Source: a virus | Taxonomy: Duplodnaviria; Heunggongvirae; Uroviricota; Caudoviricetes | Virus record (IMG/VR): IMGVR_UViG_2519899780_000005 | Length of the DNA: 47,693 nt | Reading direction: 5' to 3' (one strand) | In this document: piece by piece, positions 1 through 47,693 of the stretch | Position numbering within the stretch: the stretch's first letter is position 1 | Layout of the letters: every line of letters starts with the position of its first letter | Notes under the pieces: generated by a model | Seen by the model: the letters and a program-made list of their open reading frames with translations, nothing else | Databases searched by the model: none | Told to the model about the DNA's origin: nothing | Translations under genes and position numbers: made by a program

Positions 1-282
1 TCAATAAATCCCATCATTGCGATCAACCTCATCCTTAACCATTGATGCGAGCAGTTCTTCCAGTTTCTGCGCTGACAGCTTTACCTGGTGATCTTCAGCA
101 TCTTCCCGGGCTATTGTGGTTCGCGCAGTGGCTGATTTTGCTGACATCACCACAGGGGGCAGACGGACCATTGAACCATGGCCTCCGGAACAAATAAGGG
201 CAAAAATAACAACCACTATCGAAAGCTCACAAACTAACCGCAGCACGTTCCTGCATACGACGTGTCTGCGGCATAATCCCAA
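1..282 (-). CDS. Hypothetical small protein; a more likely start is the internal ATG near 147 (48 aa, MSAKSATARTT...)
   Basis: Complete ORF with stop at positions 1-3; weak ribosome-binding site; no recognisable family. Confidence 0.2.
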   Translation of the reverse strand: MGLCRRHVVCRNVLRLVCELSIVVVIFALICSGGHGSMVRLPPVVMSAKSATARTTIAREDAEDHQVKLSAQKLEELLASMVKDEVDRNDGIY

Positions 283-450
283 TGATTACTCCCTGACAGG
301 ATTTGCAGGCCACTCAATATCAGGTACAGTTGATGTATCAACACGATTCAACAATACCCGATATTTATTCCATGCCTCCAGCAACGATCTTTCTTCCTCC
401 GTTGCGATTTCCAGATCTACAGCATCCTGCAGTGGCGCAATATACTCACT
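236..450. repeat. Direct repeat copy A (~215 bp, ~88% identical to 1286..1500), covering the tfa 3' end and a downstream inverted repeat
   Basis: By-eye alignment of 236-450 with 1286-1500; the two copies bracket the methyltransferase gene. Confidence 0.7.
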
Positions 451-555
451 GAATTCCTGGATGTAGAACTGTGTGGTGACGGTCTTCCAGCCATTCGGCT
501 CCTGCTGTATCGAAGCATACCAGGCTATTTCAATATCGCTATGCTGCAGCAGCAT
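286..555 (-). CDS. Tail fibre assembly protein C-terminal domain, short chimeric ORF (89 aa)
   Basis: C-terminal ~55 aa nearly identical to the full tfa at 1335..1919 (…[39 protein letters not shown]); ATG preceded by AAGGGG. Confidence 0.55.
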
Positions 556-582
556 TTAACCCCTTGTAATTCATCGCCATAA

Positions 583-611
583 TTGATTTAATTCACAAAT
601 AAAACTATAAC
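583..611 (+). promoter_or_regulatory. Putative sigma70 promoter for the methyltransferase moron (TTGATT, 17 bp spacer, TATAAC)
   Basis: Near-consensus -35/-10 hexamers with 17-bp spacer immediately upstream of the ORF. Confidence 0.4.
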
Positions 612-1280
612 ATGGTGAAATCAATGAAAAAAAACACAGATGATGGGGCTAAAATTTACACACCACTTACCCTAAAGCTTTATGACTGGTGGGTTTTGGG
701 AGTATCAAATCGGCTTGCATGGGGATGTCCTACAAAGGAACACCTTCTTCCACACTTTCTGGAACATGTAGGTAACAACCATCTGGATATTGGTGTTGGA
801 ACTGGGTTTTACCTTACTCACGTACCTGAGAGTAGTCTGATATCTTTAATGGATTTGAACGAAGCTAGCCTGAACGCGGCATCTACAAGGGCTGGGGAAT
901 CAAAAATTAAACATAAAATTAGCCATGATGTTTTTGAACCTTATCCCGCGGCGTTACATGGTCAATTTGATTCCATTTCCATGTTTTACCTTCTTCACTG
1001 CCTGCCTGGAAATATATCTACAAAAAGCTGTGTAATACGCAATGCGGCGCAGGCCTTAACTGACGATGGAACTCTATACGGAGCCACAATTCTTGGCGAT
1101 GGAGTTGTGCACAATAGCTTCGGTCAAAAACTGATGCGCATTTACAATCAGAAAGGCATCTTTTCAAACACAAAAGATTCCGAAGAAGGCTTAACACATA
1201 TACTCTCAGAGCATTTCGAGAATGTTAAAACCAAGGTTCAAGGTACTGTAGTAATGTTTTCCGCTTCAGGGAAAAAATAG
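612..1280 (+). CDS. Class I SAM-dependent methyltransferase (moron); translation may begin at the ATG near 624
   Basis: Glycine-rich SAM-binding motif I (HLDIGVGTGFY) in the 222-aa ORF; opposite strand to the tail genes; own promoter. Confidence 0.75.
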   Translation: MVKSMKKNTDDGAKIYTPLTLKLYDWWVLGVSNRLAWGCPTKEHLLPHFLEHVGNNHLDIGVGTGFYLTHVPESSLISLMDLNEASLNAASTRAGESKIKHKISHDVFEPYPAALHGQFDSISMFYLLHCLPGNISTKSCVIRNAAQALTDDGTLYGATILGDGVVHNSFGQKLMRIYNQKGIFSNTKDSEEGLTHILSEHFENVKTKVQGTVVMFSASGKK

Positions 1281-1285
1281 CATCC

Positions 1286-1500
1286 AACCGCAGCACGTTC
1301 TTGCTTAAGACGTGCTGCGGCATAATCCCAATGATTACTCCCTGACAGGATTTGCAGGCCACTCAATATCAGGTGCAGTTGATGTATCAACACGGTTCAG
1401 CAACACCCGATACTTTTTCCAGGCTTCCAGCAATGAGGTTTCTTCCTCCGTTGCAATTTCCAGATCTGCAGCATCCTGAAGCGGCGCAATATGCTCACTG
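1286..1500. repeat. Direct repeat copy B (partner of 236..450)
   Basis: See copy A; includes perfect 11-bp inverted repeat ccgcagcacgt...acgtgctgcgg at ~1286-1318. Confidence 0.7.
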
Positions 1501-1919
1501 GCTACCTGCATCAGGTTGTTTTTTGTTTCTTCCGCCTCCCGGATCCGGAACAGTTTTTCTGCTTCCGTATCCTTCACCCAGGCTGTGCCGTTCCACTTCT
1601 GAAACTCCCCTTCCGGCGATAACCAGGTAACATTTTCCGGTAACGGACCGAGTTCAGAAATAAATAACTCGTCCCCTGACGCTACGTCATAAACCGTTTT
1701 ACCCCGATGGTCTTCAACGAGATGCCACGATGCCTCATCACTGTTGAAAACAGCCACAAAGCCAGCAGGAATATCTGGTGGTGCAATATCGGTACTGTTT
1801 GCTGGCAGACCTGTATGAGGCGGAATATATGCGTCACCTTCACCAATAAATTCATTAGTTCCGGCCAGCAGATTATAAATTTTTATGGTCCGTGCTTGTT
1901 CACTCATTCTGAATGCCAT
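1335..1919 (-). CDS. tfa: Tail fibre assembly protein
   Basis: 194-aa ORF immediately downstream of the side tail fibre gene; recalled similarity to lambda Tfa. Confidence 0.85.
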
Positions 1920-4900
1920 TATGCAAGCCTCACAATATAGTTAAATGCGATGTTTTTGACGGTGTTTTCCGCGTTACCAGCAGCGTTAACGGTGATGGTG
2001 TGTCCATGTGAACCAATCGCAACGGAGTGCGTATGCGCACCAATACCTACAGTATGTGCATGTGCGCCAGAACTTGCTGCAGTACCAGACAGCGAGTGGG
2101 TATGAGCACCTGCTGACTGTGTCTGAATACGTTGATAATACGATCTATAGGAAGAAGTCTCCGGGCTTACTTGATACTGTGAATCATGGACATAAGTGAA
2201 CCCACCGCCATCATAAAATGCTAACGCAGAACCGCCGCCTCCTGGCCAACGAATACCATTACCATGAGTATGATCACCGGCAGACCCCGTAGAGCCACTC
2301 AGACTGTGCGTATGCGCCCCGGTGTTATTCGTGGATTTAGTGCCGTAATCAAACGACGATGTGGTTTTCGTCCCCAAATCCGTACTGGATGCGCTGGCGC
2401 TGTGGGTGTGCGATTTAATGCCGTCCTGTTCCTGAGACAATACGGCTCGATCACTGGCGGGCTTGCCCTTAATCGTCCAGCCACGCATATCAGGAATAAC
2501 GCCTGACGGATAAGCCACTGCAAGTTTCGGGTAAGCAGATTTGTCAAAAGTCTGCCCCTGCATCAGGGCATAACCAGACGGAACGGTATCTGATGGCCAC
2601 GGGATTGGTGCGCCAACTGGGTAGCTTTCTGGTGGAAGATTTTTCGAGGTATAAACTTCTGCCCAGTCTTCCTCAAAACCATAACCGTCTCTTGAAGAAC
2701 GGTAGAACAGACCACGATTTCTGTAATGCGCCTTCATCTGCAGGGTCCGGCAACTTCCGACTCCGGTATAGAAGTTAACCAGAATATAGCTGTCGCCAGA
2801 GCGGGTGACATTGTAAGCGCCTGATTCGGCATTCCAGGGAACGGCTCCATCCGAATCCGCATAAGCCCCCGTCGAACGTCGGGCAAATGCACCAATATTT
2901 TCCGGCGTGAGGTTAATATCCGCCGAGCCATCAAACTTAACACCGTTAATTTTTGGGTCTGCCGCAAGTTTCGTCGCGGTATCGGCGTTCCCCTTCAGTG
3001 CCCCGGTGATCCCATCAGTAACAGACAACGGACCTGAAATAGTCCCTCCAGTTGTTGGCAGCGCTCCAATATCTGATGGTGTAGGTTTCTGATGTGAGCT
3101 ATACATCGTATAAACAACACCATCGGTAACGCTGGAAGGCTTACTCGCTGAATATGTTAGCGAGGTATAAATAGAAACTGACGCATTTGTAGTACAATCC
3201 CAATGGATATTTACACTCGTCGCATAATTGCCAATCTCAACGTAAATATCATATATATCGCCGGATGTGTTGATCCAGGCGAAATTCGTTAATCCGACGG
3301 CTGTACGCTTCCACAAAGCTCCGGTAACCCCTTTGGGGTTTCCATTGCCTGCTCGTAGAACCAGTTCAGATATACCTGCCTGTTGAGGTGCCCCCACGTT
3401 AAATCCAGCGCCACCAATCAATGCGATGTAAACGATGGAACTCGCTTGTGGCATGGTAACCGTTGCCAGTTTGAACCACCCTGCCCCGCCAGAGAAAGAG
3501 ATCGTTACTGAATTTAAAGTGCCAATATCTTTCGGTGTTAATGTTATATCCGCAGTCAGTGCTTTCCCGTTAACTTTTCGGTTAGATGGTACCCTGCCAT
3601 TCGCATTGTCATTCGCTGCTTTAACTGCCTTCGGTGTCGCGGCAAGCGTTTCAGATGTGCTGTTGGTCGCACTGCTGAGCTGTACTATCCCCTTTTTCGT
3701 CGTACTTGCATCCTCAAGCGCCACGGCGGATGCAATATCCTCTGCCCGTTTTGCCGCTGTCTCGGCGCGCGTTGCCGCGGATTCCGCCGTACTTTTGCTC
3801 TGTGCTGCCGCCGTCGCACTGCCAGCAGCCTCTGTTGCCTTCGTGGATGCCGTCGCGGCGCTGCCCTTCGCTGCTGACGCCTGTCTGGTCGCCTCATCTT
3901 TTGAAGCAGACGCAGATGATGCCGATGACGCCGCCGAACTGGCGGACGATGCGGCAGCCGTTTTTGAGGATTCTGCGCTGGTTTCCGACGCTTTCGCGTT
4001 CGTCTCGGATGTCTTCGCTGCGGAAGCAGACCTTGCTGCTGCACTGGCCTGTTCAGTGGCTTTGCCAGCCTTCGTTGTGGCTGTTGAAGCGGATGATGCG
4101 GCGCTTTCTGCCGATTTTCCGGCGGCGGTGGCACTGGCTGAGGCCTGCCCGGCACTTGTTGACGCGGCACTGGCAGATGATGCAGCCGCTGTTTTTGAGC
4201 CTGCCGCAGCTGAGGCACTCTGTCCCGCTGCCGTTTCAGAAGACCTGGCGTTCGTCTCGGACGTCTTTGCCGCCTTCGCGGAATTTCCTGCCGCCGTTGC
4301 CGAGGAAGCTGCACTACTGGCACTTGATGATGCATTCGTTTCTGAAGATTTCGCTGCCTCTTTTGAGGCCGCCGCACCCCGTGCCGAGGTGGCAGCTTCT
4401 GACGCCTTCGTGGTCGCTGTGGATGCAGAAGTGGCTGCCGATTTTTGTGATGCTGCGGCATTCGTTTCTGACGTTTTCGCGGCACTGGCGCTGGTAGCTG
4501 CCGCGCTTTTTGATGACTCTGCAGCAGCAGCACTTTTTGCTGCTTCACGGGCCTTTGTCGATGCCGTTCCTGCGCTGGAAGACGCTGACTGAGCCGACGA
4601 CGCGGCCTGTCCGGCTGACGTGCTGGCGGCACGTGCTGAGGCTGCAGCATCGGTTGCATGAGTTGCCGCCTCGCTGGCTGATGCACTGGCATCGCTGGCT
4701 GATTTTTTCGCGGCTGCCGTATTCTGTGCAACCGCGGAGGCGTTACGTGACACCTCTTCCACCATCTGCTCAAAGCGGCGCAGTGCCTCCGGTCGGACAT
4801 CATCCTCCGTCATGGCACCGAGAAAATCATTCAGCGTACCTGGTCTGGAACCTTCATAGACGGTAATGGTCCCGGCATGTGAAGGCGGAAAACCTTCAAC

Positions 4901-5089
4901 CAGCAGGGTGACGCTGTACTGACCATGCTCAACATCCATGCTGTAACGTCCGGCTTCATCCGGATTTTCAGAGGCCACCGTGTTCACCACCACCGTGCTG
5001 CTGGTTCGTCTGGCCTTCAGCACAATGGTGCAGTTCTGTACTGGTTTTCCTGTGCCATCTTTAAGCACGCCAGAAATTTTTACTGTCAT
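1919..5089 (-). CDS. stf: Side tail fibre protein with long Ala/Ser/Thr-rich repeat region
   Basis: N-terminus [26 protein letters not shown]... matches recalled lambda Stf N-terminus; position after lom; C-terminal His/Gly-rich fibre tip. Confidence 0.9.
3650..4700 (-). repeat. Coding tandem repeats (Ala/Ser/Thr-rich KTSETNA...SASAA units) inside stf
   Basis: Reiterated peptide motifs in the translation; these generate the spurious overlapping ORFs on both strands. Confidence 0.6.
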
Positions 5090-5100
5090 ACTTTTCCACC

Positions 5101-5137
5101 AATAAAAAAAGCCCGCAGCAGTGACGCCACGGGCTTC
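5101..5137 (-). terminator. Putative rho-independent terminator downstream of lom
   Basis: Minus-strand GC stem (gcccg...cgggc) followed by a T-run (plus strand: aaaaaaagcccgcagcagtgacgccacgggc). Confidence 0.4.
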
Positions 5138-5240
5138 AGGACAGTGTAACTTTACGTTTCCTCAAACGCAGTTCACCCCATAAAGTGGATGAACCTGCGT
5201 ATCATAACAATATTTACAGAAGATAAATCGGCGTCTGTTG

Positions 5241-5840
5241 TCAGAAACGGTATCCGATACCAACAATAAATGCATCCGATCGCCAGTCGCCACTACCGGA
5301 ACCTTCATAAGCAAGGTCAATGGTCACGGATTCGGTCGGGTTAAACTGCACGCCAGCCCCCCACGCCAGAGACGTGTTGCTGTGGCGACCGTCATCACTT
5401 CCGGTCAGCACATCGTGCGTTTTCCCCTTGTTGTCAGTTACGCGGAGATAATCCCCGGAGAAAGTCGACACACGGCTGTAAGCCACACCCGCCATCGAAT
5501 ACGCGCTGAACCATTCATTCACGCGTACAGACGGCCCCGCCATCACGCTGAACCAGCGGTTACGCACGGAATCTTCATGCCAGCGGGTATCGCTGTAGCG
5601 CGTTTTTTGCTCATCCTCAGCATTGGCATAACTGAAGGACGTAATCAGCCCCAGCGCGTCCGTAAACTCATAACGGTATTTCACGTTAATCCCGTTCAGA
5701 TCATCACTACCGGGAACGTTCGTCGAGGCATGGAGATACCCCGCGCTCAGCGTGGACTGATGTTCTGCTGCACTCGCTGGCGTAGCAGCGGCGACCTGCC
5801 AGACTACTGCGGACAAAATAACAGCACATAATTTACGCAT
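5241..5840 (-). CDS. lom: Lom-like outer membrane protein (Ail/Lom/OmpX/PagC family)
   Basis: 199 aa with signal peptide; beta-barrel-like alternating pattern ending GYRF; lambda lom position after J. Confidence 0.9.
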   Translation of the reverse strand: MRKLCAVILSAVVWQVAAATPASAAEHQSTLSAGYLHASTNVPGSDDLNGINVKYRYEFTDALGLITSFSYANAEDEQKTRYSDTRWHEDSVRNRWFSVMAGPSVRVNEWFSAYSMAGVAYSRVSTFSGDYLRVTDNKGKTHDVLTGSDDGRHSNTSLAWGAGVQFNPTESVTIDLAYEGSGSGDWRSDAFIVGIGYRF

Positions 5841-5865
5841 AATTACCTCTCGCTTTTCTGCAATA

Positions 5866-5893
5866 AAAAAGGCGCCATTTCTGGCGCCCGTAT
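5866..5893 (-). terminator. Putative rho-independent terminator after J
   Basis: Hairpin ggcgccagaaatggcgcc followed by a T-run on the minus strand. Confidence 0.45.
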
Positions 5894-5907
5894 CTGGGTT
5901 ATAAAAT

Positions 5908-8900
5908 TCAGCTAATCGTGATGCCTGCAGTGGCTTTCTTCATCACCACAACCAGCAAATCGCTGATACTTGCTGTGGGATACCAGTTATTTACCAGCCA
6001 TGCTGACACCGAAAACTCCAGTGTCATGTGACCGTGACCGGCAGGCATATCAATAACACCACTGTAAATCAGCGTATTATCCAGCGCGGTACGGTTATAA
6101 ATTTCAGCACCGTTTTTCCGTACTATCAGGCGGCATGACGAATAAATATCGTTATTCTCCCGCTCATGTTTAGCGCCGCTGAATGCCACCGCCGGAATAA
6201 CAATCTGCCGGTCAAACGGCTGATCGTCATAAACCCTGACGGTGATGGTCCCTGATGGCCACCGTTCCGGTGCACGGGAGTCCCGGGGGAAAGCTTTGCC
6301 CACTGTTTTAACGAGATCGCCTTCAATCTGGTTGGCGGACAATTTTCCCAGAACCCGACAGTTCTCGTTAATCGTGACGTTGTTGAGCGTCCCGGAGTTC
6401 GCATTCACGTTACCGCTGATATCGGCATTTTTCGCCGTCAGCCGCCCGTCCGGTGTCAGGGAAAATGCCGGAGGATTACCGCCGCTGGTAATGGTCGGAG
6501 CCGTCAGGCGTTTCAGGAACACGTCGTTCATGAATATCTGATCGCCCTGACCAACAAACATCGGCTTTGTGTTGCCATTCGCAGGATTAATCATCGCAAT
6601 CCGGTCAGCAGCCAGAAGCACCTGACTCTGCATACCTGCTGGCGTATTCTCAATACCGGCTCCGATACCCGCAATATAAAGGCGTCCGTCCTTCATCTGC
6701 TGCAGTTTCACGGCCCACATGCTGTTCAGGTTATTATTTGTATCAACCTGAACTTTCTGTATCTGCTGGATTGCCGCACTCTGGTCTTCCAGTTTTTTAT
6801 TGACGGTCTGCGTGATTTCATTGCTGACATTCGTAATGGACGTCCTGATTTCAGCCAGGTCCGGCGCAAGCTGACCGTTATCAATCTGCGTCCACAACTC
6901 CTGGGCCAGATGTGTTTTCCCGATTTCTCCTTTGAAAAAATCCAGGTAACCTTCCGCATCATCGCTCGCCCGACCGACGGCCTCCACGAATGCCGATTTG
7001 CCAACGGTGTTCACACTGCGGATATAAAAGTAATAATCATGGCCCGGTTTGATATTGATACTGGCGGCTATCCAGTACAGCCCCGTGCCAAGGTAGCGGG
7101 CTGTGGTTTCAACCTGCCTGATATCGGTAATCCGCGTTTCCGAGAACCAGAACTCAAACTGTACCGTCGGATCATAAACCGCAAGATGCGGCGTGGCGGT
7201 TATCTGAAAATAGCCCGGCGTCAGCTCAATCCTCGACGGTGCTGCCGGTGCGGCAATCCGGAACGATACCGACGCCGGATCGCCCTGCTGCCCCCGGGCA
7301 TTTACCGCCCGGACTGTCAGCCTGTAGTTCCCCAGCGCCAGTTGCGTGAAGCGGTATGTGGTTTCCGTCGTCCGGGCCGTGCTGACCAGTCGCTCACTGC
7401 CGTCGTCCGCTGTTACGGTCAGACGGAGCAGGAAGCTCACGCCCTTCACCACCTTCGGTGTGTCCCATCGCGCCAGCACCTGATATTCCCCGCTGTCTGC
7501 AGTGACTTCGGCGGTCAGGTGCTGCACTGCTGGCGGCGTGACACCATTCACCGTGCCGCTCTGGTCACCGTCAAAGTGCGCCCCGTTATCCACGATGGCT
7601 TCTTTCTCCGGTACATGCTGCACGGCGGTGATGGCATACGTGCCGTCATCGTTCTCACGGATACTCACGCAGCGGAACAGGCGCTGGCGCAGCGTCGGCA
7701 GCTTCAGCCCCCACACGCTGTATTCTGCAACGCCGTCAGGAACACGGCTCACTTTCACCTTCACGCCGTCGGTGACGGACTGGACCTCCACGCTGACCGG
7801 ATTACCCTGACCGTCAACCAGGCTTATCAGCGTGGTACCGGAGGATGGCAGCGTGATTTCACGGTCGAGCGTCAGCGTCCGGGTCTGGCTGTTCACCGCC
7901 AGCACGCGCCCGCCGGTGCTGATACCGGCATAGTCATCATCGCAGATTTCAATGACATCGCCCGGTACATGGCGAAGCCCTTCGGCACCCACGCTGAAGT
8001 CCACGGTCTGCGTTTCCAGCAGTTCTGTTTTAATCAGCCACAGCCCGGCGCGGTGTGCCTGCCCCCGGCTGGTACAGCCAAAAGCATCCATCTTCGTGAC
8101 GTTACGACCGTAACGGGCAATGGCCTGCGTGTCCTCCACAAGCTCTGTCGCCGTCTCCCAGCCGTTATTCGGGTCAATCCAGTTCACCTCAACGGCATTA
8201 TGGCGGTCCTTCAGGGCGCTGAAGCTGTAGCGGAACGGCGCGCCATCATCCGGCATCACCACATTACTGCGGTTATAGGTCCACACCTTATCCGACGGTC
8301 GGTCCTGCACGAACGTCAGCGTCTGCCCGTTCCATACCGGCATACAGCGCATCGCCGAGCAGAAATCACTGAGAACATCCCACGCCTTGCGCTGTGTGGT
8401 CAGGTAGGCATTACAGGTGATGCGCGGCTCCGTGCCACCAAAGCCATCCGGCACCGACTGGTCGCAATTCTGGCCGATGACATACAGCGCCCATTTGTCC
8501 ACATCCGCCGCACCGAGACGCTTCCCCATGCCGTAGCGCGGATGGGTCAGCATATCCCACAGACACCAGGCCATGTTGTTGCTGTATGCTGGCTTAAACG
8601 TTCCGTCCCAGATACCGCTGTATTGCCGCGTCTGCGGGTTATAGTTCGACGGCACCTGCAGAATGCGCCCGCGAAGATGATAATTACGGCTCACCTGCTG
8701 GCTGCCGAACTGTTCCGAGTCCACCTGCACGCCGACCAGTGCCGTGTTCGGGTAGCACTGTTTCACATCGATGATTTCGGTGTATGACGACCAGAGCGTT
8801 TTGTTCTGCAGCTGGTCTGTGGTGCTGTCCGGCGTCATTCTGCGCATCCGGATATTAAACGGGCGCGGCGGCAGGTTATCCACCACCACCGAGGCCAGAT

Positions 8901-9387
8901 ACTGCGAGGTGGTTTTGCCCTTAATGGTGATGTCTTTTTCCGTCACCCAGCCACCGTTACGCTGGATCTGAACCAGCAGGCGGACTTCCGACGGATTCCT
9001 GTCCCCCTTTGAGGTGGTTTCCACCAGTGCCTGCACACCGAAGGTAAAGCGCAGACGGTCGATGTTTGCCGACGTGATGGTCCGGGTGATCGGCGTGTCA
9101 TATTTCACTTCCGTACCCAGCACCGTCTCGGAGCCGGAGGATTCAAATCCCTCCGGCGGTGTCTGCTCCTGCTCACCTGCCCGGAACACCACCGTGACAC
9201 CGGATATATTGGTATTCCCCTCACTGTCCAGCACCGGCGTACTGTTCAGCAGCACGCTTTTTAATCCGTCCACCGGACCTTCAACCGGCCCTTCGCTGAT
9301 GGCATCGATCACACTCAGCAGCTGCGTGGACTTCAGGTTGTCCCTCGCTTCGCGCGGGGTATGCCCCTTACTGCTTCCTTTACCCAT
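5908..9387 (-). CDS. J: Tail tip / host specificity protein J
   Basis: 1159-aa ORF following I; size and position match lambda J. Confidence 0.95.
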
Positions 9388-9404
9388 TCCTCACACTCCA
9401 TAAA

Positions 9405-9432
9405 CAACAAAGCCGCCCAAAAGGCGGCTCAT
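9405..9432 (-). terminator. Putative rho-independent terminator downstream of the lipoprotein moron
   Basis: Hairpin gccgcc-tttt-gggcggc followed by a T-rich tract on the minus strand. Confidence 0.4.
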
Positions 9433-9453
9433 GAGTTACGACAGGATTAACTA

Positions 9454-9792
9454 TTATTTACATGCATTAACACTATCAGCAAAAATTTTTGGCGTTAATG
9501 CTGGTACACGTTCATAAAGAGTAAAACTACTGCCATTTCCTGCTTTTTTGATATCAAGCACAACATCATATCCCCCCATAGCCTGTGGAACTAAAAGGCT
9601 TACCCCATTCTCAATAGGAAGGGATGTTATAGGTGTTCCATTACCAGCCCATTGTCTGGATATGCAGCCTGACAATTCATCAATATTTTTTAATGAATTA
9701 CCTTCCATTACAGGTTTTCCGGATTTTACGTAATCCAAAGACTTACATCCTGTTAAGGCAATAATCGTGCAGAATAAAATCGTTTTGTTCAT
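9454..9792 (-). CDS. Putative lipoprotein (moron inserted between I and J)
   Basis: MNKTILFCTIIALTGC: signal peptide plus lipobox cysteine; AT-rich flanks; followed by a terminator. Confidence 0.6.
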   Translation of the reverse strand: MNKTILFCTIIALTGCKSLDYVKSGKPVMEGNSLKNIDELSGCISRQWAGNGTPITSLPIENGVSLLVPQAMGGYDVVLDIKKAGNGSSFTLYERVPALTPKIFADSVNACK

Positions 9793-9865
9793 ATAGCTAA
9801 CCAATAGAATAATTATCAGTGTTCGATATAAATATTAAATCAGTTAGAACATGAGTAAAATAATA

Positions 9866-10507
9866 TTACCGCCCAATTACCACAACCTGACCACCATCCC
9901 CTTCATCTGCCGTGCTGATCTCCTGAGATGCCACACGTGACCCCACGCGCATTTCACCGTACAGAACAGGCAGGACATTGCCCTGGGCAACCATGTTATC
10001 CAGTGAGGAGAAATAGGTGTTCTGTTTGCCGTTATCCGTTGTCTGTGTACGGGGAGTTCTGGCTTTCGGTGCCAGCATCTGCGCCACACCACCAAGCGTC
10101 ATCGCCGCACCCATTGAAAAGAGAATGTCACTGAAAGCGATACTGATCCCCGGCATCCAGATTGCCGTAGCAATCAACGCCGCACCCAGCACCGCCTGAA
10201 ACACACCGCCACTTTTTGCTCCCGCAAGACGCGGCACGATGTGGATCACGGCACCATTTGCCAGCGGCTCATTAAGACGGGATGATAATTCGGTTTCTCC
10301 TGCATCCCGCCCGGCAATCCGTACCTGATACCAGCCATCGCTCAGTTTCTGACGAAACGCCGGGAGCTGTGTGGCCAGTGCCCGGATGGCTTCAGCCCCC
10401 GTTTTCACTCGAAGGTCGATGCGGCGGCCAAATCGTTGCAAATCCCCGTAAAGGCAGATGCGTGCCATTCCCGGTGACGCCAGAGGGAGTGTGTGCGTCG
10501 CTGCCAT
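9866..10507 (-). CDS. I: Tail assembly protein I
   Basis: N-terminus MAATHTLPLASPGMARICLYGDLQRFGRRIDLRV matches recalled lambda gpI. Confidence 0.9.
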   Translation of the reverse strand: MAATHTLPLASPGMARICLYGDLQRFGRRIDLRVKTGAEAIRALATQLPAFRQKLSDGWYQVRIAGRDAGETELSSRLNEPLANGAVIHIVPRLAGAKSGGVFQAVLGAALIATAIWMPGISIAFSDILFSMGAAMTLGGVAQMLAPKARTPRTQTTDNGKQNTYFSSLDNMVAQGNVLPVLYGEMRVGSRVASQEISTADEGDGGQVVVIGR

Positions 10508-11148
10508 TTGTCGGTATACCTCTCTCGTTTACTCAGTTGTTCAGGAATATGGTGCAGCAGCTCACCGTCGCCGCAGTAAATGGCGGCGTGATTCGGCACC
10601 GATGAACCAAAACAGCACAGCAGCACATCGCCCGGCTGCGCCTCTGTCAGTGCGACACGGTAAAAACCAGTAGCCTCCATATTGTCAAGATAGAGATTCT
10701 GACCGTGACGCCACCAGTCATCCCCGCGATGAAAATCCGGCATCTCAATCCCCGCCAGATGGTAAGCATCCCGGAACAGTGTGTAACAGTCCGTCACCCC
10801 GTACTCAAAGCGCCGCCCGGTGAGATGCGGCACACAGCGGAACTTGTGAATCGCCCCCCGGCAGACCAGCCACCACGGCAAATCGCTCTGCACCTGCAGC
10901 CGCCGGTCAGCCTCACTCAGCCAGGGCAGACCACCGGGGTGGCTGTGGACCAGCGCCACAATCTCACCCTGCATCTCTGCCTGCAGCCAGTCCTCCGGAG
11001 CCATCCGGAAATACGCCTCCGGCTCACCGGAGATATTCACGCAGGGGAAATATCTTTCCCCCTCCGGCGTGCTTACCACGAAGCCGCACGACTCCGCTGG
11101 CGCACATCGCCGGGCGTGCGCCAGAATCGCTGATTCTGTCTCTGTCAT
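10405..11148 (-). CDS. K: Tail assembly protein K (JAB/MPN plus NlpC/P60-like); start taken at MTETESAIL
   Basis: HSHP metalloprotease-like motif; position between L and I; overlaps I by ~100 nt. Confidence 0.85.
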   Translation of the reverse strand: MTETESAILAHARRCAPAESCGFVVSTPEGERYFPCVNISGEPEAYFRMAPEDWLQAEMQGEIVALVHSHPGGLPWLSEADRRLQVQSDLPWWLVCRGAIHKFRCVPHLTGRRFEYGVTDCYTLFRDAYHLAGIEMPDFHRGDDWWRHGQNLYLDNMEATGFYRVALTEAQPGDVLLCCFGSSVPNHAAIYCGDGELLHHIPEQLSKRERYTDKWQRRTHSLWRHREWHASAFTGICNDLAAASTFE

Positions 11149-11152
11149 GGGA

Positions 11153-11851
11153 TTACTGCGAAAGTTTGTTAATGGAAAGGAAGCCGCCAAAGTTGCCGAC
11201 GTTATTGCGAAACTTACAGCCGCTCAGGCATTTGCTGCATTTATCCTTCGTGATATCGGACGTCGGCTGGTCATATTCATCCGCGACTGCCGGACCGTGA
11301 TAACCGCACTCATCACCGCGATAGGTCCAGGTGCAGGTGTTGGCCAGCATGATACGCCCCGGAAAAACAGCGCCATCCGTTTCCGTCGGCGTGGACAGTA
11401 CAAAGGAGGCACTCACCGCGCTCAGTTCGCTGCACTGCTCGATGCGCCAGCGGCTGATCACCTCCTGCTCCGGATCGGCGTCTCTGTTTCCGTTGACGAA
11501 GTTCACCGCATCCAGAAAACGGGCGTAAACCTTACGCCGGACCACCGTTCCGCCGACCAGACTCTGCATATCTTCCACCATACCGGTGACCATGCCGTAC
11601 AGGTTAGAGACTGCCAGCGTGGGCCGCGTACTGGTGCCTTTGCCATTCAGTTCAAAACCGCTCCCCTGAATGGGATACGCCTGATACTGCCTCCCCTGCC
11701 AGGTGACCGGCTCACCTTTTTCGTTCTGCTCATTACAGAAAAAATAACGTTCTCCACCGACCTCTGTCAGATCGATTTCCCAGAGCACCACGCTGGCCGA
11801 CTGCTCCGCACGGGTGCATTCATTCAGTGTTTCCTGCCGGATATCCTGCAT
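11153..11851 (-). CDS. L: Minor tail protein L
   Basis: MQDIRQETLNECTRAEQSASVVLWEIDLTEV... matches recalled lambda gpL (232 aa). Confidence 0.9.
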   Translation of the reverse strand: MQDIRQETLNECTRAEQSASVVLWEIDLTEVGGERYFFCNEQNEKGEPVTWQGRQYQAYPIQGSGFELNGKGTSTRPTLAVSNLYGMVTGMVEDMQSLVGGTVVRRKVYARFLDAVNFVNGNRDADPEQEVISRWRIEQCSELSAVSASFVLSTPTETDGAVFPGRIMLANTCTWTYRGDECGYHGPAVADEYDQPTSDITKDKCSKCLSGCKFRNNVGNFGGFLSINKLSQ

Positions 11852-12180
11852 CAGTTCACCACCTGTTCAAACTCTGCGCTGAACTCAACACGCAGCATAC
11901 TGACCCGCGACGACCATTTTGCGCAGGTCACCTTTATCTGCCGCCACTCATAAGGCGGCGTCCACAGAAAGGATTTCCAGCCCCCGTGCTCTTCCAGAAA
12001 CGACTCCAGTACCGTGGCCTCCTCACGGGGGACAGAAAGCGTCACGCTGTACGTTTTCAGGTTGGCATTCAGCCCGGCAGGCGCTCGCTGAGAATAGCCA
12101 TCACCAAAGCGCACCTTTCTTACAGAAGGGACCGAAGCCACATCCATACCGGGTTTCACTTTCCAGCGGAAGGTCTTCAT
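11851..12180 (-). CDS. M: Minor tail protein M
   Basis: 109 aa; position and size match lambda gpM. Confidence 0.9.
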   Translation of the reverse strand: MKTFRWKVKPGMDVASVPSVRKVRFGDGYSQRAPAGLNANLKTYSVTLSVPREEATVLESFLEEHGGWKSFLWTPPYEWRQIKVTCAKWSSRVSMLRVEFSAEFEQVVN

Positions 12181-14750
12181 CGTCCACCTCCGGAGAACAG
12201 GCCACCATCACGCATCTGTGTCTGAATTTCATCACGGGCACCCTTGCGGGCCATGTCATACACCGCCTTCAGAGCAGCCGGACCTATCTGCCCGTTCGTG
12301 CCGTCGTTGTTAATCACCACATGGTTATTCTGCTCAAACGTCCCGGACGCCTGCGACCGGCTGTCTGCCATGCTGCCCGGTGTACCGACATAACCGCCGG
12401 TGGCATAGCCGCGCATCAGCCGGTAAAGATTCCCCACGCCAATCCGGCTGGTTGCCTCCTTCGTGAAGACAAACTCACCACGGTGAACAATCCCCGCTGG
12501 CTCATATTTGCCGCCGGTTCCCGTAAATCCTCCGGTTGCAAAATGGAATTTCGCCGCAGCGGCCTGAATGGCTGTACCGCCTGACGCGGATGCGCCGCCA
12601 CCAACAGCCCCGCCAATGGCGCTGCCGATACTCCCGACAATCCCCACCATTGCCTGCTTAAGCAGAATTTCTGTCATCATGGACAGCACGGAACGGGTGA
12701 ATCCCCGCCAGTTCTGTTCGCTGCCGGTCAGCATCGCCGCCATATTCTGTGCAATACCGTCAAAGGTCTGCGTGGCCACACTTTTAACCTGCGAAAAACT
12801 GTCCGTCGCACTTTCCGCCCACTCTCCCCAGCCGGACTTCATCCCGGCCATCCAGCTTCCACGAAGCTGCTCCTCCGCAGACCAGGTGTTCTTCAGTGCC
12901 GATGTGGCCTTCGCCAGCGCAGCCGGATTATCACCGTACACCTCACGAAGGCGCTGCTCTTCCGACTCCCGCTGCGCCTGACGGTCGGTGAGGCCGCGGG
13001 CTTTTGCGCTGATTGCCGCCTGCTTCGCGCTTTGCTGCTGTTCAAACCGCGCCGCCTGCTGTGCCAGCTCATTCAGCCGCTTCTGGTGTTCAATCTTGTC
13101 TCCCAGCTCAGCCAGCTGGCGTTTGTACTCCAGCGTCTCTTTCTCATGAGCCAGCAGGGATTTTTCCTGCTCAGATAACTGCCGTTTCGTGGCGGCCTCT
13201 TTCAGGACCACATACTGACTTTCCGCTTCCCATAAATCCCGGCGCTGCTGGCTGATTTTCTCATTCACACCGCTGTGTTTTTCCAGCGTCCTGAGCTCGG
13301 TTTCAAGCGCCAGCAGGGCTGCATGCGCCCGGTCTTCCTGGCGCTCACCGGCAGACACCTTCACACCTGACGGCTTTTTCAGCGTCGATTCATAATCCTT
13401 TTTTGCCGACGCCATCAGCGTGTTGTAATCCGCCTGCAGGATTTTTCCGTCTTTCAGGGCCTTATTCAGCTCTTTCTGACGGGCGGTATATTTATCCAGC
13501 GGCGTCTGCAGGCGCTCATACGCCTTCTGCGCCTCTCCGGTATACTTCAGCTGTGACGACTCACGCTCAGCCCTGTCCCTTGCCGCCAGTTCACCGGCTT
13601 TTTCCATATCCGACTGCAGCGTGGCCGCTGCCAGACCCAGACGGGCATTTTCCCGGTCATCCCATGCCCCCTGAAGGTTCGCACGAAAAGAGGAGGTCTT
13701 TCCCCGGCGCTGGCTCCGGCTCTGGTACCACTGCCATTTTTTATCCGCCTCATCAAATGCCCTCTGCGCACTGGCGAGCATATCCGCTGAGGATTCCGGA
13801 CGACCGATATCCAGAATGGCATCCCACATCGATTTGAATGCCTTCCCTGTTTTATCCGCCCAGGTCTCCAGTGTTCCCATGTTTTCTTTCAGGCGACGGG
13901 TCTGCTCATCAAAGCCTTTCGTGGCGATATCGTTCGCCGCCTGCAATGCCCCGGCCTCGTCTCCGGAACGCTGCAGCTGTGCAACATACGCAATCTGCTC
14001 TGCCGTCACGTTACGGAACTGGCGCGCCATCGCCATCAGTCCCGACGTCGGGTCAGTGGTCAGCTTCCCGAAGGCTTCAGCGACTTTATCCACCTCCACA
14101 CCGGATGCAGACGCAAAACGCGCGACACTCTGGTTGATGGCATCAAACTGTTCACCACCACGCACACCGGCATTCACCAGGGCTGCCAGTGACTCTCTCG
14201 CCTGGTTAAACGTCAGCCCTGCTGCCTGCCCGGCTCTTGAGAGCGTCAGCATACGATCGGCAGTCAGTCCGGCCTGATTGCCGGAAAGGACCAGCGTTTT
14301 ATTAAATTCTGAAAGCGTGGCGTCGCCCTGGTACCAGGCGTACGCCAGCGCACCTGTCGCCACCGCCAGCGAGGTGACCCCGACCATCGGCAGGGTGATC
14401 GCACCGGCAAGCCCCCTGAACATGGGGATCATCCCGCCGAAGGAGTCCTTCACCTGACCGCCCTGTTGCAGCAGGATCAACCAGGGATTCTGACCACCGG
14501 CAAGCTGCGTGGCGATATCCGTAAACTGTGCGGGCAGGGTTCGCATGGCCGCTTTATACTGCCCGACGGAAATCCCGGCTTTTTGTGCAGCCAGCGCCTG
14601 GCGGCTCAGGCCCTGTTCAACAGCACTGGCGGTTTTTCTGGCGTCGGTATCCAGACCTGAAAAATGACGCCTTACCCGGCTCATCTGCTCATCGAAACGG
14701 ACAGCATCCAGACTCAGGTCAATAACAAGATCACCAACCGGCTGGGACAT
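12177..14750 (-). CDS. H: Tail tape measure protein H
   Basis: 857 aa, coiled-coil rich; position between G/T and M. Confidence 0.95.
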   Translation of the reverse strand: MSQPVGDLVIDLSLDAVRFDEQMSRVRRHFSGLDTDARKTASAVEQGLSRQALAAQKAGISVGQYKAAMRTLPAQFTDIATQLAGGQNPWLILLQQGGQVKDSFGGMIPMFRGLAGAITLPMVGVTSLAVATGALAYAWYQGDATLSEFNKTLVLSGNQAGLTADRMLTLSRAGQAAGLTFNQARESLAALVNAGVRGGEQFDAINQSVARFASASGVEVDKVAEAFGKLTTDPTSGLMAMARQFRNVTAEQIAYVAQLQRSGDEAGALQAANDIATKGFDEQTRRLKENMGTLETWADKTGKAFKSMWDAILDIGRPESSADMLASAQRAFDEADKKWQWYQSRSQRRGKTSSFRANLQGAWDDRENARLGLAAATLQSDMEKAGELAARDRAERESSQLKYTGEAQKAYERLQTPLDKYTARQKELNKALKDGKILQADYNTLMASAKKDYESTLKKPSGVKVSAGERQEDRAHAALLALETELRTLEKHSGVNEKISQQRRDLWEAESQYVVLKEAATKRQLSEQEKSLLAHEKETLEYKRQLAELGDKIEHQKRLNELAQQAARFEQQQSAKQAAISAKARGLTDRQAQRESEEQRLREVYGDNPAALAKATSALKNTWSAEEQLRGSWMAGMKSGWGEWAESATDSFSQVKSVATQTFDGIAQNMAAMLTGSEQNWRGFTRSVLSMMTEILLKQAMVGIVGSIGSAIGGAVGGGASASGGTAIQAAAAKFHFATGGFTGTGGKYEPAGIVHRGEFVFTKEATSRIGVGNLYRLMRGYATGGYVGTPGSMADSRSQASGTFEQNNHVVINNDGTNGQIGPAALKAVYDMARKGARDEIQTQMRDGGLFSGGGR

Positions 14751-15602
14751 ATCTCACACCTCCCGGAATCCCCGCTGAAGCCATCATTAATGCGGCATCA
14801 TCCACCATGACATCCGCCACATCCGCAGACGATAAAATATCGCGCCCTCCGTCCCCACCGAACCGGACGCCTCCGGCAAGTCCTGCCGCTTTCTGCATCA
14901 GCATTTTGTCCTCATCCGGCCTCTCCACCTGCTCTTCCTCATGCCGGGGGACAAGCAGACTGAAATCAGAGGGATGCATATCCGGATCGCAAAAAAACAG
15001 GCTGAGTACAGCGTACGTCAGCCCGGAAAAATGCATATCCAGCTGGGTATCCTGAAAATAATGCGTGCGGTAAAAACGGTGCCAGTCGGCATATTCGGTG
15101 GATGTCATCCCGGCAAGCATGGCGCGCCAGTCGGGTCTCCCCATCTCACGCGCCAGTCTGAGGGCAAAGTTCAGCTCGCCGTCGAAGACTTTCCCGCAGA
15201 AAAATCATCATCAGTCAGCGTGTTATTTTTCGCCACTTCAGTAATATCAGTATCCGGACGAACAGCTTCGATCATCCCGGACAGGCACAACACCACGTCT
15301 TCCGCCCGGGCAATGGCATCGGCAGGCCAGGTGGTGAGCACTTCCTGCTCTATCTTCATCACGGCCTCATTCATTGACGGTGACTGCGTTTTCTGTGGAT
15401 GGTTATGCCACAGGGACATCGCCACCAGAAACGCGCCGGTTCTGACGAGATCTTCCACGCTAACCTGCAGGTTGCCGCAGGATTCTGCCTGTTCTGCACG
15501 CCGTTTCAGGAGGGCAAGATGCTCGATACGCTGCAGCGCAGACAATTCGGAAAGCGTGACAGACACACCGTTATATTCAAATTGTTCTGTTTTCAGAAAC
15601 AT
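14731..15602 (-). CDS. GT: Tail assembly chaperone G-T fusion made by programmed -1 frameshift
   Basis: T-frame ORF (…WRAMLAGMTSTEYADWHRFY…) overlaps the 3' end of G in the -1 frame; slippery GGGAAAG is near the G stop. Confidence 0.75.
15171..15602 (-). CDS. G: Tail assembly chaperone G
   Basis: MFLKTEQFEYNGVSVTLSELSALQRIEHLAL... matches recalled lambda gpG. Confidence 0.9.
   Translation of the reverse strand: MFLKTEQFEYNGVSVTLSELSALQRIEHLALLKRRAEQAESCGNLQVSVEDLVRTGAFLVAMSLWHNHPQKTQSPSMNEAVMKIEQEVLTTWPADAIARAEDVVLCLSGMIEAVRPDTDITEVAKNNTLTDDDFSAGKSSTAS
15190..15196 (-). other. Slippery heptamer G GGA AAG for the G/GT -1 frameshift
   Basis: Minus-strand sequence ctgcGGGAAAGtc about 20 nt upstream of the G stop codon. 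Confidence 0.6.
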
Positions 15603-15615
15603 GTATTACCTCCGT

Positions 15616-16368
15616 TTACCCTGCAGCGCCCGCTTCAGTAACGGTGACTTCAGCCACTGCGGCGAACTGACCATTTCCGCTCACCACAGGGATCTGCACC
15701 TTACCTGTCGCCACGCCGTTTACCGTAATTGTCATATCTTTCACACTAATGGTGGCTTTCGACGGATCGGCGGAAACCGCTCTGAACGTCTTGTCGGTTG
15801 CACTTTCCGGCTCAAAAGAAACCGTCAGGGTGGTTGTTTTCCCTTTTGCCACCGTACCGGATGTCGGCGTCACCTTAATCGCACTGACCGGCGTAATTTT
15901 GCTGCGTTCTTCCGCTACAGAAGGTTTACCCACGTTAGTGACTTTCACCGTGCGGGTGATCACTTCTTTCGCCGTCACGGCCTTACCGATACTGCTGACC
16001 CAGCCACGAAACACATCCACCGTGCCATTCGGAAAACGGATTTTATAGGCCCGGACATCGCCGCTTTCAAACCAGCCTATAAGCCCTTTCTGACATTCCT
16101 CTCCCGGTTTCCAGGCCAGCGTAAAACTGGTATCACCTGCAGATTTCTGCCCCTGCCCGGTCGCGGTCCAGTCTGCGTCTTCATCATCCAGGTAGTTATC
16201 ATCGTAGGATTCTGCCGTCATCTCGCCCGGCGTCAGATCCTTCACCTTAGCCAGTCGCTGCCAGTCAGCGTCTGACAACGGGTTTGCATAAGCATCACCC
16301 TTGCCGTTGTAAACCCACAGAGTGGTACCGGCACCTTTTACTGGCTCCAGGGGATTTGGTGTTGCCAT
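15616..16368 (-). CDS. V: Major tail protein V with C-terminal Ig-like domain
   Basis: [33 protein letters not shown]... matches recalled lambda gpV. Confidence 0.95.
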
Positions 16369-16375
16369 ATCGTCC

Positions 16376-16771
16376 TCACATCTCGTATGTAATGGAATAA
16401 GTCAGATCCGCAGAGCTCCATAACGCCATATCGTCATCACGACGATACTCATAGCCCTGCGTAACCATCGTGGTAATCAGTCCTGCCAGTGCCGGGATCG
16501 CAGTCATCGCCGGATAAATCCGGCTTTCCATCCACTGATCAAGCTCTGAATCCGGTACCTGTGCCGGTAAAAACACCTCAATATGCAGTGTGGCCCGCCA
16601 GGTATCTGCATCCAGCTCTTCACCGGTATACTCTGCATCCGTCAGATAAACCGCGATCGCAGGAAAATCCTCTTCGTCAAAAACAACGGGGCGACCATCA
16701 AACAGCGTCGCCCCGTGTTCATGCTGCTCGAGTGCATCCAGCACTGCAGCACGGATATCAGTGTGTTTCAT
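16376..16771 (-). CDS. U: Tail terminator protein U
   Basis: 131 aa; position and size match lambda gpU. Confidence 0.9.
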
Positions 16772-17343
16772 CGTTTTATCGCAATCCTCAGTTGTTGTTT
16801 CAGCGCGGATGCCAGTTCTCCGGGCAGGCGTTCACGCCGGATACGGTCAACATTCTCATCAAATGCCTGTTTCAGTGGGGCCGCCATCGGGATTTTCACC
16901 ACCTGAATGGGAAGGCGATTACGCTTTTTCCTTCCCTTGTCGTCATTGCCCTCCTCATATCTGGCCTGGGGAAGACGTTGCATAACATGCCAGCGCCCAT
17001 TATTTAATCGCTGGATAAATGCCCGCTGATAACGATGCTGACCGGCTTTGAGTATGCTGTTCGGACGACGCCCCAGCATTCTGATCCCCAGCTTAATCAC
17101 AGGGAGATCACCGCGGTTAACGATAATTCTGGCATTCGGATTTCTGACCGTCGCCCGTTTCAGTCTGGACCGTTCCTTAACCAGTTTCCGGCGAACCTTT
17201 GTCTCCCGGGCAACCTGTGATGAAGACTGATTAATCGCCGTTGTGGCCACGCGGTTAATGGTCATTGCAGAAGCAGCCGGAATGGCGTTTTTACGAACCC
17301 GGCTCAGATTGTCAATCGCCTGATCAAGCCCTTTTATCGCCAT
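16768..17343 (-). CDS. Z: Tail completion protein Z
   Basis: 191 aa; position match to lambda gpZ. Confidence 0.85.
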   Translation of the reverse strand: MAIKGLDQAIDNLSRVRKNAIPAASAMTINRVATTAINQSSSQVARETKVRRKLVKERSRLKRATVRNPNARIIVNRGDLPVIKLGIRMLGRRPNSILKAGQHRYQRAFIQRLNNGRWHVMQRLPQARYEEGNDDKGRKKRNRLPIQVVKIPMAAPLKQAFDENVDRIRRERLPGELASALKQQLRIAIKR

Positions 17344-17357
17344 AATTCACCCTGCGT

Positions 17358-17711
17358 TTATCGTCGCCGGTTAACTGCGGGTGGTTGCCCACGGTTGAGC
17401 CAGAGATAACAGCTACCCCCGTCATCCGGAGAAACACGATCCACCCAGAATGTCTCACCATTAATGGTCAGCGTGTCACCACGCCGCACGGCACGAACCG
17501 TATCCGTCCGCACAAATAATGACGGGCTGCTTCCTTCAATACGGACCCCGCTACCGGCAAACCCCAGCGACTCCGGATCGTCAAAAACCCCCTGAACTTC
17601 GCTGCCACACTGTGCCCCCGAGGTGAACTGCGCACAGAGCCCCATCACTTCAACAATCGTTCTGTCCACCCCGGCAAGGGCAGCATCAAAGGAATTCTCA
17701 AAATCACGCAT
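17358..17711 (-). CDS. FII: Head-tail connector protein FII
   Basis: C-terminus …TLTINGETFWVDRVSPDDGGSCYLWLNRGQPPAVNRRR matches recalled lambda gpFII. Confidence 0.9.
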   Translation of the reverse strand: MRDFENSFDAALAGVDRTIVEVMGLCAQFTSGAQCGSEVQGVFDDPESLGFAGSGVRIEGSSPSLFVRTDTVRAVRRGDTLTINGETFWVDRVSPDDGGSCYLWLNRGQPPAVNRRR

Positions 17712-18072
17712 AAACGGCCATTCCGCTCCTGACCATGTCTTTTGCCACTGAGGGGGGCATCAGAATTACTCTGCCAGCATCAACATGCTCAACAGGCTCA
17801 CCTGTTTCATCGTCAACACCGCACAGGTAAAAACACTTCAGAAGCCTGATACGTTCCAGAATACCAACGTCATCCTCACCGGTGTGCCTGCATGCCTGCT
17901 CATGAACGGTATCATCAACATCTGCGATTTCATTTTCCGAGGCGCAAACCTCCTCTTCCCACTCTGCCACACGCTGTGCGATATCCGCAGCACTCCCCGA
18001 CATATCCGCCTCGCGCCCCAGCAGACCAGCCAGTTCACAAAGACGTTTCTGATTTTCTTCTTTTGTTGCCAT
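17704..18072 (-). CDS. FI: DNA packaging protein FI-like (start taken at MATKEENQ)
   Basis: Acidic small protein between E and FII; assigned by position. Confidence 0.65.
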   Translation of the reverse strand: MATKEENQKRLCELAGLLGREADMSGSAADIAQRVAEWEEEVCASENEIADVDDTVHEQACRHTGEDDVGILERIRLLKCFYLCGVDDETGEPVEHVDAGRVILMPPSVAKDMVRSGMAVYA

Positions 18073-18123
18073 ATCCAGCTCCCTGTGAAAAAAACACGGG
18101 GGCATTTCGCCCCCGCTCACGGA

Positions 18124-19152
18124 TTATTTCACCTGTACCACCACAAACTCATCCGGATCCGGCAGCACCATCAGCGGCGCGGACTGCGTCATGGTGAATT
18201 CACAGGACGGATCGCCCACGGTCAGCCAGTGTTTCGGGTAACGGGAAGAAGCCACCACCCCTTCAGACAACGCCTGTGCATCCTTAATGGCTCCATAGCA
18301 ACGAATCCCCTCTGCTGCCGTATTCCCCAGCACCAGCGTGCCCTCCGGCAGATAACGTTTTTCGGTACCGTCCTCTGCCACATAAGACGTTTTCGCTACC
18401 ACAATGGCCAGATCGCCGTAATACCCCTTGAAGGATACCACTGCGCCCAGATCTTTCACTGCCGTTTCGAGTTGTGAATTTGAACCGCGACGGGTATCCA
18501 TTTTTTCGCGGAAAAGCTTAAAGCCATTCAGCAGACGCCAGACGGTACCGTCCATAATGGCAATATTCACAAGACCACTGGCCTGATCACAGAAAAGGTC
18601 GATATCATATGTCGGGTCGAACGTGTCACGATCCTGTTTTGACCACTCCTTACCGCTACCTTGTATGATGTTATTCTTCGTCGATCGGCCAAAATCGACT
18701 TCAATTTTCTCGAACTGGTCTCCTTCCATCGTATATTTGCCATACAGCACGGCATTCACCGCCTGCATTTCTTCCACCTGCACAATAGCGTGCTCTTCCT
18801 GTTTGAGGTTATCAGTGATGATACGCAGACGACGGTAGGCCGGGTCGTTCAGCTGAGCCGGATCTTCACCGGGAAGGCGCTCAACCGCCTGCTGGTAATT
18901 AAATTCGTGTTTCGGCTTGACGTAGCCCGGACGCAACACGCGGGTTTCACCACCACGATGGCGCAGCACTTTTCCTTCAACGATCGGGGAGACATAGGCC
19001 GCCACCGGCGTTTTTCCGGTAATTTTGTCCAGCATCACCTCTTCGGTGTGGAAATTCACCGTACGGCGGAAAAACAGCTCCAGAAATAGCGCACGGAATT
19101 TAACTTTTTGTTCGGTATAACCGAGTAACTGGCGGGTCGTAAACAATCCCAT
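18124..19152 (-). CDS. E: Major capsid protein E
   Basis: 342 aa; multiple blocks match recalled lambda gpE (YVSPIV.G.V...GYVKPKHE..., ...RRGSNS.LETAVKDLG...). Confidence 0.95.
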   Translation of the reverse strand: MGLFTTRQLLGYTEQKVKFRALFLELFFRRTVNFHTEEVMLDKITGKTPVAAYVSPIVEGKVLRHRGGETRVLRPGYVKPKHEFNYQQAVERLPGEDPAQLNDPAYRRLRIITDNLKQEEHAIVQVEEMQAVNAVLYGKYTMEGDQFEKIEVDFGRSTKNNIIQGSGKEWSKQDRDTFDPTYDIDLFCDQASGLVNIAIMDGTVWRLLNGFKLFREKMDTRRGSNSQLETAVKDLGAVVSFKGYYGDLAIVVAKTSYVAEDGTEKRYLPEGTLVLGNTAAEGIRCYGAIKDAQALSEGVVASSRYPKHWLTVGDPSCEFTMTQSAPLMVLPDPDEFVVVQVK

Positions 19153-19209
19153 AAATCAGTTCCTTTCATTCAGAAATCAGTCAGGCCACCATGGTGGCCT
19201 GATAACGTG

Positions 19210-19557
19210 TTACGGCAGAGCCGCGTGACTCAGGGCTGTGCCGGCAAAGGCATTTGCCTTTTTGTGTTCATCCACACTGTCAGGCCAGCGGATTGCCTCC
19301 GTCGCAAAGGTCCCCGACTTGTAATAGGTCAGCACCGTCTCTGTGCCTTCAAGCGGCAGTACCAGTATGCCAACCGCACTACCGGCTTTCTGTCCATCCC
19401 AGACCACCAGTTTCCCGGTGGCTTCATCCAGCATCAGGGGCGTCAGAGCCGGTGTTGCAGAAGAAATCCCGCTGCTGCCTGTGGCGGTATGAGCCGGATC
19501 ATTACCAGCAAAAATACGTACTTCCGCACGCTGTTCAGTGATGGTTTTCGTCACCAT
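19210..19557 (-). CDS. D: Head decoration protein D
   Basis: …NDPAHTAT…TPLMLD…KLV.WDG…GILV…YKSGTF… matches recalled lambda gpD. Confidence 0.9.
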   Translation of the reverse strand: MVTKTITEQRAEVRIFAGNDPAHTATGSSGISSATPALTPLMLDEATGKLVVWDGQKAGSAVGILVLPLEGTETVLTYYKSGTFATEAIRWPDSVDEHKKANAFAGTALSHAALP

Positions 19558-19593
19558 TTTGTTAAAACCTCATATTGATGGTCAGCACTGACT

Positions 19594-21099
19594 TCATGGC
19601 ATGGCCATGAGCATTTTCACGTCCGCATCACCGTCTGCTGACGTCTGTGACACGCCACCCCGCACCGCTGCCGGTGAATGATTCGCCATGAAATGTTCAA
19701 ACAGGGCGGTTGTGGATGCAGAGACCGGTTCGGCCTTACCTGATCCCGCAGCCAGCACAGCCCGGGCGTTCTCCACGGTCATTCCCGGGCAGGCCGCCAG
19801 TTTTTCAGCCTGCGCTTCTGCCCCTTTTGCCTCATCCAGGGCCATGATCTGATCACGAAGTGAGGGCCCGGCATCCGCCTGCGGTGAGGCAGCCAAGATC
19901 GGGCGGGCTTTTTCCACCGTCATCTCCGGCATCGCCGCCAGCGTTGCCGCCAGTTGTTCACGACCGTTCGCTTCTTCACACGCCATAATGCGATCGGCTT
20001 CACTCTGCGCGGATGCCACCGGCTGCTGCGGTGCCGCCGCGGTCAGAATCGCCCGGGCCTGTTCAACGCTCATGCCCTGTTGCCCTGCCAGCATCGTGGC
20101 AAGCTGTTCACGTCCTTTCGCTTCCTGGCATGTCAGGATCCCCATCACTCGCTGGTTCTCCTGCACGGCGGCTTCCGTTGCAGTTAATTGCGGCATAGTG
20201 CCTCCTCTGACATTACTGTTCAGCGCCGTGGCCATCACACTGATGGCATCCGACGCATTGATTAATTCATCCGCCAGCCCGGCCTCAATGCCGGACTGAC
20301 CTTCAAAAACGGCGGCCTCTGTTCCCGTGACCGCATCCACAGACAACCCGGTATACATCGCCACTTTTTCGGCAAACATCCGGTGCGCCGCATCAACCCG
20401 CTGCTGCATGTCCTGACGCACCTCTGCCGGTAAGACTTCAAACTGATTGCCATCCACCTTGTGCGCCCCGGCATAAATCAGCGTGATATCCACCCCGGCC
20501 TGCGCCAGATTACCGGCATAGCTGACATGGCTCATCATCACACCAATGGAGCCGATACGGGATGTCTGGGTAACCAGCCGTCGGGAGCAGGCCGACGCCA
20601 GCAGCATGGCTGCAGAACAGGCCGTGTCATTGCACAGTGCCCAGACCGGCTTCTGCTGACGGAGGCGGTAAATCATGTCAGCGCAGTCAAACGCGCCGGC
20701 GGCCTGCCCGCCCGGACTGTCAATGTCCAGCAGTACGCCCCGCACCTGGCTATCTGCCATTGCCTGCTGAAGACAGGCGACAATGCCGTCATAGCCTGTC
20801 ATTCCGGAAAATGGCCGCATACCGCCCAGCCGGTGCACCAGCGTGCCGGTCACCGGCAGTACAGCAATACCGTTCACCACCCGGTAAACACGGGCCGGTC
20901 GTTTACCTCCGGCCATGTACTCGTCCGTTTCAGCCAGCATTCCGGGAGCATCAAACTGTACCTGCTGTTGTGGTACCGAAAGACTTGCTGCCCCCATCTC
21001 GCGCCCGAGCGCGCAAAAGAAAACCCGCGCATAGGCGGGCTCCAGAAGCAGCGGTTCATTGAATGCTGCGGCAATAATGTGTGAAAGATTACGTCTCAC
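19594..21099 (-). CDS. C: Capsid assembly protease C (S49 family) with embedded scaffold (Nu3-like) region
   Basis: MRRNLSHIIAAAFNEPLLLEPAYARVFFCAL... matches recalled lambda gpC; 501 aa, longer than lambda because of an internal triplication. Confidence 0.9.
   Translation of the reverse strand: MRRNLSHIIAAAFNEPLLLEPAYARVFFCALGREMGAASLSVPQQQVQFDAPGMLAETDEYMAGGKRPARVYRVVNGIAVLPVTGTLVHRLGGMRPFSGMTGYDGIVACLQQAMADSQVRGVLLDIDSPGGQAAGAFDCADMIYRLRQQKPVWALCNDTACSAAMLLASACSRRLVTQTSRIGSIGVMMSHVSYAGNLAQAGVDITLIYAGAHKVDGNQFEVLPAEVRQDMQQRVDAAHRMFAEKVAMYTGLSVDAVTGTEAAVFEGQSGIEAGLADELINASDAISVMATALNSNVRGGTMPQLTATEAAVQENQRVMGILTCQEAKGREQLATMLAGQQGMSVEQARAILTAAAPQQPVASAQSEADRIMACEEANGREQLAATLAAMPEMTVEKARPILAASPQADAGPSLRDQIMALDEAKGAEAQAEKLAACPGMTVENARAVLAAGSGKAEPVSASTTALFEHFMANHSPAAVRGGVSQTSADGDADVKMLMAMP
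19737..20187 (-). repeat. Three tandem ~47-51-aa coding repeats in the C-terminal scaffold part of C (coordinates approximate)
   Basis: Repeated motif I(L/M)(T/A)C(Q/E)EA(K/N)GREQLA…M(S/T)VE(Q/K)AR.IL.A seen three times in the translation. Confidence 0.6.
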
Positions 21100-22684
21100 G
21101 TGGTGTTGTCTCCTCTTCCGGCCTGCGACTCTCCGCTATCTGCTGCTGATACGCCTGCGCTATCCACACCGGACGTGAGAGTCCGGCTTTTTCCCGCTCT
21201 GCAGATTCCCTGACCTGCTGGCGGAAAATGTCCTGATAATCCTCGCCCATCAGCGCCAGCTCTTTCTCATACGTGCTCAGTCCGGCCTCAATGCGCATCA
21301 CTGATTCCTGAACCTCCTTGAGCCCGTCAATGGCCATTCTTCCGGCTCCAATCCACTCAGCCCGTGACCAGGCTGATCGCGCCTGATAAAAATCAAAACG
21401 TGCCCGTGGCGGACGAATAATCCCCCGAAGAAGTGCCTCTTCCAGCCAGCAGGAAAACATCTGCGTGGCCAGCCGGGACGCAATAAATTTTCGCCGCCCC
21501 ATAAAATAGCGCCACGACTCATTGGCGGATGCGCGGGCACTTGAATAACTGACCTTCGAGTAATCACGGGACAACTGTTCGTAGGAAACGCCAAGACCGG
21601 CGGCGATATACCGCAGCAGCGCCTGTTCAAGCGCCGAAAATCCATTGTCTGAATCCTGCGCGGTCTGAAGTTTCAGATCATCACCGGGGAAAAGGTGCGG
21701 AATTTTGACACCGCCCAGCGTCACGCTATTCGTGTCATACCAGGTGGAGAACTTATCCAGAATATTAATAAGCGGATTATCCTTCTGCCCCTGCGGCGCA
21801 CCGGCGATATATTCAAAGGCCTTTTCGGTATCAAGGTCACTTTCAATCGTCGCTGCATACATCGCCTTCACTATGGCCGACTGAAGCTGTGTTGCCTGCA
21901 GGGAATCGAGCATCTTCAGCCGTTCCATTACGCTGTAAAACTGATTGGCCCCACGGGTCTGCCCGTCCTCCACCGGCTCGAAAATATGCAGCATGGCCGG
22001 ACGCCCGGTGGGAAGTTCACGCGGGATCCGTTCCCATCGTCCACTCCCGGAGCGAGGAAAATCATCCTCACAGATATGGTACGCAACGGCACGACCATAT
22101 CGATCGACCTCCACACCGAGCTCCGCAGAAAACGGTTCCCCATACCGGTGTCCTGGCGTGTCCACCCGTTTCGGACTCACGGCTTTAAAACGCGTACGAA
22201 ACAGTTGCGTGCTCTCCGTATCCCAGACCGGCTGCACAAAGATTTCGCCGTTAAACGCATGAACGCCCACACCTTCACGGATAAATTCCGTAAACGTGCG
22301 TTTCCCTTCTACGTCGATCTCGCCAAACATCCCTTCGGCGTATTCCGACCAGGCCGCCTCCACCTCATCGACAAAACTTTTTGCCGCAGTCTCCCGCATC
22401 CCCAGCCAGCGCCAGTTCGGACGGTAGCTGATCAGAAACATATGCCCGACAATATGATCCTTATGCAGGGCCACCGCATTAGCCGCTATCCCGTTATTGC
22501 GCACCAGATCATCTGCCCGGGCATTCCCCAGACGCAACGCAGGCAGCAGGGCTGCATCGGCACTCTGCGCCGGTGGCAACCACTCCGCCATTTGCCCGCC
22601 AAATCCTGCGCCGCCCCCGTTGTAGCTGAGACTCTCACGAAGCGGAACGCCGTTCACATCAATCAGGACAGGCGTTCGTTTCAT
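21089..22684 (-). CDS. B: Portal protein B
   Basis: 531 aa; position between W and C; size matches lambda gpB. Confidence 0.95.
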   Translation of the reverse strand: MKRTPVLIDVNGVPLRESLSYNGGGAGFGGQMAEWLPPAQSADAALLPALRLGNARADDLVRNNGIAANAVALHKDHIVGHMFLISYRPNWRWLGMRETAAKSFVDEVEAAWSEYAEGMFGEIDVEGKRTFTEFIREGVGVHAFNGEIFVQPVWDTESTQLFRTRFKAVSPKRVDTPGHRYGEPFSAELGVEVDRYGRAVAYHICEDDFPRSGSGRWERIPRELPTGRPAMLHIFEPVEDGQTRGANQFYSVMERLKMLDSLQATQLQSAIVKAMYAATIESDLDTEKAFEYIAGAPQGQKDNPLINILDKFSTWYDTNSVTLGGVKIPHLFPGDDLKLQTAQDSDNGFSALEQALLRYIAAGLGVSYEQLSRDYSKVSYSSARASANESWRYFMGRRKFIASRLATQMFSCWLEEALLRGIIRPPRARFDFYQARSAWSRAEWIGAGRMAIDGLKEVQESVMRIEAGLSTYEKELALMGEDYQDIFRQQVRESAEREKAGLSRPVWIAQAYQQQIAESRRPEEETTPRET

Positions 22685-22887
22685 AACCTCACTCCCAGCG
22701 GACGACGGCGACGTCGGGTTGTCCCCAGTACCGACTCCGCATCATTGATCGCCCGGTTAAGCTCATCCAGAGAAGCCGCCGTATATTCAATTCTGCGACC
22801 ATCTTTCTGGACAGACACCACCCGTTTACCGGTTAATAAATCAAGGCGCGCCTGACGCAGCGCCTGTAGTTCAGCGACTGTAACCAT
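22681..22887 (-). CDS. W: Head-tail joining protein W
   Basis: 68 aa, same length and position as lambda gpW. Confidence 0.85.
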   Translation of the reverse strand: MVTVAELQALRQARLDLLTGKRVVSVQKDGRRIEYTAASLDELNRAINDAESVLGTTRRRRRPLGVRL

Positions 22888-24799
22888 TCACTCCTCCGGA
22901 CAGCTTCGCTGCCAGTTCTTTAAGGGTTGGCCGGGTCGTCTCTTCTTCCCGGGATTTTGCCAGTACAGCCAGATCAAGCTGCCAGCGTTGCACGGACACA
23001 CGTAATGCCGCATAGGCATACACCAGGCAGTCCAGCGCTTCGTTACGCCGCTTTTTGTTATCCCACAGCAGACGCATCTTTCCTTTTTCCCACTTCTCCA
23101 CAAGCTCTTCCGCCACCAGTTGCTGCGCCTCTGTCTGCGAAAAAATCTCCGGATCATCAGGAAAACGGATGGCATACGACGTGGCTTCATCCGCAGGCGT
23201 GGGATCGGCTTTCATACGGGCATAGAGAATTTCTTTTGCGGTGTCCGTCCCCACTTCACACAGATACACGCCCCGCTGATTGCGGGTTTTCGGCATGGTG
23301 ATCACCGGCTTGCCATAGACAGATGCGCCTTTTACCGGCAGCACCCGGAAAACACCGTGTTTTTTTGACCTCTGATAGACAATTTCACCATCGATCCCCC
23401 CGGTGTCCCAGCAGACACGGGAAATGGTCATTTCGGTTCCGTCTGCATGGCAGTATTTTTTGTTGATCGCCGCATCCACACGTAACAGCGTCTCTTCCTC
23501 ATCGGGACGGCCCATAATGATGATTTTATCCACCAGAAAAGCTTCCTCTCCCGGTGCCCATCCCCAGACATACATCTCAAAACGGTTTCGCTGCGAGTCA
23601 ATGCCCGCCGTCAGATAAACCACCCGGGCTGGCACCGCCGCCGTGTAATGCACGACCTTATCCATCAGTACCTGGTGATCGAGTTTTTCGCCCACGGCCT
23701 CTTCCCAGGTCTCGCCCAGCGTGGTGTTCACAAAGGTTTTCAGGCCGTTGGGATCTTTCAGTGCATCCAGCCAGTCATAGACTATCTGTACCCAGGTGGT
23801 GAACGGACTGTACGCCGTCCAGATATGGAACGTGATGGAGCGCGGCGGCGGAATTTCATTATCCGCGGCGCTGAAAAACGTCAGACCGTCACGGGTCCAC
23901 ATCCCCGTGTTTTCACAGATCCACCGCCCGTTGCTCTGGTCAAGCTCAGACTGATGGATCACGCAGCCATGATGTTCACAGAGGTAGAAAACGCTTTCGG
24001 GGCTGTCCTTCTCCCATTTAAGGCCAAAAGGCGTGGATTCATCGCCAAATTTCAGATACTGCTCCTCCCCACAGTGTGGGCAGGGCACATAAAAACGCAT
24101 GAAATGCGCCGACTCGTTGGCCGCTTTTTCGATCTGGCAGGTGCCTTTGATTTTAGGCGTCGAGCCGCGAATGGATTTGGGCCATACAGAGCCCTCAATA
24201 CGTTTATCCCCAAGCAGGGTTGGCGAACCCTCTTTTTCGACATCCGGTTCGAACGAGGAAAGTTCGTCATAGCAGACCACGTCCACGGATTTTTCACGGT
24301 AGTTTTTAGCGGCAGCCCCGCCCAGGCACCAGAAGCCCACGCCCGATGAAAAACGTTTCAGCGTGAGGGTATTATCACGATGTTTACGCCCAAACCACGG
24401 TGCAAGATCGAGTAAAACCGGCACATCCCTGATCGTGGGTTCCACATGAGATTTCATAAAATCTTCAGCAGCAGAATCCGTGGGCTGGAAAAGAAGGCTG
24501 TTGCGTGATTTATGCTCAATAAAATAAGCCTCCACTCCCAGCAACATCTTTGTATAACCAACACGGGCAGATTTAATCAGATTAACAGTGCGGATCCGGT
24601 CATTCCCCATGCTGTTCATGATGGCAACCTGAAACGGCAGTGTTTCCCACCGCCCCGGGGTATAAGACGACTCTTTAGGAAGGTAATAATGTTTATTGGC
24701 CCACTGAACTGTCGTCAGTGGAACAGGAATAATGAGAGATAAAAGCCCTGTTGCTATCGCACCGGCTGCATTAGCTGCCTTCTGCGCGTCTGAAATCAT
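22871..24799 (-). CDS. A: Terminase large subunit A (likely start MISDAQKA…; ORF-track start is 24841)
   Basis: Extensive identity to recalled lambda gpA (…[17 protein letters not shown]…, …[14 protein letters not shown]…). Confidence 0.95.
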
Positions 24800-25319
24800 C
24801 GATCCACCCGCCCACGTTTTCACCGGCCTTAGCTGAAACATTGGAGGCTTTCGCGATTTCAGTTTTCACCACATCAAGGTGTGATGGTGAAATGTCCGGA
24901 TATTTACGCTGTAATGTCAACGGCACACGCACAAGTATCCCCGAAATCTCCTGTGCCACACGTTGCAGAATGAAGGTAAACAGTTCAGTTTCCAGCACTA
25001 CTCCGTCTTCACGGGCATTTTTCAGTTCCTGCGCATCTGCCTGCGCTTTTGTGAGCCGGTAGCGTTCATAGTCAATGGTGCCGGGTTGTAAATCTGACTC
25101 CGCTGCCGCACGCAAATCGTCCAGTTCTTTGCGGAGCTTTTCGTTTTCGATATCAGTTTCCCTCTGCGCATACCACTGAATTGCCATGGCAGTATCAAAT
25201 ACAGATTCAATGCCCTTACTACCTTTGGAGGCGCAAGGGAGTCCCTGAGACTGCCAGCGTTCAATCGTCCGCGGGTCCACGTTGAAAATTTCGGCAAGCC
25301 TCTTTTTATTAACCTTCAT
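24771..25319 (-). CDS. nu1: Terminase small subunit Nu1
   Basis: [28 protein letters not shown]… matches recalled lambda Nu1. Confidence 0.95.
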
Positions 25320-25345
25320 GAAAACAACCCATTATCAAATACAAG

Positions 25346-25393
25346 GCCCGACATGAAAACGCCAGAAAAAGGCATTTTCGGACACTTTCATGT
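25346..25393. promoter_or_regulatory. cosB-like inverted repeat between cosN and nu1
   Basis: ggcccgacatgaaa…tttcatgtcggacc inverted repeat, analogous to the terminase-binding region of lambda cos. Confidence 0.5.
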
Positions 25394-25495
25394 CGGACCT
25401 TTACGGATGCAATATTAAAAAAAACAAAAAGTTATATTCGAGAAGTACCGACACGATTTTCCCTGAAAAATTTTCATAAATAGTGAAAAACCGCG

Positions 25496-25507
25496 AGGTC
25501 GCCGCCC
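25496..25507 (-). other. cos: cosN cohesive-end sequence (GGGCGGCGACCT on the minus strand)
   Basis: Minus strand reads gggcggcgacctcgcggtttttcactatttatgaaaattt, near-identical to the recalled lambda left end. Confidence 0.8.
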
Positions 25508-25719
25508 CGTAACCTGTCGGATCGCCGGAAAGGACCCACCAAAAATGATAATGATTGTCAAATACGTTTATCACACTGATATTCAGAATCACTACTGAAA
25601 GACTCCCTTTGTGGTGCGCGAGGGATGCGCATAAAAAAACCACCAGCAAATGCCAGTGGCTAAAGATATTCATTGCGAATAACCATCACAAAACAACTTA
25701 ACTCGTGAGGGTAGAAATT

Positions 25720-26124
25720 TTACTCGAGGCCAAATTTCTTCTTTAAATAGGCCTTCGTTAACTCCAGCCCAACATCTTTGATTGTACTCAAAGGGGCATC
25801 GCTCATTGACTTTAATTTCTCAAAAACCGTAGGTTCATTTAATGCCTGGGCGAATTCTTGTCCCTGCGCAGATAGTCGCACGTCGGTACCCATATCTAGC
25901 ATATGGCCACAATGGCGCATGTAGCCCAGTTTAGTTATGTCATCCGTTATTAGATCTTTATTACTGATATAACCTTGCTCAATAAGAAGTAGATAATGAA
26001 ACATCCCTTCATTCGAGCAGATATCGTACCCCGCATTAGCTAAGTCTTTTGTAGATATAAAGGGAGTTTTCGCTTTCAAAAATACCTCAAGCATCCCCTT
26101 CATGTATTCTAAATTTTTAACCAC
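25720..26124 (-). CDS. Hypothetical protein (134 aa), AT-rich moron, GTG start
   Basis: Strong SD (AAGGAGG) 5 nt upstream of the GTG; AT-rich; no family recognised. Confidence 0.55.
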   Translation of the reverse strand: MVKNLEYMKGMLEVFLKAKTPFISTKDLANAGYDICSNEGMFHYLLLIEQGYISNKDLITDDITKLGYMRHCGHMLDMGTDVRLSAQGQEFAQALNEPTVFEKLKSMSDAPLSTIKDVGLELTKAYLKKKFGLE

Positions 26125-26259
26125 AAAAACCTCCTTAGGATAATTGGAGGTCTAGAATACCGTTTGCAAGCACGTTGATAAATCATTATCACAGGCACTC
26201 AATGAATGCCTGCTGTAATTGCGTACGGTAATGAACGTAAAAAACCGCCCGAGGTATAT

Positions 26260-26484
26260 TTAGACATTAGATGGCGCTTTGTCAGTATAGACCCGGTACG
26301 CCCTGACAAACATCCCGTTACATTCAGAGTCCGCCTTGATATACGCCAATTCGTAACCCCGATGCTTTAGCTCTTCACGAGCTCTTTTCTCTTCCTTAGC
26401 CATGAAGTTAAGATCTTTAATTTCTGAGTAGGTATATGTTCCCACTATAAAATCTCTGCCTGGCCGTCCATTTATCAGTTCCAT
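26260..26484 (-). CDS. Hypothetical small protein (74 aa, MELINGRPGRDFIV…)
   Basis: ATG preceded by GGGAGG; ORF-track version has a longer TTG-initiated extension to 26550. Confidence 0.5.
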   Translation of the reverse strand: MELINGRPGRDFIVGTYTYSEIKDLNFMAKEEKRAREELKHRGYELAYIKADSECNGMFVRAYRVYTDKAPSNV

Positions 26485-26577
26485 GTGTCCTCCCAAAAAG
26501 TTGGTAGTCAGAACATACCATGCTAAGCGAGGTGAAAGCACCTTTATCAAGCCCCCCGCAGATAGACTTTGTAATGG

Positions 26578-26865
26578 CTACTTCTTCAGAAATGATTCGA
26601 TGAACTCACGCCGGGGATGACGATAGTTCAGAATATCTTCTGGCATCCTCATAAAGCGGTTGTTGCCGTCTTTGGCAGTAACGAAACAGCAGTGAACTCC
26701 GCAGACATCCGTTTTGATCGTGTCGCCATACTCAAAAAGCAACTGCGCCATCTTCTCTTGCCATTCTTGCGGCATAGCCTCCATGAATACTCTCGGCATC
26801 ACGCAGAACGACGCATGCGTCAGGCCAAACCACAATTGCAGGTCTTTACGATATTCTTCATCCAT
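26578..26865 (-). CDS. Hypothetical protein (95 aa)
   Basis: Complete ORF between spanin genes and cos; modest RBS; no family recognised. Confidence 0.45.
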   Translation of the reverse strand: MDEEYRKDLQLWFGLTHASFCVMPRVFMEAMPQEWQEKMAQLLFEYGDTIKTDVCGVHCCFVTAKDGNNRFMRMPEDILNYRHPRREFIESFLKK

Positions 26866-27083
26866 CGTCTTTACCTTTGTTGCAATAAAAAGCCCCGCGA
26901 ATGCGAGGCTAAATCCTGGTGTTTGTGATGACTGGCTCTTATCTCAACGCAGCCCCTTACCGCGCGCAAGATGCTCAATATCAAGCATCAGCAATGAGAT
27001 GTTAAATCTGGATTCACTCCAGAAGTGATCACCACCCTGTCTACAGAGCCAGATGTGAAGGATGATGAGTAAAATTATCGCTA

Positions 27084-27551
27084 TCATCGAAGGCATTGCG
27101 TCCTGATGTATTCCTGAAGCGTTCTCAGTGCTGTTTGGTCGCGGATAATTCCGTCCCGGATACCGAGAACGTTTCGTCCAGCAACTGGAGAGAGTTCGAC
27201 GGTGGCATCATTGCCCATGCCGGAGGCGCTGGAGGTTTCGGCTGAGGATGGCACAGGGCATTTTCCTTTGACGAGCACCCTGCCACCATTATCAAGCTTG
27301 CGACGAAGAGCATCATTTTCAGCTTTCGCATCAGCTAACTCCTTCGTGTATTTTGCATCGAGCGCAGCAACATCACGCTGACGCATCTGCATGTCAGTAA
27401 TTGCCGCGTTCGCCAGCTTCAGTTCTCTGACATTTTTGTCGCGCTGGGCTTTGTAGGTAATGGCGTTATCACGGTAATGATTCAGCCCCAGACTAAGCAC
27501 ACCACAGGCTACCAGCAGGACAATAATCACCACACACAGAACACGGTTCAT
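27084..27551 (-). CDS. Rz: Inner-membrane spanin Rz (start at MNRVLCVV)
   Basis: N-terminal TM segment then coiled-coil (…[47 protein letters not shown]…); contains the embedded Rz1 frame. Confidence 0.85.
27125..27331 (-). CDS. Rz1: Outer-membrane lipoprotein spanin Rz1 (embedded in the +1 frame of Rz)
   Basis: Lipoprotein signal LIMVAGC followed by Pro-rich mature region [11 protein letters not shown]. Confidence 0.8.
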
Positions 27552-27552
27552 A

Positions 27553-27639
27553 TCACCACCAACGGATTGTCCAGACCAGAACAGCAATGGCCACAATACG
27601 AATGGCAAATGCCATTGCCCGAATAAGTTCAGCACTCAT
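27553..27639 (-). CDS. Tiny hydrophobic ORF d (28 aa, [28 protein letters not shown])
   Basis: Single predicted TM helix; its stop overlaps the Rz start (tggtgatATG); homologous to the TM segment of ORF c. Confidence 0.3.
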
Positions 27640-27650
27640 CTTTTTAAAGT

Positions 27651-27773
27651 TCACGATTTCAGCGCAATGACCAGTTTTGCCAGCCCATACAGCATCGGAG
27701 ACACAGCAATACCAACAGCCACCCACTTAATAGCAAAAGCCAGCGCTCTGCTGATGTCATCAGTCACTGTCAC
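27651..27773 (-). CDS. Tiny hydrophobic ORF c (40 aa, GTG start, …ISRALAFAIKWVAVGIAVSPMLYGLAKLVIALKS)
   Basis: C-terminal part of track ORF 27651..27923; GTG start overlaps the stop of ORF b. Confidence 0.3.
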   Translation of the reverse strand: MTVTDDISRALAFAIKWVAVGIAVSPMLYGLAKLVIALKS

Positions 27774-27901
27774 CCCAGCAGCCCCGACGAAGACAACATC
27801 ACCCAGGCGAGGGACAGAAAAAGAGCAACCAGCATTAGTGAAAATGAAATACCGACAATCACACACAGGACCTTTGCCGGCGTTATGAGTTTGTCTGACA
27901 T
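27770..27901 (-). CDS. Tiny hydrophobic ORF b (43 aa, MSDKLITPAKVLCVIVGISFSLMLVALFLSLAWVMLSSSGLLG)
   Basis: ATG preceded by AAGGGG; below the 60-aa cutoff so absent from the ORF track; hand-translated. Confidence 0.3.
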   Translation of the reverse strand: MSDKLITPAKVLCVIVGISFSLMLVALFLSLAWVMLSSSGLLG

Positions 27902-27903
27902 AG

Positions 27904-27999
27904 CTACCCCTTAATTGCCACAATTAACTGGGATACTACCCATAAAAAAGGGATGCTCCAGACCAGCAAAAATTTCCAGTTTGGTAATTGACTAATCAT
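27904..27999 (-). CDS. Tiny hydrophobic ORF a (31 aa, MISQLPNWKFLLVWSIPFLWVVSQLIVAIKG)
   Basis: ATG preceded by GGGAG; the longer track ORF 27904..28116 would have to read through a terminator hairpin. Confidence 0.3.
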   Translation of the reverse strand: MISQLPNWKFLLVWSIPFLWVVSQLIVAIKG

Positions 28000-28065
28000 G
28001 AGTCGCAACTCCCTAATCAGTTTGCTAAAATCAATCAAGGCAGCCTCCCATAGCTTACTGCCATA

Positions 28066-28105
28066 AAAACAAAACCCCGCTTGCTGCCAACAAACGGGGT
28101 TTTTA
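28066..28105 (-). terminator. Rho-independent terminator immediately downstream of the endolysin gene
   Basis: Minus strand aaaaCCCCGTTTG-ttggcag-CAAGCGGGG-ttttgttttt: 9-bp stem, 7-nt loop, T-run. Confidence 0.6.
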
Positions 28106-28193
28106 CTTTTATTCACTTACATTTTGCCAGTTCGCAGGATTTCGTGTTATCCGTCCGCCTTGGCCAACGTCATTTATTAGCAAAATATTCTGC

Positions 28194-28727
28194 TTATCTG
28201 TCGATTCCCCAGCACGCCAGCGCGCTCTCCTGGTCACGACGGGATACCTGACCGTAACAGTTATTTGAGCGAATACGGCAGTCTCTGCCACCGTCCTTAA
28301 TCCACCAGCGAATCGCCTCACATGCTCCCCTGCGATCACCAGCATTAATTCGTCTGTAAAACGTCGACGGGAAACACTTACCGGGACCAATGTTGTACGG
28401 ACAGAATGACGCGATCCCCGCTTTCTGGGGTTCGGTCAATGGCACTCTGATGTTTTTCTCCACCCATGCCAGCGCCTTATCACGTTCGATGGCGTTAACC
28501 TGGTCGCATTTCTCCTTCGACAACTTCATGCCCGGGACGACAGGTTTACCATCCACCAGAATGGCACCGCGACAGATGGTCCAGATACCCGCGCCATCAC
28601 GGTATGCCGTGGTGTGGTTACCTTCCTTTTCATCCAGAAACTGGTCGAGAATGTCAGGCGCAGGCGCACCAGCGGCAATCAGCGCCAGAACGGCAGCCGA
28701 CAGGCCGTATTTGATTTTGGTGTTCAT
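28194..28727 (-). CDS. R: Endolysin R (lysozyme with N-terminal signal-anchor, SAR type)
   Basis: 177 aa; N-terminal hydrophobic segment; position in the lysis cassette. Confidence 0.9.
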   Translation of the reverse strand: MNTKIKYGLSAAVLALIAAGAPAPDILDQFLDEKEGNHTTAYRDGAGIWTICRGAILVDGKPVVPGMKLSKEKCDQVNAIERDKALAWVEKNIRVPLTEPQKAGIASFCPYNIGPGKCFPSTFYRRINAGDRRGACEAIRWWIKDGGRDCRIRSNNCYGQVSRRDQESALACWGIDR

Positions 28728-28769
28728 GGATATTTATCAGGATTTATCGGCAACAGATAACGAGCCAGC

Positions 28770-29576
28770 TTATATACGTCCTTTAAGATAAGTCAGTCCT
28801 GGATGAAACCAGTAAGCCGGCACTTTTTTAAAGGGCGGATTATCAAAATCACGAAGAAGAGCCTCCCGCACAACTGCATCCTTGTCCGCACCACTGGCCA
28901 GCGCTTCAATCTCAGCAGCTATCTGCAGATATCCCATGCAACGGCCAACGCGCTTCATCAGCCCCTGCTTTTTATTGTTCTTCAGGTAATCAATGGCAAA
29001 TTCAATGAGCGCCTCACTATGCTGGTGCGATGGCGGTGTTAATTTCCCATTTTCTGAGATGGTTATTTTCCCGCCATCTCCGTATACAACAAAGGATGGC
29101 CGGTTACACTCCCATTCCTGATCTTTATCAGGTGCAGACGCAATAAAATAACGTTTATTTCCTTCCTCTCCGGCACTTTTAACCGTAATGGAGTACTCAG
29201 ACTGCAGACAAGACGCCTCTTTTTCTGACCGCAGTGTTGACGGCGGCATCTTCAGAGAACCAGTAATTCTTCCCGGTAGCTTTCCTTTGTAGGTTATCAA
29301 CACATCCTGCGCCTCTAAAATTATGGGGCGCTTTTCCGGCAACGGTTCGTTCCCTTCACATAACCCGGCAGCAACATCCATGAAAAACTGCTTCGCCTGC
29401 TTTTTCGCCTCAGCTTCGTAAAACTCCAGCGTGGCACCTTCAGTACGGTCAAGACTAATCGCCACATCTGGCAACAACAGTGACGGATACCCACCAATTT
29501 CCAGTGCCACAGTAACAGTAATCTTATCCGGATAATTATTTATCCCTTTAACACCCAGTTCGTATTTTTTCTTCAT
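28770..29576 (-). CDS. Hypothetical 268-aa soluble protein inserted between holin and endolysin
   Basis: ATG 4 nt after the holin stop with GGGGGAG SD inside the holin 3' end; ends 42 nt before the endolysin start; no TM or signal peptide; no family recognised. Confidence 0.6.
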   Translation of the reverse strand: MKKKYELGVKGINNYPDKITVTVALEIGGYPSLLLPDVAISLDRTEGATLEFYEAEAKKQAKQFFMDVAAGLCEGNEPLPEKRPIILEAQDVLITYKGKLPGRITGSLKMPPSTLRSEKEASCLQSEYSITVKSAGEEGNKRYFIASAPDKDQEWECNRPSFVVYGDGGKITISENGKLTPPSHQHSEALIEFAIDYLKNNKKQGLMKRVGRCMGYLQIAAEIEALASGADKDAVVREALLRDFDNPPFKKVPAYWFHPGLTYLKGRI

Positions 29577-29580
29577 CGCT

Positions 29581-29796
29581 TTACTCCCCCCGCGCCGCCT
29601 TACGACGGTCCTCTCTGATTTTGAAATACAGGTTAGTCAGATATGTCAGCAGCCCAAACAGCAGACTCCCCAGCACGCCTATTGCCGCCCACTGAGACGG
29701 GGAAACCCTGTCCAGCAACTGCAGGAACCAGTAGCCCGTTCCCACCGCTGACGTGGTGTATGACACACCTGTTGTGATTTTTTCCATCTGGTACAT
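29581..29796 (-). CDS. S: Holin S (71 aa, dual-start motif MYQM)
   Basis: [29 protein letters not shown]… with two TM segments and charged C-terminus; recalled similarity to Stx-phage holins. Confidence 0.9.
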
Positions 29797-29946
29797 ACCC
29801 CGTCTCCCGTTATCCGGAAGCTGACAACAATAAAAAAAGCCACCAGTTAAGTACTGATGGCTCTGATAACTCATGCAGGCATCTCAGACGACCCACTGAC
29901 ACTACCGGTGAGTTTAACGATACCTTCCATTTGACTGGCTCACTTT

Positions 29947-31800
29947 TTATGATGATGCCGGTGCATTTATCTCCAGCACCAGACTTTCTATCTCAACGCC
30001 ATACGCTGCATTTTTGGTAATATCCGTCAGCGTCAGCGCATTCAGCCCCAGTGTCAGACTGTCTTTTATGACCTGGAATGCCGGGCCAGCCACTCCATTC
30101 AGTTTCGGAGTAACCGTGGCACTGCCGGCGGTGAACACCAGCTCCAGCGTCTGCCAGTCGTTACTGTAATTCCCGAACTCGCCCAACTTTGTGTTTCCTG
30201 CTTTCTTGTGATGCATCAGATTCAGTTTGCCGTCTGTGGTCTGGGTGAAGAACGACATCAGGAACGGGTTACCAGTCCCGGTCATCGCCACGACGTCAGG
30301 TAACGCTACATCGGTATACAGATAAATTCCCAGACCGAACTGATTGTTGGTCAGTGCGCCTGACAGTCGAAACTTACAGCTCAGTCTGCCACCCCGTGTC
30401 AGCAGGGAGACTGCGTCATCCACCGGGCGCGTCAGGGACCAGGCTTTATTGCTCTGCTTGGCGATCTTAAATACACCACCCGACAACTGAATTCCGCCGT
30501 CCTTAATGGTCCAGCCCTGCGCAGCAGCCTCTCCGGCTGTCGGCAGCAGGGAGATTGTGCGAACGGACGTATCTGCAGACGGACCCGATGGCGTGTCGCC
30601 GCCGGGCGAGGGTTTGATTTCCGGTGCCTTACCACTGATGAAGGCTGAGGTGCGCCCGGCTACGTTCAGAATAGCAGTTGCCATACGATCGGGAATAATG
30701 CCACGACGCGCCCATGAGCTGAAATGCGTCGGGCGATTTGATGATACCCAGTTTTTGTTCGTTCGGGATGCCGAACCGTAATAACCAGACCCGGCAATAT
30801 CAGGATCTTCTGACGGGTTGTTTGTCGGTGTATTAACTCCGCTACCATCGGTCATAAAGGGAACAAAATAAATCTGCTGGGATTCTTTACCTTTATATGC
30901 ACCATATACCACTTCATATTGCGTACCGTGTTCTTGTTTCCACGCGTATGTCGTGTCGCCACAAATCCAGGGGACTGATGCCGGACTTCCACCGTGACAC
31001 TGCGCTGCCAGCCCGGCAAGGTCAGCACGGAACTGCTGTACCATTGCAAGAAATGCTGCTGGCTGCTGGGCGTAACTGGCATTCGTCATATCGAATTCCC
31101 CCTGCATCCAGCATATCGCCAGCAAAACGTTTTTCGGGTTTTTCTGCAATGCTGCCTTCGTGCGGAAAAGCAGATCCTGATATAACGGCTTACCCACTCC
31201 CCAGCGAGCCGAATCCTGACTGGCCCCCGTGGACTCGCTGAATGTCCCCTCCGTGCCCTGGGTGAATGCCGAACCACCACGACAGCATGGTACCAGCAGG
31301 ATCCCCGCATTATTAGGGATATACGGAAGCAGTTTTTTGGCAATATGTAAGCCCTGGCCGACACAGCCGTACTGCCCTTTGCTCAGGTCAGCCCGGGGAT
31401 GGTTAATCGTACTCATATCCTGAACATCATGCAGACAATGGTCAGCAGGAATGATGTCGTTAAATACGCATACTTCACCACCGGGAGTCACTGTGTTACG
31501 ACGGGCCAGTTGCTTAATGCGCGGATGGGGCGCATCGTATGAATCCGGAAGCGGAAGCCCTTCACCGTAAGCCATGGCATTGGACTGCCCGGCCAGTACG
31601 ATGACGTAGTACCACTCCGGCTCAGTTGCACCACTGACGACCACATCACCTTCTGCTGCAATCGCCTGCATCAGGGTATAAGGGGTTATGGCCACCGGAC
31701 TACCAAACGGCTGCCAGCCCTCTTTCAGTTTATGTGTCAGCTTTTCCGCAAGATCTGACGGCGACGCCGCCCTGACAACATCATAGTGTTTAAATGCCAT
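29947..31800 (-). CDS. nanS-p: NanS-p-like sialate O-acetylesterase (SGNH/SASA hydrolase with DUF1737-like N-terminus); ORF-track start is 31815
   Basis: GQSNAMAYGEG catalytic motif; ~620 aa; position immediately upstream of the holin as in Stx-converting phages. Confidence 0.8.
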   Translation of the reverse strand: MAFKHYDVVRAASPSDLAEKLTHKLKEGWQPFGSPVAITPYTLMQAIAAEGDVVVSGATEPEWYYVIVLAGQSNAMAYGEGLPLPDSYDAPHPRIKQLARRNTVTPGGEVCVFNDIIPADHCLHDVQDMSTINHPRADLSKGQYGCVGQGLHIAKKLLPYIPNNAGILLVPCCRGGSAFTQGTEGTFSESTGASQDSARWGVGKPLYQDLLFRTKAALQKNPKNVLLAICWMQGEFDMTNASYAQQPAAFLAMVQQFRADLAGLAAQCHGGSPASVPWICGDTTYAWKQEHGTQYEVVYGAYKGKESQQIYFVPFMTDGSGVNTPTNNPSEDPDIAGSGYYGSASRTNKNWVSSNRPTHFSSWARRGIIPDRMATAILNVAGRTSAFISGKAPEIKPSPGGDTPSGPSADTSVRTISLLPTAGEAAAQGWTIKDGGIQLSGGVFKIAKQSNKAWSLTRPVDDAVSLLTRGGRLSCKFRLSGALTNNQFGLGIYLYTDVALPDVVAMTGTGNPFLMSFFTQTTDGKLNLMHHKKAGNTKLGEFGNYSNDWQTLELVFTAGSATVTPKLNGVAGPAFQVIKDSLTLGLNALTLTDITKNAAYGVEIESLVLEINAPASS

Positions 31801-31993
31801 GGTTCTTTCCACCATCTGAAAAATGATTCTTTAAAATACCTGACATGTAATACAGAAAAAACACAAAACCATACCTTAATTAAAAACCTCATCATCAAGC
31901 AGATATGCATGGATAAACTACAAGACGAGATATAAACCACCCTGCATTTAAATAAACAATAAACAACATCAGAAAAATAATTCTGCTCTATGG

Positions 31994-32020
31994 TTTACAA
32001 TCAAAAATATCATTTATACT
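31994..32020 (+). promoter_or_regulatory. Putative promoter (TTTACA, 15 bp spacer, TATACT) for the plus-strand moron gene
   Basis: Hexamers read from the sequence; AT-rich context. Confidence 0.3.
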
Positions 32021-32060
32021 TTTCAGAACATCACCAGCAAGGCATAAACAAGGAAACTAA

Positions 32061-32396
32061 ATGAAGTGGATTGTGATTGATACAGTTATCCAGCCATCAT
32101 GCGGAATATCTTTTTCAGTCATATGGAGTAAAATAAAATTAATAATCTGGTATCAATCGGATGCTTTCTTACCTCCTGAAAGTATATTTACACTGACTCA
32201 CACAGGCATCATGCTCAATAACAAAGTGCTGCCTGTAACCATTTACAACGTAGTACCATTCAATAAAACATTCTGGAATTTAATCAAAAACAGCCAGGAA
32301 TGCCCTACAAATACAGATAACGTATTGAATGAATGCTTTAATAACCGTTGCACTCTGCAAATATGTCCTTATGGGCTAAAACAACAAAGTCCATAA
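32061..32396 (+). CDS. Hypothetical Cys-containing 111-aa protein (AT-rich moron at the toxin locus)
   Basis: AAGGAAACTAA-ATG ribosome-binding site; perfect hairpin follows at 32441-32462. Confidence 0.5.
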
Positions 32397-32440
32397 GGAG
32401 TTTACTCACATCTGACAAAATCAATATAAACAGCCCCTCC

Positions 32441-32462
32441 GGAGAGGGGCTGGAGAGTGGCG
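32441..32462. terminator. Perfect 9-bp stem-loop (cagcccctc-cgga-gaggggctg), likely a bidirectional terminator between convergent cargo genes
   Basis: Inverted repeat read directly; T-rich tract follows on the minus strand. Confidence 0.45.
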
Positions 32463-32843
32463 CTATGTGCCATTGCATGGTGCCGGGTGCCTCCCGGTGA
32501 ATTCAGTACCAGCACCTGAATCCGCGATTATCCCATATACCTACTCGCTGATTGCCCCTCCGCACAGGGGGATTCACCATGCCAGTTTCTTTTAACAAAC
32601 TCCCCGCAAACCAGACAACAGTCAACCGCCTGAATTGTGAAGTATTTAAAAATTTCTCCCGCTAACTGATACCCGGCTAACAGTCTGGCGTTTTCTTTTT
32701 CAGCAACGGGAAAGCAGCAACCACCACACCCGCCACCAGCACACCGTCAGCCAGCACTGACATTATCCGGCTGCTGCAATGCCATTCACAAAAACAGTAA
32801 GCAATCACTTTTTACCGTAACCGGTGATAATCCAGATATGTAT

Positions 32844-33200
32844 CTACCCCAGATGAGTAATCCGAAGTTCATCCATACCACAGGTCCTGGCTATTCTGTT
32901 GTACTCCTGAACAAGAGCAAATAATTCTGAATTAGCCACCATGAACTCATCGCAAACCCTCTGTATAGCATCACTATTCAGAATAATAACGTCTCTTCCC
33001 GAAAGACGATCAGGAGTACAGAACAAAACTGTCAAACGGCTGAAGGCCTTTGCTCGTTCTGCATTGACTATATCAATACGCTGCCTAAGGATGAAACACC
33101 CCGACGCCTCATCAATATTCACTCTACCCACACCATATGAATGATAAATATTTAATGCTGAAAAAACCATTAGACCGTATAACAAACACTCAATCAACAC
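32844..33200 (-). CDS. Hypothetical 118-aa protein occupying the position where stx genes sit in Stx phages
   Basis: ORF directly downstream of the tRNA cluster in the late transcript; start codon uncertain (GTG at 33200 or ATG near 33170). Confidence 0.4.
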   Translation of the reverse strand: MLIECLLYGLMVFSALNIYHSYGVGRVNIDEASGCFILRQRIDIVNAERAKAFSRLTVLFCTPDRLSGRDVIILNSDAIQRVCDEFMVANSELFALVQEYNRIARTCGMDELRITHLG

Positions 33201-33307
33201 TTAACAGAACTTTTATTTTTGACAAACATATAATATTTTCAACAATATCCTGAGCCAGGTATATTTCAGTATAAGGCTCTGCCGAAAGGAATCTGGAAGA
33301 ATGAATA

Positions 33308-33384
33308 TGGCGCGCTGTACTGGATTCGAACCAGTGACCGATTGCTTAGAAGGCAATTGCTCTGTCCGGCTGAGCTAACAACGC
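33308..33384 (-). tRNA. tRNA-Arg (anticodon UCU)
   Basis: Cloverleaf folds by hand: acceptor GCGTTGT/ACAGCGC, anticodon loop CUUCUAA, T-arm GGTTCGAATCC, 3' CCA; probably argO or argN of Stx-phage nomenclature. Confidence 0.85.
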
Positions 33385-33397
33385 ATGATGCAGATAA

Positions 33398-33474
33398 TGG
33401 ACCGCCATCGGGGACTTGAACCCCGCGCAGCCAGCTTCGAAGGCTGGCGCTCTATCCCGATGAGCTAATGGCGG
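33398..33474 (-). tRNA. tRNA-Arg (anticodon UCG)
   Basis: Anticodon stem CCAGC/GCTGG with loop CUUCGAA, T-arm GGTTCAAGTCC, 3' CCA. Confidence 0.8.
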
Positions 33475-33481
33475 TATGTGA

Positions 33482-33557
33482 TGGTGGCCCTTGCTGGATT
33501 TGAACCAGCGACCTGGCGATTATGAGTCGCTCGCTCTCACCACTGAGCTAAAGGGCC
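33482..33557 (-). tRNA. ileZ: tRNA-Ile2 / Met-like (anticodon CAU)
   Basis: GGCCCTTTAGCTCAGTGGT…ACTCATAATCG…GGTTCAAATCC…CCA; CAU anticodon in an Ile2-like body. Confidence 0.8.
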
Positions 33558-33606
33558 GGAAGCAGAATAATAATGGTGCGTAATTAATTCTGCAATCTCA
33601 TCCGTT

Positions 33607-34656
33607 TCAAACGATTAAATCCTGAACTTCCCTGACTGTCTGCTCAAAACGTCCGGTCTCCAGTTCAACGCCAATCGCACGACGCCCGAGCGCCAGTGCA
33701 GCTTTTACCGTTGAACCTGAGCCCATAAAAAAATCTGCAACCAGGTCACCCGGACGACTGCTTGCGCTGATTATCTGCTGCAGCATTTCTGCCGGTTTTT
33801 CGCACGGATGTTTCCCGGGATAGAACTGCACCGGTTTATGTGTCCACACATCCGTGTACGGCACCTGCGCCGTCACACCAAAATACCGCCGCAGATGCTT
33901 ATATTCACTCTGCAGCTCCACATACTGCCGGTTCAGTGACGTATACGTATCCACCAGCTGGTGGTGGGGCTTTTCCAGTTCACCGCGCTGATGTTTCTCT
34001 TCTGCCACCCGGGCAAACAGCGACTGTAATTTCAGATAATCGCTTTCGTTCGGTAGCTGCCACTGACTGGCACTGAACCAGTGCGACACCATGTTTTTCT
34101 TTCCTGTGGCATCTGCAATCTGTTTTGCCGTTATCCCCAGGGCCGCGCGCGCATCACGAAAGTAAGAAATCAGCGGGGCCATCACATGCTGTTTCAGTGC
34201 ACTGCCCTTCGCCGCATACCCGGCATCTTTCGGACGATACGGCCCCTGATAATGTTCCGCGAACAGAATGCGCTCTGTGGCGGGGAAATACGCCCGCAGG
34301 CTTTCCTTGTTGCATCCGTTCCAGCGTCCGGACGGCTTCGCCCAGATAATATGGTTCAGCACACTGAAGCGTTCACGCATCATGATTTCGATATCAGATG
34401 CCAGGCGATGACCACAGAACAGGTAAAGACTTCCGACAGGTTTCAGCACCCGCCAGAACTGCGCCAGACACTGGTCCAGCCACTTCAGGTAATCATCGTC
34501 GCCCTTCCACTGGTTATCCCAGCCCTCAGGCTTCACTTTAAAGTACGGTGGGTCCGTGACTATCAGGTCAACAGAATTTTCGGGTAACGACCGGATAAAT
34601 TCCAGGCAGTCGGCGTTGATTAACTCACAACTGGATATTTTTACAGTATTAAGCAT
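33607..34656 (-). CDS. Orphan DNA methyltransferase (N6-adenine/N4-cytosine class, DPPY motif)
   Basis: …VDLIVTDPPYF… motif IV near the N-terminus; 349 aa; no adjacent restriction enzyme. Confidence 0.8.
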   Translation of the reverse strand: MLNTVKISSCELINADCLEFIRSLPENSVDLIVTDPPYFKVKPEGWDNQWKGDDDYLKWLDQCLAQFWRVLKPVGSLYLFCGHRLASDIEIMMRERFSVLNHIIWAKPSGRWNGCNKESLRAYFPATERILFAEHYQGPYRPKDAGYAAKGSALKQHVMAPLISYFRDARAALGITAKQIADATGKKNMVSHWFSASQWQLPNESDYLKLQSLFARVAEEKHQRGELEKPHHQLVDTYTSLNRQYVELQSEYKHLRRYFGVTAQVPYTDVWTHKPVQFYPGKHPCEKPAEMLQQIISASSRPGDLVADFFMGSGSTVKAALALGRRAIGVELETGRFEQTVREVQDLIV

Positions 34657-34806
34657 GGATCATTAAGCCTGTCTCTGATAGGCTCATTCTGCTTTTGCGC
34701 AAAGCAGTGGGCCTGAGGTGTGCTTGTGAACCCAACGCATGAGCAGATGGCTGGTGGGTGCCCCTAACACCCACCAGCCGCCCATTTACCACAAATAAAA
34801 AAGCCT

Positions 34807-35004
34807 TCACTGCGGAAGGCGTCTGTAACAACCGAACTGATAGTCTGCCAGACCCGCCATAACCAGCTGGGTCAGTATTAACTGGCAGCGTTCGCGTGAA
34901 AGGTAAGTATTCTGCGCAATCTCCCCGACTGTCGCCGGGTCGTTAACGCTTAATTCATTAAACACCACTCTGGCGGTTTCTGTCATATCCTGCTGTTTTA
35001 GCAT
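34807..35004 (-). CDS. Hypothetical small protein (65 aa, MLKQQDMTETARVV…)
   Basis: ATG with AAGGGA ribosome-binding site; lies between tR' and the methyltransferase. Confidence 0.4.
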   Translation of the reverse strand: MLKQQDMTETARVVFNELSVNDPATVGEIAQNTYLSRERCQLILTQLVMAGLADYQFGCYRRLPQ

Positions 35005-35123
35005 GTCTTTTTCCCTTTTCCGGTTAACGTGACACACCAATAACTCTTGTCGAAAAAGCCAGCAAGCTGAAAGACAGGTATTCACCGCCACCAGCGCGTT
35101 TACTGTACTGACGCGATTTCAGT

Positions 35124-35147
35124 CATAAAAAACCCGCCAGGCGGCGG
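35124..35147 (-). terminator. tR'-like terminator downstream of the late promoter
   Basis: Minus strand CCGCC-gcct-GGCGG followed by gttttttat, ~90 bp after the Q stop. Confidence 0.5.
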
Positions 35148-35149
35148 AG

Positions 35150-35230
35150 TGTAAAAAATCTTCTAACGTCAGGCATAAAACGCCCATCGTTAGAGCAAAT
35201 TTACCACAGATTCGGGAAAAATCAACAACA
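35150..35230 (-). promoter_or_regulatory. Late promoter PR' / qut region (approximate)
   Basis: Position between Q and the tR'-like terminator; candidate TTGTTG…TAAATT hexamers. Confidence 0.35.
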
Positions 35231-36052
35231 CTATCGCGTTACCCTCTTTAACTGCCGCTCCGCCCATGCCTCTTCAATGTCAAACCGAACCACCAACGTA
35301 TCGTAAAAGCGTTTCACTGATTTTTTCCACGTATCAAGCGTGATAGCACTCGTCACTTTGCATATGGCATTAAATGCCTCCGTTGATGGCAGCCTTTCAC
35401 AGCCACGACCACCACAACGCTGGCAATCTCTGATAACAGGCATACCACGTTTTACCGACTCTTCACGATGAATGGCGACACCACGCCCACGGCAATCCTT
35501 ACAGGCGGTGGAAACCTCACCCTTTCCGCCACACTCCGGACAGGCAACTTTTACCACCTCCCTGACTTTTTTCCATTCTTCCCAGTAAGACGGATACACG
35601 CCTTTTGTGCACTTTGCCCACACTGGTGGCTTACCATCCGGATACTGGATCTTGTTTGTAAAAACCTCGCTTTCAATAAATTTTTTTCCGTGACAGCAGG
35701 GGCACTGTTTTTTGCTCGCCGCGCTACGGGCATAATCTTCAAACGCATACGAAGCCATAATGCGCATCACTACCGGTTTTATTTCTGCCGGAAGTTTTCT
35801 CAACGCCGCCACACGATCGCACCGACTGAGTGCATAATCTGCCAGTAATTCTGTTGCCCGCGCCCTGTCATTCATACTGATGCCCATTTTCCCCAGGAAC
35901 GCAGAAAACCCCATCTCAGCCCGATTCTGTGTCATGCCCTGCGCGGCCATCACATCAGTGATACTCAGCGCATCTTTTGACGTTGAGGCCGATGCATCGG
36001 TCAGGCCAGGGGATTTTGGGGAGTAGTATTTCGGTAAATCTTCCAGTTTCAT
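35231..36052 (-). CDS. Q: Late-gene antiterminator Q
   Basis: 273 aa with several CxxC zinc-binding pairs (CPCCHGKK, CPECGGKG, CKDCRGRG, CQRCGGRG); upstream of tR' and the lysis genes. Confidence 0.8.
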   Translation of the reverse strand: MKLEDLPKYYSPKSPGLTDASASTSKDALSITDVMAAQGMTQNRAEMGFSAFLGKMGISMNDRARATELLADYALSRCDRVAALRKLPAEIKPVVMRIMASYAFEDYARSAASKKQCPCCHGKKFIESEVFTNKIQYPDGKPPVWAKCTKGVYPSYWEEWKKVREVVKVACPECGGKGEVSTACKDCRGRGVAIHREESVKRGMPVIRDCQRCGGRGCERLPSTEAFNAICKVTSAITLDTWKKSVKRFYDTLVVRFDIEEAWAERQLKRVTR

Positions 36053-36423
36053 TTTTTGACCTGCCCTTCAAGCATTATGGGGTAAATCTTCACGCCCAGC
36101 CGCCCCCCAGGAACGCGCTGACCGCGCACAATATTGATTTCATCAAACTGCTCGTCGTCTATGAGAAGTCCGGCATGCGTCAGCGCATCCAGTGGTGCTT
36201 TCAGAATATTGTCCAGGTCGCGACGACGCTTATCCGGTGGCTCTGCAATCACCTTTATCGCCAGCCTTCCGGACAGGCTTAATTTCAGCCGCTGCTGGCG
36301 AACAATAAGCGCCACAGCCCGGCGATAACGCTTTCCCTCCTCCGAGATAAAATATGTGCTGCCACGGCGTCGCCAGTAAGTGTTCACCGTCGGCGGGTAA
36401 GGTAAAACCAAATCTATGAGCAT
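36049..36423 (-). CDS. rusA: Holliday junction resolvase RusA
   Basis: …EPPDKRRRDLDNILKAPLDALTHAGLLIDD… matches the recalled RusA catalytic motif. Confidence 0.85.
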   Translation of the reverse strand: MLIDLVLPYPPTVNTYWRRRGSTYFISEEGKRYRRAVALIVRQQRLKLSLSGRLAIKVIAEPPDKRRRDLDNILKAPLDALTHAGLLIDDEQFDEINIVRGQRVPGGRLGVKIYPIMLEGQVKK

Positions 36424-36435
36424 CAGTCACCTCTT

Positions 36436-37482
36436 TTACCCAAGCACGCCAGTTGCAAAGGCGTGATCAAGAAAACGAAAAATTAAATCAACCTGAGAAC
36501 CATGCTTTTCTTCGAACGCCAGAGGATCCGCATGAAGCTCGTTGTGATGCTCCCGACACAGCGGTAGCGTGAAAATATCGTGAGATTTTGTCCCCATTCC
36601 GCCCTGACCATGACCAATCAGGTGATGGGGATCGTCGGCTGGCTTACCACAACACGCACACGGCTGTGTCTTCACCCAGCGTGTGTATTTCTCGTTAACC
36701 CAGCGGCGACGTTTAGGTCGTTTCATGAAAGATTCCGGAGACTCAGGATCAACGGCAATGCTGACCACCGTCTCTTCCTGTGGCGGGTTTTGCTGGTGGG
36801 CGTGAGGCAGCGGCGCAAGATTTTTTGTGCGCTGCTTCAGTATGCTGGTGGCGGTCTGCTCTCCCGGTACGATGTCGCTTTCACGGTACATTGAGCGGAT
36901 TTTTTCCGCACGCAACCCCAGCGAACGACGTAATACCGCTTCCGGTAGCGCGTCCGCCACCTGATTGCGGACCGCCCACCAGGATAATTCAGCCAGCGAT
37001 AATTCCCGTTCCTGCGAGCCATTCATTGCATGGCGTATGACGTCAATCATCCATGCAAACAGGTTTTGGTGAGCAAGTTGCCCGAGTGATTCGGAGGTCT
37101 GGTCGCGCAGCTGGTTGTCGCAGTGCCAGCACAACACCATTGCGCCGGTACCATAACGGTGAATGACGGTTTCACTGTGGTGATAATCGCCGTGTGGCCA
37201 CTGGCAGGATTTAACATGGCGCAGTAACCAGTCAGACAATGCGCCAGCGCCACCAGCAGCACGAATCACTCGTTCGTCGCTGAAAAATGGCAGTAATGAT
37301 TTATCCTCCGCCAGCGGCTGGCGAACGGCAGGAACGACCCCGGACGGCAGATTACGCATGCTTTTCGGTTCCGGCTCCACCAGTACCCGGGTATTGTGGA
37401 ATACCGGCATGGATTCACGGCCCGGCTTAACGATCACCAGCCCGAGTTCCGGTACCAGAACAGGTCGAAGTAATACCCGCAC
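36436..37482 (-). CDS. DUF968-like protein with C-terminal HNH-type zinc motif
   Basis: …CACCGKPADDPHHLIGHGQGGMGTKSHDIFTLPLCREHHNELH…. Confidence 0.6.
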   Translation of the reverse strand: MRVLLRPVLVPELGLVIVKPGRESMPVFHNTRVLVEPEPKSMRNLPSGVVPAVRQPLAEDKSLLPFFSDERVIRAAGGAGALSDWLLRHVKSCQWPHGDYHHSETVIHRYGTGAMVLCWHCDNQLRDQTSESLGQLAHQNLFAWMIDVIRHAMNGSQERELSLAELSWWAVRNQVADALPEAVLRRSLGLRAEKIRSMYRESDIVPGEQTATSILKQRTKNLAPLPHAHQQNPPQEETVVSIAVDPESPESFMKRPKRRRWVNEKYTRWVKTQPCACCGKPADDPHHLIGHGQGGMGTKSHDIFTLPLCREHHNELHADPLAFEEKHGSQVDLIFRFLDHAFATGVLG

Positions 37483-37483
37483 G

Positions 37484-37756
37484 TTACCTCCAGATGCGTT
37501 GCTGGAATGTGCGGGACGGACGCGGTGGGCGTTCAGAGTAAGGAAGCCTGACGGAGATTATCCAGTGACGATAATCGAGGCTGAGGGCTTTCTTAATCTC
37601 GTATCCGCGTCTGCGGTAGTTATGAATTAGCCATTCGGCCTGTTCTTCAGTACATGGTGGGTGTTGGTACCAGTCGGTTTTAAATGCGTGTGAACGCCGC
37701 CCATGCCGGATGGCAAGGTCGGTATCAGAATTGTGAAATTTGGTTTTGTGCGCCAT
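37484..37756 (-). CDS. Hypothetical nin-region protein (90 aa)
   Basis: Complete ORF tightly packed with neighbours. Confidence 0.45.
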   Translation of the reverse strand: MAHKTKFHNSDTDLAIRHGRRSHAFKTDWYQHPPCTEEQAEWLIHNYRRRGYEIKKALSLDYRHWIISVRLPYSERPPRPSRTFQQRIWR

Positions 37757-37923
37757 CTGTTTTCTCTGCTGGCGCAGCAGGTGTCAGGTGTTCAGGCTGA
37801 CGTGCGAATTGTAAACCAGAATGCCAGAAAAAAACAAAACCCGCCGAACCGGGTTAAGTGCGGGTGCGTTGAGGATGCCTGACACATCAGAGGTGGCGAG
37901 GGATTTCTCCCCCGCCAGGTCTC

Positions 37924-38079
37924 TTACTCCTCAGGTTCGTAAGCTGTGAAGACAGCGACCTCCGTCTGGCCGGTTCGGAGTCGTACCTCGCAGAGGTCTT
38001 TCCTCGTTACCAGTGCCGTCACTATGACGGTTAAACAGATGACGATCAGGGCGATTAACATCGCCTTTTGCTGCTTCAT
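37924..38079 (-). CDS. hok: Hok/Gef family type I toxin (51 aa)
   Basis: MKQQKAMLIALIVICLTVIVTALVTRKDLCEVRLRTGQTEVAVFTAYEPEE matches the recalled Hok family sequence. Confidence 0.85.
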   Translation of the reverse strand: MKQQKAMLIALIVICLTVIVTALVTRKDLCEVRLRTGQTEVAVFTAYEPEE

Positions 38080-38316
38080 AGCCTGCTTCCCCTTGCCTTT
38101 CGGCACGTAAGAGGCTAACCTACATTTGTGAGACATAGATTGGGCCTCAGATTAATGTTAAGCGTCTTGCAGGACGCGAAATGTTAACTGGGGCTTTTCT
38201 CTATCTGCCTTTCAGTGTTCATGCCTGAGACAGATAGCCTCAAGCACCCGCAGCCATTCTACTTAACTCACGTCACCTCGCCAATATGAAATCAATCAGA
38301 AAGGTGATCCATAAAA

Positions 38317-39003
38317 TCACTCCTTCTCTTCTTTTCCGTAGTGGAGTTGGCCAATTTTGATAAGAGGGCGTCCCTGAGATTTGCGGTGTAGATTGGTATC
38401 GCGCAGAGAATACACACAGCCACAATATTCCTGCTGATAGAATTTTTCGCGCTTGCTGATTTCAATCATACGGGACGAGCCGCCCTGCTTGCGCCAGTTA
38501 TAATCCCAGTACACCATACCCGGATAATGCGCAACAGCTCGCCGCCCACACTCGTTAACCTGCTGCATATTTTTCCAGCGTGAAATGCCCAGTGAACTGC
38601 TGATCACACTGAAACCATTTTCAGCAGCGTACAACGCTGTCCGCTCAAAACGCATGTCAAAACACATGGTACAACGGATCCCCCTCTCAGGCTCCCATTC
38701 CATTCCTTTGGCACGTTCAAACCAGTTGTCGGTGTCGTAATCAGCATCGATAAACGGCACGCCGTGTTGTTCAGCAAAGCGAATATTTTCATCCTTACGA
38801 ATTAAATACTCTTTCTGAGGATGAATGTTCGGGTTGTAGAAAAAGATGGTGTAGTCGATTCCCGAGGCCTGAAGCGCCTCCATCACTTCACCGGAACATG
38901 GAGCACAGCAAGAGTGCAGTAGTAGTTTGTTTGCCCCGTTTGGGAGCTCCAATTTAGGCCGTTTGAAATCAGCAATAGTCATAAATATTTTTATTGGGGT
39001 CAT
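38317..39003 (-). CDS. QueH-like (DUF208) putative epoxyqueuosine reductase
   Basis: N-terminal [14 protein letters not shown] motif plus additional conserved Cys; identification from memory of the DUF208 signature. Confidence 0.5.
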
Positions 39004-39156
39004 GAAAATAGCACAGAGTGTAGCATCAGAGCAGGGCTATCGGGAATATATGTCTAAATCTGGTAATATCTGGTTTTGACGCAAAGCGGACAACCACGCT
39101 GGCTCTACCCTGCGCCATGAAAATGTCAATTCACATCTGAACTAATGCTCTTTAAT

Positions 39157-39582
39157 CTAGTAACGTCTAAAATACCTAACATTTCCTTGATAAAATGCCA
39201 GTACACGCTGCATAGCTTCGCTCTTCCGGCACTCGCGACAGATTATATTCAGGCGCCTGTCGTAGCGGCGTATTTCGCCGTCTGGTAACGACCAGATAAG
39301 GTCCGGATCAACCACTGCAGGTTTCTTCACCTTTGCCCTTGAGAGTTTTTTGCGAGCATTTTGCCAGTCCTTACGCGCCTGTTCAGACGGGAATAACCCG
39401 TAACCAGAGTTGTATACATCGCCACTGGCAACCAGTTCTCTGGCCAGAACGCTCATCAGATATCTTGTTGCCCCAGTTTTAGTTTCCAGTTGTCGTAACG
39501 TCTCGCGCCCACTCTGGCGTACGAGTTCAACAACCTGCCCTTTAATTTTCTCCCGCTCTTCTTGTGTAAAAACTTTTGCCAC
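39157..39582 (-). CDS. Hypothetical protein (141 aa, GTG start)
   Basis: AGGAGG 5 nt upstream of the GTG; basic C-terminus with CxxC. Confidence 0.5.
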   Translation of the reverse strand: MAKVFTQEEREKIKGQVVELVRQSGRETLRQLETKTGATRYLMSVLARELVASGDVYNSGYGLFPSEQARKDWQNARKKLSRAKVKKPAVVDPDLIWSLPDGEIRRYDRRLNIICRECRKSEAMQRVLAFYQGNVRYFRRY

Positions 39583-39622
39583 AAGCCCTCCTGAAAATTA
39601 CCTCATGACCAGAAATTAACAC

Positions 39623-40585
39623 TTACCCCCTGAAGCCCGGCGGAATTTCAGTGTCCGGTTCAGAAATGTGATTCACGCAACGCTGCGCAGGCGAACGCCC
39701 CAGGCGGATAACCAGTTCATCCCATTTTTCCCGGAGTTTTGCCGGACTCATGATGTTTTTTACCCAGAACGAATCCCGCTGGAGACGCCCAAACATTTCA
39801 CAAATTTGTCTGTGAGTTCTGCCATCCAGCATCCGCATTGTGCGAACGTCATTGGCCCATGCTGTCCAGTTGGGTTCTTTCGGTCTAGTGATCTCGCCAT
39901 CATCGCTGGCCGCCTGCTCGTAAAGACTCACGATTCGTCCCCAGATCCACTGTGCGCACACCAAATCTTCCTGACTTCCCCACTGGCGTTTTTTCGCACT
40001 GAACACAACCGCGTCAGGGTGTCGGGTTAAAAAATCCTGTTCAGCCGTCTGCGGGTCCGGTTGCGAAGCGTCCGGACAAGAAGATCTTTTATCTGACGGA
40101 TCAGGTTTTAATACTGACGGATCGGGGTCAATCATCGCCCCCCTAATCGGCAGTTTTTTATCAACAGTTGATCCATCAAAATTTGACGGGTCAACCGTTG
40201 AGGGGTCAATATTTGACGGGTCAACTGTTAACGGGTCATTTTTTGCCGGGCTAATTTTTCTTTTCGGTTTATATGACTCACGCGCCGCCGCCGCAGCTGC
40301 TTCGAGTTTTTCCACATTAAGCCGATAGATATTGCTTACATTACGCCCACCGACCTTACGCTCTTCCTTCGTCAGCCAGCCCTCTTTCGCCAGTTCTGCA
40401 ATAGCCGATTTCACTGTGGATTCACTTCTTGCACCGATCTGACGCCGGATAGTTTCAATGGCAGGCCATGACACGCCCTCGTCATTGCTGTAGTCTGCAA
40501 GACGGGCCATAACCGCCACCCTGGATAAGATCATGCCGGTGAAGGCGCACCCTTCCCAGACAAGACCATGAAGCTTGCTGCTCAT
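39623..40585 (-). CDS. Replication initiation protein (O-like, N-terminal HTH) containing the origin iterons
   Basis: Position after the Cro/YdaT-like genes; DPS-repeat peptide encoded by DNA iterons; GGGGG SD before the ATG. Confidence 0.65.
   Translation of the reverse strand: MSSKLHGLVWEGCAFTGMILSRVAVMARLADYSNDEGVSWPAIETIRRQIGARSESTVKSAIAELAKEGWLTKEERKVGGRNVSNIYRLNVEKLEAAAAAARESYKPKRKISPAKNDPLTVDPSNIDPSTVDPSNFDGSTVDKKLPIRGAMIDPDPSVLKPDPSDKRSSCPDASQPDPQTAEQDFLTRHPDAVVFSAKKRQWGSQEDLVCAQWIWGRIVSLYEQAASDDGEITRPKEPNWTAWANDVRTMRMLDGRTHRQICEMFGRLQRDSFWVKNIMSPAKLREKWDELVIRLGRSPAQRCVNHISEPDTEIPPGFRG
40168..40270. repeat. Origin-like iterons (ttgacgggtcaa-type, 4-5 copies, ~14-bp period) plus adjacent AT-rich tract inside the O-like gene
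   Basis: ttgacgggtcaa twice, ttgaggggtcaa, ttaacgggtcat, then cattttttgccgggctaattttt. Confidence 0.6.
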
Positions 40586-40607
40586 AAAACCCCCGAACAC
40601 CGTGCTT

Positions 40608-41033
40608 TTAGTGCATCACCACAGCATTCCCTGCCGGGCCGCCGCGATTCATCTGGTCATACAAAACAACCGCTGACGCAACAAAATCATCGACATCCTT
40701 CACCAGCCGATCCCTCCGTTCGACGATCTCACGATAATATTCAGAACTGTGGCTGCGCATACGGGCCACCAGCAAAGGCGGCATCGCCTTTTCGATCGCC
40801 GGTAACAGAGCCTGCATTTTTTCAACAGCATCAGGGGTGTCTTTCTCTACCCAGCGGAAAATTTTCTGGGTATTGCGAGCCAGGGCTTCCGGATGGCTGT
40901 CGTCATACAGTTCTGGGAACGTCATACCCAACTCAAAATAAGCCTGGGTTATTCCAGCTGCTGGAACTTTTTCGCCATCAGGACGCGCCCAGGCATTCAT
41001 CGCCATGCGGATGTGTTCATGCTTGATTTTCAT
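40608..41033 (-). CDS. YdaT-like protein
   Basis: 141 aa starting MKIKHEHI…; start overlaps the stop of the upstream Cro-like gene (ATGA). Confidence 0.55.
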   Translation of the reverse strand: MKIKHEHIRMAMNAWARPDGEKVPAAGITQAYFELGMTFPELYDDSHPEALARNTQKIFRWVEKDTPDAVEKMQALLPAIEKAMPPLLVARMRSHSSEYYREIVERRDRLVKDVDDFVASAVVLYDQMNRGGPAGNAVVMH

Positions 41034-41284
41034 GAATCAACTCCCATCAGCTTTTTCGTAGTAGTTTTATTCCTGCCAATAGTTAAAATTGCATCGGCAG
41101 AAAATAATCCGTTTGATGCAAGAGCGATTTTTTCAGCGTAATTTGTTTCGCCGGTATATTCTGTGCGAGGCAATTTTCCGTTATCCATCCATTTATAGAT
41201 TGCTCTTTGGCTGACACCACAAACGTCGGCCACAACAGCAACGCGAACAGTTTTGATTACATCTTCAAGTGTTTTCTGGTTCAT
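41030..41284 (-). CDS. Cro/YdaS-like HTH regulator (84 aa, start MNQKTLED)
   Basis: HTH-like segment …VADVCGVSQRAIYKWMDNGKLP…; divergent from the repressor gene. Confidence 0.65.
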   Translation of the reverse strand: MNQKTLEDVIKTVRVAVVADVCGVSQRAIYKWMDNGKLPRTEYTGETNYAEKIALASNGLFSADAILTIGRNKTTTKKLMGVDS

Positions 41285-41363
41285 ATCACCCTCACAATGT
41301 GAACTTTGAGTACATGCTATAACAGAACTGACAGTACATTCAAGAGCGAATATCATTGAACTT
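41285..41363. promoter_or_regulatory. Divergent promoter/operator region of the immunity switch
   Basis: 80-bp intergenic region with repeated TTGA-GTACAT … GTACAT-TCAA elements. Confidence 0.4.
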
Positions 41364-41783
41364 ATGGTTCATGAAGATAAAGCGCGTAAAGAGTTCGCCA
41401 GTAGGCTTGCGCTAGCCTGTGAAAACGCTGGTTATGAACAACATGGAAGGCAGGCAGAAATTGCCCGTCGAATGAAATTAACACCAAAAGCGGTTAGCAA
41501 ATGGTTTAATGGCGAAACAATTCCTCGCCGGGAGAAATTAAGGGAATTAGCAACACTAATAGGAACAACACCAACCTATCTTTTGGGAGAGGATACAGAA
41601 GAAAGTGGACAGGTACGTTTCTATCAGGAGTTAAATCCAAGACAAAAAATCATCATTGACCTTCTGGACGAGCTCCCTGACAGTGAGACAGATGAACTTT
41701 TAAAAACTCTTGAAGAGAAAAAACAGAAGTACAATGCAATTTACGAAGAGTTAGCACGAAAGAAAAAACAAAAAGCCTCTTAA
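41364..41783 (+). CDS. Prophage repressor (XRE-family HTH), in the DicA position
   Basis: …QAEIARRMKLTPKAVSKWFNGETIPRREKLRELATLIG… HTH; heads the ydfA-dicF-dicB-like operon. Confidence 0.75.
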   Translation: MVHEDKARKEFASRLALACENAGYEQHGRQAEIARRMKLTPKAVSKWFNGETIPRREKLRELATLIGTTPTYLLGEDTEESGQVRFYQELNPRQKIIIDLLDELPDSETDELLKTLEEKKQKYNAIYEELARKKKQKAS

Positions 41784-42079
41784 ACCAGCATAAATCCGGT
41801 AGCGCCTTCCTCCGGGTTTGTGCTTCACTTTATCCCATCTCATTTTTTTACACACAAAATGTACCAAAAGTACTTTACAACAATGAACGCAAAGTACATT
41901 ATATACCTGCCACCACCCCGCCCCACAGAATGCAGGGCAATACTTCGAGTTACCAGGCAGTGGTCAGGGGTTAAGTAGCCAGCCCGAGGCGTAAGAACAT
42001 GACGGCAGGGTTCAACTTTAATAACTATGCAGCAGGTTTTTGTTCCGCTACCCCGGCGTTAAGGGGAAATGAGGTCAGC

Positions 42080-42232
42080 ATGGATACTATCGATCTTGGC
42101 AACAACGAATCTCTGGTATGCGGTGTGTTCCCTAACCAGGACGGCACCTTCACCGCGATGACGTATACCAAAAGTAAAACGTTTAAAACCGCAGCTGGCG
42201 CGCATCGCTGGTTAGCAAGAAACACTGACTGA
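42080..42232 (+). CDS. ydfA: YdfA-like small protein (start MDTIDLG)
   Basis: GAGG SD; recalled similarity to Qin YdfA. Confidence 0.5.
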   Translation: MDTIDLGNNESLVCGVFPNQDGTFTAMTYTKSKTFKTAAGAHRWLARNTD

Positions 42233-42243
42233 TGAGGTTGACG

Positions 42244-42582
42244 ATGGAATTTAAAGATTTACCTCCTTCAATCCAGGAGATTGCAGCACACACACTTCGT
42301 CATCGTCTGAACGAACTTGAATTGGAATCGGTAACAAAAAAAGACACTGATAATATGGCTCGTAATGTGCGCGATGCGTTTACTGGGCTGTTTTCAGATA
42401 CAGCTTTAAATATCCATGGCACAGAGGATACAGCAAAACAATTTGCAGAAAAAGAAGTGGAAGATCCCAGCTCAAAGAGCCAGAAACAGCCAAACAACCA
42501 TGAAATTAACGAACTGCTTCTGGCAACAGGCTTCATAAATATTAACGAATATGAACGCCGTAAAAAAATGTTATCTGATTAA
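42244..42582 (+). CDS. YdfB/YdfC-like protein (112 aa, MEFKDLPP…)
   Basis: Position between ydfA and DicF; GAGG SD. Confidence 0.5.
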   Translation: MEFKDLPPSIQEIAAHTLRHRLNELELESVTKKDTDNMARNVRDAFTGLFSDTALNIHGTEDTAKQFAEKEVEDPSSKSQKQPNNHEINELLLATGFININEYERRKKMLSD

Positions 42583-42765
42583 TCCATCAAGATATCTTTT
42601 TAGCATCAGCGTTTCTACGTTATTAAAACCATCAGATTTTAACATAGCTTCGATTCGCTGATTTAAATTGCCAACTAACTGTTGATACTGAGTAGATGGA
42701 AGCATGTGTACCAGCTCCTTGAGAACACAATAACATGCACCAAGTTTTAACTCCTGCTCTGACAT
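42571..42765 (-). CDS. Hypothetical 64-aa protein convergent with the ydfBC-like gene
   Basis: GGAGG 5 nt upstream of ATG; 3' ends of the two genes overlap by ~12 nt. Confidence 0.45.
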   Translation of the reverse strand: MSEQELKLGACYCVLKELVHMLPSTQYQQLVGNLNQRIEAMLKSDGFNNVETLMLKRYLDGLIR

Positions 42766-43104
42766 TTTATCCTCCATTGAGGTTACTGGTTGAGAATGGA
42801 GACCTCTCGTGACAGCGTGTGGTCGTGCGCCGGACACGGATAAGAATCCGGCACTGACAGTTTACTGAAAGGATATTTCCCTGAAAAGTCAGACCATAAC
42901 GCGAAAGCGCACGGCGAGGTAGCTGGTTCATAGATAGCCTGTCGTTAAATTTTCGTCGACCGTGCGCTTCCGGTTGTGGCAATCCGCGAAATGGCGCGGC
43001 GGTAAGTATGGCGGGGTTATTCCTTCCCCCGTTGAGGACACCGGGTTGTCAGGTTGGCCATACGCTTAAGTGACAACCCCGCTGCAACGCCCTCTGTTAT
43101 CAAT

Positions 43105-43162
43105 TTTCTGGTGACGTTTGGCGGTATCAGTTTTACTCCGTGACTGCTCTGCCGCCCTTTTT
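43105..43162 (+). ncRNA. dicF: DicF small regulatory RNA
   Basis: TTTCTGGTGACGTTTGGCGGTATCAGTTTTACTCCGTGACTGCTCTGCCGCCCTTTTT matches recalled E. coli DicF, ending in a terminator hairpin plus U-run. Confidence 0.8.
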
Positions 43163-43331
43163 AAAGTGAATTTTGTGATGTGGTGAATGCGGCTGAGCGC
43201 ACGCGGAACAGTTAAAACCAAAAACAGTGTTATGGGTGGATTCTCTGTATCCGGCGTTAATTGTTAACTGGTTAACGTCACCTGGAGGCACCAGGCACCG
43301 CATCACAAAATTCATTGTTGAGGACGCGATA

Positions 43332-43520
43332 ATGGAAACGTTATTACCAAACGTTAATACGTCTGAAGGTTGTTTTGAAATTGGTGTCACTATCAGTAAC
43401 CCTGTATTTACTGAAGATGCCATTAACAAGAGAAAACACGAACGGGAGCTATTAAATAAAATATGCATTCTTTCAATGCTGGCCCGTTTACGTCCGATAC
43501 AAAAAGGATGCTGGCAATGA
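43332..43520 (+). CDS. dicB: Cell division inhibitor DicB
   Basis: METLLPNVNTSEGCFEIGVTISNPVFTEDAINKRKHERELLNKICILSMLARLRPIQKGCWQ; recalled near-identity to Qin DicB; GAGG SD. Confidence 0.75.
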   Translation: METLLPNVNTSEGCFEIGVTISNPVFTEDAINKRKHERELLNKICILSMLARLRPIQKGCWQ

Positions 43521-43708
43521 ATACAGCATTTGCACTTGTTCTGACAGTTTTTCTTGTTTCCGGAGAGCCAGTTGATATTGCAGTCAGTGTTCACAGGACA
43601 ATGCAGGAGTGTGTGACTGCAGCAACCGAACAGAAAATTCCCGGTAACTGTTACCCGGTCGATAAAGTTATTCACCAGGATAATAACGAAATCCCGGCAG
43701 GTCTTTAA
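43517..43708 (+). CDS. ydfD: YdfD-like small membrane/lysis protein (63 aa)
   Basis: MNTAFALVLTVFLVSGEPVDIAVSV…; start overlaps the dicB stop. Confidence 0.55.
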   Translation: MNTAFALVLTVFLVSGEPVDIAVSVHRTMQECVTAATEQKIPGNCYPVDKVIHQDNNEIPAGL

Positions 43709-43800
43709 AACAGTTCCGTAATAAATATCCGGATTCATTCTTATATGCCAGCAATGGCAGGGATTTGTTCACCCTTAAATCTGTAATGAGGTAAAACAAA

Positions 43801-46272
43801 ATGAGTAAAGTCTTTATTTGCGCCGCCATTCCGGACGAACAGGCAATAAAGGAAGAAGGTGCCGTCGCTGTAGCCACTGCCATTGAAGCCGGTGATGAAC
43901 GTCGCGCCCGCGCAAAATTTCACTGGCAATTCCTGGAGCATTATCCGGCTGCTCAGGACTGCGCTTATAAATTTCTTGTCTGCGAGGATAAACCCGGTAT
44001 ACCCCGCCCTGCCCTCGATTCCTGGGATGCTGAATATATGCAGGAAAACCGCTGGGATGAGGAGTCTGCTTCCTTTGTCCCGGTTGAGACTGAATCCGAT
44101 CCGATGAACGTCACTTTTGACAAGCTGGCCCCTGAAGTACAGAACGCTGTCATGGTTAAGTTCGACACATGTGAAAACATCACCGTTGATATGGTTATTA
44201 GCGCACAGGAATTGTTGCAGGAAGACATGGCAACATTCGACGGACATATCGTTGAAGCGTTGATGAAAATGCCAGAAGTTAACGCCATGTATCCGGAGCT
44301 TAAGCTGCATGCCATCGGGTGGGTTAAGCATAAATGTAAGCCTGGTGCCAAATGGCCCGAAATTCAGGCAGAGATGCGCATCTGGAAAAAACGTCGCGAA
44401 GGTGAACGCAAGGAAACCGGAAAATACACGTCTGTTGTTGATCTCGCCCGCGCCAGAACCAATCAACAGCACAGTGAAAATTCAACAGGAAAAATCAGCC
44501 CGGTCATTGCTGCCATTCATCGCGAATACAAGCAGACATGGAAAACACTGGATGACGAACTGGCCTACGCTCTCTGGCCTGGTGATGTGGATGCCGGAAA
44601 CATTGACGGCAGCATCCATCGCTGGGCAAAAAATGAAGTTATCGACAACGACCGCGAAGACTGGAAGCGTATCTCGGCATCAATGCGCAAACAGCCTGAT
44701 GCCCTTCGCTACGACCGCCAGACTATTTTTGGCCTTGTCCGTGAACGTCCGATCGACATTCACAAAGACCCTGTGGCACTGAACAAATACATTACTGAAT
44801 ACCTGACTACAAAGGGCGTGTTTGAAGATGAAGGAAGAAATCAGAGCGCAACTGATACTCTCTCGTCGCCAGTACCAGAAACTGATGCAGTGGAAACGGC
44901 AATTCCGGGCAACGAAAAAACCGAATGCAAAGTGGAAGTCGAACCATCTGTAGAGCGTGAGGGGCCGTTCTACTTCCTCTTCACCGACAAGGATGGCGAA
45001 AAATACGGTCGCGCAAACAAACTTTCTGGTCTGGAAAAAGCACTAGCCTTGGGAGCTACGGAAATCACAAAAGAGGAATACTTCGCACGTAAAAACGGCA
45101 CGTACTCAGGTTCACAACAAAATACTGGTGCATCTGACACGACCGCACAACCAGAGCCGGTAAAAGTTACCGCTGACGAAGTAAACAAAATTATGCAGGC
45201 AGCCAATATCAGCCAGCCTGACGCCGATAAGTTGCTTGCTGCCTCTCGCGGAGAATTTGTTGCAGGGATTAGCGACCCGAATGATCCGAAATGGGTAAAG
45301 GGGATTGAAACCCGCGATTCTGTAAACCAGAACCAGCAAGAATCGGAACAGAACGACCAGAAAGCGGAACAAAACAGCCCAAATACGCAACAAAACGAGC
45401 CAGAAACAAAACAACCTGAGCCAGTAGCGCAACAGGAACCGGAAAAAGTCTGCACCGCCTGCGGTCAAAGCGGTGGCGGCAACTGCCCTGATTGTGGCGC
45501 GGTGATGGGTGACGCAACATACCAGGAAACATTCGATGAAGAGAATCAGGTTGAAGTTCAGGAAAATGATCCGAAGGAAATGGAAGGCGCTGAACATCCA
45601 CACAAGGAGAATGCTGGTAGCGCTCAGGATCACGCCAGCGATAGTGAAACTGGCGAGACGGCAGATCCCTTAATTACGATGAACGGTCATCACGTTATCA
45701 CATCCACCAGCAGGACGTGTGACCATCTAATGATCGACCTTGAAACCATGGGAAAAAATCCTGATGCCCCGATTATCTCAATAGGTGCAATATTTTTCGA
45801 TCCGCAAACCGGAGATATGGGACCGGAATTTAGTAAGACTATCGATCTGGAAACTGCTGGCGGAGTCATTGATCGTGACGTCATTAAAAGGTGGCTTAAG
45901 CAATCACGCGAAGCGCAATCTGCCATTATGACCGATGAAATCCCGTTAGATGATGCACTGTTACAATTGCGGGAATTTATCGATGAAAACTCCGGTGAAT
46001 TTTTTGTTCAGGTTTGGGGAAATGGAGCCAACTTCGACAACACGATTTTGCGCCGTTCATACGAACGGCAGGGGATCCCCTGCCCGTGGCGTTACTACAA
46101 CGATCGCGATGTACGCACAATCGTTGAGCTGGGGAAAGCCATAGACTTCGATGCCAGAACGGCTATTCCATTCGAAGGTGAGCGCCATAATGCACTTGAT
46201 GACGCCCGTTACCAGGCAAAATACGTTTCAGTTATCTGGCAAAAACTGATCCCGAGTCAGGCTGATTTTTAA
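43801..46272 (+). CDS. Large exonuclease with C-terminal DnaQ-like DEDDh 3'-5' domain and internal zinc ribbon
   Basis: C-terminus DLETMG…(W)GNGANFD…HNALDDA (DEDDh motifs); CTACGQSGGGNCPDCG zinc ribbon; acidic Q/E-rich linker; N-terminal ~550 aa of unknown fold. Confidence 0.75.
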   Translation: MSKVFICAAIPDEQAIKEEGAVAVATAIEAGDERRARAKFHWQFLEHYPAAQDCAYKFLVCEDKPGIPRPALDSWDAEYMQENRWDEESASFVPVETESDPMNVTFDKLAPEVQNAVMVKFDTCENITVDMVISAQELLQEDMATFDGHIVEALMKMPEVNAMYPELKLHAIGWVKHKCKPGAKWPEIQAEMRIWKKRREGERKETGKYTSVVDLARARTNQQHSENSTGKISPVIAAIHREYKQTWKTLDDELAYALWPGDVDAGNIDGSIHRWAKNEVIDNDREDWKRISASMRKQPDALRYDRQTIFGLVRERPIDIHKDPVALNKYITEYLTTKGVFEDEGRNQSATDTLSSPVPETDAVETAIPGNEKTECKVEVEPSVEREGPFYFLFTDKDGEKYGRANKLSGLEKALALGATEITKEEYFARKNGTYSGSQQNTGASDTTAQPEPVKVTADEVNKIMQAANISQPDADKLLAASRGEFVAGISDPNDPKWVKGIETRDSVNQNQQESEQNDQKAEQNSPNTQQNEPETKQPEPVAQQEPEKVCTACGQSGGGNCPDCGAVMGDATYQETFDEENQVEVQENDPKEMEGAEHPHKENAGSAQDHASDSETGETADPLITMNGHHVITSTSRTCDHLMIDLETMGKNPDAPIISIGAIFFDPQTGDMGPEFSKTIDLETAGGVIDRDVIKRWLKQSREAQSAIMTDEIPLDDALLQLREFIDENSGEFFVQVWGNGANFDNTILRRSYERQGIPCPWRYYNDRDVRTIVELGKAIDFDARTAIPFEGERHNALDDARYQAKYVSVIWQKLIPSQADF

Positions 46273-46336
46273 TGTTCAACCCCGGTCGTTGCCCACCAGC
46301 TATAGTGGCGGCGACCATGATTAGCGAACGACGCCC

Positions 46337-46585
46337 ATGGCAAGACTTATTCTGCTCACTGAGTGGGCAAAAGAGGAATTCAGTGAACCGGTCCCTACTC
46401 CGAGTACGTTAAGTAAATACGCTAAAGCCGGAATGATATTTCCTCTCCCCAAAAAAGTTGGAAGACGCTGGCGAGTGGATCCGCAAGCTCGCTTTGTCGG
46501 AATGGTAAACAAGCCGGAGGTGATCGCCACAGATCACCCTGCTTTGAAGAGGATACTGGAAGATGGCGCGCCCGCGAAAATATAA
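46337..46585 (+). CDS. xis: Excisionase-like protein
   Basis: 82-aa basic protein directly upstream of and overlapping int; recalled similarity to lambdoid Xis. Confidence 0.65.
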   Translation: MARLILLTEWAKEEFSEPVPTPSTLSKYAKAGMIFPLPKKVGRRWRVDPQARFVGMVNKPEVIATDHPALKRILEDGAPAKI

Positions 46586-47693
46586 AACCGATGTTCCGGG
46601 ATTATCTCCGTATTTTGACAAAAGAAATAACAAAGTTTACTGGCGTTACAGGCATCCCATAACAGGCAAAAATCACGGTCTCGGCAGTATTGACCAGAAA
46701 CTGGCAGAAACTATTGCAGCAGAAGCGAACAGCCGTCTTGCCCGGCAGCAAATGGAACAAATGCTCAGTCTGCAGGAGAAAATTATTAGTGATACCGGCG
46801 GTTCATCAACCGTTACCATTTTTCTGAATAATTACAGAAAAATTCAACAGGAAAGATATGAAAACGGCGAGATCAAACTCAACACGCTGAAACAGAAAGC
46901 GGCCCCTCTCAGGGTATTTGATGAACGTTTTGGCACCAGACGGTTAGATGCCATAACCGTAAAAGATGTGGTATCAGTACTGGAAGAGTACAAGGCCAGA
47001 GGACATAACAGAATGGGACAAATTTTCAGGAAAGTACTGATCGATGTTTTCCGGGAAGCTCAGCAAACGGGCGATGTCCCGCCAGGCTTTAACCCTGCAG
47101 AATCGGCAAAAAAACCGCAGGTGCGGATATCAAGACAGCGACTGACTTTTGATGAGTGGATGATGATTTATAACGCAGCGGAAAAGGATGGTTACTTTTT
47201 ACAGCGCGGTATGCTGCTGGCACTGACGACAGGCCAGCGCCTTTCAGATATTTGCAAAATGCAATTTTCGGATATCCGGGATGGTTATCTTCATGTCGAA
47301 CAGCAAAAAACAGGAACCCGGATTGCCATCCCTCTGGCTCTGCGTTGCGATAAATTAAATCTCACCCTGGATGATGTGGTGTCATCCTGCCGCGATTGCG
47401 TTCTTAGTCCGTGGCTATTGCACCACCATCACGCGAAAGGGACAGCTAAGCGCGGCGGGATGGTTAAGCCAGCAACATTAACCGTTGCATTTAAAAAAGC
47501 CCGGGATTCTGTGGATTACAACTGGCGTGCTAATGGCACCCCTCCCTCTTTCCATGAGCAGAGATCTTTATCAGAGCGATTGTTCAGAGAGCAGGGGGTT
47601 GATACCAATATTTTGCTAGGCCATTCGAATCAAAAAATGACCGATATTTACAACGACGCACGCGGTAAGGAATGGAAAAAACTGGTCATTTGA
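46563..47693 (+). CDS. int: Tyrosine integrase
   Basis: 376 aa; N-terminal arm-binding-like region, C-terminal catalytic region (…LLGHSNQKMTDIYNDARG…); complete, stop at the window end. Confidence 0.9.
   Translation: MARPRKYKTDVPGLSPYFDKRNNKVYWRYRHPITGKNHGLGSIDQKLAETIAAEANSRLARQQMEQMLSLQEKIISDTGGSSTVTIFLNNYRKIQQERYENGEIKLNTLKQKAAPLRVFDERFGTRRLDAITVKDVVSVLEEYKARGHNRMGQIFRKVLIDVFREAQQTGDVPPGFNPAESAKKPQVRISRQRLTFDEWMMIYNAAEKDGYFLQRGMLLALTTGQRLSDICKMQFSDIRDGYLHVEQQKTGTRIAIPLALRCDKLNLTLDDVVSSCRDCVLSPWLLHHHHAKGTAKRGGMVKPATLTVAFKKARDSVDYNWRANGTPPSFHEQRSLSERLFREQGVDTNILLGHSNQKMTDIYNDARGKEWKKLVI

Follow-up and report, generated by a model that had tools for sequence, protein, structure and literature searches.

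Lambdoid phages carry cargo downstream of their tail-fibre genes, as exemplified by lom and bor of lambda and the exchangeable effector loci of O157 prophages, and invertases switch the tail-fibre regions of Mu, P1 and e14. According to a structural study of phage Mu Tfa, the variable N-terminal half of this tail fibre assembly protein reportedly binds the fibre. The closest described relative of the locus studied here is the tfaD-ybcY-tfaX segment of the K-12 prophage DLP12, for which published papers give the gene order tfaD, ybcY and the divergent ybcY/tfaX spacer. A literature search on ybcY and tfaX yielded nothing beyond gene lists, the null phenotype that a K-12 mutant showed when Hha was overexpressed, and studies of tfaX/appY, a region that the present prophage lacks. 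In K-12, ybcY is a pseudogene with a frameshift and a start codon changed from ATG to ATA; because this copy is dead, studies in K-12 are uninformative on the function of ybcY.

Here, we examine a methyltransferase gene near the start of a 47,693-nt prophage sequence (the window, i.e., the whole stretch of DNA analysed). Positions 309-1773 are colinear with tfaD'-ybcY-tfaX of K-12 DLP12 at 96.7% identity, and the methyltransferase locus matches the K-12 ybcY locus at 98.9% DNA identity. The open reading frame given for the methyltransferase, 612..1280 (+), encodes 222 aa, of which residues 5-222 align with positions 1-218 of the 218 in the PHROG 2132 profile (E = 4e-157). Judged from these sequence matches, the methyltransferase gene is ybcY, and both the gene and its tfa-flanked layout were already known. 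The sequence-only reading named, as one finding that would refute it, a methyltransferase that proves to be a known conserved gene of the tail-fibre region; ybcY of DLP12-type prophages is such a gene. As a discovery the locus carries little weight, being annotated in thousands of genomes and corresponding to K-12 tfaD, ybcY and tfaX.

The window and DLP12 share the gene, its order and orientation, and the divergent spacer with its TTGATT-17-TATAAC hexamers. In DLP12, however, ybcY is dead and tfaD is 5'-truncated, whereas in the window ybcY and tfa are both intact. K-12 tfaX has an internal stop and is missing its last codons and the hairpin; the left copy in the window, unlike tfaX, has kept its 3' end in full, along with the hairpin and a remnant of DUF4376. 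The prophages also differ in integration site, which is ompW for the window and argU for DLP12. Overall, we give a probability of roughly 0.8 to the account in which a lambda-like prophage sits at ompW and the region would be its cargo end, carrying the known ybcY moron, with the tfa repeats as recombination homology and debris of exchange.

Anatomy and distribution of the cargo end

The region comprises the following features:

1-189, minus strand: remnant (pseudogene) of a DUF4376-type tail-fibre gene, the outermost tail-fibre debris, adjoining the ompW attachment site
236-462: left direct-repeat copy, tfa C-terminal coding block plus hairpin, 89.4% identical to 1286-1511
238-271: left hairpin (L type), with a U-rich tail then following on the minus strand; native tfa terminator; -18.8 and -24.1 kcal/mol
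286-555, minus strand: tfa' (tfaX-like), 5'-truncated older tfa copy, 89 aa, Shine-Dalgarno AAGGGG
556-623: divergent spacer, 28% GC, with two promoter candidates and a Shine-Dalgarno GGTGA (614-618)
624-1280, plus strand: ybcY-family class I SAM-dependent methyltransferase, 218 aa from its probable start, annotated from ATG 612 as 222 aa
1286-1511: right direct-repeat copy, in which the working tfa ends, with the hairpin
1288-1320: right hairpin (R type), common to the convergent ybcY and tfa; -23.9 and -28.5 kcal/mol
1335-1919, minus strand: tfa, full-length gene for a tail fibre assembly protein of lambda type (194 aa), PHROG 105
1919-5089, minus strand: stf, side tail fibre gene, 1056 aa, from the list of open reading frames

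On identical DNA, the RefSeq entry for 1..189 is a DUF4376 pseudogene interrupted by a stop codon, and the tail-fibre families PHROG 7703 and 1141 match its last 47 codons. The right-copy tfa matches Pfam Caudo_TAP over its full length (E = 2e-44, profile 1-130 of 131), and near-identical DNA of stf is annotated in RefSeq as 'prophage tail fiber N-terminal domain-containing protein'. The position of ybcY is that of the tail-fibre/cargo end of lambdoid prophages, adjoining tfa fragments. Its GC content is 41%, and that of the spacer 28%, versus 47-54% for stf and the tfa copies on either side; moreover, in the form of the ompW locus that lacks the gene (the empty form), tfa is followed directly by the hairpin and DUF4376'. 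A deviating base composition and related prophages without the gene bear out its earlier description as moron-like. On our account, ybcY would be an AT-rich, independently transcribed moron for a small class I SAM-dependent methyltransferase, seated between the terminator hairpin of a working tfa and a 5'-truncated, tfaX-like older tfa.

The inverted repeats noted downstream of tfa do fold into strong hairpins. The left one overlaps a terminator-like site on the minus strand at 255-239. At the right one, folding on the two strands gives z = -5.7 and -5.5, and the 3' end of ybcY replaces the minus-strand U-tract; on the plus strand, this hairpin lies 3' of the ybcY stop codon (1278-1280) and is likewise devoid of a U-tract.

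Among 5,426 complete E. coli genomes, 3,835 (~70%) contain ybcY DNA, with the 2-kb layout in 1,112 genomes and the left flank, left copy and tfa' together in 864. The placement of ybcY between a working tfa and the leftover of an older copy is an ordinary, widespread arrangement. The viable lambdoid phages ev243, 2G7b, PhiR26_1 and Kati encode an intact YbcY, and the intact gene is among the commonest uncharacterised prophage cargo genes of E. coli, one on which K-12 cannot report. Homologues with 56-68% identity occur as solitary genes on the chromosomes of Enterobacter, Yersinia and Erwinia, and once more as prophage or island cargo in Salmonella and Testudinibacter. No neighbouring gene recurs around the homologues of six other genera. 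A conserved pairing of methyltransferase and hydrolase was considered and dropped, as the alpha/beta hydrolase of ev243 and PhiR26_1, the carboxylesterase of Erwinia and the hydrolase of Enterobacter are mutually unrelated.

Direct repeats and the filled and empty forms

When aligned globally, 236-462 and 1286-1511, which lie in the same orientation, gave 227 columns with 203 matches and 1 gap (89.4% identity), close to the ~215 bp and ~88% first estimated from the sequence alone. The repeat search recovered 266-462 vs 1315-1511 (197 nt, 90%) and, separated from this longer block by a 1-bp indel, 236-264 vs 1286-1314 (29 nt, 90%); Tandem Repeats Finder returned no result on 1-5200. Beyond 462/1511 the identity between the copies drops rapidly. 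Each copy consists of the last 59 tfa codons plus the terminator hairpin, and comparison of the repeat with the matching copy of other records gives BLAST E-values near 1e-83, which exclude chance as the origin of the match. In content, the repeats correspond to the conserved block that encodes the Tfa C-terminus, probably a place of recombination for lambdoid phages. The idea that bracketing by repeats is intrinsic to ybcY did not survive comparison with other loci, where the gene has different flanks: strain D8 has ybcY without the left copy, additional cargo separates ybcY from tfa in O157:H7 and phage Kati, and in phage ev243 the right copy is truncated. The Tfa C-terminal block and terminator stem would be common to otherwise different tfa genes, so that lambdoid phages would recombine there when swapping tail-fibre/cargo modules, and the second repeat copy may be debris of such an exchange.

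The locus is polymorphic in the population. In NMBU-W13E19 the same ompW site is occupied by an empty form (stf-tfa-hairpin-DUF4376'), and in about 20 genomes the same prophage end lacks a unit of 1,049 bp that consists of one repeat copy and ybcY. Empty forms have an intact 585-nt tfa, and their tfa alleles correspond to right copies from different filled forms. In all seven empty forms examined, an L-type hairpin is joined to coding sequence that is R-type at site 326 and mostly R-type beyond, and the L/R switch falls between sites 265 and 326, i.e., in a 60-bp block that is the longest identical stretch of the repeats. Additionally, the left copies of K-12 and Kati are L/R mosaics. We suggest that the repeats may still interact, leaving gene-conversion-like mosaics between the copies, and that unequal crossover in the longest identical stretch (266-325) would add or remove the 1,049-bp unit with tfa intact either way. 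The single junction interval of all empty forms also fits one ancestral architecture, and the patterns of alleles across the forms compared, 7 empty and 6 filled, are compatible with both loss and gain; any direction of the structural change is one that we infer. The Tfa C-terminal coding block would thus act as portable homology for gain, loss and conversion of cargo, for which the filled and empty ompW forms provide a clean illustration.

Other explanations of the repeats have to be weighed against this reading. A programmed site-specific on/off switch of the cassette, like the Gin, Cin and Pin tail-fibre switches, could be suspected from the DNA invertase gene between ybcY and tfa in phage Kati. 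It is scarcely credible for the window, where the repeats are direct instead of inverted and present 227 bp of coding homology in place of short crossover sites, where no invertase is annotated in the prophage, and where the empty-form junction lies in the longest identical block, as homologous recombination predicts. We also regard it as very improbable that the repeated segment encodes a small RNA, an Rfam IS009 or CssrB-like 3' fragment duplicated for the sake of the RNA and not of tfa. The IS009 model (RF02111) does score 225 bits at 1378-1576 (-), above its gathering score of 117, and CssrB matches weakly at 1289-1353 (-), but the second IS009 match (329-548, minus strand) reaches 113.8 bits, just under the threshold, and both lie inside tfa frames and extend well past the repeat into copy-specific sequence. 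Caudo_TAP coding sequence accounts for the conservation, and a search for evidence of expression found none. Given matches inside tfa reading frames, IS009 is doubtful as an RNA family; the model appears to describe tfa coding sequence and was probably built from tfa fragments formerly taken for intergenic DNA.

Somewhat less remote, although still improbable, is a functional role for the left copy as a short Tfa, i.e., a free-standing conserved C-terminal chaperone domain that would be expressed divergently from ybcY and help fold the fibres of this prophage or of co-resident ones. The short tfa-like frame with its own ribosome-binding site, as first described, is indeed present: the 89-aa frame is intact in the window, AAGGGG lies 4 nt ahead of its ATG, PHROG 2341 matches over the full length (1-88 of 88, E = 2e-60), and synonymous changes account for about half of the codons that differ between it and the right copy (10 against 8 non-synonymous). 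As a gene, however, it decays in other lineages, with one stop codon inside the frame in K-12, two such codons in phage Kati, a replaced C-terminus in ev243 and PhiR26_1, absence from the D8-type DLP12 remnant, and annotation by PGAP as a pseudogene. Furthermore, its variable N-terminal half is missing, Pfam Caudo_TAP (PF02413) aligns at profile positions 75-130 of 131 alone, and the synonymous changes could be older than the truncation. Because of the decay in other lineages, tfa' is most likely a remnant and no gene.

Expression signals and class of the YbcY enzyme

The near-consensus sigma70 promoter attributed to ybcY holds up in part. Its hexamers, TTGATT (583-588) and TATAAC (606-611) with a 17-nt spacer, are present, and for K-12 ybcY they are listed as an in vitro peak in an RpoD holoenzyme SELEX study, an H-NS site being listed for the K-12 ybcY/tfaX spacer (PMC3946193). 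The spacer is near-invariant across 8 loci. The geometry is awkward relative to either start codon: TATAAC abuts the annotated ATG 612, and the predicted transcript start (~617-620) would cut the Shine-Dalgarno of ATG 624, so that the published hexamers would yield a near-leaderless mRNA without a Shine-Dalgarno. A consensus promoter scan listed TTAACC-16-CATAAT at 556-583 instead, the published pair being missed because its -10 hexamer ends in C. The true start of ybcY is probably ATG 624, and the annotated 612 probably wrong, given that the PHROG 2132 profile begins at residue 5 of the 222-aa product, homologues in other genera are mostly 218 aa long, and strain D8 has ACG in place of ATG 612. 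Production of the enzyme in the lysogen would be driven from the 556-611 spacer by a sigma-70 promoter kept low by H-NS.

YbcY scores above the cut-offs of Pfam Methyltransf_12, 23, 25 and 11, and has a glycine-rich motif I (DIGVGTG), an acidic residue after strand 2 and a Rossmann-like alpha/beta fold. The family alignment, numbered on the 218-aa protein, shows G57, G61 and D77 to be invariant and D55 and G59 to be nearly so. The AF2 model (pLDDT 92.8) has alternating strands and helices and depicts a protein of 218 aa that is simply a catalytic domain, with a lid helix at its N-terminus (YDWWVL...SN...W) and no extra RNA- or DNA-binding domain. Consistent with the proposal of a class I SAM methyltransferase other than a DNA methyltransferase, on which Pfam/NCBIfam and fold matches agree, no match to N6A, N4C or C5 DNA methyltransferases was obtained in Pfam or NCBIfam or among the top fold matches. 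Fold searches place YbcY among small-molecule/lipid methyltransferases without a close characterised relative, the matches being PmtA 8ys9, JHAMT 7ec0, PfPMT 3uj7, RebM 3bus, BelI 9fce, CysG 9g0k and SgvM 8ftr. The best Foldseek match is a bacterial phosphatidylethanolamine N-methyltransferase, and PmtA 8ys9 matches with TM 0.62-0.65 at 15-17% identity. Membership in the PmtA, RquA or CpaM families was rejected, as NCBIfam scores are ~16-18 bits against cut-offs of 175-390, and identity with PmtA (NF045882) likewise, at 15.7 bits against 390. A sequence search of solved structures gave JHAMT and UbiG as best matches with an uninformative E of ~1e-3, and a search of a viral structure library returned generic methyltransferases only. 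No PADLOC defence model was satisfied, with mad2 alone appearing (E = 0.0096, 12.8 bits).

We expect the enzyme to methylate a small molecule or lipid and not DNA. A nucleic-acid target, be it phage or host DNA (anti-restriction or epigenetic marking) or host tRNA/rRNA, is unlikely, considering that DNA methyltransferase families are absent from the Pfam, NCBIfam and top fold matches, that this prophage already contains a DNA methyltransferase gene distinct from ybcY (ORF 33607-34656), and that the modelled YbcY appears to lack any added RNA- or DNA-binding domain. Related proteins have cytochrome P450 and RCC1 domains as their only fusion partners; the P450 fusions speak against a nucleic-acid target, although such fusions are weak hints at most of small-molecule chemistry. 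More specifically, YbcY could serve in lysogenic conversion, as an enzyme overlooked so far whose substrate is a host envelope lipid or other small molecule, a conjecture that we consider distinctly doubtful; with the K-12 copy dead, such an activity could have gone unseen. If it were true, the tfa repeats would make a methylation trait that can be gained or lost by one homologous crossover, with the phage unharmed.

Comparison with known systems

With the small-molecule/lipid methyltransferases (8ys9 to 8ftr), YbcY shares a seven-stranded Rossmann-like fold, a similar size and the N-terminal lid helix, but sequence identity lies at only 12-21% and TM at 0.55-0.69, with a flat Z ranking, and YbcY belongs to none of these families. 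As in modular Tfa proteins (Caudo_TAP, PF02413), the end of the repeat is the end of the conserved C-terminal part; the conserved block here, in contrast, matters as DNA homology for recombination. Lambdoid morons (lom, bor and the O157 effector loci) resemble ybcY in being extra genes at the tail-fibre/att end with deviating base composition, placed between genes that are adjacent in related phages; they also have a promoter region of their own, as ybcY may have. Their cargo is an envelope protein or secreted effector, whereas that of the ybcY locus is a cytoplasmic methyltransferase, and ybcY, unlike the lambdoid morons compared, is flanked by a duplicated part of the neighbouring structural gene.

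The prophage end and its two tfa copies

Chromosomes of E. coli O104:H4 and related strains carry the first 2 kb of the window at 100% identity. In strain 2011C-3493 the match falls at the end of a lambda-like prophage in ompW, adjoining yciE, with the gene order integrase ... J, lom, stf, tfa, methyltransferase, partial tfa, partial DUF4376 gene, ompW fragment. The window therefore spans almost the whole prophage, with the repeats and the methyltransferase, which is ybcY, at its tail-fibre/attachment-site end:

1-189, minus strand: remnant of a DUF4376-type tail-fibre gene, interrupted by an internal stop and lying between the ompW fragment and the tfa remnant
236-462: left copy of the direct repeat
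286-555, minus strand: 89-aa tfa-like ORF (ORF list), AAGGGG four nt before its ATG
612-1280, plus strand: methyltransferase ORF (ORF list)
1286-1511: right copy of the direct repeat
1335-1919, minus strand: tfa, tail-fibre assembly ORF (ORF list)

This layout agrees with the sequence-only reading, including the short tfa-like ORF with its ribosome-binding site (AAGGGG), and the direct repeats of the tfa 3' end that it described are real: alignment of 236-462 with 1286-1511 gave 203 matches in 227 columns with one 1-bp gap (89.4% identity), and the copies diverge rapidly past 462/1511. The base composition of ybcY deviates as expected of a moron: the gene has 41% GC, the tfa copies on either side and stf 47-54%. 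Read on the minus strand, both repeat copies contain a tfa frame's final 59 codons with their stop codon, and then a GC-rich hairpin that folds at -18.8 (plus strand) and -24.1 kcal/mol (minus strand) on the left and at -23.9 and -28.5 kcal/mol, respectively, on the right, all well beyond shuffled controls. A U-rich tail follows the left hairpin on the minus strand, and the site scored as terminator-like in a scan. The ybcY stop codon lies 5 nt from the right-copy boundary and 7 nt from the stem base, so that the U-rich tail there is replaced by the methyltransferase 3' end.

The right tfa matched the whole Pfam Caudo_TAP profile. The left ORF, which matches PHROG 2341 over its full length, aligned only at Caudo_TAP positions 75-130, indicating that the left copy derives from another tfa, which lost its 5' part and retains the C-terminal region; the repeat stops where the two tfa lineages cease to be homologous. 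The left ORF is decaying in other lineages: Kati has two internal stops in it and K-12 has one, and the ORF's C-terminus is replaced in ev243 and PhiR26_1 because homology stops at window position 331. Homology to the window's left side stops at 309 in K-12 and Kati, and the D8-type DLP12 remnant lacks the left copy (ybcY-ompT distance, 244 bp). On the right, the partner of ybcY is a full tfa in the window and PhiR26_1. In ev243 it is a tfa fragment of 170 bp; Kati has an insert containing an invertase there, and O157:H7 one with yciGFE-like genes plus catalase. The bracket in the window is thus a single state of a region that has been heavily reshuffled and is not inherent to ybcY.

Several additional observations concern this region. 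In O157:H7 FRIK2533 (L028, 4219-6432), yciG-, yciF- and yciE-like genes and a manganese catalase gene lie between ybcY and tfa; on the chromosome, yciGFE directly adjoin the ompW attachment site that the window's prophage occupies, a hint that flanking host DNA was once captured. The Rfam 'sRNA' family IS009 (RF02111) matched at 1378-1576 (minus strand, 225 bits) and 329-548 (minus strand, 113.8 bits), both wholly within tfa reading frames, and seems to model tfa coding sequence rather than an RNA gene. CssrB matched weakly at 1289-1353 (minus strand), over the tfa stop codon and hairpin. The DUF4376 remnant (minus strand) is a second layer of tail-fibre debris, beyond which ash and rha are inserted in some sister prophages (L014, L018, L030). 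The side tail fibre (1919-5089, minus strand) has 1056 aa versus 944 aa in 2011C-3493; its Ala/Ser-rich middle part, where Tandem Repeats Finder reported no array, gives long spurious ORFs in other frames (3435-4592, plus; 3685-4803, minus; 3706-4497, plus). Elsewhere, a cluster of three tRNA genes (33308-33557, minus strand: Arg-TCT, Arg-TCG and one with a CAT anticodon, tRNA-Met by ARAGORN versus tRNA-Ile by RefSeq) adjoins a separate 349-aa DNA methyltransferase gene (33607-34656, minus strand); the prophage thus carries, in addition to ybcY, its own DNA methyltransferase.

Start codon, promoter and enzyme class of ybcY

The annotated start, ATG 612, is probably wrong and ybcY would span 624-1280, because GGTGA (614-618), a Shine-Dalgarno sequence, precedes ATG 624, homologues from other genera mostly have 218 aa, and ATG 612 is replaced by ACG in strain D8, for which the RefSeq annotation has the 218-aa form. 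The PHROG 2132 profile starts at residue 5 of the 222-aa form, and ATG 624 is kept in every locus compared except the K-12 pseudogene. There it is ATA, a second lesion besides the frameshift.

The promoter hexamers proposed from the sequence, TTGATT (583-588) and TATAAC (606-611) separated by 17 nt, are present, and exactly these were listed for ybcY, together with an H-NS site, in an RpoD holoenzyme genomic SELEX study (PMC3946193). The transcript predicted from TATAAC would start at ~617-620, without the Shine-Dalgarno sequence. A consensus scan gave a second candidate, TTAACC-16-CATAAT (556-583), with a predicted leader of ~33 nt; its -10 is TATAAT in strain D8. The 68-bp spacer (28% GC) is almost invariant across eight loci and probably contains a promoter, for which both sites are candidates.

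An AlphaFold2 model from a 70-sequence alignment (pLDDT 92.8, pTM 0.89) showed a standard class I fold with lid helices in front. The top-ranked Foldseek matches in the PDB were bacterial phosphatidylethanolamine N-methyltransferase, juvenile hormone acid methyltransferase and phosphoethanolamine methyltransferases, alongside NodS, CysG and polyketide C-methyltransferases (TM-scores 0.55-0.69, identity 13-21%). The view of the sequence-only reading that ybcY does not encode a DNA methyltransferase is supported; our best guess for the substrate is a small molecule or lipid. NCBIfam scores for PmtA, RquA and CpaM were far below the cut-offs. Fusions to a cytochrome P450 or an RCC1 domain occur in some relatives. 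The papers retrieved on ybcY give no function for it, and the single phenotype test among them was made with the K-12 pseudogene.

Evidence for exchange between the repeats

Searching with an artificial sequence from which the 1,049-bp unit of one repeat copy plus ybcY had been deleted, we found exactly that structure at the same ompW site in NMBU-W13E19, with the DUF4376 remnant as in the window and an intact 585-nt tfa. A 427-bp query for this empty junction matched ~20 genomes at full coverage; the corresponding filled junction occurs in 864. Scoring the 24 sites that distinguish the window's two copies, we found that all seven empty forms examined carry a left-type hairpin, right-type coding sequence at site 326 and mostly right-type alleles beyond, placing the switch between sites 265 and 326, a 60-bp block identical in both copies. 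The empty forms differ in tfa allele, each allele matching the right copy of a different filled form, and the K-12 and Kati left copies are mosaics (right-type at 346-376, left-type from 385 on).

These patterns are those that would be expected of homologous exchange and gene conversion in the conserved Tfa block. Intramolecular deletion would be the simplest route to the empty form; the allele patterns are compatible with both loss and gain of the unit. An empty form was also found elsewhere on the chromosome, at ompN-uspF (E. coli rl0044; L021, 1291-2235), and so the empty architecture could equally be ancestral. The rl0044 prophage has the same end of truncated DUF4376 gene, hairpin and tfa, without ybcY; this prophage end therefore travels between integration modules.

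Distribution of ybcY and its relatives

The family has 1,325 representatives at E <= 1e-3 in a 50%-identity library. In Enterobacter, Yersinia and Erwinia, relatives with 56-68% identity stand alone on the chromosome; they had no phage genes close by, and none of their neighbours recurred. In Salmonella enterica (L024 and L025, 5001-6316), a 67% identical homologue is flanked by a prophage integrase gene and a DUF4376 tail gene, with a ricin-B lectin gene following, so that a comparable cargo position is seen in another genus. In Testudinibacter sp. (L026, 5001-6589), a 57% identical homologue ends an AlpA-type island and directly adjoins an ompW homologue.

Within E. coli, ybcY DNA occurs in 3,835 of 5,426 complete genomes at 95-100% identity, including K-12 MG1655. 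There the DLP12 cryptic prophage carries it with a partial tfa on either side, and window positions 309-1773 are colinear with K-12 at 96.7%. The K-12 order tfaD, ybcY is named in one paper, and the divergent pair ybcY/tfaX in PMC3946193. The protein matches PHROG 2132 (function unknown; E = 4e-157), and an intact, 98-99% identical protein is encoded at the corresponding position in viable lambdoid phages (ev243, 2G7b, PhiR26_1, Kati and others), with tail-fibre genes on one side and cargo (for example ompT, appY or an alpha/beta hydrolase gene) on the other. The sequence-only reading named, as one thing that would refute it, a methyltransferase already known as a conserved gene of the tail-fibre region, and ybcY is such a gene. 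The reading was accurate in observation and largely right as description; what it describes is a prophage cargo gene that was known before and is very common, in a layout that is known too.

What the first reader, a model, noticed from the sequence alone, without database searches (positions are those of the whole stretch)
9454..9865. Lipoprotein moron inserted between tail genes I and J
I and J are normally adjacent. Here an AT-rich insert carries a gene with a canonical lipoprotein signal (LTGC lipobox), its own upstream AT-rich promoter-like region and a terminator hairpin. By analogy with Cor and Llp-type exclusion lipoproteins that block outer-membrane receptors, it is a candidate superinfection-exclusion factor matched to this phage's J receptor specificity.
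Basis: partly seen in the sequence, partly recalled or inferred. Interest (0 to 1): 0.55.

Follow-up and report, generated by a model that had tools for sequence, protein, structure and literature searches.

The report
Lipoprotein cargo gene in phage tail operon
A lambda-like prophage carries an extra, foreign-looking gene between tail genes I and J for a small outer-membrane lipoprotein of unknown function; this is an ordinary kind of phage "moron", probably an envelope-level phage-exclusion factor, and it is not tuned to this phage's own receptor-binding protein.

Summary
The observation mostly holds. A 112-aa ORF (9454-9792, minus strand) with a canonical lipobox (LTGC, Cys16) lies in a 34% GC insert between I and J, which are about 57% GC. 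Two details fail. No sigma-70 consensus lies upstream. The "terminator hairpin" belongs to the backbone, because lambda, mEp460 and HK022 have it before J without this insert.

The protein matches only PHROG 914 (unknown function). It has no Pfam, PADLOC or PDB sequence match. AlphaFold gives a confident small alpha/beta fold with only generic structural neighbours.

Homologues sit at three different junctions of lambda-like tail operons (T|H, K|I, I|J), always co-oriented with the tail genes. They also occur on a plasmid-like contig and in the Shimwellia chromosome. It is therefore mobile cargo.

The identical E. coli protein is linked to four distinct J receptor-binding tips, and this window's J type also occurs without it. 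That argues against "matched to J". SNPs indicate purifying selection (11 synonymous, 6 non-synonymous).

The best reading is an outer-membrane-anchored exclusion or receptor-masking factor, which remains untested. It is not a Cor, Llp or Bor homologue. It is a new member of a known kind and of modest interest.

The parts
9454..9792 (-). Lipoprotein gene: 112 aa including the signal peptide, about 96 aa when mature. It is a member of PHROG 914.
   Evidence: ORF list. Full-length match to phrog_914, E 7e-33. RefSeq annotates the same 339-nt CDS as a hypothetical protein, WP_001332187.1. Family alignments support the ATG start.
9745..9792 (-). Signal peptide plus lipobox (MNKTILFCTIIA-LTGC). Cys16 is the predicted lipidated first residue of the mature protein. 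Lys at +2 means no inner-membrane retention signal.
   Evidence: Read from the sequence. Cys16 is nearly invariant and no family member has Asp at +2. The outer-membrane assignment follows the established Lol +2 rule and is an inference.
9793..9865 (-). A 73-nt, 22% GC spacer between the I stop codon and the lipoprotein start. This is the only room for a private promoter.
   Evidence: GC content. No sigma-70 consensus found. No clear Shine-Dalgarno sequence in front of the ATG.
9431..9453 (-). The 3' end of the inserted DNA, after the lipoprotein stop codon.
   Evidence: Alignment with the insert-free junction of mEp460 places the right boundary just before the hairpin.
9400..9430 (-). GC-rich hairpin (GAGCCGCC-TTT-GGGCGGCTT) with a T-rich tail, then the J ribosome-binding site. 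This is a backbone element, not part of the insert.
   Evidence: Terminator-like hit. The same element is present in mEp460 and lambda, and an equivalent one in HK022 and VT1-Sakai, upstream of J without this insert.
9866..10507 (-). Tail tip assembly gene I (upstream neighbour).
   Evidence: Pfam Lambda_tail_I, E 4e-24. RefSeq calls it a tail assembly protein.
5908..9387 (-). Central tail fibre / host specificity gene J (downstream neighbour).
   Evidence: ORF. RefSeq gpJ. The last 299 aa are 97.7% identical to J of VT1-Sakai and PPompW.
10405..11148 (-). Tail gene K (JAB + NlpC/P60). Included as context because relatives of the lipoprotein sit directly after K.
   Evidence: Pfam Prok-JAB and NLPC_P60. 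Loci L001, L004-7, L071, L079 and L080.

Best explanation
A horizontally acquired single-gene cassette (a moron) has been inserted between the stop codon of I and the hairpin that normally precedes J.

It encodes a Sec/Lsp-exported lipoprotein. This is predicted to be anchored in the outer membrane facing the periplasm, and to fold into a compact beta-alpha-beta4-alpha domain stapled by a Cys43-Cys111 disulfide.

The gene belongs to an uncharacterised family (PHROG 914) that moves as cargo between junctions of lambda-like tail operons. It is also found occasionally on plasmids and in chromosomes.

The most likely job is to modify the cell envelope so that incoming siphophages cannot adsorb productively or deliver DNA. 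It could be made in the lysogen, late in infection, or both. Because it is co-oriented with the late operon, it is necessarily transcribed late, and it could then also keep progeny from sticking to debris.

Whatever it targets is not specific to this phage's J receptor-binding tip.

Shown: the insertion, the lipoprotein signal, the mobility of the family, purifying selection, and the lack of linkage to J type. Inferred: the localisation, the disulfide, expression in the lysogen, and the exclusion activity itself.
For: - Insertion and composition.
- Lipobox and family-wide conservation of Cys16, Cys43 and Cys111.
- Confident AF2 model (pLDDT 83.6, pTM 0.75).
- The same family occurs at T|H (Enterobacter; loci L008-10, L072-77), K|I (Klebsiella; L071, L079, L080, L083, L096; phages Fraca and LMessi) and I|J (about 59 E. 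coli viral contigs). It is always on the tail-gene strand.
- Every tail-module copy is followed within about 15-45 nt by a GC hairpin plus T-run.
- Purifying selection: 11 synonymous against 6 non-synonymous distinct SNPs, pN/pS about 0.16, binomial P = 2e-4.
- An export signal is hard to reconcile with a virion part, because tails assemble in the cytoplasm (established knowledge).
- Precedents for tail-cluster lipoproteins and membrane morons that exclude phages: HK97 gp15 at the same T|H site, and Cor (PMC3594210); Lpp021 and Lpp010 (PMC11893012); Rtp45 and Llp (PMC12685063).
- A Pseudomonas phage homologue lies in the early or immunity-side region, where accessory genes are commonly found (the placement is; the significance of that region is my reading of lambdoid genome layout).
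Against: - There is no functional data for any member.
- PADLOC gives no hit and PHROG 914 has no assigned function.
- There is no homology to Cor, Llp or Bor.
- The mature protein is about 96 aa with a helix-grip-like fold. The characterised receptor blockers are smaller: Rtp45 is about 6 kDa (PMC12685063), and the precursors of HK022 Cor and mEp021 Lpp021 are 77 and 72 aa.
- No recognisable promoter was found, and the E. coli copy has a weak ribosome-binding site. Expression in the lysogen is therefore unproven.
- 3 of 59 copies are frameshifted.
- Chromosomal and plasmid relatives show the fold is not intrinsically anti-phage.
Confidence: 0.45

Rival explanations
1. Lysogenic-conversion or fitness lipoprotein unrelated to phage exclusion. 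It would act in the manner of Bor/Iss, for example in serum resistance, envelope stress tolerance or small-ligand binding, and benefit the host in the gut.
For: The nearest structural neighbours are Flpp3 (annotated in PDB entry 2mu4 as an F. tularensis virulence determinant; that it is a lipoprotein is from my own knowledge), the BamC N-terminal domain and ligand-binding helix-grip (Bet v 1 / START-like) folds. Relatives occur in the Shimwellia chromosome next to ecotin and on a Rep3/ParA plasmid-like contig. The window also carries lom, a classic conversion gene, right after J. The gene is linked to many J and H types, as expected for a host-directed function.
Confidence: 0.2
2. One reading: a Cor/Llp-type blocker of the particular outer-membrane receptor used by this phage's J, co-evolved with J.
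For: In E. coli the gene lies directly upstream of J. 23 of 36 complete J proteins linked to it belong to one class. Receptor-specific tail-cluster lipoproteins exist (PMC11893012, PMC12685063).
Against: The identical lipoprotein occurs with four J tip types that are 97, 61, 41 and 17% identical over the last 150 aa. The window's J type occurs without the lipoprotein in VT1-Sakai and PPompW. Homologues 50-60% identical lie at K|I or T|H next to J proteins of 1,067 to 3,367 aa. There is no homology to Cor or Llp.
Confidence: 0.1
3. A lytic-cycle helper, not a prophage-expressed gene. It would be made only from the Q-antiterminated late transcript, for example to mask receptors on debris at lysis or to condition the envelope for release.
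For: The gene is always co-oriented with the late operon at all three junctions. No private promoter is detectable, and the K|I copies start about 30 nt after K with a good Shine-Dalgarno sequence. Masking cell fragments is a stated role of exclusion lipoproteins (PMC12685063).
Against: A terminator directly after the gene makes most sense if some transcripts start nearby without antitermination. Relatives exist outside any late operon.
Confidence: 0.15
4. A decaying passenger with no current function.
For: 3 of 59 viral-contig copies carry frameshifts at homopolymer runs. The ribosome-binding site is weak. No sequenced free phage in the 50,697-record collection carries it.
Against: pN/pS is about 0.16. 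31 of 112 residues are invariant across genera, and two cysteines are invariant across 30 distant members. The exact protein is present on at least 1,000 contigs.
Confidence: 0.05

Closest known systems
Morons of HK97/HK022 (Juhala et al. 2000, as summarised in PMC3594210): HK97 gene 15 at T|H; HK022 gp20 at K|I; HK022 gp22/gp23 at I|J
   Same: An extra gene between conserved tail genes, with deviating base composition, followed by a hairpin terminator. The family here uses the very same three junctions. HK97 gp15 is a proven exclusion protein.
   Different: HK97 gp15 is an inner-membrane protein (PMC3594210), and HK022 gp20 looks like a small membrane protein from its hydrophobic N-terminus (inference). 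Neither is a lipoprotein. HK022 gp20, gp22 and gp23 show no resemblance to this protein. A private promoter is not demonstrable here.
Cor (HK022, phi80, N15) superinfection-exclusion lipoprotein
   Same: A small phage-encoded lipoprotein with a C-terminal Cys-Lys, encoded in the tail region of lambdoid phages. It blocks FhuA-dependent phages (PMC3594210).
   Different: Cor is 77 aa against 112 aa. hhalign aligns only the signal peptide and a short linker. Cor lies after J, not between I and J.
Llp (T5) and Rtp45 (Rtp) periplasmic exclusion lipoproteins
   Same: Outer-membrane inner-leaflet lipoproteins that bind the periplasmic face of the receptor (FhuA, LptDE) and allosterically prevent binding of the receptor-binding protein (PMC9586334, PMC12685063).
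   Different: Rtp45 is about 6 kDa (PMC12685063). There is no sequence similarity beyond the signal peptide (using an Llp sequence recalled from memory). Those proteins are receptor-specific, whereas this one is not linked to a J tip type.
Lpp021 and Lpp010 of mEpimmI coliphages
   Same: Lipoproteins encoded in the structural gene cluster. They are experimentally shown to exclude OmpA- or LamB-dependent phages, lambda included (PMC11893012).
   Different: Lpp021 is 72 aa and lies after J on the opposite strand. tblastn with this protein found nothing in mEp021 even at E 10.
Bor/Iss lambda lipoprotein
   Same: A prophage-encoded outer-membrane lipoprotein of about 100 aa acting as a lysogenic conversion factor (PMC3594210).
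   Different: No Pfam Lambda_Bor match. The genomic position differs: bor lies beside the lysis genes (my own knowledge of the lambda map).
Flpp3 (DUF3568) and the BamC N-terminal domain
   Same: The best structural neighbours of the AF2 model. BamC is annotated as Lipoprotein 34; Flpp3 as a lipoprotein is from my own knowledge. Both have a helix-grip-like alpha/beta fold.

Membership tests
Moron (Juhala/Hendrix definition, PMC3594210) | An extra gene between neighbours that are adjacent in related phages | tested here: met
   I and J are adjacent in 103 phage records and at thousands of E. coli prophage junctions. The insert is present at 348 places.
Moron (Juhala/Hendrix definition, PMC3594210) | Base composition differs from the surrounding genes | tested here: met
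   GC is 0.34 against 0.57.
Moron (Juhala/Hendrix definition, PMC3594210) | Its own promoter | tested here: inconclusive
   No sigma-70 consensus on the coding strand in the 73-nt spacer or in relatives. A consensus scan cannot exclude a weak or alternative promoter.
Moron (Juhala/Hendrix definition, PMC3594210) | Its own terminator | tested here: inconclusive
   A hairpin plus T-run follows the gene, but it pre-exists in insert-free lambda, mEp460 and HK022. Copies at K|I and T|H are each followed by a strong terminator.
Moron (Juhala/Hendrix definition, PMC3594210) | Expressed from the repressed prophage | not testable with these tools
   Needs RNA-seq or 5' RACE of a lysogen.
Bacterial lipoprotein (Lgt/Lsp substrate) | Signal peptide ending in the lipobox [LVI][ASTVI][GAS]C | tested here: met
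   MNKTILFCTIIA-LTGC. Cys16 is at least 90% conserved in the family. Three members hit Pfam LPAM_1.
Bacterial lipoprotein (Lgt/Lsp substrate) | Actual lipidation and outer-membrane localisation | not testable with these tools
   Only the +2 Lys (no Asp) rule can be applied.
PHROG 914 | Full-length profile match | tested here: met
   E 7.3e-33, residues 1-112 on profile positions 1-118. The family has no assigned function.
Cor exclusion lipoproteins | Sequence homology of the mature domain | tested here: not met
   hhalign of the 30-sequence profile against HK022 Cor aligns only residues 1-31, which are the signal peptide and linker.
Cor exclusion lipoproteins | Blocks FhuA-dependent phages | not testable with these tools
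   Requires plating assays.
Llp (T5) exclusion lipoprotein | Sequence homology of the mature domain | tested here: not met
   Only the first 20 residues align.
Bor/Iss (Pfam Lambda_Bor) | Pfam profile match | tested here: not met
   No Pfam family at E<=1. None among 30 relatives.
Known anti-phage defence proteins (PADLOC-DB) | Profile match to any catalogued defence component | tested here: not met
   0 families at E<=1.
   The same protein occurs with four tip types, and the same tip type occurs without the protein.

The most novel reading that the evidence does not exclude
PHROG 914 is a new structural class of outer-membrane-anchored exclusion factor, larger than the Cor, Llp and Rtp45 type. 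It would not mask a specific receptor. Instead it would block a step common to all lambda-like tail tips after adsorption, for example by neutralising the incoming K NlpC/P60 peptidase or the I/H periplasmic conduit, analogous to T4 Spackle inhibiting the gp5 lysozyme. This would explain why it rides next to K, I or H, is indifferent to the J tip type, and occurs across Escherichia, Klebsiella, Enterobacter and Pseudomonas siphophages.
Probability: 0.12. Interest if true: 0.6.

Novelty: new member of a known kind. Interest (0 to 1): 0.33.

Why it matters
About 6% of complete E. coli genomes carry this exact gene, including the O104:H4 outbreak lineage, and relatives are common in Klebsiella and Enterobacter prophages.

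If it excludes phages at the envelope, it is one more prophage-borne determinant of phage host range. That is relevant to phage therapy and to competition between prophages.

Because it is not tied to one J tip, it could reveal a generic weak point in entry by lambda-like siphophages.

If it is instead a fitness lipoprotein, it adds to the Bor and Lom type of conversion genes.

Either way it is a cheap target. A single 339-nt gene can be cloned and tested by spot assays.

Tried and rejected
- Pfam, NCBIfam and PADLOC on the protein gave nothing apart from a signal-peptide-level VirB7 hit. Pfam on 30 relatives gave nothing.
- A PDB sequence profile search gave nothing.
- tblastn against 50,697 phage records found no close copy. 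Only Fraca and LMessi matched, at about 30% identity.
With the close alignment it returned one Kluyvera locus.
- Literature searches for the RefSeq accession found nothing. The prophage transcriptomics paper (PMC7067206), the Tai paper (PMC11364771) and the HepS paper (PMC13043305) were checked and do not concern this gene.
- A virion structural role was considered and judged unlikely because of the export signal. A spanin (Rz1-like) role was rejected because the gene is not in the lysis cassette; its folded 96-aa domain also does not resemble Rz1 as I recall it. No spanin comparison was run.
- The idea that the lipoprotein is functionally coupled to gene I was considered. It is adjacent to I in most loci, and in Pseudomonas phage phiAH14a a copy travels with a second I paralogue. 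I left this as unexplained, because the T|H copies are not next to I.

Full report
**What is there**

The window is a lambda-like prophage with its late genes on the minus strand. The order is H 12177-14750, M, L, K 10405-11148, I 9866-10507, then a 112-aa ORF at 9454-9792, then J 5908-9387, followed by lom, a side tail fibre gene and its assembly gene. The insert region is 100% identical to an ompW-integrated prophage of E. coli O104:H4, where the ORF is annotated as hypothetical protein WP_001332187.1.

The ORF starts MNKTILFCTIIALTGC. This has a basic n-region, a hydrophobic core, the lipobox L-T-G-C, and Lys at +2. GC falls from 0.57 in I and J to 0.34 across 9431-9865, and to 0.22 in the 73-nt spacer upstream of the ORF.

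**Is it really an insertion?**

Yes.
- In 103 lambda-like phage records the I and J flanks match, but the middle is missing and the two genes are about 40-60 nt apart.
- The uninterrupted junction occurs at about 8,700 places in 4,285 of 5,426 complete E. coli genomes.
- The insert occurs at 348 places in 336 genomes.
- Aligning the window with mEp460 puts the insertion between the I stop codon and a GC hairpin plus T-run that lies just before the J ribosome-binding site.

It is real, but it is part of the backbone. Lambda has AAACCGCCTGCGGGCGGTTTTGTCATTTATGGAG at the same place. HK022 and VT1-Sakai have equivalent hairpins.

The consensus scan finds no site on the coding strand, my relaxed scan gives nothing better than 8 of 12 matches, and the E. 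coli copy lacks a clear Shine-Dalgarno sequence.

The junction is a known site for extra genes. The HK022 record annotates "moron gene products" at K|I (gp20) and at I|J (gp22, gp23), and Cor after J. VT1-Sakai carries an unrelated filler of about 240 bp at I|J.

**What is the protein?**

- It has no Pfam, PADLOC or meaningful NCBIfam match. It matches PHROG 914 (unknown function) over its full length.
- The word-indexed search found only about 20 clusters, all Enterobacteriaceae and 48-62% identical. All source names are "hypothetical", "lipoprotein" or "phage protein".
- A profile search of 1.8 billion representatives found 125 clusters. Nearly all are lipoproteins of 105-125 aa.
- Across 30 diverse members, Cys43 and Cys111 are invariant and the lipobox Cys is nearly so. 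The close family also keeps KSLD after the Cys, PQAMGGYDVVLD and LYER.
- AlphaFold2 gives a confident model (pLDDT 83.6, pTM 0.75) with beta-alpha-beta4-alpha topology.
- The PDB sequence profile search is empty.

The protein is therefore an exported, probably disulfide-bonded, outer-membrane lipoprotein of an uncharacterised family. The localisation and the disulfide are inferences.

**Where do relatives live?**

This is the most informative result. The family occupies three different junctions of lambda-like tail operons, always on the tail-gene strand.
- I|J: all of the roughly 59 E. coli viral contigs carrying a 98-100% identical protein.
- K|I: Klebsiella prophages, several IMG/VR contigs, a Kluyvera genome, and coliphages Fraca and LMessi (about 30% identity).
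- Between the tail chaperone T and the tape measure H: Enterobacter and Citrobacter prophages. This is exactly the site of the prototype moron, HK97 gene 15 (PMC3594210).

Each of these copies is followed within about 15-45 nt by a strong GC hairpin plus T-run and the next gene's ribosome-binding site.

More distant members lie elsewhere:
- on a Rep3/ParA plasmid-like contig;
- in the Shimwellia blattae chromosome, between a yidB-like gene and ecotin;
- in the early or immunity-side region of Pseudomonas phage phiAH14a.

This is the behaviour of mobile cargo, not of a tail part with a fixed place in the assembly line. The export signal also argues against a virion role.

**Is it matched to J?**

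No.
- Among 36 complete J proteins linked to an identical or one-residue-different lipoprotein, the last 300 aa fall into six classes at 90% identity.
- The last 150 aa fall into four types that are 97, 61, 41 and 17% identical to the window's.
- The tape measure H next to the same lipoprotein ranges from 26 to 100% identity.
- The window's J tip is 97.7% identical to J of VT1-Sakai and the PPompW phages. The lipoprotein gives no credible tblastn match in that phage collection: only 12 weak hits (<=38% identity) at E<=10, none to those phages.

**Is it maintained?**

In the 56 intact E. coli copies there are 17 distinct SNPs, 11 synonymous and 6 non-synonymous. With 75 synonymous and 261 non-synonymous sites, pN/pS is about 0.16 and the binomial P is 2e-4. 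Three of 59 copies are frameshifted at homopolymer runs.

**How it most likely works**

Small lipoproteins or membrane proteins encoded in or beside siphophage tail genes are a well-documented way of closing the door behind the phage.
- Cor blocks FhuA-dependent phages, and HK97 gp15 blocks DNA entry (PMC3594210).
- Llp and Rtp45 bind the periplasmic face of FhuA or LptDE and change the surface loops (PMC9586334, PMC12685063).
- Lpp021 and Lpp010 exclude OmpA- or LamB-dependent phages (PMC11893012).

By position, export signal and mobility, this gene fits that class best. I put about 0.45 on an envelope-level exclusion or masking role. The target is not specific to the J tip.

Co-orientation with the late operon guarantees late expression. 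The terminator after every copy hints at additional prophage expression, but that is unproven.

The rivals are:
- a Bor-like fitness lipoprotein (0.2);
- a purely late, debris-masking role (0.15);
- a decaying passenger (0.05).

**Comparison and verdict**

The gene works like a tail-region moron and probably like an exclusion lipoprotein. It is not a member of the Cor, Llp, Bor or mEpimmI Lpp families, and it is not in PADLOC. It is a new, uncharacterised member of a known kind.

Interest is modest. A specialist would not be surprised by a lipoprotein moron at I|J. The family's use of three junctions, its independence from J type, and its presence in 6% of E. coli genomes make it a cheap and reasonable target for a spot-assay test.

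Noticed in passing
L086:5028-5948 and L100:16239-17310 (Pseudomonas phage phiAH14a, KU708004): phiAH14a has two 'lipoprotein + I' pairs. In the tail module, an unrelated 140-aa lipoprotein lies directly upstream of I. In the early or immunity-side region, a PHROG-914-type protein lies directly upstream of a second I paralogue that is 79% identical to the first. The annotated PHROG-914 copy lacks its signal peptide, so the start may be mis-called. This looks like a captured K|I junction fragment. Its function is unknown.
   Followed up: partly
L001:3647-4336 and L002 (coliphages Fraca, LMessi): Two different lipoprotein genes sit in tandem between K and I. The first (LIIVGC lipobox, 115 aa in the LMessi annotation) is unrelated to the second, which is a distant PHROG 914 member. 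A single terminator follows the pair.
   Followed up: partly
window 9400-9430; L090:760-800 (lambda); L091 about 5090-5135 (HK022); L001:4345-4385: A GC hairpin, then a T-run, then ATGGAG/ATGGGG directly upstream of the next tail gene recurs at many junctions. Fraca (lipoprotein|I) and HK022 (I|J) share an almost identical hairpin, GCCACCTTCGGGTGGCTTTTTTTATGG. These elements may be shared junction or recombination modules as well as terminators.
   Followed up: partly
L088:3187-3428 (VT1-Sakai, I|J gap): The I-J gap in VT1-Sakai holds a different filler of about 240 bp, with no similarity to the lipoprotein insert and with its own hairpin. I|J is therefore a recurrent insertion point.
   Followed up: no
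window about 9570-9577 (G6 run in the MGGY codons) and the A6 run near 9680: The three frameshifted copies among 59 viral contigs (L067, L068, L069) are shifted at about nt 220 (the G6 run encoding the conserved MGGY motif) in two copies and at about nt 107 (near an A-run) in the third; the link to the runs is inferred from the position where mismatches begin. These are either sequencing errors or mutational hot spots.
   Followed up: partly
L094:4544-5946 (Shimwellia blattae CP001560): A 38%-identical family member is a chromosomal gene between a yidB-like gene and ecotin, with no phage genes within 5 kb.
   Followed up: no
L081:1-1740: A distant family member lies next to a Rep3 replication gene on a plasmid-like contig that also has ParA, KfrA, a resolvase and a YafO/PhdYeFM toxin-antitoxin pair.
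   Followed up: no
window 612-1280 (+): A class I SAM-dependent methyltransferase gene (Pfam Methyltransf_12/23/25) lies on the opposite strand just outside the tail fibre assembly gene. It is another moron-like cargo gene at the prophage end.
   Followed up: partly
L014, L044 (IMG/VR contigs): These contigs show repeated or interleaved K-I-J-H-M-L blocks around the lipoprotein. They are probably assembly chimeras of several co-resident lambdoid prophages.
   Followed up: no
L096:420-4939, L097:1197-4939: In some prophages the K|I junction has grown into an island of about 4.5 kb (Arc-like repressors, Bro-N/KilA-N/ANT antirepressors, a 94-aa ORF). The lipoprotein is still the last gene before I.
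   Followed up: no

Follow-up and report, generated by a model that had tools for sequence, protein, structure and literature searches.

Gene content of the interval between Rz and cosN

The window, the whole stretch of 47,693 nucleotides that was analysed, is a lambdoid prophage, and the genes of the region described here are read on the minus strand. The interval between the Rz spanin gene and the cos site is filled by three genes, all on the minus strand, with products of 95, 74 and 134 amino acids (aa). This 1.2-kb stretch is 100% identical to a prophage of Escherichia coli O104:H4 (for example NC_018658, 2917984–2919184) and to 25 other complete genomes. From the lysis genes to the terminase genes, the features are:

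28194–28727, minus strand: lysozyme gene
27084–27551, minus strand: Rz i-spanin gene (PF03245), with its stop at 27084, the upstream boundary of the slot
27125–27331, minus strand: Rz1, embedded in Rz
26944–27096, minus strand: 50-aa ORF just after Rz, a partial Rz duplicate
26891–26910, minus strand: terminator-like hairpin with T-run, between the Rz-fragment ORF and the 95-aa gene
26578–26865, minus strand: 95-aa gene (ATG start; RefSeq WP_000343118; PHROG 3527)
26260–26484, minus strand: 74-aa gene (ATG start; GGGAGG Shine-Dalgarno [SD] sequence; PHROG 6100)
26176–26193, minus strand: candidate promoter/operator, an extended -10-like element, TGTGATAAT, with the palindrome TGATAA-N4-TTATCA
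25720–26124, minus strand: 134-aa gene (GTG start; AAGGAGG SD sequence; WP_000240372; PHROG 585)
25638–25661, minus strand: terminator-like hairpin with T-run, ~60 nt past the 134-aa stop and upstream of cosN
25496–25507, minus strand: lambda-type cosN, GGGCGGCGACCT, the downstream boundary of the slot
24771–25319, minus strand: Nu1 (start at 25319), followed by the large terminase gene

The genes are separated by spacers of 93 nt (95- to 74-aa gene) and 135 nt (74- to 134-aa gene), and the cos region around cosN is of the phage-21 type (99% identical to phage 21). At the upstream end of the slot, the counterpart of the 50-aa ORF stretch in another E. coli genome carries the PGAP label of a partial i-spanin (Rz) pseudogene. 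Conservation across many lambdoid and P22-like phages is 96–98% over the ~200 nt that follow Rz (window 26866–27096, minus strand). A sigma-70-like site (27005–26977) lies within the 50-aa ORF and is followed by the strong terminator-like hairpin at 26891–26910; with a predicted promoter and then a terminator after Rz, a short transcript could be made there. An Rfam scan of positions 25200–27300 returned chance-level matches only, and the prophage sRNA svsR, known from the literature, was considered and set aside, its position at cI ruling out relevance to the Rz–cos interval.

Base composition, selection and solubility

The G+C content of the three-gene region is 43.4% compared to 51.5% for the window (5.7th percentile of equal-sized windows). 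By gene, the values are 40.0% (134-aa), 43.6% (74-aa) and 47.9% (95-aa, GC3 0.60), such that the low regional value is due to the 134-aa gene, the 74-aa gene and the spacers. An earlier note on this DNA had described an AT-rich island of three minus-strand ORFs (95, 74 and 134 aa) in the Rz-to-cos interval, two of them with strong SD sequences. The ORFs are confirmed by their coordinates and by the positions of Rz and cosN, and the SD sequences can be read directly ahead of the starts (GGGAGG 4 nt ahead of the 74-aa ATG; AAGGAGG 5 nt ahead of the 134-aa GTG). The AT-rich description stands for the region as a whole and falls away for the 95-aa gene, which is not really AT-rich.

Ratios of dN/dS were low for all three genes (74-aa, 0.04–0.19; 134-aa, 0.14; 95-aa, 0.06–0.24), and full-length homologues reach down to 43–50% identity. 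As judged from these ratios, purifying selection acts on all three genes, the 74-aa gene included. The 19-residue Kyte-Doolittle maxima of the three proteins are 0.99, 0.17 and 0.56, all <1.6, and the hydropathy profiles contain neither a transmembrane segment nor an N-terminal hydrophobic leader. All three products are therefore predicted to be soluble.

Independent assortment of the three genes

Some part of the island was present in 95 of 5,426 complete E. coli genomes, and its breakpoints across this set coincide with gene boundaries. All three genes occurred together in 26 E. coli genomes, mostly of the O104:H4 clone, while the other combinations consisted of the 74- and 134-aa genes (query positions 324–1201), the 74-aa gene alone (324–781) and the 95-aa gene alone (1–360). 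Several E. coli lineages that are unrelated to one another share the pair of 74- and 134-aa genes at 100% identity. A set of 58 related loci was gathered from phage records, E. coli genomes, IMG/VR and metagenome assemblies, and the first 53 of these were searched with the three proteins using tblastn. Co-occurrence was seen only for gene copies that are ~99–100% identical. For diverged homologues (≤97% identity; about 40 related loci), the other two genes were absent within 3–6 kb on either side. The identities of these lone homologues range from 96% to 30% for the 134-aa protein, 82–83% for the 74-aa protein, and from 97% to 38% for the 95-aa protein, and for each of the three genes the neighbours vary by locus.

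Because the genes assort independently and their diverged homologues occur alone, the three are best regarded as separate modules and not as one system. The favored interpretation is that of three independent single-gene accessory modules that do not co-operate, to which a probability of roughly 0.7 is assigned. As read from the genome comparison, the arrangement is one of classical lambdoid mosaicism and not that of an operon evolving as a unit. The co-occurrence of the 74- and 134-aa genes at 100% identity could reflect the recent spread of a functional pair or mere linkage.

The contents of the slot differ among related phages. In PhiR57_1, which has the same phage-21-type cos/Nu1, the slot holds bor, a tonB-like fragment and two reversed ORFs, and in other prophages KilA-N or HNH remnants occupy the same position. 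This variability identifies the lysis-to-packaging junction as a cargo hotspot, and by comparison of the loci the slot contents appear as ordinary mosaic “moron”-type accessory cargo. Lambdoid mosaic recombination would have placed the three genes side by side at this junction, a permissive site flanked by the lysis cassette (Rz/Rz1) and cos/terminase. Since all three are oriented like the late operon, they would be expected to be transcribed on induction by Q-antiterminated read-through across the terminator-like hairpins.

Several properties are shared with lambdoid morons such as lambda bor and lom, including presence or absence among syntenic phages at a fixed junction inside the late operon and a different base composition for two of the three genes (134- and 74-aa; the 95-aa gene does not stand out). 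Candidate transcription signals comprise the two terminator-like hairpins that flank the three-gene region and the extended -10-like box ahead of the 134-aa gene. Bor and lom are membrane or lipoprotein conversion genes, whereas the three products here are predicted to be soluble, without a transmembrane segment, signal leader or lipobox. Unlike typical morons, the 95-aa family also occurs in virulent phages. Within the P22 group, an ‘ant moron’ has been described (PMC2629481).

A 95-aa family shared by temperate and virulent phages

The 95-aa protein matches PHROG 3527 (2.5e-56) at the C-terminal end of the 233-position profile. Homologues of about 95–105 aa (n = 41) were collected across Enterobacterales, and in the family alignment 14 columns are invariant, among them those of a nearly invariant NYRHP motif. 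The product is acidic by sequence. An AF2 model built from a 31-sequence alignment had a pLDDT of 50.8, unusable for fold search, and the ‘TMD’ annotated on the homologue in phage Sasha is unsupported by hydropathy for the protein of the window.

Using tblastn, the family was detected in 28 phage records, including virulent Sashavirus, Klebsiella, Cronobacter, Vibrio, Pseudomonas and Stenotrophomonas phages. Its genomic position shifts between phages: the homologue in Sasha lies in a small operon between structural genes, that of Vibrio phage Seahorse lies just ahead of the small terminase gene, and that of a Stenotrophomonas phage overlaps the start of the DNA polymerase I gene. Directly after the spanins, the gene occurs in phage HF4s, E. 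coli EC9682, and Yersinia and Erwinia prophages. In two Pseudomonas phages the domain forms the C-terminal part of a longer protein encoded near primase genes, Psp6 gp31 (344 aa, L021:2730–3764) and Dolphis gp64 (243 aa, L022:2099–2830). The N-terminal extensions of these two proteins had no Pfam match and no annotated PHROG match, so the fusions give no Rosetta-stone hint for the 95-aa protein. Because the family is common to virulent phages, it more likely serves lytic growth than lysogenic conversion, and the product probably helps the phage in lytic growth, as a host- or defence-modulating factor, instead of the lysogen.

Among the alternatives to independent accessory modules of ordinary kind, the one that survives best is that a counter-defence (anti-immune) or superinfection-exclusion role is played by a single gene, or by several independently, with the slot serving as an arms-race accessory region. 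In one relative (IMG/VR UViG_2791355168_000002), an 80-aa ORF of the lysis–terminase slot (L050:5219–5458) encodes an Acb2/Tad1 hairpin domain (56.3 bits compared to a cut-off of 27). A DUF2513-like homologue lies ~540 nt farther downstream, so that a sponge gene of the anti-CBASS/Thoeris type would sit in the same cargo site. This is guilt by association from a single locus, and none of the three proteins matched the corresponding hairpin domain (PF24729). The distribution of the 95-aa family over temperate and virulent phages of Enterobacterales, Vibrio, Pseudomonas and Stenotrophomonas, at the shifting positions typical of accessory genes, is in keeping with such a role, as are the small size, predicted solubility, fast swapping and purifying selection of the genes. 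Against it, no known anti-defence or defence family in Pfam or PADLOC was matched, and the structural matches of the 134-aa protein are to generic winged helices. A low but appreciable probability is given to the presence, among the three proteins, of a new single-gene factor for counter-defence or superinfection exclusion, the best candidates being the 95-aa PHROG-3527 protein, whose phage carriers span several gamma-proteobacterial genera, and the DUF2513-type winged-helix protein. If true, counter-defence or exclusion genes would have a general hotspot in the lysis–terminase junction of lambdoid and P22-like phages, for which the Acb2/Tad1-like gene in one relative is a hint. As a conserved small domain with temperate and virulent carriers and Pseudomonas fusions, PHROG 3527 is a reasonable candidate for accessory-gene screens.

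A 74-aa protein restricted to enterobacterial prophages

As the second of the three independent modules, the 74-aa protein matches PHROG 6100 over its full length (1e-55). The ORF caller extended this frame to a TTG at 26550 (96 aa); the ATG start was preferred because the homologues are all 74 aa and the SD sequence precedes the ATG. The homologues fall into only five clusters, all from enterobacterial prophages or metagenomes, and tblastn did not find the protein in isolated phage genomes. At all loci examined, the gene lies in the lysis–terminase gap, and what follows it depends on the locus: either a 65-aa ORF with a DUF6694 gene, or a DUF6953/DUF2158 pair in reversed orientation. The gene is left unannotated by PGAP in the RefSeq O104:H4 genomes, while the exact protein is encoded on 439 contigs; this number of exact copies and the dN/dS of 0.04–0.19 argue that the missing annotation is a gap in annotation. 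The product would be a small soluble protein of enterobacterial prophages, for which the inference stops at ‘accessory’.

A predicted DUF2513-type winged-helix protein at the lysis–terminase junction

The 134-aa protein matches PHROG 585 over its full length (3e-31), and its GTG start is replaced by ATG at the same codon in a Pectobacterium homologue. The protein itself has no match to PF10711 (DUF2513) at E ≤ 1 and no direct Pfam match. A Klebsiella-phage homologue that is 30% identical is annotated as DUF2513, and PF10711 was matched by 5 of 14 close relatives (best E 2e-12). A profile search of 1.84 billion representatives returned 218 relatives; 63 of the 101 that were scanned matched PF10711 (best E 9e-15), with no other family matched. 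By transitive homology, the 134-aa protein is accordingly classified as a divergent DUF2513-type winged-helix protein. Family-wide, the near-invariant residues are H43, G67, R83, L84 and G88, the latter three within an RL(T/S)xxG signature.

The predicted fold is confident and consists of a winged helix-turn-helix (~residues 1–85) with a C-terminal helical extension. With DUF2513 (PF10711; PHROG 585), a winged-helix family common in phages and prophages, the protein shares a similar length (~130–145 aa), the motif RL(T/S)xxG(H/Q)(D/E)F, a conserved histidine in helix 3 and the fold itself. It differs in falling below any Pfam score and in belonging to an enterobacterial sub-branch confined to the lysis–terminase junction. 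Foldseek searches of the model against PDB and BFVD returned generic winged helices with weak E-values (~0.02). Compared to MarR-, PadR- and TubR-type winged helices the likeness is one of fold only (identity 8–18%, Foldseek E ~0.02), and unlike MarR the protein lacks the MarR-type dimerisation helix pair, has a longer wing and is acidic (pI 5.9). An acidic pI is unusual for a DNA-binding winged helix, and for this reason the protein could instead be a protein-binding module.

About 95 nt of upstream DNA co-travels with the gene in the clade of 82–100% protein identity to which the gene of the window belongs, and farther upstream the sequences are unrelated. Within this block, the palindrome TGATAA-N4-TTATCA (26176–26191) overlaps the extended -10-like box (26185–26193) of TGTGATAAT. 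All four copies of the 134-aa module share the palindrome unchanged; it occurs once in the window, and the -10-like box that overlaps it differs by one base in two of the copies. This conserved, palindrome-overlapped box suggests that the gene has its own promoter and an autoregulatory operator; the promoter candidate is defined by the extended -10 and by conservation among only four copies (82–100% protein identity). The box lies below the threshold of the consensus promoter scan and is not listed by it, and the search for promoters of the 95- and 74-aa genes gave none. In homologues that are ~50% identical, the gene begins only ~50 nt after Rz, leaving no room for a promoter, and autoregulation is thus not general to the family. 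The product would most likely bind DNA as an oligomer and be autoregulated, with weak expression from the prophage and stronger expression late in infection. This specific mechanism, that of an autoregulated small DNA-binding protein, is proposed tentatively, with the odds somewhat against it.

The family is strongly associated with one position. At 13 diverged IMG/VR loci, the ≤2.6 kb upstream of the homologue contained 12 holins, 10 endolysins, six Rz/DUF2514 spanins and five Q antiterminators, and the ≤4.6 kb downstream contained 12 small terminases of four types along with large terminases and portals. Across about 20 independent contexts, the gene is almost always flanked by lysis genes on one side and the terminase on the other, the exception being a Pectobacterium prophage remnant (L014) with no terminase visible beside the homologue. 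Its immediate neighbours vary both upstream (KilA-N genes, DUF2560 or spanins) and downstream (HNH and Terminase_4, DUF1441/GpA or Terminase_2). In a Klebsiella and a Yersinia phage, the DUF2513 gene is preceded by a partner (DUF2560-type or a small ORF), which was considered as a possible counterpart of the 74-aa protein and rejected, as there is no similarity.

The recurrence of this position invites the explanation that the DUF2513-type protein is a conserved late accessory of DNA packaging or late-gene control, for example in cos/pac binding or terminase modulation. The late-operon orientation of the gene, its DNA-binding type of fold and its place as the last gene before cosN in the window would all fit such a role. 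However, the partner terminases belong to at least five unrelated types (Nu1/GpA, DUF1441/GpA, Terminase_2, Terminase_4 with HNH, and DUF2280), most phages with the same cos/terminase lack the gene (parts of the island occur in 95 of 5,426 E. coli genomes, and PhiR57_1 is without it), and the palindrome is absent elsewhere in the window, for example at cos. A packaging or late-control function is for these reasons considered unlikely. The mutually unrelated partner terminases, and the absence of the gene from most phages that have the same terminase, point instead to persistence of cargo: the 134-aa gene, an independent accessory module, would stay in one permissive junction, where recombination in the flanking conserved genes probably keeps it. 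The near-constant placement of the enterobacterial DUF2513 branch at the lysis–terminase junction, across at least five terminase types, provides a defined context for a large family, one clade of which now has a testable candidate operator.

Evidence regarding a toxin–antitoxin or defence module

The earlier note had proposed that the island is a small multi-gene cargo cluster at a known hotspot, plausibly a toxin–antitoxin (TA) or defence module, with products of no recognisable family. The placement of cargo at a hotspot is borne out by the variable contents of the lysis-to-packaging junction (bor and the tonB-like fragment in PhiR57_1; KilA-N and HNH fragments elsewhere). The absence of a recognisable family is true only in part, since PHROGs 3527, 6100 and 585 are matched strongly and the 134-aa protein is assigned to the DUF2513 superfamily. 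That the genes might be ordinary conserved phage genes also applies in part: the 134-aa subfamily is a recurrent occupant of the lysis–terminase junction.

The cohesive module itself is not sustained. That the three genes, or the pair of 74- and 134-aa genes, form one TA or multi-gene anti-phage defence module carried as prophage cargo could be argued from a slot that holds cargo of many kinds, from the low G+C and strong SD sequences, from the occurrence of the 74- and 134-aa pair at 100% identity in several E. coli lineages, and from a winged-helix protein beside a small protein, superficially like an antitoxin or regulator with its toxin. As in type II TA systems, the genes are small, adjacent and on the same strand, and one has a DNA-binding type of fold. 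Unlike type II TA systems, there is no conserved pairing, the spacers are long (93 and 135 nt, neither overlapping nor tightly coupled), no sequence homology to a toxin or antitoxin family was found, and the 135-nt spacer includes a conserved promoter-like block specific to the 134-aa module. Searches with the three proteins against PADLOC-DB v2 returned no families at E ≤ 1, and searches of Pfam, NCBIfam and PDB sequences, profile versions included, returned no toxin, antitoxin or defence match; weak matches to DUF6645, Glyco_hydro_59_C, DUF3882 and IcmE were below threshold and discarded. A literature search on DUF2513, DUF2560, PF10711, the RefSeq accessions and the PHROG identifiers found no functional study. 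Co-occurrence is not conserved once homologues diverge, the families recur singly (the 134-aa subfamily as a lone gene in the same slot), and the 95-aa family is present in virulent phages, such that a single TA or defence module is very improbable. As a mosaic of independent cargo genes, the three-gene region does not belong among candidate TA or defence operons.

That the ORFs are decaying remnants or chance ORFs without function, to which the omission of the 74-aa ORF by PGAP, the partial Rz duplicate next door and the lack of a known function for any of the three might point, is hardly credible, as it is contradicted by the selection analysis (dN/dS 0.04–0.24 across the three genes), the full-length homologues down to 43–50% identity, the strong PHROG matches of all three proteins and the confident predicted fold of the 134-aa protein.

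Additional observations in this and related prophages

The prophage is present in the E. coli O104:H4 outbreak lineage, and nothing in the present results ties the three genes to virulence. In related prophages, cargo was also observed between the Q antiterminator and holin genes (L056:172–1283 and L009:2245–3188). One of these two, in an Erwinia-type prophage, is a reversed pair of a CdiI_2 immunity gene and a bacterial RNase-A-like toxin gene, and the other is a reversed HicB-like antitoxin gene with a 97-aa partner.

Within the window, a 268-aa ORF (28770–29576, minus strand) lies between the holin and lysozyme genes. Its residues 1–100 correspond to DUF1327/YdfR (E 7.5e-44) and are followed by 168 in-frame residues without a family match. 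The PGAP annotation of this stretch is limited to a truncated YdfR pseudogene, and the ORF may thus be a fusion that arose from an insertion or replacement. The lowest G+C of the window (~0.41) occurs in an AT-rich stretch of about 1.5 kb (31816–33307) between a tRNA-Met/Arg/Arg cluster (33308–33557) and a SASA/NanS-p-type esterase gene (29947–31815). It contains only a 111-aa ORF (plus strand) and a 118-aa ORF (minus strand), neither with a Pfam match, and in Stx phages this is the position of the stx genes.

Follow-up and report, generated by a model that had tools for sequence, protein, structure and literature searches.

Textbooks explain phage lysis with the lambdoid S-R-Rz/Rz1 cassette. 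In the window analysed here, the whole 47,693-nucleotide stretch of the virus record IMGVR_UViG_2519899780_000005 (Caudoviricetes), an E. coli prophage, the first-pass annotation had noticed four consecutive tiny hydrophobic open reading frames, ORFs a to d, after a terminator and ahead of Rz/Rz1. Are these genes, how would they be expressed and what might their products do? The arrangement was confirmed, and the same four ORFs were intact in about 80 related loci. The interval is also, as had been proposed, an insertion when compared with cassettes in which R abuts Rz: in the K-12 prophages Qin and DLP12, which do not have the peptides, R overlaps Rz, and on this comparison the peptides appear to be accessory. 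All features of the interval lie on the minus strand and are given below together with their surroundings.

35231-36052, minus strand: antiterminator Q gene, upstream and on the same strand as the peptide ORFs (PF03589)
29581-29799: cassette holin (PF04971, E = 9.5e-33)
28194..28727, minus strand: endolysin R, a phage lysozyme of 177 aa with a SAR-like N-terminal hydrophobic segment (PF00959, E = 3.4e-24; phrog_7 endolysin; PGAP 'lysozyme')
28104..28193, minus strand: endolysin 3' untranslated stretch with a conserved GGACGGATAACACGAAATCC element, kept among SAR-lysozyme cassettes, Salmonella L017 and phage SPN3UB
28061..28103, minus strand: intrinsic (Rho-independent) terminator, hairpin 28103-28071 and then a U-run (scan, folding, homologous hairpins)
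28039..28060, minus strand: leader with the Shine-Dalgarno sequence GGGAGG for ORF a; homologous leaders (AAGGCAAGGGAGAA...) occur in other cassettes
27904..28038, minus strand: ORF a, 44 aa, TTG start (phrog_6632)
27770..27901, minus strand: ORF b, 43 aa, ATG start (phrog_4906, E = 4.5e-21; RefSeq WP_001280935.1)
27651..27773, minus strand: ORF c, 40 aa, GTG start, alternative GTG at 27767 (phrog_1115, phrog_3246, phrog_4493)
27553..27639, minus strand: ORF d, 28 aa, ATG start (phrog_4493, E = 5.8e-6; RefSeq WP_032159578.1)
27084..27551, minus strand: Rz i-spanin, 155 aa (PF03245, E = 1e-31)
27125..27331, minus strand: Rz1 o-spanin lipoprotein, embedded in Rz (PF06085, E = 3.8e-21)
26891..26910, minus strand: second terminator-like hairpin, which closes the peptide-spanin segment (terminator scan)

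Downstream of Q, the late operon runs through tRNAs, an esterase, the holin and the endolysin. Between the start of ORF a and the stop of ORF d only 13 of 486 nt are non-coding. ORF a starts with TTG 5 nt after GGGAGG and ORF b with ATG 5 nt after AAGGGG, the GTG of ORF c overlaps the stop codon of ORF b as GTGA, and the ATG of ORF d is found 11 nt past the stop of ORF c without a Shine-Dalgarno sequence. ORF d does not, as had been stated, overlap the start of Rz; its stop codon (27555-27553) and the Rz ATG (27551) are separated by a 1-nt spacer. Each of the four peptides has one hydrophobic helix, with a mean Kyte-Doolittle value of 1.9-2.9 over a 19-residue segment.

The coding status of the ORFs was addressed with profile matches and substitution patterns. 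All four matched PHROG profiles over their full length (a, 1.3e-12, phrog_6632; b, 4.5e-21, phrog_4906; c, 6.4e-25; d, 5.8e-6), and full-length relatives did so with 1.2e-29, 4.2e-18, 2.4e-33 and 5.5e-16. The families 6632, 4906 and 1115/4493/3246 are all labelled as phage proteins with function unknown, and c and d belong to common families. The called frame had the lowest pN/pS for every ORF (called/+1/+2 frame: a, 0.50/0.76/1.68; b, 0.34/0.87/1.76; c, 0.41/0.62/2.29; d, 0.25/0.89/1.52), where values of 0.25-0.5, obtained from recombining and partly redundant sequences with no tree, mean moderate constraint only.

At first sight the ORFs could be taken for products of chance or for what frameshifts have left of a longer gene, as all three reading frames are in use (a and d in a common frame) and annotation pipelines disagree on the starts (31, 44 or 70 aa for a; 38, 40 or 51 aa for c). 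However, the frame-specific substitution pattern speaks for coding, and essentially every sampled copy has the ORFs intact. Relatives did not show the interval as a single longer gene: each ORF stands alone, with the same length, in other phages, and no longer fused homologue was detected among 5.8 billion clustered proteins, over-extended calls aside. This reading is close to refuted, and it is very likely that ORFs a to d are real membrane-peptide genes. The first-pass view of real, translationally linked tiny membrane-peptide genes in a lysis cassette is thereby supported. Members of the families are already known as the RefSeq hypothetical proteins WP_001043230.1, WP_001280935.1, WP_042004856.1 and WP_032159578.1. 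In literature searches by accession, locus tag and topic, neither the cassette and its terminator nor its modular shuffling or the c/d relationship was found described, and a comparative paper on Stx phages does not mention the cassette.

The product of ORF a, (M)IDFSKLIRELRLMISQLPNWKFLLVWSIPFLWVVSQLIVAIKG, comprises an N-terminal amphipathic helix and one transmembrane helix, and the AF2 model has helices at 4-17 and 21-43 (pLDDT 83). ORF a had been called with 31 aa, probably from the internal ATG at 27999. Its length is most likely 44 aa instead. The first codon varies by locus (TTG, ATG, GTG) and is followed by the constant residues IDFSKLIRELR, which speaks for a real gene. The N-terminus of the family is conserved in Escherichia, Salmonella, Citrobacter, Enterobacter, Klebsiella and Providencia. 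A 70-aa GTG ORF that PGAP sometimes calls spans the terminator hairpin and is probably an over-extension. The exhaustive profile search with family a gave 34 clusters only, nearly all short, with two longer repeat-type matches at the margin; it linked no known family.

ORF b encodes MSDKLITPAKVLCVIVGISFSLMLVALFLSLAWVMLSSSGLLG and had 103 hits in the protein cluster search. Its homologue in O157 Sakai, ECs_5707 (XECs191), is 65% identical. In Ribo-seq of Sakai grown in LB, XECs191 is listed as translated, with a transcriptome RPKM of 30.0, a translatome RPKM of 12.6, a ribosome coverage value (RCV) of 0.43 and a coverage of 0.55, and it was singled out as a novel small gene that is translated, with a single inner-membrane helix predicted (PMC5597208). 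This signal is weak and comes from uninduced cells, and reading-frame resolution was absent according to the authors (PMC5597208).

The relatedness of ORFs c and d had been taken to suggest a duplication. They are homologous, with 9/26 identities in BLASTP (E = 2e-4) and matches of both to phrog_4493, phrog_3246 and phrog_1115, but they are not a local tandem duplication: peptides of the c type and of the d type are found apart from each other, in different phages. Many third codon positions differ between the two, and RA-AFAI--VA is retained. ORF c is an N-terminally replaced member of a 48-aa family, MKNGLELKAPVTDDISRAVAFAIKWVAVGIAVSPMLYGLAKLVIALKS, with homologues in E. coli and Salmonella. 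ORF d is a shortened representative of the d-type branch; full-length members have 37 aa and are found in phages GER2 and phiSTEC1575-Stx2k. An intermediate form, P0048, has a d-like N-terminus joined to a c-like body. The two are old, diverged paralogues that were joined by modular recombination, and ORF d of the window is an N-terminally truncated chimera.

The strong terminator with a T-run that had been described after the endolysin was confirmed. The terminator scan found a hairpin at 28103-28071 with 15 pairs and a 3-nt loop, followed by GTTTTTATGG; with its U-run UUUUGUUUUU it is a GC-rich stem-loop of the intrinsic type. The hairpin core CCCCGUUUGUUGGCAGCAAGCGGGG folds with -15.6 kcal/mol. 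The 61-nt terminator context reaches -24.2 kcal/mol as compared with -11.6 +/- 2.3 for shuffled sequences (z = -5.57), and 0 of 200 shuffles were as stable. In 304 of 339 related loci, a homologous hairpin precedes the first peptide gene by no more than 160 nt. The hairpins comprise 21 sequence variants, all of which fold and keep the stem through paired changes; the pair at stem position 6 is U.G, G-C or A-U, so that structure is conserved rather than sequence. From hairpin to peptide start codon there are only about 30-40 nt. The symmetry of the hairpin (A-run, stem, T-run) means that it could work in either direction. We also considered the endolysin 3' UTR with the terminator as an sRNA. 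This candidate was rejected: the element is conserved, but convincing covariation was not seen, and the hairpin also occurs without the element behind other endolysins. Rfam matched no RNA family in the region 26500-30500 at E <= 1.

Since the hairpin is found in these 304 of 339 loci behind five endolysin types (SAR lysozyme, soluble lysozyme, GH108, GH19 and M15), hairpin and peptide genes behave as one mobile module. Other cassettes have the orders a-Rz, d-Rz, c-Rz, c-b-Rz, ant-b-Rz, c-b-c-d-Rz, c-b-lipo and d-lipo, where lipo denotes a small lipoprotein gene. In all sampled contexts but two, the peptides lie between the endolysin and the spanins or the small lipoprotein. Carriers include many E. 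coli and Salmonella prophages, among them the Shiga-toxin phages H-19B and Sp5, and roughly one in ten complete E. coli genomes has the near-full form. The related loci were retrieved by peptide similarity, and their counts are therefore not prevalences. The species distribution rests on protein searches; a profile scan of genome contigs with the c/d alignment gave 17 pattern matches, of which 0 were confirmed. Taken together, the module has the features of a mosaic micro-gene unit of the lambdoid late (lysis) operon, built from the three uncharacterised families a, b and c/d. The peptides co-occur with unrelated holins, endolysins and spanins, which speaks against a specific co-evolved partner. 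A covariation of peptide family with the N-terminal transmembrane helix of Rz was likewise rejected, as one and the same Rz N-terminus can come after a, b or d. An a-type hairpin-leader module lies between tail genes in a Citrobacter prophage, with terminators on both sides, and another between baseplate genes in phage pPE4; the function may therefore be independent of lysis.

The junctions of the module are tight. The C-termini of upstream peptides double as the next Shine-Dalgarno sequence: ..IKG provides AAGGGG before b, and ..RWW-stop, the last codons and stop of ORF d in the window, provides GGTGGTGA before Rz. The junction CGTTGGTGGTGATATG ahead of Rz was observed 131 times, a stop-to-start distance of 1 nt before Rz or the lipoprotein gene was counted at more than 230 junctions, and the small lipoprotein gene is placed at exactly the same RWW-stop-N-ATGAACCG junction as Rz. 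These junctions, the double use of the C-termini and the lack of a good Shine-Dalgarno sequence of their own in c and d would all fit translated spacers, i.e. ORFs that relay ribosomes from a terminator-insulated leader to Rz/Rz1 and set the spanin output while the peptides themselves have little or no function. However, amino-acid changes are fewer in the called than in the shifted frames, the hydrophobic helix is kept in all families and the N-terminal motif of family a is kept across six genera. Moreover, coupling needs one short ORF of any sequence and not up to four in tandem. We regard spacers of this kind as quite improbable.

Do the peptides belong to a known class of lysis proteins? 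Searches of Pfam (E <= 1 to 5), NCBIfam and PADLOC (E <= 1) with a to d gave no match and PDB profile searches nothing meaningful; no homology to a characterised holin, antiholin, releasin, spanin, toxin or defence protein was found. The pinholin-like identity that had been suggested was not sustained, as there was no holin Pfam match and each peptide has room for one hydrophobic helix, whereas a pinholin has two. Several other assignments were rejected. An i-spanin, with a periplasmic coiled-coil domain that can reach the outer membrane, does not fit, as no more than about 22 residues of each peptide lie beyond the membrane; the real Rz/Rz1 pair lies downstream. For an o-spanin, a lipobox is missing in a to d, the sole cysteine being in b (KVLCV) and unfit for a lipobox. 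A releasin (DUF2730) is opposed by the absence of a Pfam match and by the length of 28-44 aa. A moron unit does not agree with a terminator upstream, no promoter-like site before the ORFs and a downstream terminator only after Rz/Rz1.

Non-essential membrane-associated products of lysis cassettes that tune holin firing are lambda S107, phage 21 S71, P1 LydB, P2 LysA and T4 RI. S107 and S71 are made from the holin gene itself by use of an alternative start; LysA contains four transmembrane helices, and RI possesses a periplasmic domain. Their role as timing modulators is the one proposed here for a to d; unlike them, a to d are encoded downstream of the endolysin behind a terminator, and the sequences are not similar. 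Type I toxins (Hok, Ldr, Ibs, TisB, ZorO) and moron membrane proteins (HK97 gp15) are prophage-borne, of similar size and hydrophobic with a single helix. In contrast to these, a to d are chained in an operon; the promoter and Rfam scans showed no toxin promoter and no antisense RNA family for them, and Pfam and PADLOC gave no family match. The phage Mu 'releasin' gp25 has 99 aa in an N-out/C-in topology, with a 73-aa cytoplasmic domain and DUF2730 (PMC9239132). It resembles the peptides in being an accessory lysis protein that is made late, is anchored in the membrane and is not a holin; its gene lies a few genes past the endolysin, and it is found with both SAR and cytoplasmic endolysins (PMC9239132). 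The peptides, of 28-48 aa, are shorter than gp25, leave no more than about 22 residues beyond the membrane and have no Pfam match. LysZ of corynephages and mycobacteriophages, an extra membrane protein of the lysis cassette that was found by synteny and is required for lysis (bioRxiv 10.1101/2025.06.24.661397), is a precedent for further membrane functions hidden in cassettes. LysZ serves other hosts and envelopes, and its target, the LM/LAM barrier, has no obvious counterpart here.

The best explanation, which we put forward tentatively from the sequence, is that the peptides are late-expressed accessory modulators of lysis in the inner membrane. In the lysogen, the terminator would halt RNA polymerase that lacks the antitermination modification, and peptides and spanins would stay silent. 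After induction, Q-modified polymerase would read through the terminator; that the peptides are expressed by such late read-through is probable. Ribosomes would then start a on its own Shine-Dalgarno sequence and b on the one formed by the last codons of a, re-initiate c through the GTGA overlap and reach d 11 nt further on. Rz would start 1 nt past the stop of d on the Shine-Dalgarno sequence derived from the Trp-Trp-stop codons of d, and spanin synthesis would therefore be tied to peptide translation. From hydropathy and flanking charges, each peptide is predicted to span the inner membrane with one helix, and peptide a to have in addition its conserved cationic amphipathic N-terminal helix on the cytoplasmic side. 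As non-essential accessories, the peptides might tune those steps of lysis that take place at the membrane, for instance the triggering of the holin, the release of the endolysin or the action of the spanins. Lysis modulation as such, taken for itself, we hold to be possible, at somewhat less than an even chance.

Alternatively, the peptides could be autonomous moron-type membrane proteins that only travel along in late operons and have a non-lysis role, such as superinfection exclusion, a block of DNA injection or another change of the host membrane. The occurrence of the hairpin-leader-a module between the Citrobacter tail genes and the pPE4 baseplate genes is in line with this, as are the shuffling of modules independent of holin, endolysin and spanin type and the low transcription and ribosome occupancy of the b homologue in uninduced O157 Sakai. 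Yet no sense-strand promoter-like site was found from the terminator to Rz in the promoter scan, and inspection by eye of several relatives revealed none between the hairpin and the first ORF. Because no promoter-like site follows the terminator and only the short gap to the start codon is available, the lysogen is not expected to express the peptides. Spontaneous induction can account for the weak Sakai signal, lysis cassettes make up nearly all of the sampled contexts, and there was no PADLOC match. An autonomous moron role is rather unlikely.

At least one peptide might also be a type I toxin, with the bidirectional terminator as the end point of an antisense RNA that keeps it in check. Like such toxins, the peptides are small and hydrophobic; the symmetric hairpin could terminate plus-strand transcripts, and a plus-strand promoter-like site at 27895-27924 would read antisense through ORF a. 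This site, however, is a 9-of-12 match at chance level (4 sites in the scan vs 3.8 in shuffles). There is further no Rfam antitoxin or other RNA family in the region 26500-30500 and no promoter-like site on the sense strand for a toxin mRNA, and the genes are chained in an operon, unlike stand-alone type I loci. A toxin is very improbable.

The modulator reading has a bolder extension. Some cassettes, which have a GH108 or M15 endolysin and include that of the Stx2k-converting phage phiSTEC1575, have no Rz/Rz1 homologue and carry a lipoprotein of about 30 residues. In phages of Gram-negative hosts, the peptides might make up a functional class of their own, the fourth in lysis cassettes, whose members act from the inner membrane in the disruption of the envelope after wall degradation or gate it. 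Where Rz/Rz1 are missing they would pair with the outer-membrane lipoprotein as a minimal replacement of the spanins; in the window they would work alongside Rz/Rz1. We consider this improbable.

In conclusion, a conserved, terminator-led set of membrane micro-genes is found inside the textbook lysis cassette. At the least, the analysis gives correct models for four genes that are often mis-annotated, with the TTG start of a, the truncation in c/d and the C-termini that double as ribosome-binding sites. Should the timing of lysis or the output of spanins be tuned by the peptides, they would bear on the release of phage and of Shiga toxin, and if they act with the small lipoprotein in the cassettes without Rz, this would point to a new way through the outer membrane.

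The gene order from the antiterminator Q to the spanin genes Rz/Rz1 is that of a lambdoid late operon. The features are as follows:

35231-36052, minus: antiterminator Q gene (PF03589)
After Q in minus-strand order, minus: DNA methylase gene
33308-33557, minus: three tRNA genes (CAT anticodon, Arg-TCG, Arg-TCT), which come after Q and the methylase gene
29947-31815, minus: 622-aa ORF, a SASA-family carbohydrate esterase according to PGAP in an identical O104:H4 prophage
Between the esterase and the DUF1327 ORF, minus: phage-21-type holin (PF04971)
28770-29576, minus: 268-aa DUF1327 ORF, between holin and endolysin
28727-28194, minus: lysozyme (endolysin) with a hydrophobic N-terminus (PF00959)
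28103-28071, minus: intrinsic terminator, 15 pairs followed by a T-run
28038-27904, minus: ORF a, TTG start, 44 aa
27901-27770, minus: ORF b, ATG start
27773-27651, minus: ORF c, GTG start
27639-27553, minus: ORF d, the last ORF before Rz
27551-27084, minus: Rz (PF03245) with embedded Rz1 (PF06085)
26891-26910, minus: second terminator-like hairpin, directly after Rz/Rz1

Since the last hairpin follows Rz/Rz1, the peptide-spanin segment is bracketed by terminators, in the order terminator, leader, four chained ORFs, Rz/Rz1 and second terminator. The 641-nt gap between endolysin and Rz has 100% identity with a prophage carried by E. coli O104:H4 and other strains. Of 5426 complete E. coli genomes, 2078 matched parts of the interval and 587 contained 80% or more of it. 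In set and order the tRNA trio equals that upstream of stx2 in Sp5, the Stx2 prophage of O157:H7 Sakai; between this trio and the esterase, the only minus-strand ORF that reaches 90 aa is an unassigned one of 118 aa (32844-33200). The 268-aa ORF joins a DUF1327/YdfR N-terminal domain (aa 1-100) to a C-terminal part matching phrog_1085; in its O104:H4 copy PGAP flags the first third only, as an incomplete YdfR-family pseudogene.

Of the 486 nt spanned by ORFs a to d, no more than 13 are non-coding. The first-pass annotation had described four consecutive hydrophobic ORFs joined by ribosome-binding sites or stop/start overlaps; the array was confirmed, with translation signals that differ from ORF to ORF. 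GGGAGG stands 5 nt ahead of the TTG of a, and AAGGGG at the same distance from the ATG of b, where the final Lys-Gly codons of a supply the motif. For c, the GTG start shares bases with the stop of b (GTGA). The start of d comes 11 nt past the stop of c and lacks a Shine-Dalgarno sequence. The Shine-Dalgarno sequence of Rz is formed by the Trp-Trp-stop codons of d (GGTGGTGA), showing that C-terminal codons of the peptides double as the ribosome-binding site of the next gene. An overlap of the last ORF with the Rz start had also been claimed; a spacer of 1 nt separates the stop of d from the Rz ATG, so that the two abut. Each product has a single hydrophobic helix, with a 19-residue window of mean hydropathy 1.9-2.9, and is predicted to insert in the membrane. 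The AF2 model of peptide a (pLDDT 83) has helices at 4-17 and 21-43 with a break at LPN.

Several independent lines indicate that a to d are genes. All four match PHROG families without an assigned function (phrog_6632 for a; phrog_4906 for b; phrog_1115, 3246 and 4493 for both c and d), and in PGAP annotation b, c and d, and at times a 70-aa form of a, already figure as hypothetical proteins. Each ORF also occurs by itself and at equal size in other cassettes, and the order of the ORFs varies between cassettes.

Arrangements after the endolysin in 352 sequences (351 fetched loci and the window; similarity to the peptides was the basis for fetching, which biases the counts, and the sampling is redundant). 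ant, x65 and lipo are other cassette genes, lipo being a small lipoprotein gene standing where Rz would be.
a-b-c-d-Rz: about 80 loci
a-Rz: about 75 loci
d-Rz: about 50 loci
ant-b-Rz: about 20 loci
c-b-Rz: about 10 loci
c-Rz (Salmonella): about 4 loci
a, then a different spanin pair (Enterobacter, GH19 endolysin): about 4 loci
c-b-c-d-Rz: about 2 loci
c-b-lipo, d-lipo, x65-c-b-lipo and a-b-lipo (no Rz homologue): several dozen in total

In all four families pN/pS, summed over pairs of distinct sequences with kinship and recombination ignored, was lowest in the called frame (called, +1 and +2 frames: a 0.50, 0.76, 1.68; b 0.34, 0.87, 1.76; c 0.41, 0.62, 2.29; d 0.25, 0.89, 1.52). Relatives of a in Escherichia, Salmonella, Citrobacter, Enterobacter, Klebsiella and Providencia share the N-terminus M-[IVF]-DFSKLIRE.., while the start codon is TTG in the window, ATG in the related locus L107 and GTG in L104, L106, H-19B, SPN3UB and pPE4. 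This fixes a as 44 aa. A 31-aa ATG form and a 70-aa form, which runs through the hairpin, were rejected, as relatives start at the TTG/ATG/GTG position. For c, RefSeq WP_042004856.1 (51 aa) starts 11 codons upstream, inside b, at an apparent CTG (3388-3543 of L003, corresponding to 27651-27806 of the window); this start is probably mis-called.

Translation of a b-family gene has been reported. XECs191 (MMGWLMISDKLITLVKSLCVLVGISFLVMLVAIFFSTAWRVLTLSGLVG), now ECs_5707, lies between ant and Rz of Sp5. It is one of the 465 novel small genes that Huecker et al. 2017 (PMC5597208) list as translated in O157:H7 Sakai, and its product has one predicted inner-membrane helix. In LB its RPKM was 30.0 in the transcriptome and 12.6 in the translatome, with a ribosome coverage value of 0.43 and a coverage of 0.55, a weak signal from uninduced cells and, according to the authors, without frame resolution (PMC5597208). 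The ORFs might otherwise be chance ORFs or remnants of a pseudogene, and a single longer gene in related phages had been named as the sign of this. It was looked for, and no longer fused protein colinear with a to d was present among the database hits, save over-extended gene calls. This comes near to excluding the pseudogene reading.

ORFs c and d had been proposed to be related by duplication. Judged by their sequences they are homologous, with a pairwise E of 2e-4, common PHROG profiles and the conserved core R-A-x-A-F-A-I-[KR]-x-V-A. A fresh tandem duplication was ruled out: the canonical c-type (48 aa, MKNGLELKAPVTDDISR...ALKS) and d-type (37 aa, MKGIEVETPASLDLTR...IRWW) proteins each occur singly in different phages, and the window copies are altered N-terminally. 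Window c has lost the canonical N-terminus at its junction with b, and window d carries a short MSAEL N-terminus that is elsewhere found on P0048, a 38-aa c-type variant. The array was put together by recombination between diverged family members.

The strong terminator noted after the endolysin is real: the 61-nt context folds at -24.2 kcal/mol vs -11.6 +/- 2.3 for shuffles (z = -5.57; 0 of 200 shuffles as stable), and it is predicted to terminate. In 304 of 339 loci a CCCCG...CGGGG hairpin with a T-run precedes the first peptide gene by at most 160 nt, at a median distance of 36 nt from the ORF. Its 21 sequence variants are all foldable, with paired inner-stem changes, and the loci without it mostly have ant or another insert in its place. 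Endolysins of five unrelated types precede it (SAR lysozyme, soluble lysozyme, GH108, GH19 and M15 peptidase); in M15 cassettes the endolysin is followed by its own different terminator, a 93-aa gene, and then hairpin and peptide. Salmonella lysozyme cassettes differ by an extra hydrophobic ORF of about 30-40 aa at the lysozyme gene 3' end, upstream of the hairpin (MSKRDVSALCFLMAAAVAISGNDGWGWLIFAGIIIL), with a weak phrog_14810 match (L110 1235-1345, 36 aa; L017 about 2715-2812, by eye). By these comparisons the terminator belongs to the peptide module. No promoter-like sequence was found between hairpin and ORFs by a scan of the window or by eye in several relatives.

The unit of hairpin, leader and a-type peptide was also found outside lysis cassettes:

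L106 3001-3138: a-type unit among tail genes of a Citrobacter prophage, with terminators on its flanks
L352 1995-2132: a-type unit among baseplate genes of phage vB_Apl-pPE4

It therefore behaves as a mobile unit for which lysis cassettes are not the sole home. The endolysin 3' untranslated stretch (28104-28193, minus), ending at the terminator, contains a conserved GGACGGATAACACGAAATCC element that recurs in L017 and in Salmonella phage SPN3UB. A small RNA derived from the 3' UTR is one possibility; the stretch had no Rfam match and showed no clear covariation.

In cassettes with GH108 or M15 endolysins the Rz/Rz1 homologue is absent and a 51-60-aa lipoprotein follows the peptides:

L007 3306-3461: small lipoprotein
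L012 3331-3486: small lipoprotein
L109 1586-1768: small lipoprotein (phage phiSTEC1575-Stx2k)

It matches phrog_7528 (unknown function) and has an LVGC lipobox and 3 Cys in a mature part of about 30 aa; its gene stands at the same RWW-stop-N-ATGAACCG junction as Rz elsewhere. A role as spanin substitute, or as an outer-membrane disruptor resembling colicin lysis proteins, is possible.

The peptides had no matches in Pfam, NCBIfam, PADLOC or PDB, nor the region in Rfam; by profile, a to d belong to PHROG families of unknown function only. An exhaustive profile search with family a gave only 34 clusters, nearly all of short proteins, with two longer repeat-type proteins at the margin. We found no description of the cassette in the literature, so that the ORFs have database entries but no described biology. 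The features that define holins and pinholins, spanins, Mu releasin and morons, so far as they could be tested, were absent from a to d. A rival reading is that these are non-lysis, moron-type membrane peptides, for example for superinfection exclusion. Another is that they are type I toxins; the region gave no Rfam hit, and its one antisense promoter-like site is a 9/12 match, at chance frequency. This site (27895-27924, plus; CTGACA, 18 nt, TG-CACAAT) points through a towards the symmetric terminator.

We class a to d as putative accessory membrane proteins of phage lysis cassettes. Their accessory status is favoured by the K-12 prophages Qin and DLP12, where R directly adjoins Rz. A specific partner is disfavoured by the association with unrelated holins, endolysins and spanins, by one and the same Rz N-terminus following a, b or d, and by the tail-cluster copies. 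In lambdoid late transcription the Q-modified polymerase reads through intrinsic terminators; the module would thus be off in the lysogen and switched on late, along with holin, endolysin and spanins. Translation of the spanins would depend on ribosomes arriving through the peptide ORFs. As a rival explanation, these ORFs could be translated spacers serving only the coupling to Rz. Our hypothesis is that the peptides modulate the membrane steps of lysis in an accessory role, as favoured by their almost invariable location between endolysin and spanin and, by analogy, by the precedents of Mu releasin and LysZ.

Follow-up and report, generated by a model that had tools for sequence, protein, structure and literature searches.

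In lambda, P22 and phage 21, the holin gene S and the endolysin gene R are adjacent. The window analyzed in this study, i.e. the whole stretch of 47,693 nucleotides deposited as IMG/VR virus record IMGVR_UViG_2519899780_000005 (Caudoviricetes), carries an ORF of 268 codons between these two genes. This raises the questions of what the additional gene is, whether it belongs to the lysis cassette with respect to expression, and which function its product might have. An earlier note on this DNA had described the gene as unknown and its placement as unusual, and had suggested a defense or abortive-infection effector, an anti-defense factor or a lysis-timing regulator.

Position and expression of the gene in the lysis cassette

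The gene is located at 28770..29576 on the minus strand, with the ATG at 29574-29576, the stop codon at 28770-28772 and 268 intact codons according to the ORF list. The sequence agrees with the location described before, i.e. 4 nt past the holin stop and 42 nt before the endolysin gene, with the minus strand as the coding strand. Based on the ORF list, Pfam and PHROG, the gene was annotated as a long-form YdfR/DUF1327-family coding sequence (268 aa plus stop).

The neighboring genes are those of a complete lysis cassette. On the upstream side, the phage-21-type class II holin S (71 aa; 29581..29796, minus strand; Pfam PF04971, E 2.3e-32) has a dual start Met1/Met4 (MYQMEK), and RefSeq lists a 216-bp gene for a 'class II holin family protein' at the identical locus of E. 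coli O104:H4. A gene for a NanS-p-like SASA esterase is located upstream of the holin gene. On the downstream side, the SAR-type lysozyme R (177 aa; 28194..28727, minus strand; Phage_lysozyme PF00959, E 3.4e-24) starts with an ATG ending at 28727. Its translation shows an N-terminal Gly/Ala-rich hydrophobic segment and an E-8-D-5-T spacing, and from general knowledge of such endolysins we take it to be a member of the SAR class. The cassette ends with the Rz spanin gene (27084..27551, minus strand; Pfam PF03245, E 1.8e-31), which is the RefSeq 'lysis protein' at locus L001 and whose coordinates were transferred to the window via a match of 100% identity. Embedded in Rz, a putative Rz1-like lipoprotein ORF was found (27125-27331, minus strand), the translation of which contains the lipobox LIMVAGC.

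At the junction to S, the 3′ end of the holin gene reads ...GCG CGG GGG GAG TAA with the stop at 29581-29583 (minus strand), and AGCG (29577-29580) forms the 4-nt gap between this stop and the ATG of the YdfR-family gene. By reading of the sequence, the Shine-Dalgarno sequence GGGGGGAG (29584..29591, minus strand) lies within the final holin codons, 7 nt before the ATG, and thus is embedded in the holin 3′ end as had been noticed earlier. Ten loci share this holin-embedded layout, among them K-12 Qin, BP-4795, mEp460 and Evi. On the other side of the gene, a 42-nt spacer (28728..28769, minus strand) connects the YdfR stop with the lysozyme start; it is free of the convergent partner gene of related loci.

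In the interval from S to R, the minus strand contains no sigma-70-like promoter site. Therefore, transcription from an own promoter, i.e. as a moron-like transcription unit, was rejected. Because this interval has no promoter-like site and the Shine-Dalgarno sequence is part of the holin 3′ end, the gene is almost certainly co-transcribed and translationally coupled with S, which confirms the co-transcription with the lysis genes proposed before. Given the same two features and the biology of lambdoid phages, the late transcript formed after antitermination by Q, which also covers S and R, should be the only one from which the gene is expressed. Terminator-like hairpins are present at 29864-29836 (upstream of S) and at 28103-28071 (after R). 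The 268-aa protein is soluble and cytoplasmic; as also stated in the earlier note, it has neither a signal peptide nor a TM-like stretch (maximum 19-residue Kyte-Doolittle mean 1.18).

Family membership, domain architecture and distribution

Residues 1-100 of the protein match Pfam DUF1327 (PF07041) with 148.3 bits (cutoff 25; E 7.5e-44; profile positions 1-88 of 93), so that the protein does contain an assignable motif, contrary to what had been concluded from the translation. The full-length protein matches PHROG 1085 (E 8.3e-162, 538.5 bits). This match is split into two stretches because the window allele is without the coiled-coil block described below, and several other PHROGs share just the first ~115 residues with the protein. 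NCBIfam contains no match for the protein or its C-domain. Public databases already contain the exact protein under the name 'YdfR family protein' (AFS57523.1 and others); it is recorded for 204 contigs and belongs to a cluster of 584 members. Also, the DNA of the gene is 100% identical to 'YdfR family protein' genes in genomes of E. coli O104:H4, and over 12.8 kb (22770-35576) the window shares 100% identity with a lambdoid, non-Stx prophage of the O104:H4 strain FDAARGOS_349.

Homologues number in the hundreds and are narrow in range: when 1.84 billion representative proteins were scanned exhaustively with HMMER, just 72 clusters matched. The sources named are E. coli, Shigella and Salmonella. 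Among intact alleles, dN/dS values of 0.16-0.43 were obtained for the C-domain. This identifies the gene as a genuine coding sequence that is subject to purifying selection, and not as a pseudogene in decay. These values, the hundreds of homologues and the occurrence of the exact protein on 204 contigs also place the ORF far beyond chance. The gene formerly described as unknown has been catalogued before: it is a long form of the long-annotated YdfR/DUF1327 family, occupies the usual place of this family and is no new gene.

The prototype of the family is YdfR of E. coli K-12 (b1555, P76160, PF07041), encoded by the cryptic prophage Qin. Its N-domain is 45% identical to the window protein (residues 1-78), and both proteins are soluble. 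The gene order in Qin, essQ (holin)-ydfR-rrrQ (lysozyme), is the same as in the window, and ydfR likewise starts 4 nt after the essQ stop. In contrast to the window gene with its 42-nt spacer, ydfR overlaps rrrQ by 4 nt. Also, K-12 YdfR comprises just 103 aa (N-domain plus a short helix), whereas the window protein with its 268 aa has a mosaic linker and a C-domain of 116 residues in addition. The family name YdfR covers only the first third of the window protein, which thus departs from the ~100-aa single-domain plan of the prototype.

The counts in phage records and E. coli genomes make clear that a gene between S and R is a frequent, long-annotated feature of this cassette type. In a survey of 50,697 phage records, the holin type of the window was found in 434, the DUF1327 N-domain in 100 and the C-domain of the window protein in 5. 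About three quarters of the phage records with this holin type have no DUF1327 gene (434 vs. 100). For these, the earlier assumption that S and R are normally adjacent is correct, but not for those in which a DUF1327 gene intervenes. A second survey covered 5426 complete E. coli genomes, in 3147 of which at least part of the gene is present (median 2 places, up to 8 per genome); at least 80% of the gene was found in 553 and DNA of the C-domain in 777. With the same junction in K-12 Qin and part of the gene in so many E. coli genomes, the placement cannot be regarded as unusual. Besides K-12 Qin, the order S-YdfR-R was found in BP-4795, mEp460, Evi, PhiR42_1 and phage 86. For the start position, the E. 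coli loci of BP-4795, phage 86, Stx2_95, PhiR5_1, mEp460, Evi and PhiR42_1 were compared. At these loci the DUF1327 gene starts 3-4 nt past the holin stop, even when the alleles are only 42-56% identical.

The window protein consists of three parts. The N-terminal DUF1327 domain (residues 1-75; 29352..29576, minus strand; Pfam and AlphaFold2) ends at a CEG motif. For this domain, AlphaFold2 (AF2; run with an alignment of 71 sequences) predicts strands at residues 5-14, 18-27 and 38-43 and a helix at residues 50-73 with pLDDT values of 70-90. The following mosaic linker (residues 76-152; 29121..29351, minus strand; AF2 and alignments) is predicted to be disordered, the pLDDT of residues 72-152 being below 50 in both AF2 runs. 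In the alignments, linker modules are swapped, inserted and deleted; a block corresponding to residues 76-118 is followed by an optional coiled-coil block, which is not part of the window allele, and then by the short block 119-152. The conserved C-terminal domain (residues 153-268; 28773..29120, minus strand; alignments and AF2; no Pfam family) is predicted to form three short strands and four helices with pLDDT values of 64-93. An internal duplication as the origin of the similar strand-strand-strand-helix topology of the N- and C-domains was considered and rejected (hhalign probability 0.15%).

Different combinations of these modules fill the slot between S and R: N-domain-only proteins of 72-114 aa, the N-domain with part of the middle (162-211 aa), the N-domain with another C-terminus (305 aa), two-domain forms of 268-333 aa, and a coiled coil plus C-domain without DUF1327 (185-213 aa). 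The view of the junction as a variable cargo slot, as suggested earlier, therefore applies to its 3′ side, where short forms, forms of 211, 268 or 329 aa and C-domain-only forms of 213 aa occur, sometimes with an extra convergent gene. It does not apply to the 5′ junction, which is strictly conserved.

The C-domain contains the motifs GRCMGYLQxAAEIE, DNPPFK and PGxxYLKxR. Invariant or nearly invariant across E. coli and Salmonella are H186, L198, G211, R212, G215, L217, Q218, A221, P248, K250, W256, P259 and Y263. A zinc site formed by C157, H184, H186 and C213 was considered and rejected, as C157 and H184 vary in divergent relatives and only H186 is near-invariant. The comparison of remote homology and structure proposed in the earlier note assigned the N-domain to DUF1327 and the full-length protein to PHROG 1085, with no counterpart of the C-domain in Pfam, the PDB or by Foldseek. 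In detail, Pfam searches at E ≤ 10 with the isolated C-domain and the linker gave only noise, sequence-profile searches of the PDB, for which two alignments were used, yielded no match with E below 0.2, and Foldseek found no match at E ≤ 0.001 in PDB and BFVD. The C-domain is thus an orphan and may have a new fold. The searches also revealed clear homology to a protein conserved at this junction in many related phages. This comes close to the result named in the earlier note as a refutation of its reading, although the family is no known core lysis or antirepressor protein.

Relatives in phage 86 and in Salmonella prophages

Gp05 of the Stx2-converting phage 86 (YP_794052.1; PHROG 1085 long form) has the same length of 268 aa, the same architecture and the same position between S and R as the window protein, and the S-R DNA of phage and window is 95.6% identical. 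Differences are found towards the 3′ end: the last ~60 codons of gp05 diverge from the window gene, and the amino-acid identity of the C-domain is 89%. There is just 1 differing site in codons 1-152, but 26 in the C-domain, and this uneven divergence therefore indicates a recombination breakpoint inside the gene. Furthermore, phage 86 has 452 nt between gp05 and R, including the convergent gene gp06 (104 aa; PHROG 1853), whereas the window has 42 nt and no gp06. By tblastn, no remnant of this convergent gene was detected in the window.

More distant relatives are encoded by prophages of Salmonella enterica (P0144, 266 aa; P0199, 300 aa; P0201, 321 aa). They are 27-45% identical to the window protein and share with it a DUF1327-like N-domain, a variable middle and a conserved C-domain. 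For one of them, the N-domain matches Pfam DUF1327 with E 0.0044; the others gave no match. Since this arrangement is kept in Salmonella, the two-domain form must be old; the short forms, among them K-12 YdfR, are probably derived. The Salmonella genes are also part of the late operon beside a holin-lysozyme-Rz cassette, but at the 6 prophage loci they are located immediately upstream of the holin gene and not between S and R as in the window. There, they follow Q and cargo genes, namely HicAB, ParE/HTH and an ORF with faint Pertussis_S1-like matches only. The holins at these loci are of the S21 type in four cases and of the HP1 type in two. With the Salmonella homologues upstream and the E. 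coli genes downstream of S, the YdfR family is a direct neighbor of the holin gene in E. coli as well as in Salmonella, whichever side of S it occupies.

In many of the related loci, including most of the Salmonella relatives, a small convergent gene is located just past the YdfR-like gene. The PHROG 1853 partner has 104-105 aa and is 44-51% identical between the E. coli phages 86 and Stx2_12E129 and the Salmonella loci L006, L017 and L018. Where the allele is extended at its C-terminus, another convergent gene (86-98 aa) is present. The idea that the gene and its PHROG 1853 partner always form a module of two was rejected: the partner is optional, because it was found in 90 E. coli genomes compared to 777 with the C-domain, and because it is absent from the window.

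Possible functions of the protein

Over half of the complete E. coli genomes contain the YdfR gene at least in part, as do many Stx phages, and the family is co-expressed with the lysis genes. Besides the orphan C-domain and the convergent partner conserved in two genera, a point of interest is the still thin link of the K-12 homologue to RNase E published in 2026. In the literature, functional data on YdfR were found only in that study (Göpel et al., RNA Biol 2026, PMC13232886). There, a two-hybrid screen in which RNase G served as bait yielded residues 1-72 of K-12 YdfR, and two-hybrid signals were also obtained with RNase E constructs holding the catalytic half, full-length K-12 YdfR being positive only with Rne 1-597 (PMC13232886). 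Strep-YdfR co-purified Rne 1-598 from lysate, and the eluate was rich in DNase-resistant nucleic acid; the co-purification was carried out without a nuclease control, so that RNA may have bridged the two proteins (PMC13232886). RapZ served as positive control for binding to the N-terminal half of Rne, and overexpression of K-12 YdfR was non-toxic, changed few transcripts and left growth unaffected (PMC13232886).

As the window protein shares the N-terminal region of K-12 YdfR reported to bind RNase E (45% identity, residues 1-78), we tentatively favor the reading that it binds RNase E as a modulator or adaptor and is produced in the late phase of infection, being aware that this may well prove wrong. 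The N-domain would dock on the catalytic N-terminal half of the host RNase E, possibly together with RNA, and the flexible linker of ~80 residues would keep the C-domain attached, which would provide a further surface for binding or for an effector function. Thereby, the protein could modulate or adapt RNase E-dependent RNA decay in the late phase of prophage induction. The catalytic half of RNase E is also bound by the T4 protein Srd. With both Srd and RapZ of E. coli, the window protein has only the proposed mode of action in common, in which a small soluble protein binds to the catalytic part at the N-terminus of Rne. If the link to RNase E is true for the phage-borne alleles, it would reveal a way in which the RNA decay of the host is manipulated by lambdoid and Stx phages in the late stage of infection.

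Several findings count against the RNase E reading, which is also weakened by the fact that the binding data come from a short homologue of 45% identity. Two results on this homologue likewise speak against it, namely the two-hybrid signal of the full-length protein with a single Rne construct and the small number of transcripts altered by overexpression, with growth unchanged (PMC13232886). The divergence of the Salmonella N-domain is unexpected for an RNase E binder, because RNase E is highly conserved between E. coli and Salmonella. Furthermore, C-domain-only alleles of 213 aa occur in the same slot, and the C-domain can therefore work, or at least persist, without the N-domain. Finally, the C-domain is without any fold or sequence match. 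A wider version of the proposal seems unlikely to us. According to it, the YdfR family would be an RNase E adaptor, the first in lambdoid phages, with a C-domain recruiting or blocking specific RNAs or proteins, by which the stability of late transcripts or the host shut-off would be tuned before lysis; PHROG 1853 would be the cognate regulator or neutralizer in lysogens, and both genes would form a two-gene module of E. coli and Salmonella prophages.

The role as a lysis-timing regulator, one of the earlier suggestions, is the main alternative, possible but rather doubtful. The protein would be a soluble cytoplasmic partner of the pinholin/SAR-endolysin pair and would make triggering of the holin later or sharper by binding to its charged tail in the cytoplasm. 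Soluble cytoplasmic antiholins are known with T4 RIII and P1 LydB, which are also holin-adjacent, made together with the holin and could act on its cytoplasmic parts; they have no sequence, family or fold similarity to the window protein. The tight physical linkage to the holin, conserved in two genera, is consistent with such a function: the E. coli gene always starts 3-4 nt past the holin stop with a holin-embedded Shine-Dalgarno sequence, even in the most divergent alleles compared, and the six Salmonella genes lie immediately upstream of the holin gene. Also, the linked holins come from two Pfam families, PF04971 (S21-type) and PF16080 (HP1-type), the prototypes of which, S21 and HP1, are described as pinholins working with SAR endolysins; for HP1, the title of PMC7312051 states this. 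On the other hand, the DUF1327 gene is missing in about three quarters of the phage records with the same holin type, and the holin is already equipped with an antiholin through its dual start Met1/Met4. N-only, C-only and two-domain alleles occur in the slot, which argues against one fixed holin-binding unit, and the surroundings of S are a general site for accessory genes anyway. In sequence and fold, the protein resembles none of the known lysis proteins, and searches for holins, antiholins, endolysins, spanins and releasins gave no match in Pfam, NCBIfam or the PHROG lysis category. None of the YdfR-family genes has, to our knowledge, been associated with a lysis phenotype.

We regard it as improbable that the gene is accessory cargo for conflicts, serving defense, abortive infection, exclusion or anti-defense, perhaps as a two-gene module with the convergent partner. 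Its patchy distribution, strong mosaicism and the recombination breakpoint within the gene would fit such cargo, as would the Salmonella neighborhood rich in HicAB, ParE/HTH and the ORF with faint Pertussis_S1-like matches, and the conserved PHROG 1853 partner beside some alleles in both genera. However, this partner is missing from the window, and the strictly conserved 5′ junction is not cassette-like. The gene also has no own promoter and a terminator-like hairpin is located upstream of S. With expression expected only after Q antitermination, the protein would not be made in the lysogen, where defense would act. PADLOC-DB v2 contains no family matching the window protein at E ≤ 1, and none matching the two Salmonella relatives searched, gp06 of phage 86 or the 105-aa gene of Salmonella locus L006. 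The short K-12 form was non-toxic on overexpression (PMC13232886). Thus, no positive evidence was obtained for the defense or abortive-infection effector proposed in the earlier note. In the PADLOC search, a single chance-level match to JetA (E 0.045) was observed for the C-domain-only 213-aa form P0054.

That the gene is a mosaic remnant, functionless or in decay and hitch-hiking in the lysis cassette, is very unlikely, and the pseudogene reading was rejected for the window allele: truncated or frameshifted relatives do exist (e.g. forms of 162, 176 and 279 aa, and the L004 allele with a 3′ frameshift), most E. coli loci have the N-terminal part only (3147 genomes vs. 777 with the C-domain) and RefSeq/PGAP calls the identical O104:H4 copy a pseudogene 'missing C-terminus', but the window allele has an intact frame of 268 codons under constraint, its exact protein is widespread in public data, AF2 predicts two folded domains, and both domains are conserved out to Salmonella. 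Since the frame is undisrupted, the PGAP flag looks like an artefact of the comparison with short YdfR models. RefSeq annotation often truncates or omits the C-domain.

Annotation and intactness of the long YdfR gene

The copy of the YdfR gene in the E. coli O104:H4 prophage (L001 6001-6336), which is 100% identical to the gene of the window (28770-29576), is classified as a pseudogene in RefSeq/PGAP. There, it is labelled as "YdfR family protein, incomplete, missing C-terminus" and the annotated feature spans only the first 112 codons, despite the fact that the reading frame is intact over 268 codons. When the DNA encoding the C-domain was used for searches, no annotated feature was found beneath the match in many of the matching E. 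coli records. Because of the 112-codon call and these featureless matches, the C-terminal domain of YdfR must be considered as routinely unannotated. A C-domain-only allele is present in Shigella flexneri (L004 3815-4444), where a frameshift was read near the 3′ end (…NTPPLRKSLMTGSSRG*); an E. coli locus (L005) contains an identical match. In contrast to the intact allele of the window, the S. flexneri allele is an example of a copy in decay.

For the N-domain, the strand-strand-strand-helix core in the predicted structure of the window protein (m7082143537f1, residues 1–73) gave weak Foldseek matches to dsRNA-binding domains, such as ADAR1 dsRBD3 (probability 0.87, 39 columns, E 0.5). These matches are not significant, yet they are notable since RNA was reported to co-purify with YdfR of K-12.

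Convergent genes next to YdfR

In E. coli and Salmonella prophages, YdfR genes bearing the C-domain are found tail-to-tail with a PHROG 1853 gene encoding 104–105 amino acids (L010 1049-1363, gp06 of phage 86; L013 1056-1370; L006 4807-5124; L017 3986-4303; L018 3599-3916). The E. coli and Salmonella proteins share 44–51% identity, without matches in Pfam or PADLOC. Of the 5426 E. coli genomes, just 90 carry the gene, and the window lacks it. The PHROG 1853 protein may be a functional partner.

Where a YdfR-like gene has an extended or an alternative C-terminus, it is followed by a different small convergent gene, encoding 86–98 aa, and therefore the convergent-gene family tracks the 3′ module of YdfR. 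Such genes are located at L008 4849-5145, L015 3881-4141, L012 1032-1292, and L020 1744-2040 (Evi, 98 aa); the one in PhiR5_1 belongs to PHROG 2572. The comparison among these genes covered those of L008, L015, and L012.

Accessory genes around the lysis region

In Salmonella prophages (L006, L008, L015, L016, L018), the Q-to-holin interval is an accessory-gene hotspot, housing the YdfR-like gene and further cargo upstream, including the toxin-antitoxin pairs HicA/HicB and ParE/HTH. In L018, it also contains an ORF of 326 aa, for which only faint Pertussis_S1/Scabin-like matches were obtained.

In the window, lysozyme and Rz are separated by ~640 bp (27552-28193), a site occupied by an ant or KilA-N gene in related phages. 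The coding content of this interval is limited to small minus-strand ORFs, two of which have strongly hydrophobic segments (27770-27901, 43 aa; 27904-28116, 70 aa). A strong terminator-like hairpin (28103-28071) is also present, and RefSeq lists three tiny hypothetical proteins.

As in Stx phages, the stretch from the DNA methyltransferase gene to the late genes includes three tRNA genes (33308-33557, minus strand); no stx genes are present in the prophage. Two are Arg-TCT and Arg-TCG, while the third, with anticodon CAT, was assigned to Met by ARAGORN and to tRNA-Ile by RefSeq. An ORF for an IraM-like anti-adapter is located at 32061-32396 on the plus strand.

Follow-up and report, generated by a model that had tools for sequence, protein, structure and literature searches.

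ORF92, iraL and an STnc100-family sRNA at the probable PR'-proximal moron site of an stx-negative lambdoid prophage

Introduction

The arrangement closest to the locus considered here was described by Tree et al. 2014 (PMC4104026): a moron coding sequence lies downstream of the Q-antiterminated promoter PR' and is followed by an sRNA region and then by a conserved esterase ORF. An STnc100-family sRNA has been placed after stx2B (PMC12370729). In uninduced EDL933 cells, 11 STnc100 copies are transcribed, one of which was confirmed by Northern blot (PMC5331693).

A second relevant system is IraL of E. coli CFT073, the product of c1429, which binds RssB and lengthens the half-life of RpoS (Hryckowian et al. 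2014, PMC4045071). The gene is transcribed from a sigma-70 promoter that is active in exponentially growing lysogens, and its start has been located by 5' RACE; the conditions under which IraL stabilises RpoS differ from those under which IraM does so (PMC4045071). Expression of iraL occurs in log phase, and a fur mutation and a temperature of 37 C both raise it.

Here we consider the late region encoded in a 47,693-nt stretch of phage DNA (IMG/VR record IMGVR_UViG_2519899780_000005), hereafter the window. An earlier note, made from the letters alone, had recognised the late-region backbone of a Shiga-toxin-converting phage with non-Stx cargo at the toxin locus, namely a 118-aa minus-strand ORF, an AT-rich segment and an opposing plus-strand gene, and had proposed that whatever is encoded there is expressed on induction, as Stx is. 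The region is very probably the PR'-proximal 'moron' site of an stx-negative lambdoid prophage, with iraL, STnc100 and a gene designated ORF92 as its cargo. The locus is common and largely characterised, and most of its cargo (iraL, STnc100) is known. The sole new element is ORF92, a conserved gene in the stx slot that annotation has missed.

Results

A late region of the Stx-phage type with another content in the stx slot

All members of the Stx-phage late-region order proposed by the earlier note (Q, methyltransferase, tRNAs, nanS-p, holin and endolysin) are present according to Pfam and ARAGORN (Table 1). On the late (minus) strand Q is followed by candidate PR' and tR' elements, a 65-aa ORF, the methyltransferase, the tRNAs, ORF92, a TciB/DUF3927-like ORF and STnc100 with its terminator. 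Beyond STnc100 come iraL, convergent on the plus strand, and then nanS-p, holin and endolysin. PGAP labels Q 'antitermination protein' in the identical locus of O104:H4; it places the start of nanS-p at 31800 and names the product a SASA family carbohydrate esterase. The window's nanS-p is 96% identical to that of Stx2 phage 86.

The candidate PR' agrees with the consensus at 8 of 12 positions and lies under the threshold of the promoter scan. The assignment of PR' and tR', like the read-through scheme discussed below, is drawn from such consensus matches together with lambdoid precedent. A search of the PR'-tR' stretch for an StxS-like RNA gave no Rfam family match.

Table 1. Features of the late region in window coordinates
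Feature	Position	Strand	Evidence and remarks
Antiterminator Q, 273 aa	35231-36052	-	Pfam PF03589, E=2e-49
Candidate PR'	35198-35225	-	TTGATT, 16-nt spacer, TGgTAAATT (extended -10); inferred, read from sequence
Candidate tR' intrinsic terminator	35133-35148	-	Terminator scan; GC stem, then TTTTTT
65-aa late-region ORF	34807-35004	-	phrog_331, E=5.9e-37; PGAP hypothetical protein WP_000917746.1
Terminator-like hairpin after 65-aa ORF	34803-34820		Terminator scan
N6/N4 DNA methyltransferase	33607-34656	-	PF01555, E=2.7e-44
Three tRNA genes	33308-33557	-	ARAGORN, Rfam tRNA, PGAP
tRNA CAT	33482-33557	-	PGAP: tRNA-Ile in O104:H4 locus, i.e. ileZ-like
tRNA Arg-tcg	33398-33474	-	ARAGORN
tRNA Arg-tct	33308-33384	-	ARAGORN
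ORF92, 92 aa, GTG start	32844-33122	-	phrog_2873; conserved core of the 118-aa ORF (32844-33200)
DUF3927/TciB-like membrane peptide, 43 aa	32677-32808	-	Pfam PF13064, 92.7 bits (cutoff 25)
STnc100-family sRNA	32422-32611	-	Rfam RF02076, full length; between iraL and toxin slot
STnc100 3' intrinsic terminator	32431-32452	-	Terminator scan; 9-bp GC-rich stem, T-rich tail
iraL, IraM-family RssB anti-adaptor, 111 aa	32061-32396	+	NCBIfam NF007393; in AT-rich island
iraL promoter (predicted) and 5' UTR	31994-32060	+	-35 TTTACA 31994-31999, -10 TATACT 32015-32020, start (A) 32028
nanS-p sialate O-acetylesterase	29947-31815	-	Pfam DUF1737 + SASA + DUF6645
Class II (P21-type) holin	29581-29796	-	Pfam PF04971
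DUF1327/YdfR-family ORF	28770-29576	-	Pfam PF07041
Endolysin (lysozyme)	28194-28727	-	Pfam PF00959
Lysis region overall	28194-29796	-	Pfam, PGAP

Homology with the Stx2a phage EH2246 in blastn starts exactly at 35148, continues at 94.4% identity to 33300, breaks there and resumes at 32640. The boundaries of the stxAB slot were taken from this alignment and from those with mEp460_ev081 and CFT073. The slot corresponds to 32641-33299 of the window and measures 659 bp, compared with the 1368 bp of stx2AB in EH2246; it holds ORF92 and the 43-aa DUF3927/TciB-like ORF. A tblastn search of the whole window with Stx2A and Stx2B returned a best E value of 0.53, in keeping with the stated absence of stxA and stxB. 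Judged by its sequence, the region has the late synteny of an Stx-converting phage and lacks the stxA and stxB that such a phage carries. Of the 373 phage records matching the wider region, the majority belong to Stx-converting phages.

The lysis and morphogenesis genes of the prophage are complete. At 99.87% identity the window corresponds to the ompW-adjacent prophage of FORC_069, with which it was compared over window positions 47693-11813, and of O104:H4-type strains. The 1485-nt segment from nanS-p to the tRNAs (31816-33300) is 100% identical in the O104:H4 locus. The earlier note had asked whether this segment might be a common conserved spacer of stx-negative prophages that yields no protein. 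It is common there, 863 of 5426 complete E. coli genomes carrying at least 80% of it, and protein products are encoded in it. The cassette of tRNAs, ORF92, DUF3927, STnc100, iraL and nanS-p recurs in the potB prophage of CFT073, at 98% DNA identity from the last tRNA to nanS-p.

The AT-rich segment is iraL, and STnc100 separates it from the slot

The AT-rich stretch and the opposing 111-aa ORF exist as noted earlier; GC content drops to 0.30-0.37 across about 31800-32400. By homology, segment and gene are iraL. The product matches NF007393 over residues 1-110 with 162 bits (cutoff 121), shares 62% identity with K-12 IraM and matches the IraM structure in the PDB (8twd) at E=9e-32. The same IraL accession, WP_000871291.1, is given by PGAP in CFT073 and in the O104:H4 locus. 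For the IraL subtype, identity to CFT073 iraL has to reach 95% or more across the entire coding sequence (PMC4045071), and the window gene differs there by one synonymous substitution.

The published 5'-RACE end of the CFT073 iraL mRNA (ACATCACCAGCAAGGCATAAACAAGGAAAC...) maps to position 32028, with the first 30 of its 32 nt matching, and the predicted promoter differs from that of CFT073 at -1 and -28. With its promoter, iraL is found at 90% identity or more in 1446 of the 5426 complete E. coli genomes. IraM responds to low Mg through induction by PhoP. As a PhoP box 5' of iraL, the only candidate was a TGTTTA-T-TGTTTA repeat, which was rejected because it is wrongly spaced and lies on the other strand.

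The proposal that the opposing gene is made like Stx on induction does not hold: iraL has its own sigma-70 promoter and lies on the strand opposite to the late operon, antisense to the late transcript, and is not a Q-driven Stx-like product. Nor does it replace stx, since IraM-family genes coexist with the toxin genes; they lie just downstream of stx2 in 32 Stx2, Stx2a and Stx2c phage records.

The STnc100-family sRNA scores 132.4 bits against RF02076 (gathering score 47), covering model positions 1-206 of 206, and the published STnc_100 primers (PMC12370729) match the window exactly. In the Stx2a phage EH2246 the family lies 75 nt past stx2B; in JLK-2012 and PPyecE_EH1910 it immediately follows tciB, and it also lies after the ORF92 of E. 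coli clade 2. In the window, neither of the anti-sRNAs AsxR and AgvB was detected convergent with STnc100 at E<=0.1. The full-length STnc100 and the DUF3927 ORF were the two features that the first reading of this DNA had passed over.

ORF92 is a conserved gene of the stx slot

The 118-aa minus-strand ORF reported earlier does contain a real, conserved gene, although not of that length. To judge from conservation, ORF92 is a genuine gene of 92 aa that begins at GTG 33122: the starts of its homologues align with this codon, and a GTG or ATG is conserved at the position. The longer 118-aa and 108-aa starts were discarded; CFT073 has GTA at the first codon, and in the clade-2 loci a stop codon interrupts the reading frame 5 codons ahead of the conserved GTG.

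ORF92 matches phrog_2873 at E=1.7e-70. Its homologues are of conserved length (91-110 aa) at identities down to 22%; the family is tiny, with 20 representatives among 1.84 billion proteins and 40 clusters. All are from Enterobacterales, namely Escherichia, Citrobacter, Salmonella, Serratia, Morganella and Xenorhabdus. The dN/dS ratio between clades is 0.22-0.27, at a dS of about 1 that is saturating, and all 82 near-identical copies examined are intact.

These data bear on the view that the minus-strand ORF is no gene and that the stretch from the tRNAs to STnc100 serves as a conserved spacer or leader without coding function. Annotation would agree with it, since 39 of 40 sampled RefSeq genomes have no annotated CDS in the ORF92 region and PGAP calls no ORF92 in CFT073 or O104:H4. 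The Shine-Dalgarno sequence in the clade of the window is also weak, and variation among the close alleles is limited to 5 synonymous and 4 non-synonymous sites. Yet one relative (L007) has a strong AGGAG, and the dN/dS ratio, the length-conserved homologues in six genera, the conserved start, the phrog_2873 match and a confident fold prediction (see below) all speak for a protein. We consider a non-coding spacer very unlikely and treat ORF92 as a gene in what follows.

The position of ORF92 in the late operon recurs in its relatives, most of which lie between Q and the lysis genes. It is preceded by Q and tRNAs and followed by lysis genes in Serratia, lies between Q with a methyltransferase and the holin in Morganella, and in Citrobacter follows Q and, further downstream, a tRNA, and precedes TerB and the holin. 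In E. coli clade 2 the order is Q, PemK, methyltransferase, AraC-like gene and ORF92. L007 has methyltransferase, ORF92, TerB/TciA, TciB and holin, and in a further relative (L008) TerB/TciA likewise follows ORF92. One relative is found outside a late operon, on a plasmid beside a fimbrial operon.

The ORF92 region occurs in 1186 of the 5426 complete E. coli genomes (~22%). Among 50,697 phage records, tblastn gave a single match, the evolved phage mEp460_ev081, and none in a deposited Stx phage. A search for related loci with a 5-sequence ORF92 alignment yielded, from the viral collection, no copy below 98% identity.

The predicted 10.4-kDa product is a soluble, cytoplasmic and acidic protein (pI 5.3; 4.8-5.4 in the family), with no predicted membrane segment. 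Its AlphaFold2 model (pLDDT 88.6) consists of two long helices forming a helical hairpin. ORF92 has no family or defence-model match in Pfam, NCBIfam or PADLOC, and a Foldseek search of PDB and BFVD retrieved only generic two-helix hairpins such as prefoldin, BAR domains and designed bundles (E>0.08). An identity with the DNA-binding GapR/UPF0335 proteins was dropped because the match was not significant (best E=0.1 in a PDB profile search) and the ORF92 family is acidic.

ATA, AGA, AGG and CGA make up 9.8 per 100 codons of ORF92, the highest value among the nine genes compared. These are the codons read by the tRNAs that adjoin ORF92. Rare codons read by adjacent phage tRNAs have likewise been proposed for stx.

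It could be argued that some unknown cargo of the Stx kind, be it a toxin or another virulence factor, has replaced stx here and that the whole segment is expressed on induction. ORF92 occupies precisely the slot of stx2AB, runs in the same direction as the late operon and shows the codon usage just described. Nevertheless, a 92-aa acidic helical hairpin with no toxin similarity and no predicted membrane segment does not resemble such a factor, the AT-rich half of the segment belongs to iraL with its promoter on the other strand, and IraM-family genes stand beside stx2 rather than in its place. An Stx-like cargo accordingly appears highly improbable. The most likely role of ORF92 is that of a late accessory protein acting through a protein partner to which it binds, a view in which our confidence is low as regards any specific role; it may serve in lysis timing, in control of late expression or in inhibition of a host protein. 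That ORF92 is an overlooked Q-dependent late-operon gene and the usual occupant of a slot that stxAB took over is a possible but rather doubtful extension.

The DUF3927 ORF resembles a tciB remnant

The match of the DUF3927 ORF to the 'TciB-like' family phrog_1470 covers residues 12-40 only, and DNA homology to tciB of phage JLK-2012 begins at 32776, inside the ORF. The ORF list and Pfam reveal no TerB (TciA) ORF in the window segment. Because its N-terminus lies outside the tciB homology and tciA is absent, the ORF looks like a recombination remnant; it probably consists of a new N-terminus joined to what is left of tciB, its C-terminal portion.

From here one might go on to see the entire cargo as decaying junk of a defective prophage, with iraL silent and ORF92 and DUF3927 as remnants that have no current role, and cite the missing tciA as well as the truncated nanS-p and the IS200 after Q in the neighbourhood of CFT073 iraL, but this is scarcely credible given an IraL identical to the experimentally active CFT073 protein, the wide retention of iraL with its promoter, the intact ORF92 copies and the complete lysis and morphogenesis genes of the prophage itself.

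Discussion

Proposed expression of the locus

In the lysogen, by the precedent of CFT073, iraL would be transcribed from its own sigma-70 promoter with a start at 32028, and IraL acting on RssB would keep RpoS from ClpXP, raising RpoS in exponential phase. STnc100 would accumulate as a discrete sRNA. As long as Q is absent, sense transcription would be stopped first at tR' and a second time at the STnc100 terminator, which would thereby insulate the convergent iraL from antisense transcription that is not antiterminated.

Upon induction, Q-modified polymerase would proceed from PR' through the tRNAs, ORF92, DUF3927 and STnc100. Read-through would go on antisense over iraL into nanS-p and the lysis genes, and iraL, if anything, would be opposed. 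Since ORF92 is real, conserved and co-oriented with the late operon, it can reasonably be inferred to depend on Q for expression after induction, and to this extent the proposal of Stx-like expression survives. It fails for the opposing gene and its AT-rich surroundings: with Q read-through passing antisense over iraL, the products made 'as Stx is' would be those of ORF92 and DUF3927 only.

Implications

A cargo that annotation presents merely as 'IraM' plus gaps is in fact the log-phase RpoS stabiliser IraL and the STnc100 sRNA. Since iraL and STnc100 occupy the stx hot spot of STEC, it follows that lambdoid prophages repeatedly use this site to retune host stress physiology. The kinds of cargo found there include RpoS stabilisers, sRNAs, anti-sRNAs, AraC-like regulators, TerB/Tci proteins and toxins. 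In many Stx2c and Stx2a phages an IraM-family gene immediately follows stx2, which links toxin phages to RpoS control. ORF92 adds a small conserved late gene missed by annotation pipelines, with no hint of a dramatic function; if it does have a specific role, it would show what the toxin displaced.

Comparison with known systems

With Stx2a and Stx2c phages (e.g. Stx2_EH2246, 2851 and 1717) the locus shares, on the left and at 94% identity, Q, the 65-aa ORF, the methyltransferase and a tRNA set of the same ileZ/argN/argO type, and on the right STnc100, an opposite-strand IraM-family gene and nanS-p. It differs in the type of Q and in having ORF92 and DUF3927 (659 bp) instead of stx2AB. Moreover, the IraM-family alleles of the Stx phages are only 72-74% identical to the IraL of the window.

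The potB prophage of CFT073 has the same IraL protein and the same transcription start region, and its iraL is likewise convergent with the late operon. Here, a methyltransferase module is present where CFT073 has an IS200 insertion after Q, and nanS-p is intact, whereas it is truncated in CFT073. The CFT073 site is called a 'genomic island' in PMC4045071, where its equivalence to the stx locus is not discussed. K-12 IraM belongs to the same NF007393 family and is also encoded by a prophage-adjacent AT-rich gene. Its genomic context, beside e14, is different, and so is its regulation, iraL being sigma-70 driven and active in log phase.

The tciA-tciB cassettes of JLK-2012 and PPyecE_EH1910 occupy the same slot, extending from the tRNAs or the methyltransferase to STnc100. 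Those phages are devoid of ORF92, while the window is devoid of tciA. Finally, the locus resembles the moron site of Tree et al. 2014 in having STnc100 in the sense position, but its convergent partner is the protein gene iraL and not an anti-sRNA such as AsxR or AgvB. In PPyecE_EH1910, AgvB holds the position convergent with STnc100 that iraL holds in the window.

IraM-family genes in Stx2 phages

Thirty-two records of Stx2, Stx2a and Stx2c converting phages carry an IraM-family gene directly downstream of both stx2B and STnc100, in convergent orientation. These genes, for which annotation is often absent, are 72-74% identical to IraL, the IraM-family RssB anti-adaptor of the window. Their presence behind stx2 in so many records indicates that toxin phages commonly carry a putative RpoS stabiliser.

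Coordinates of the features discussed
Feature	Locus	Position	Strand	Remarks
IraM-family gene behind stx2B	L003 (Stx2a phage EH2246)	4973-5296		
IraM-family genes in Stx2 phages	phage-record matches H186-H221			e.g. phages 2851, 1717
iraL promoter	window	31994-32028	+	
iraL	window	32061-32396	+	
'hypothetical protein, incomplete' pseudogene	window	32467-32592	+	PGAP, in O104:H4, CFT073 and FORC_069
ORF92	window	32844-33122	-	
ORF92 relative	L098 and L099	5001-5276		91 aa, 34% identity
AraC-family regulator	L093	3969-4694		241 aa, phrog_1450
AraC-family regulator	L089	2933-3658		241 aa, phrog_1450
ORF between holin and endolysin	window	28770-29576	-	268 aa; DUF1327/YdfR domain, first 100 residues only
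QueH (epoxyqueuosine reductase)	window	about 38318-38983	-	correspondence with FORC_069
hokD/mokD (type I toxin)	window	about 37925-38136	-	correspondence with FORC_069

Annotation over STnc100 and other genes of the prophage

The pseudogene called by PGAP is probably spurious, since it falls entirely within an RNA gene, that of the STnc100 sRNA, which runs on the opposite strand. PGAP also marks the feature corresponding to the 268-aa ORF as a partial YdfR pseudogene; either fusion or gene decay may lie behind this ORF. The QueH gene and hokD/mokD are found in the early-right region of the prophage, and dicB, ydfD and a YdaT-family toxin at other sites of the same element.

Codon usage and relatives of ORF92

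The codons ATA, AGA, AGG and CGA, which the adjacent phage tRNAs read, occur at 9.8 per 100 in ORF92, the 92-aa gene in the stxAB slot, versus 1.4-4.2 in the neighbouring backbone genes, all of these being small samples. ATA accounts for 6 of the 13 Ile codons of iraL, again a small sample.

In the E. coli clade-2 loci (L089 and L093), the tRNAs are replaced by an AraC-family regulator directly upstream of the ORF92 homologue. An IS3-family element is inserted between the two genes in L089, altering the N-terminus of the ORF92 product. A further relative, in L098 and L099, is not part of a phage late operon. Its E. coli contig is plasmid-like, with an integrase and a gene for Rep3 replication, and the relative is located there upstream of a K88-like fimbrial operon regulated by PapB.

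Variation in the iraL promoter

Compared with its CFT073 counterpart, the iraL promoter of the window has A for G at -1 and A for T at -28, and the 5' UTR differs by a single change immediately ahead of the start codon. A promoter variant has also been described for the second iraL copy of strain JJ1886 (PMC4045071).
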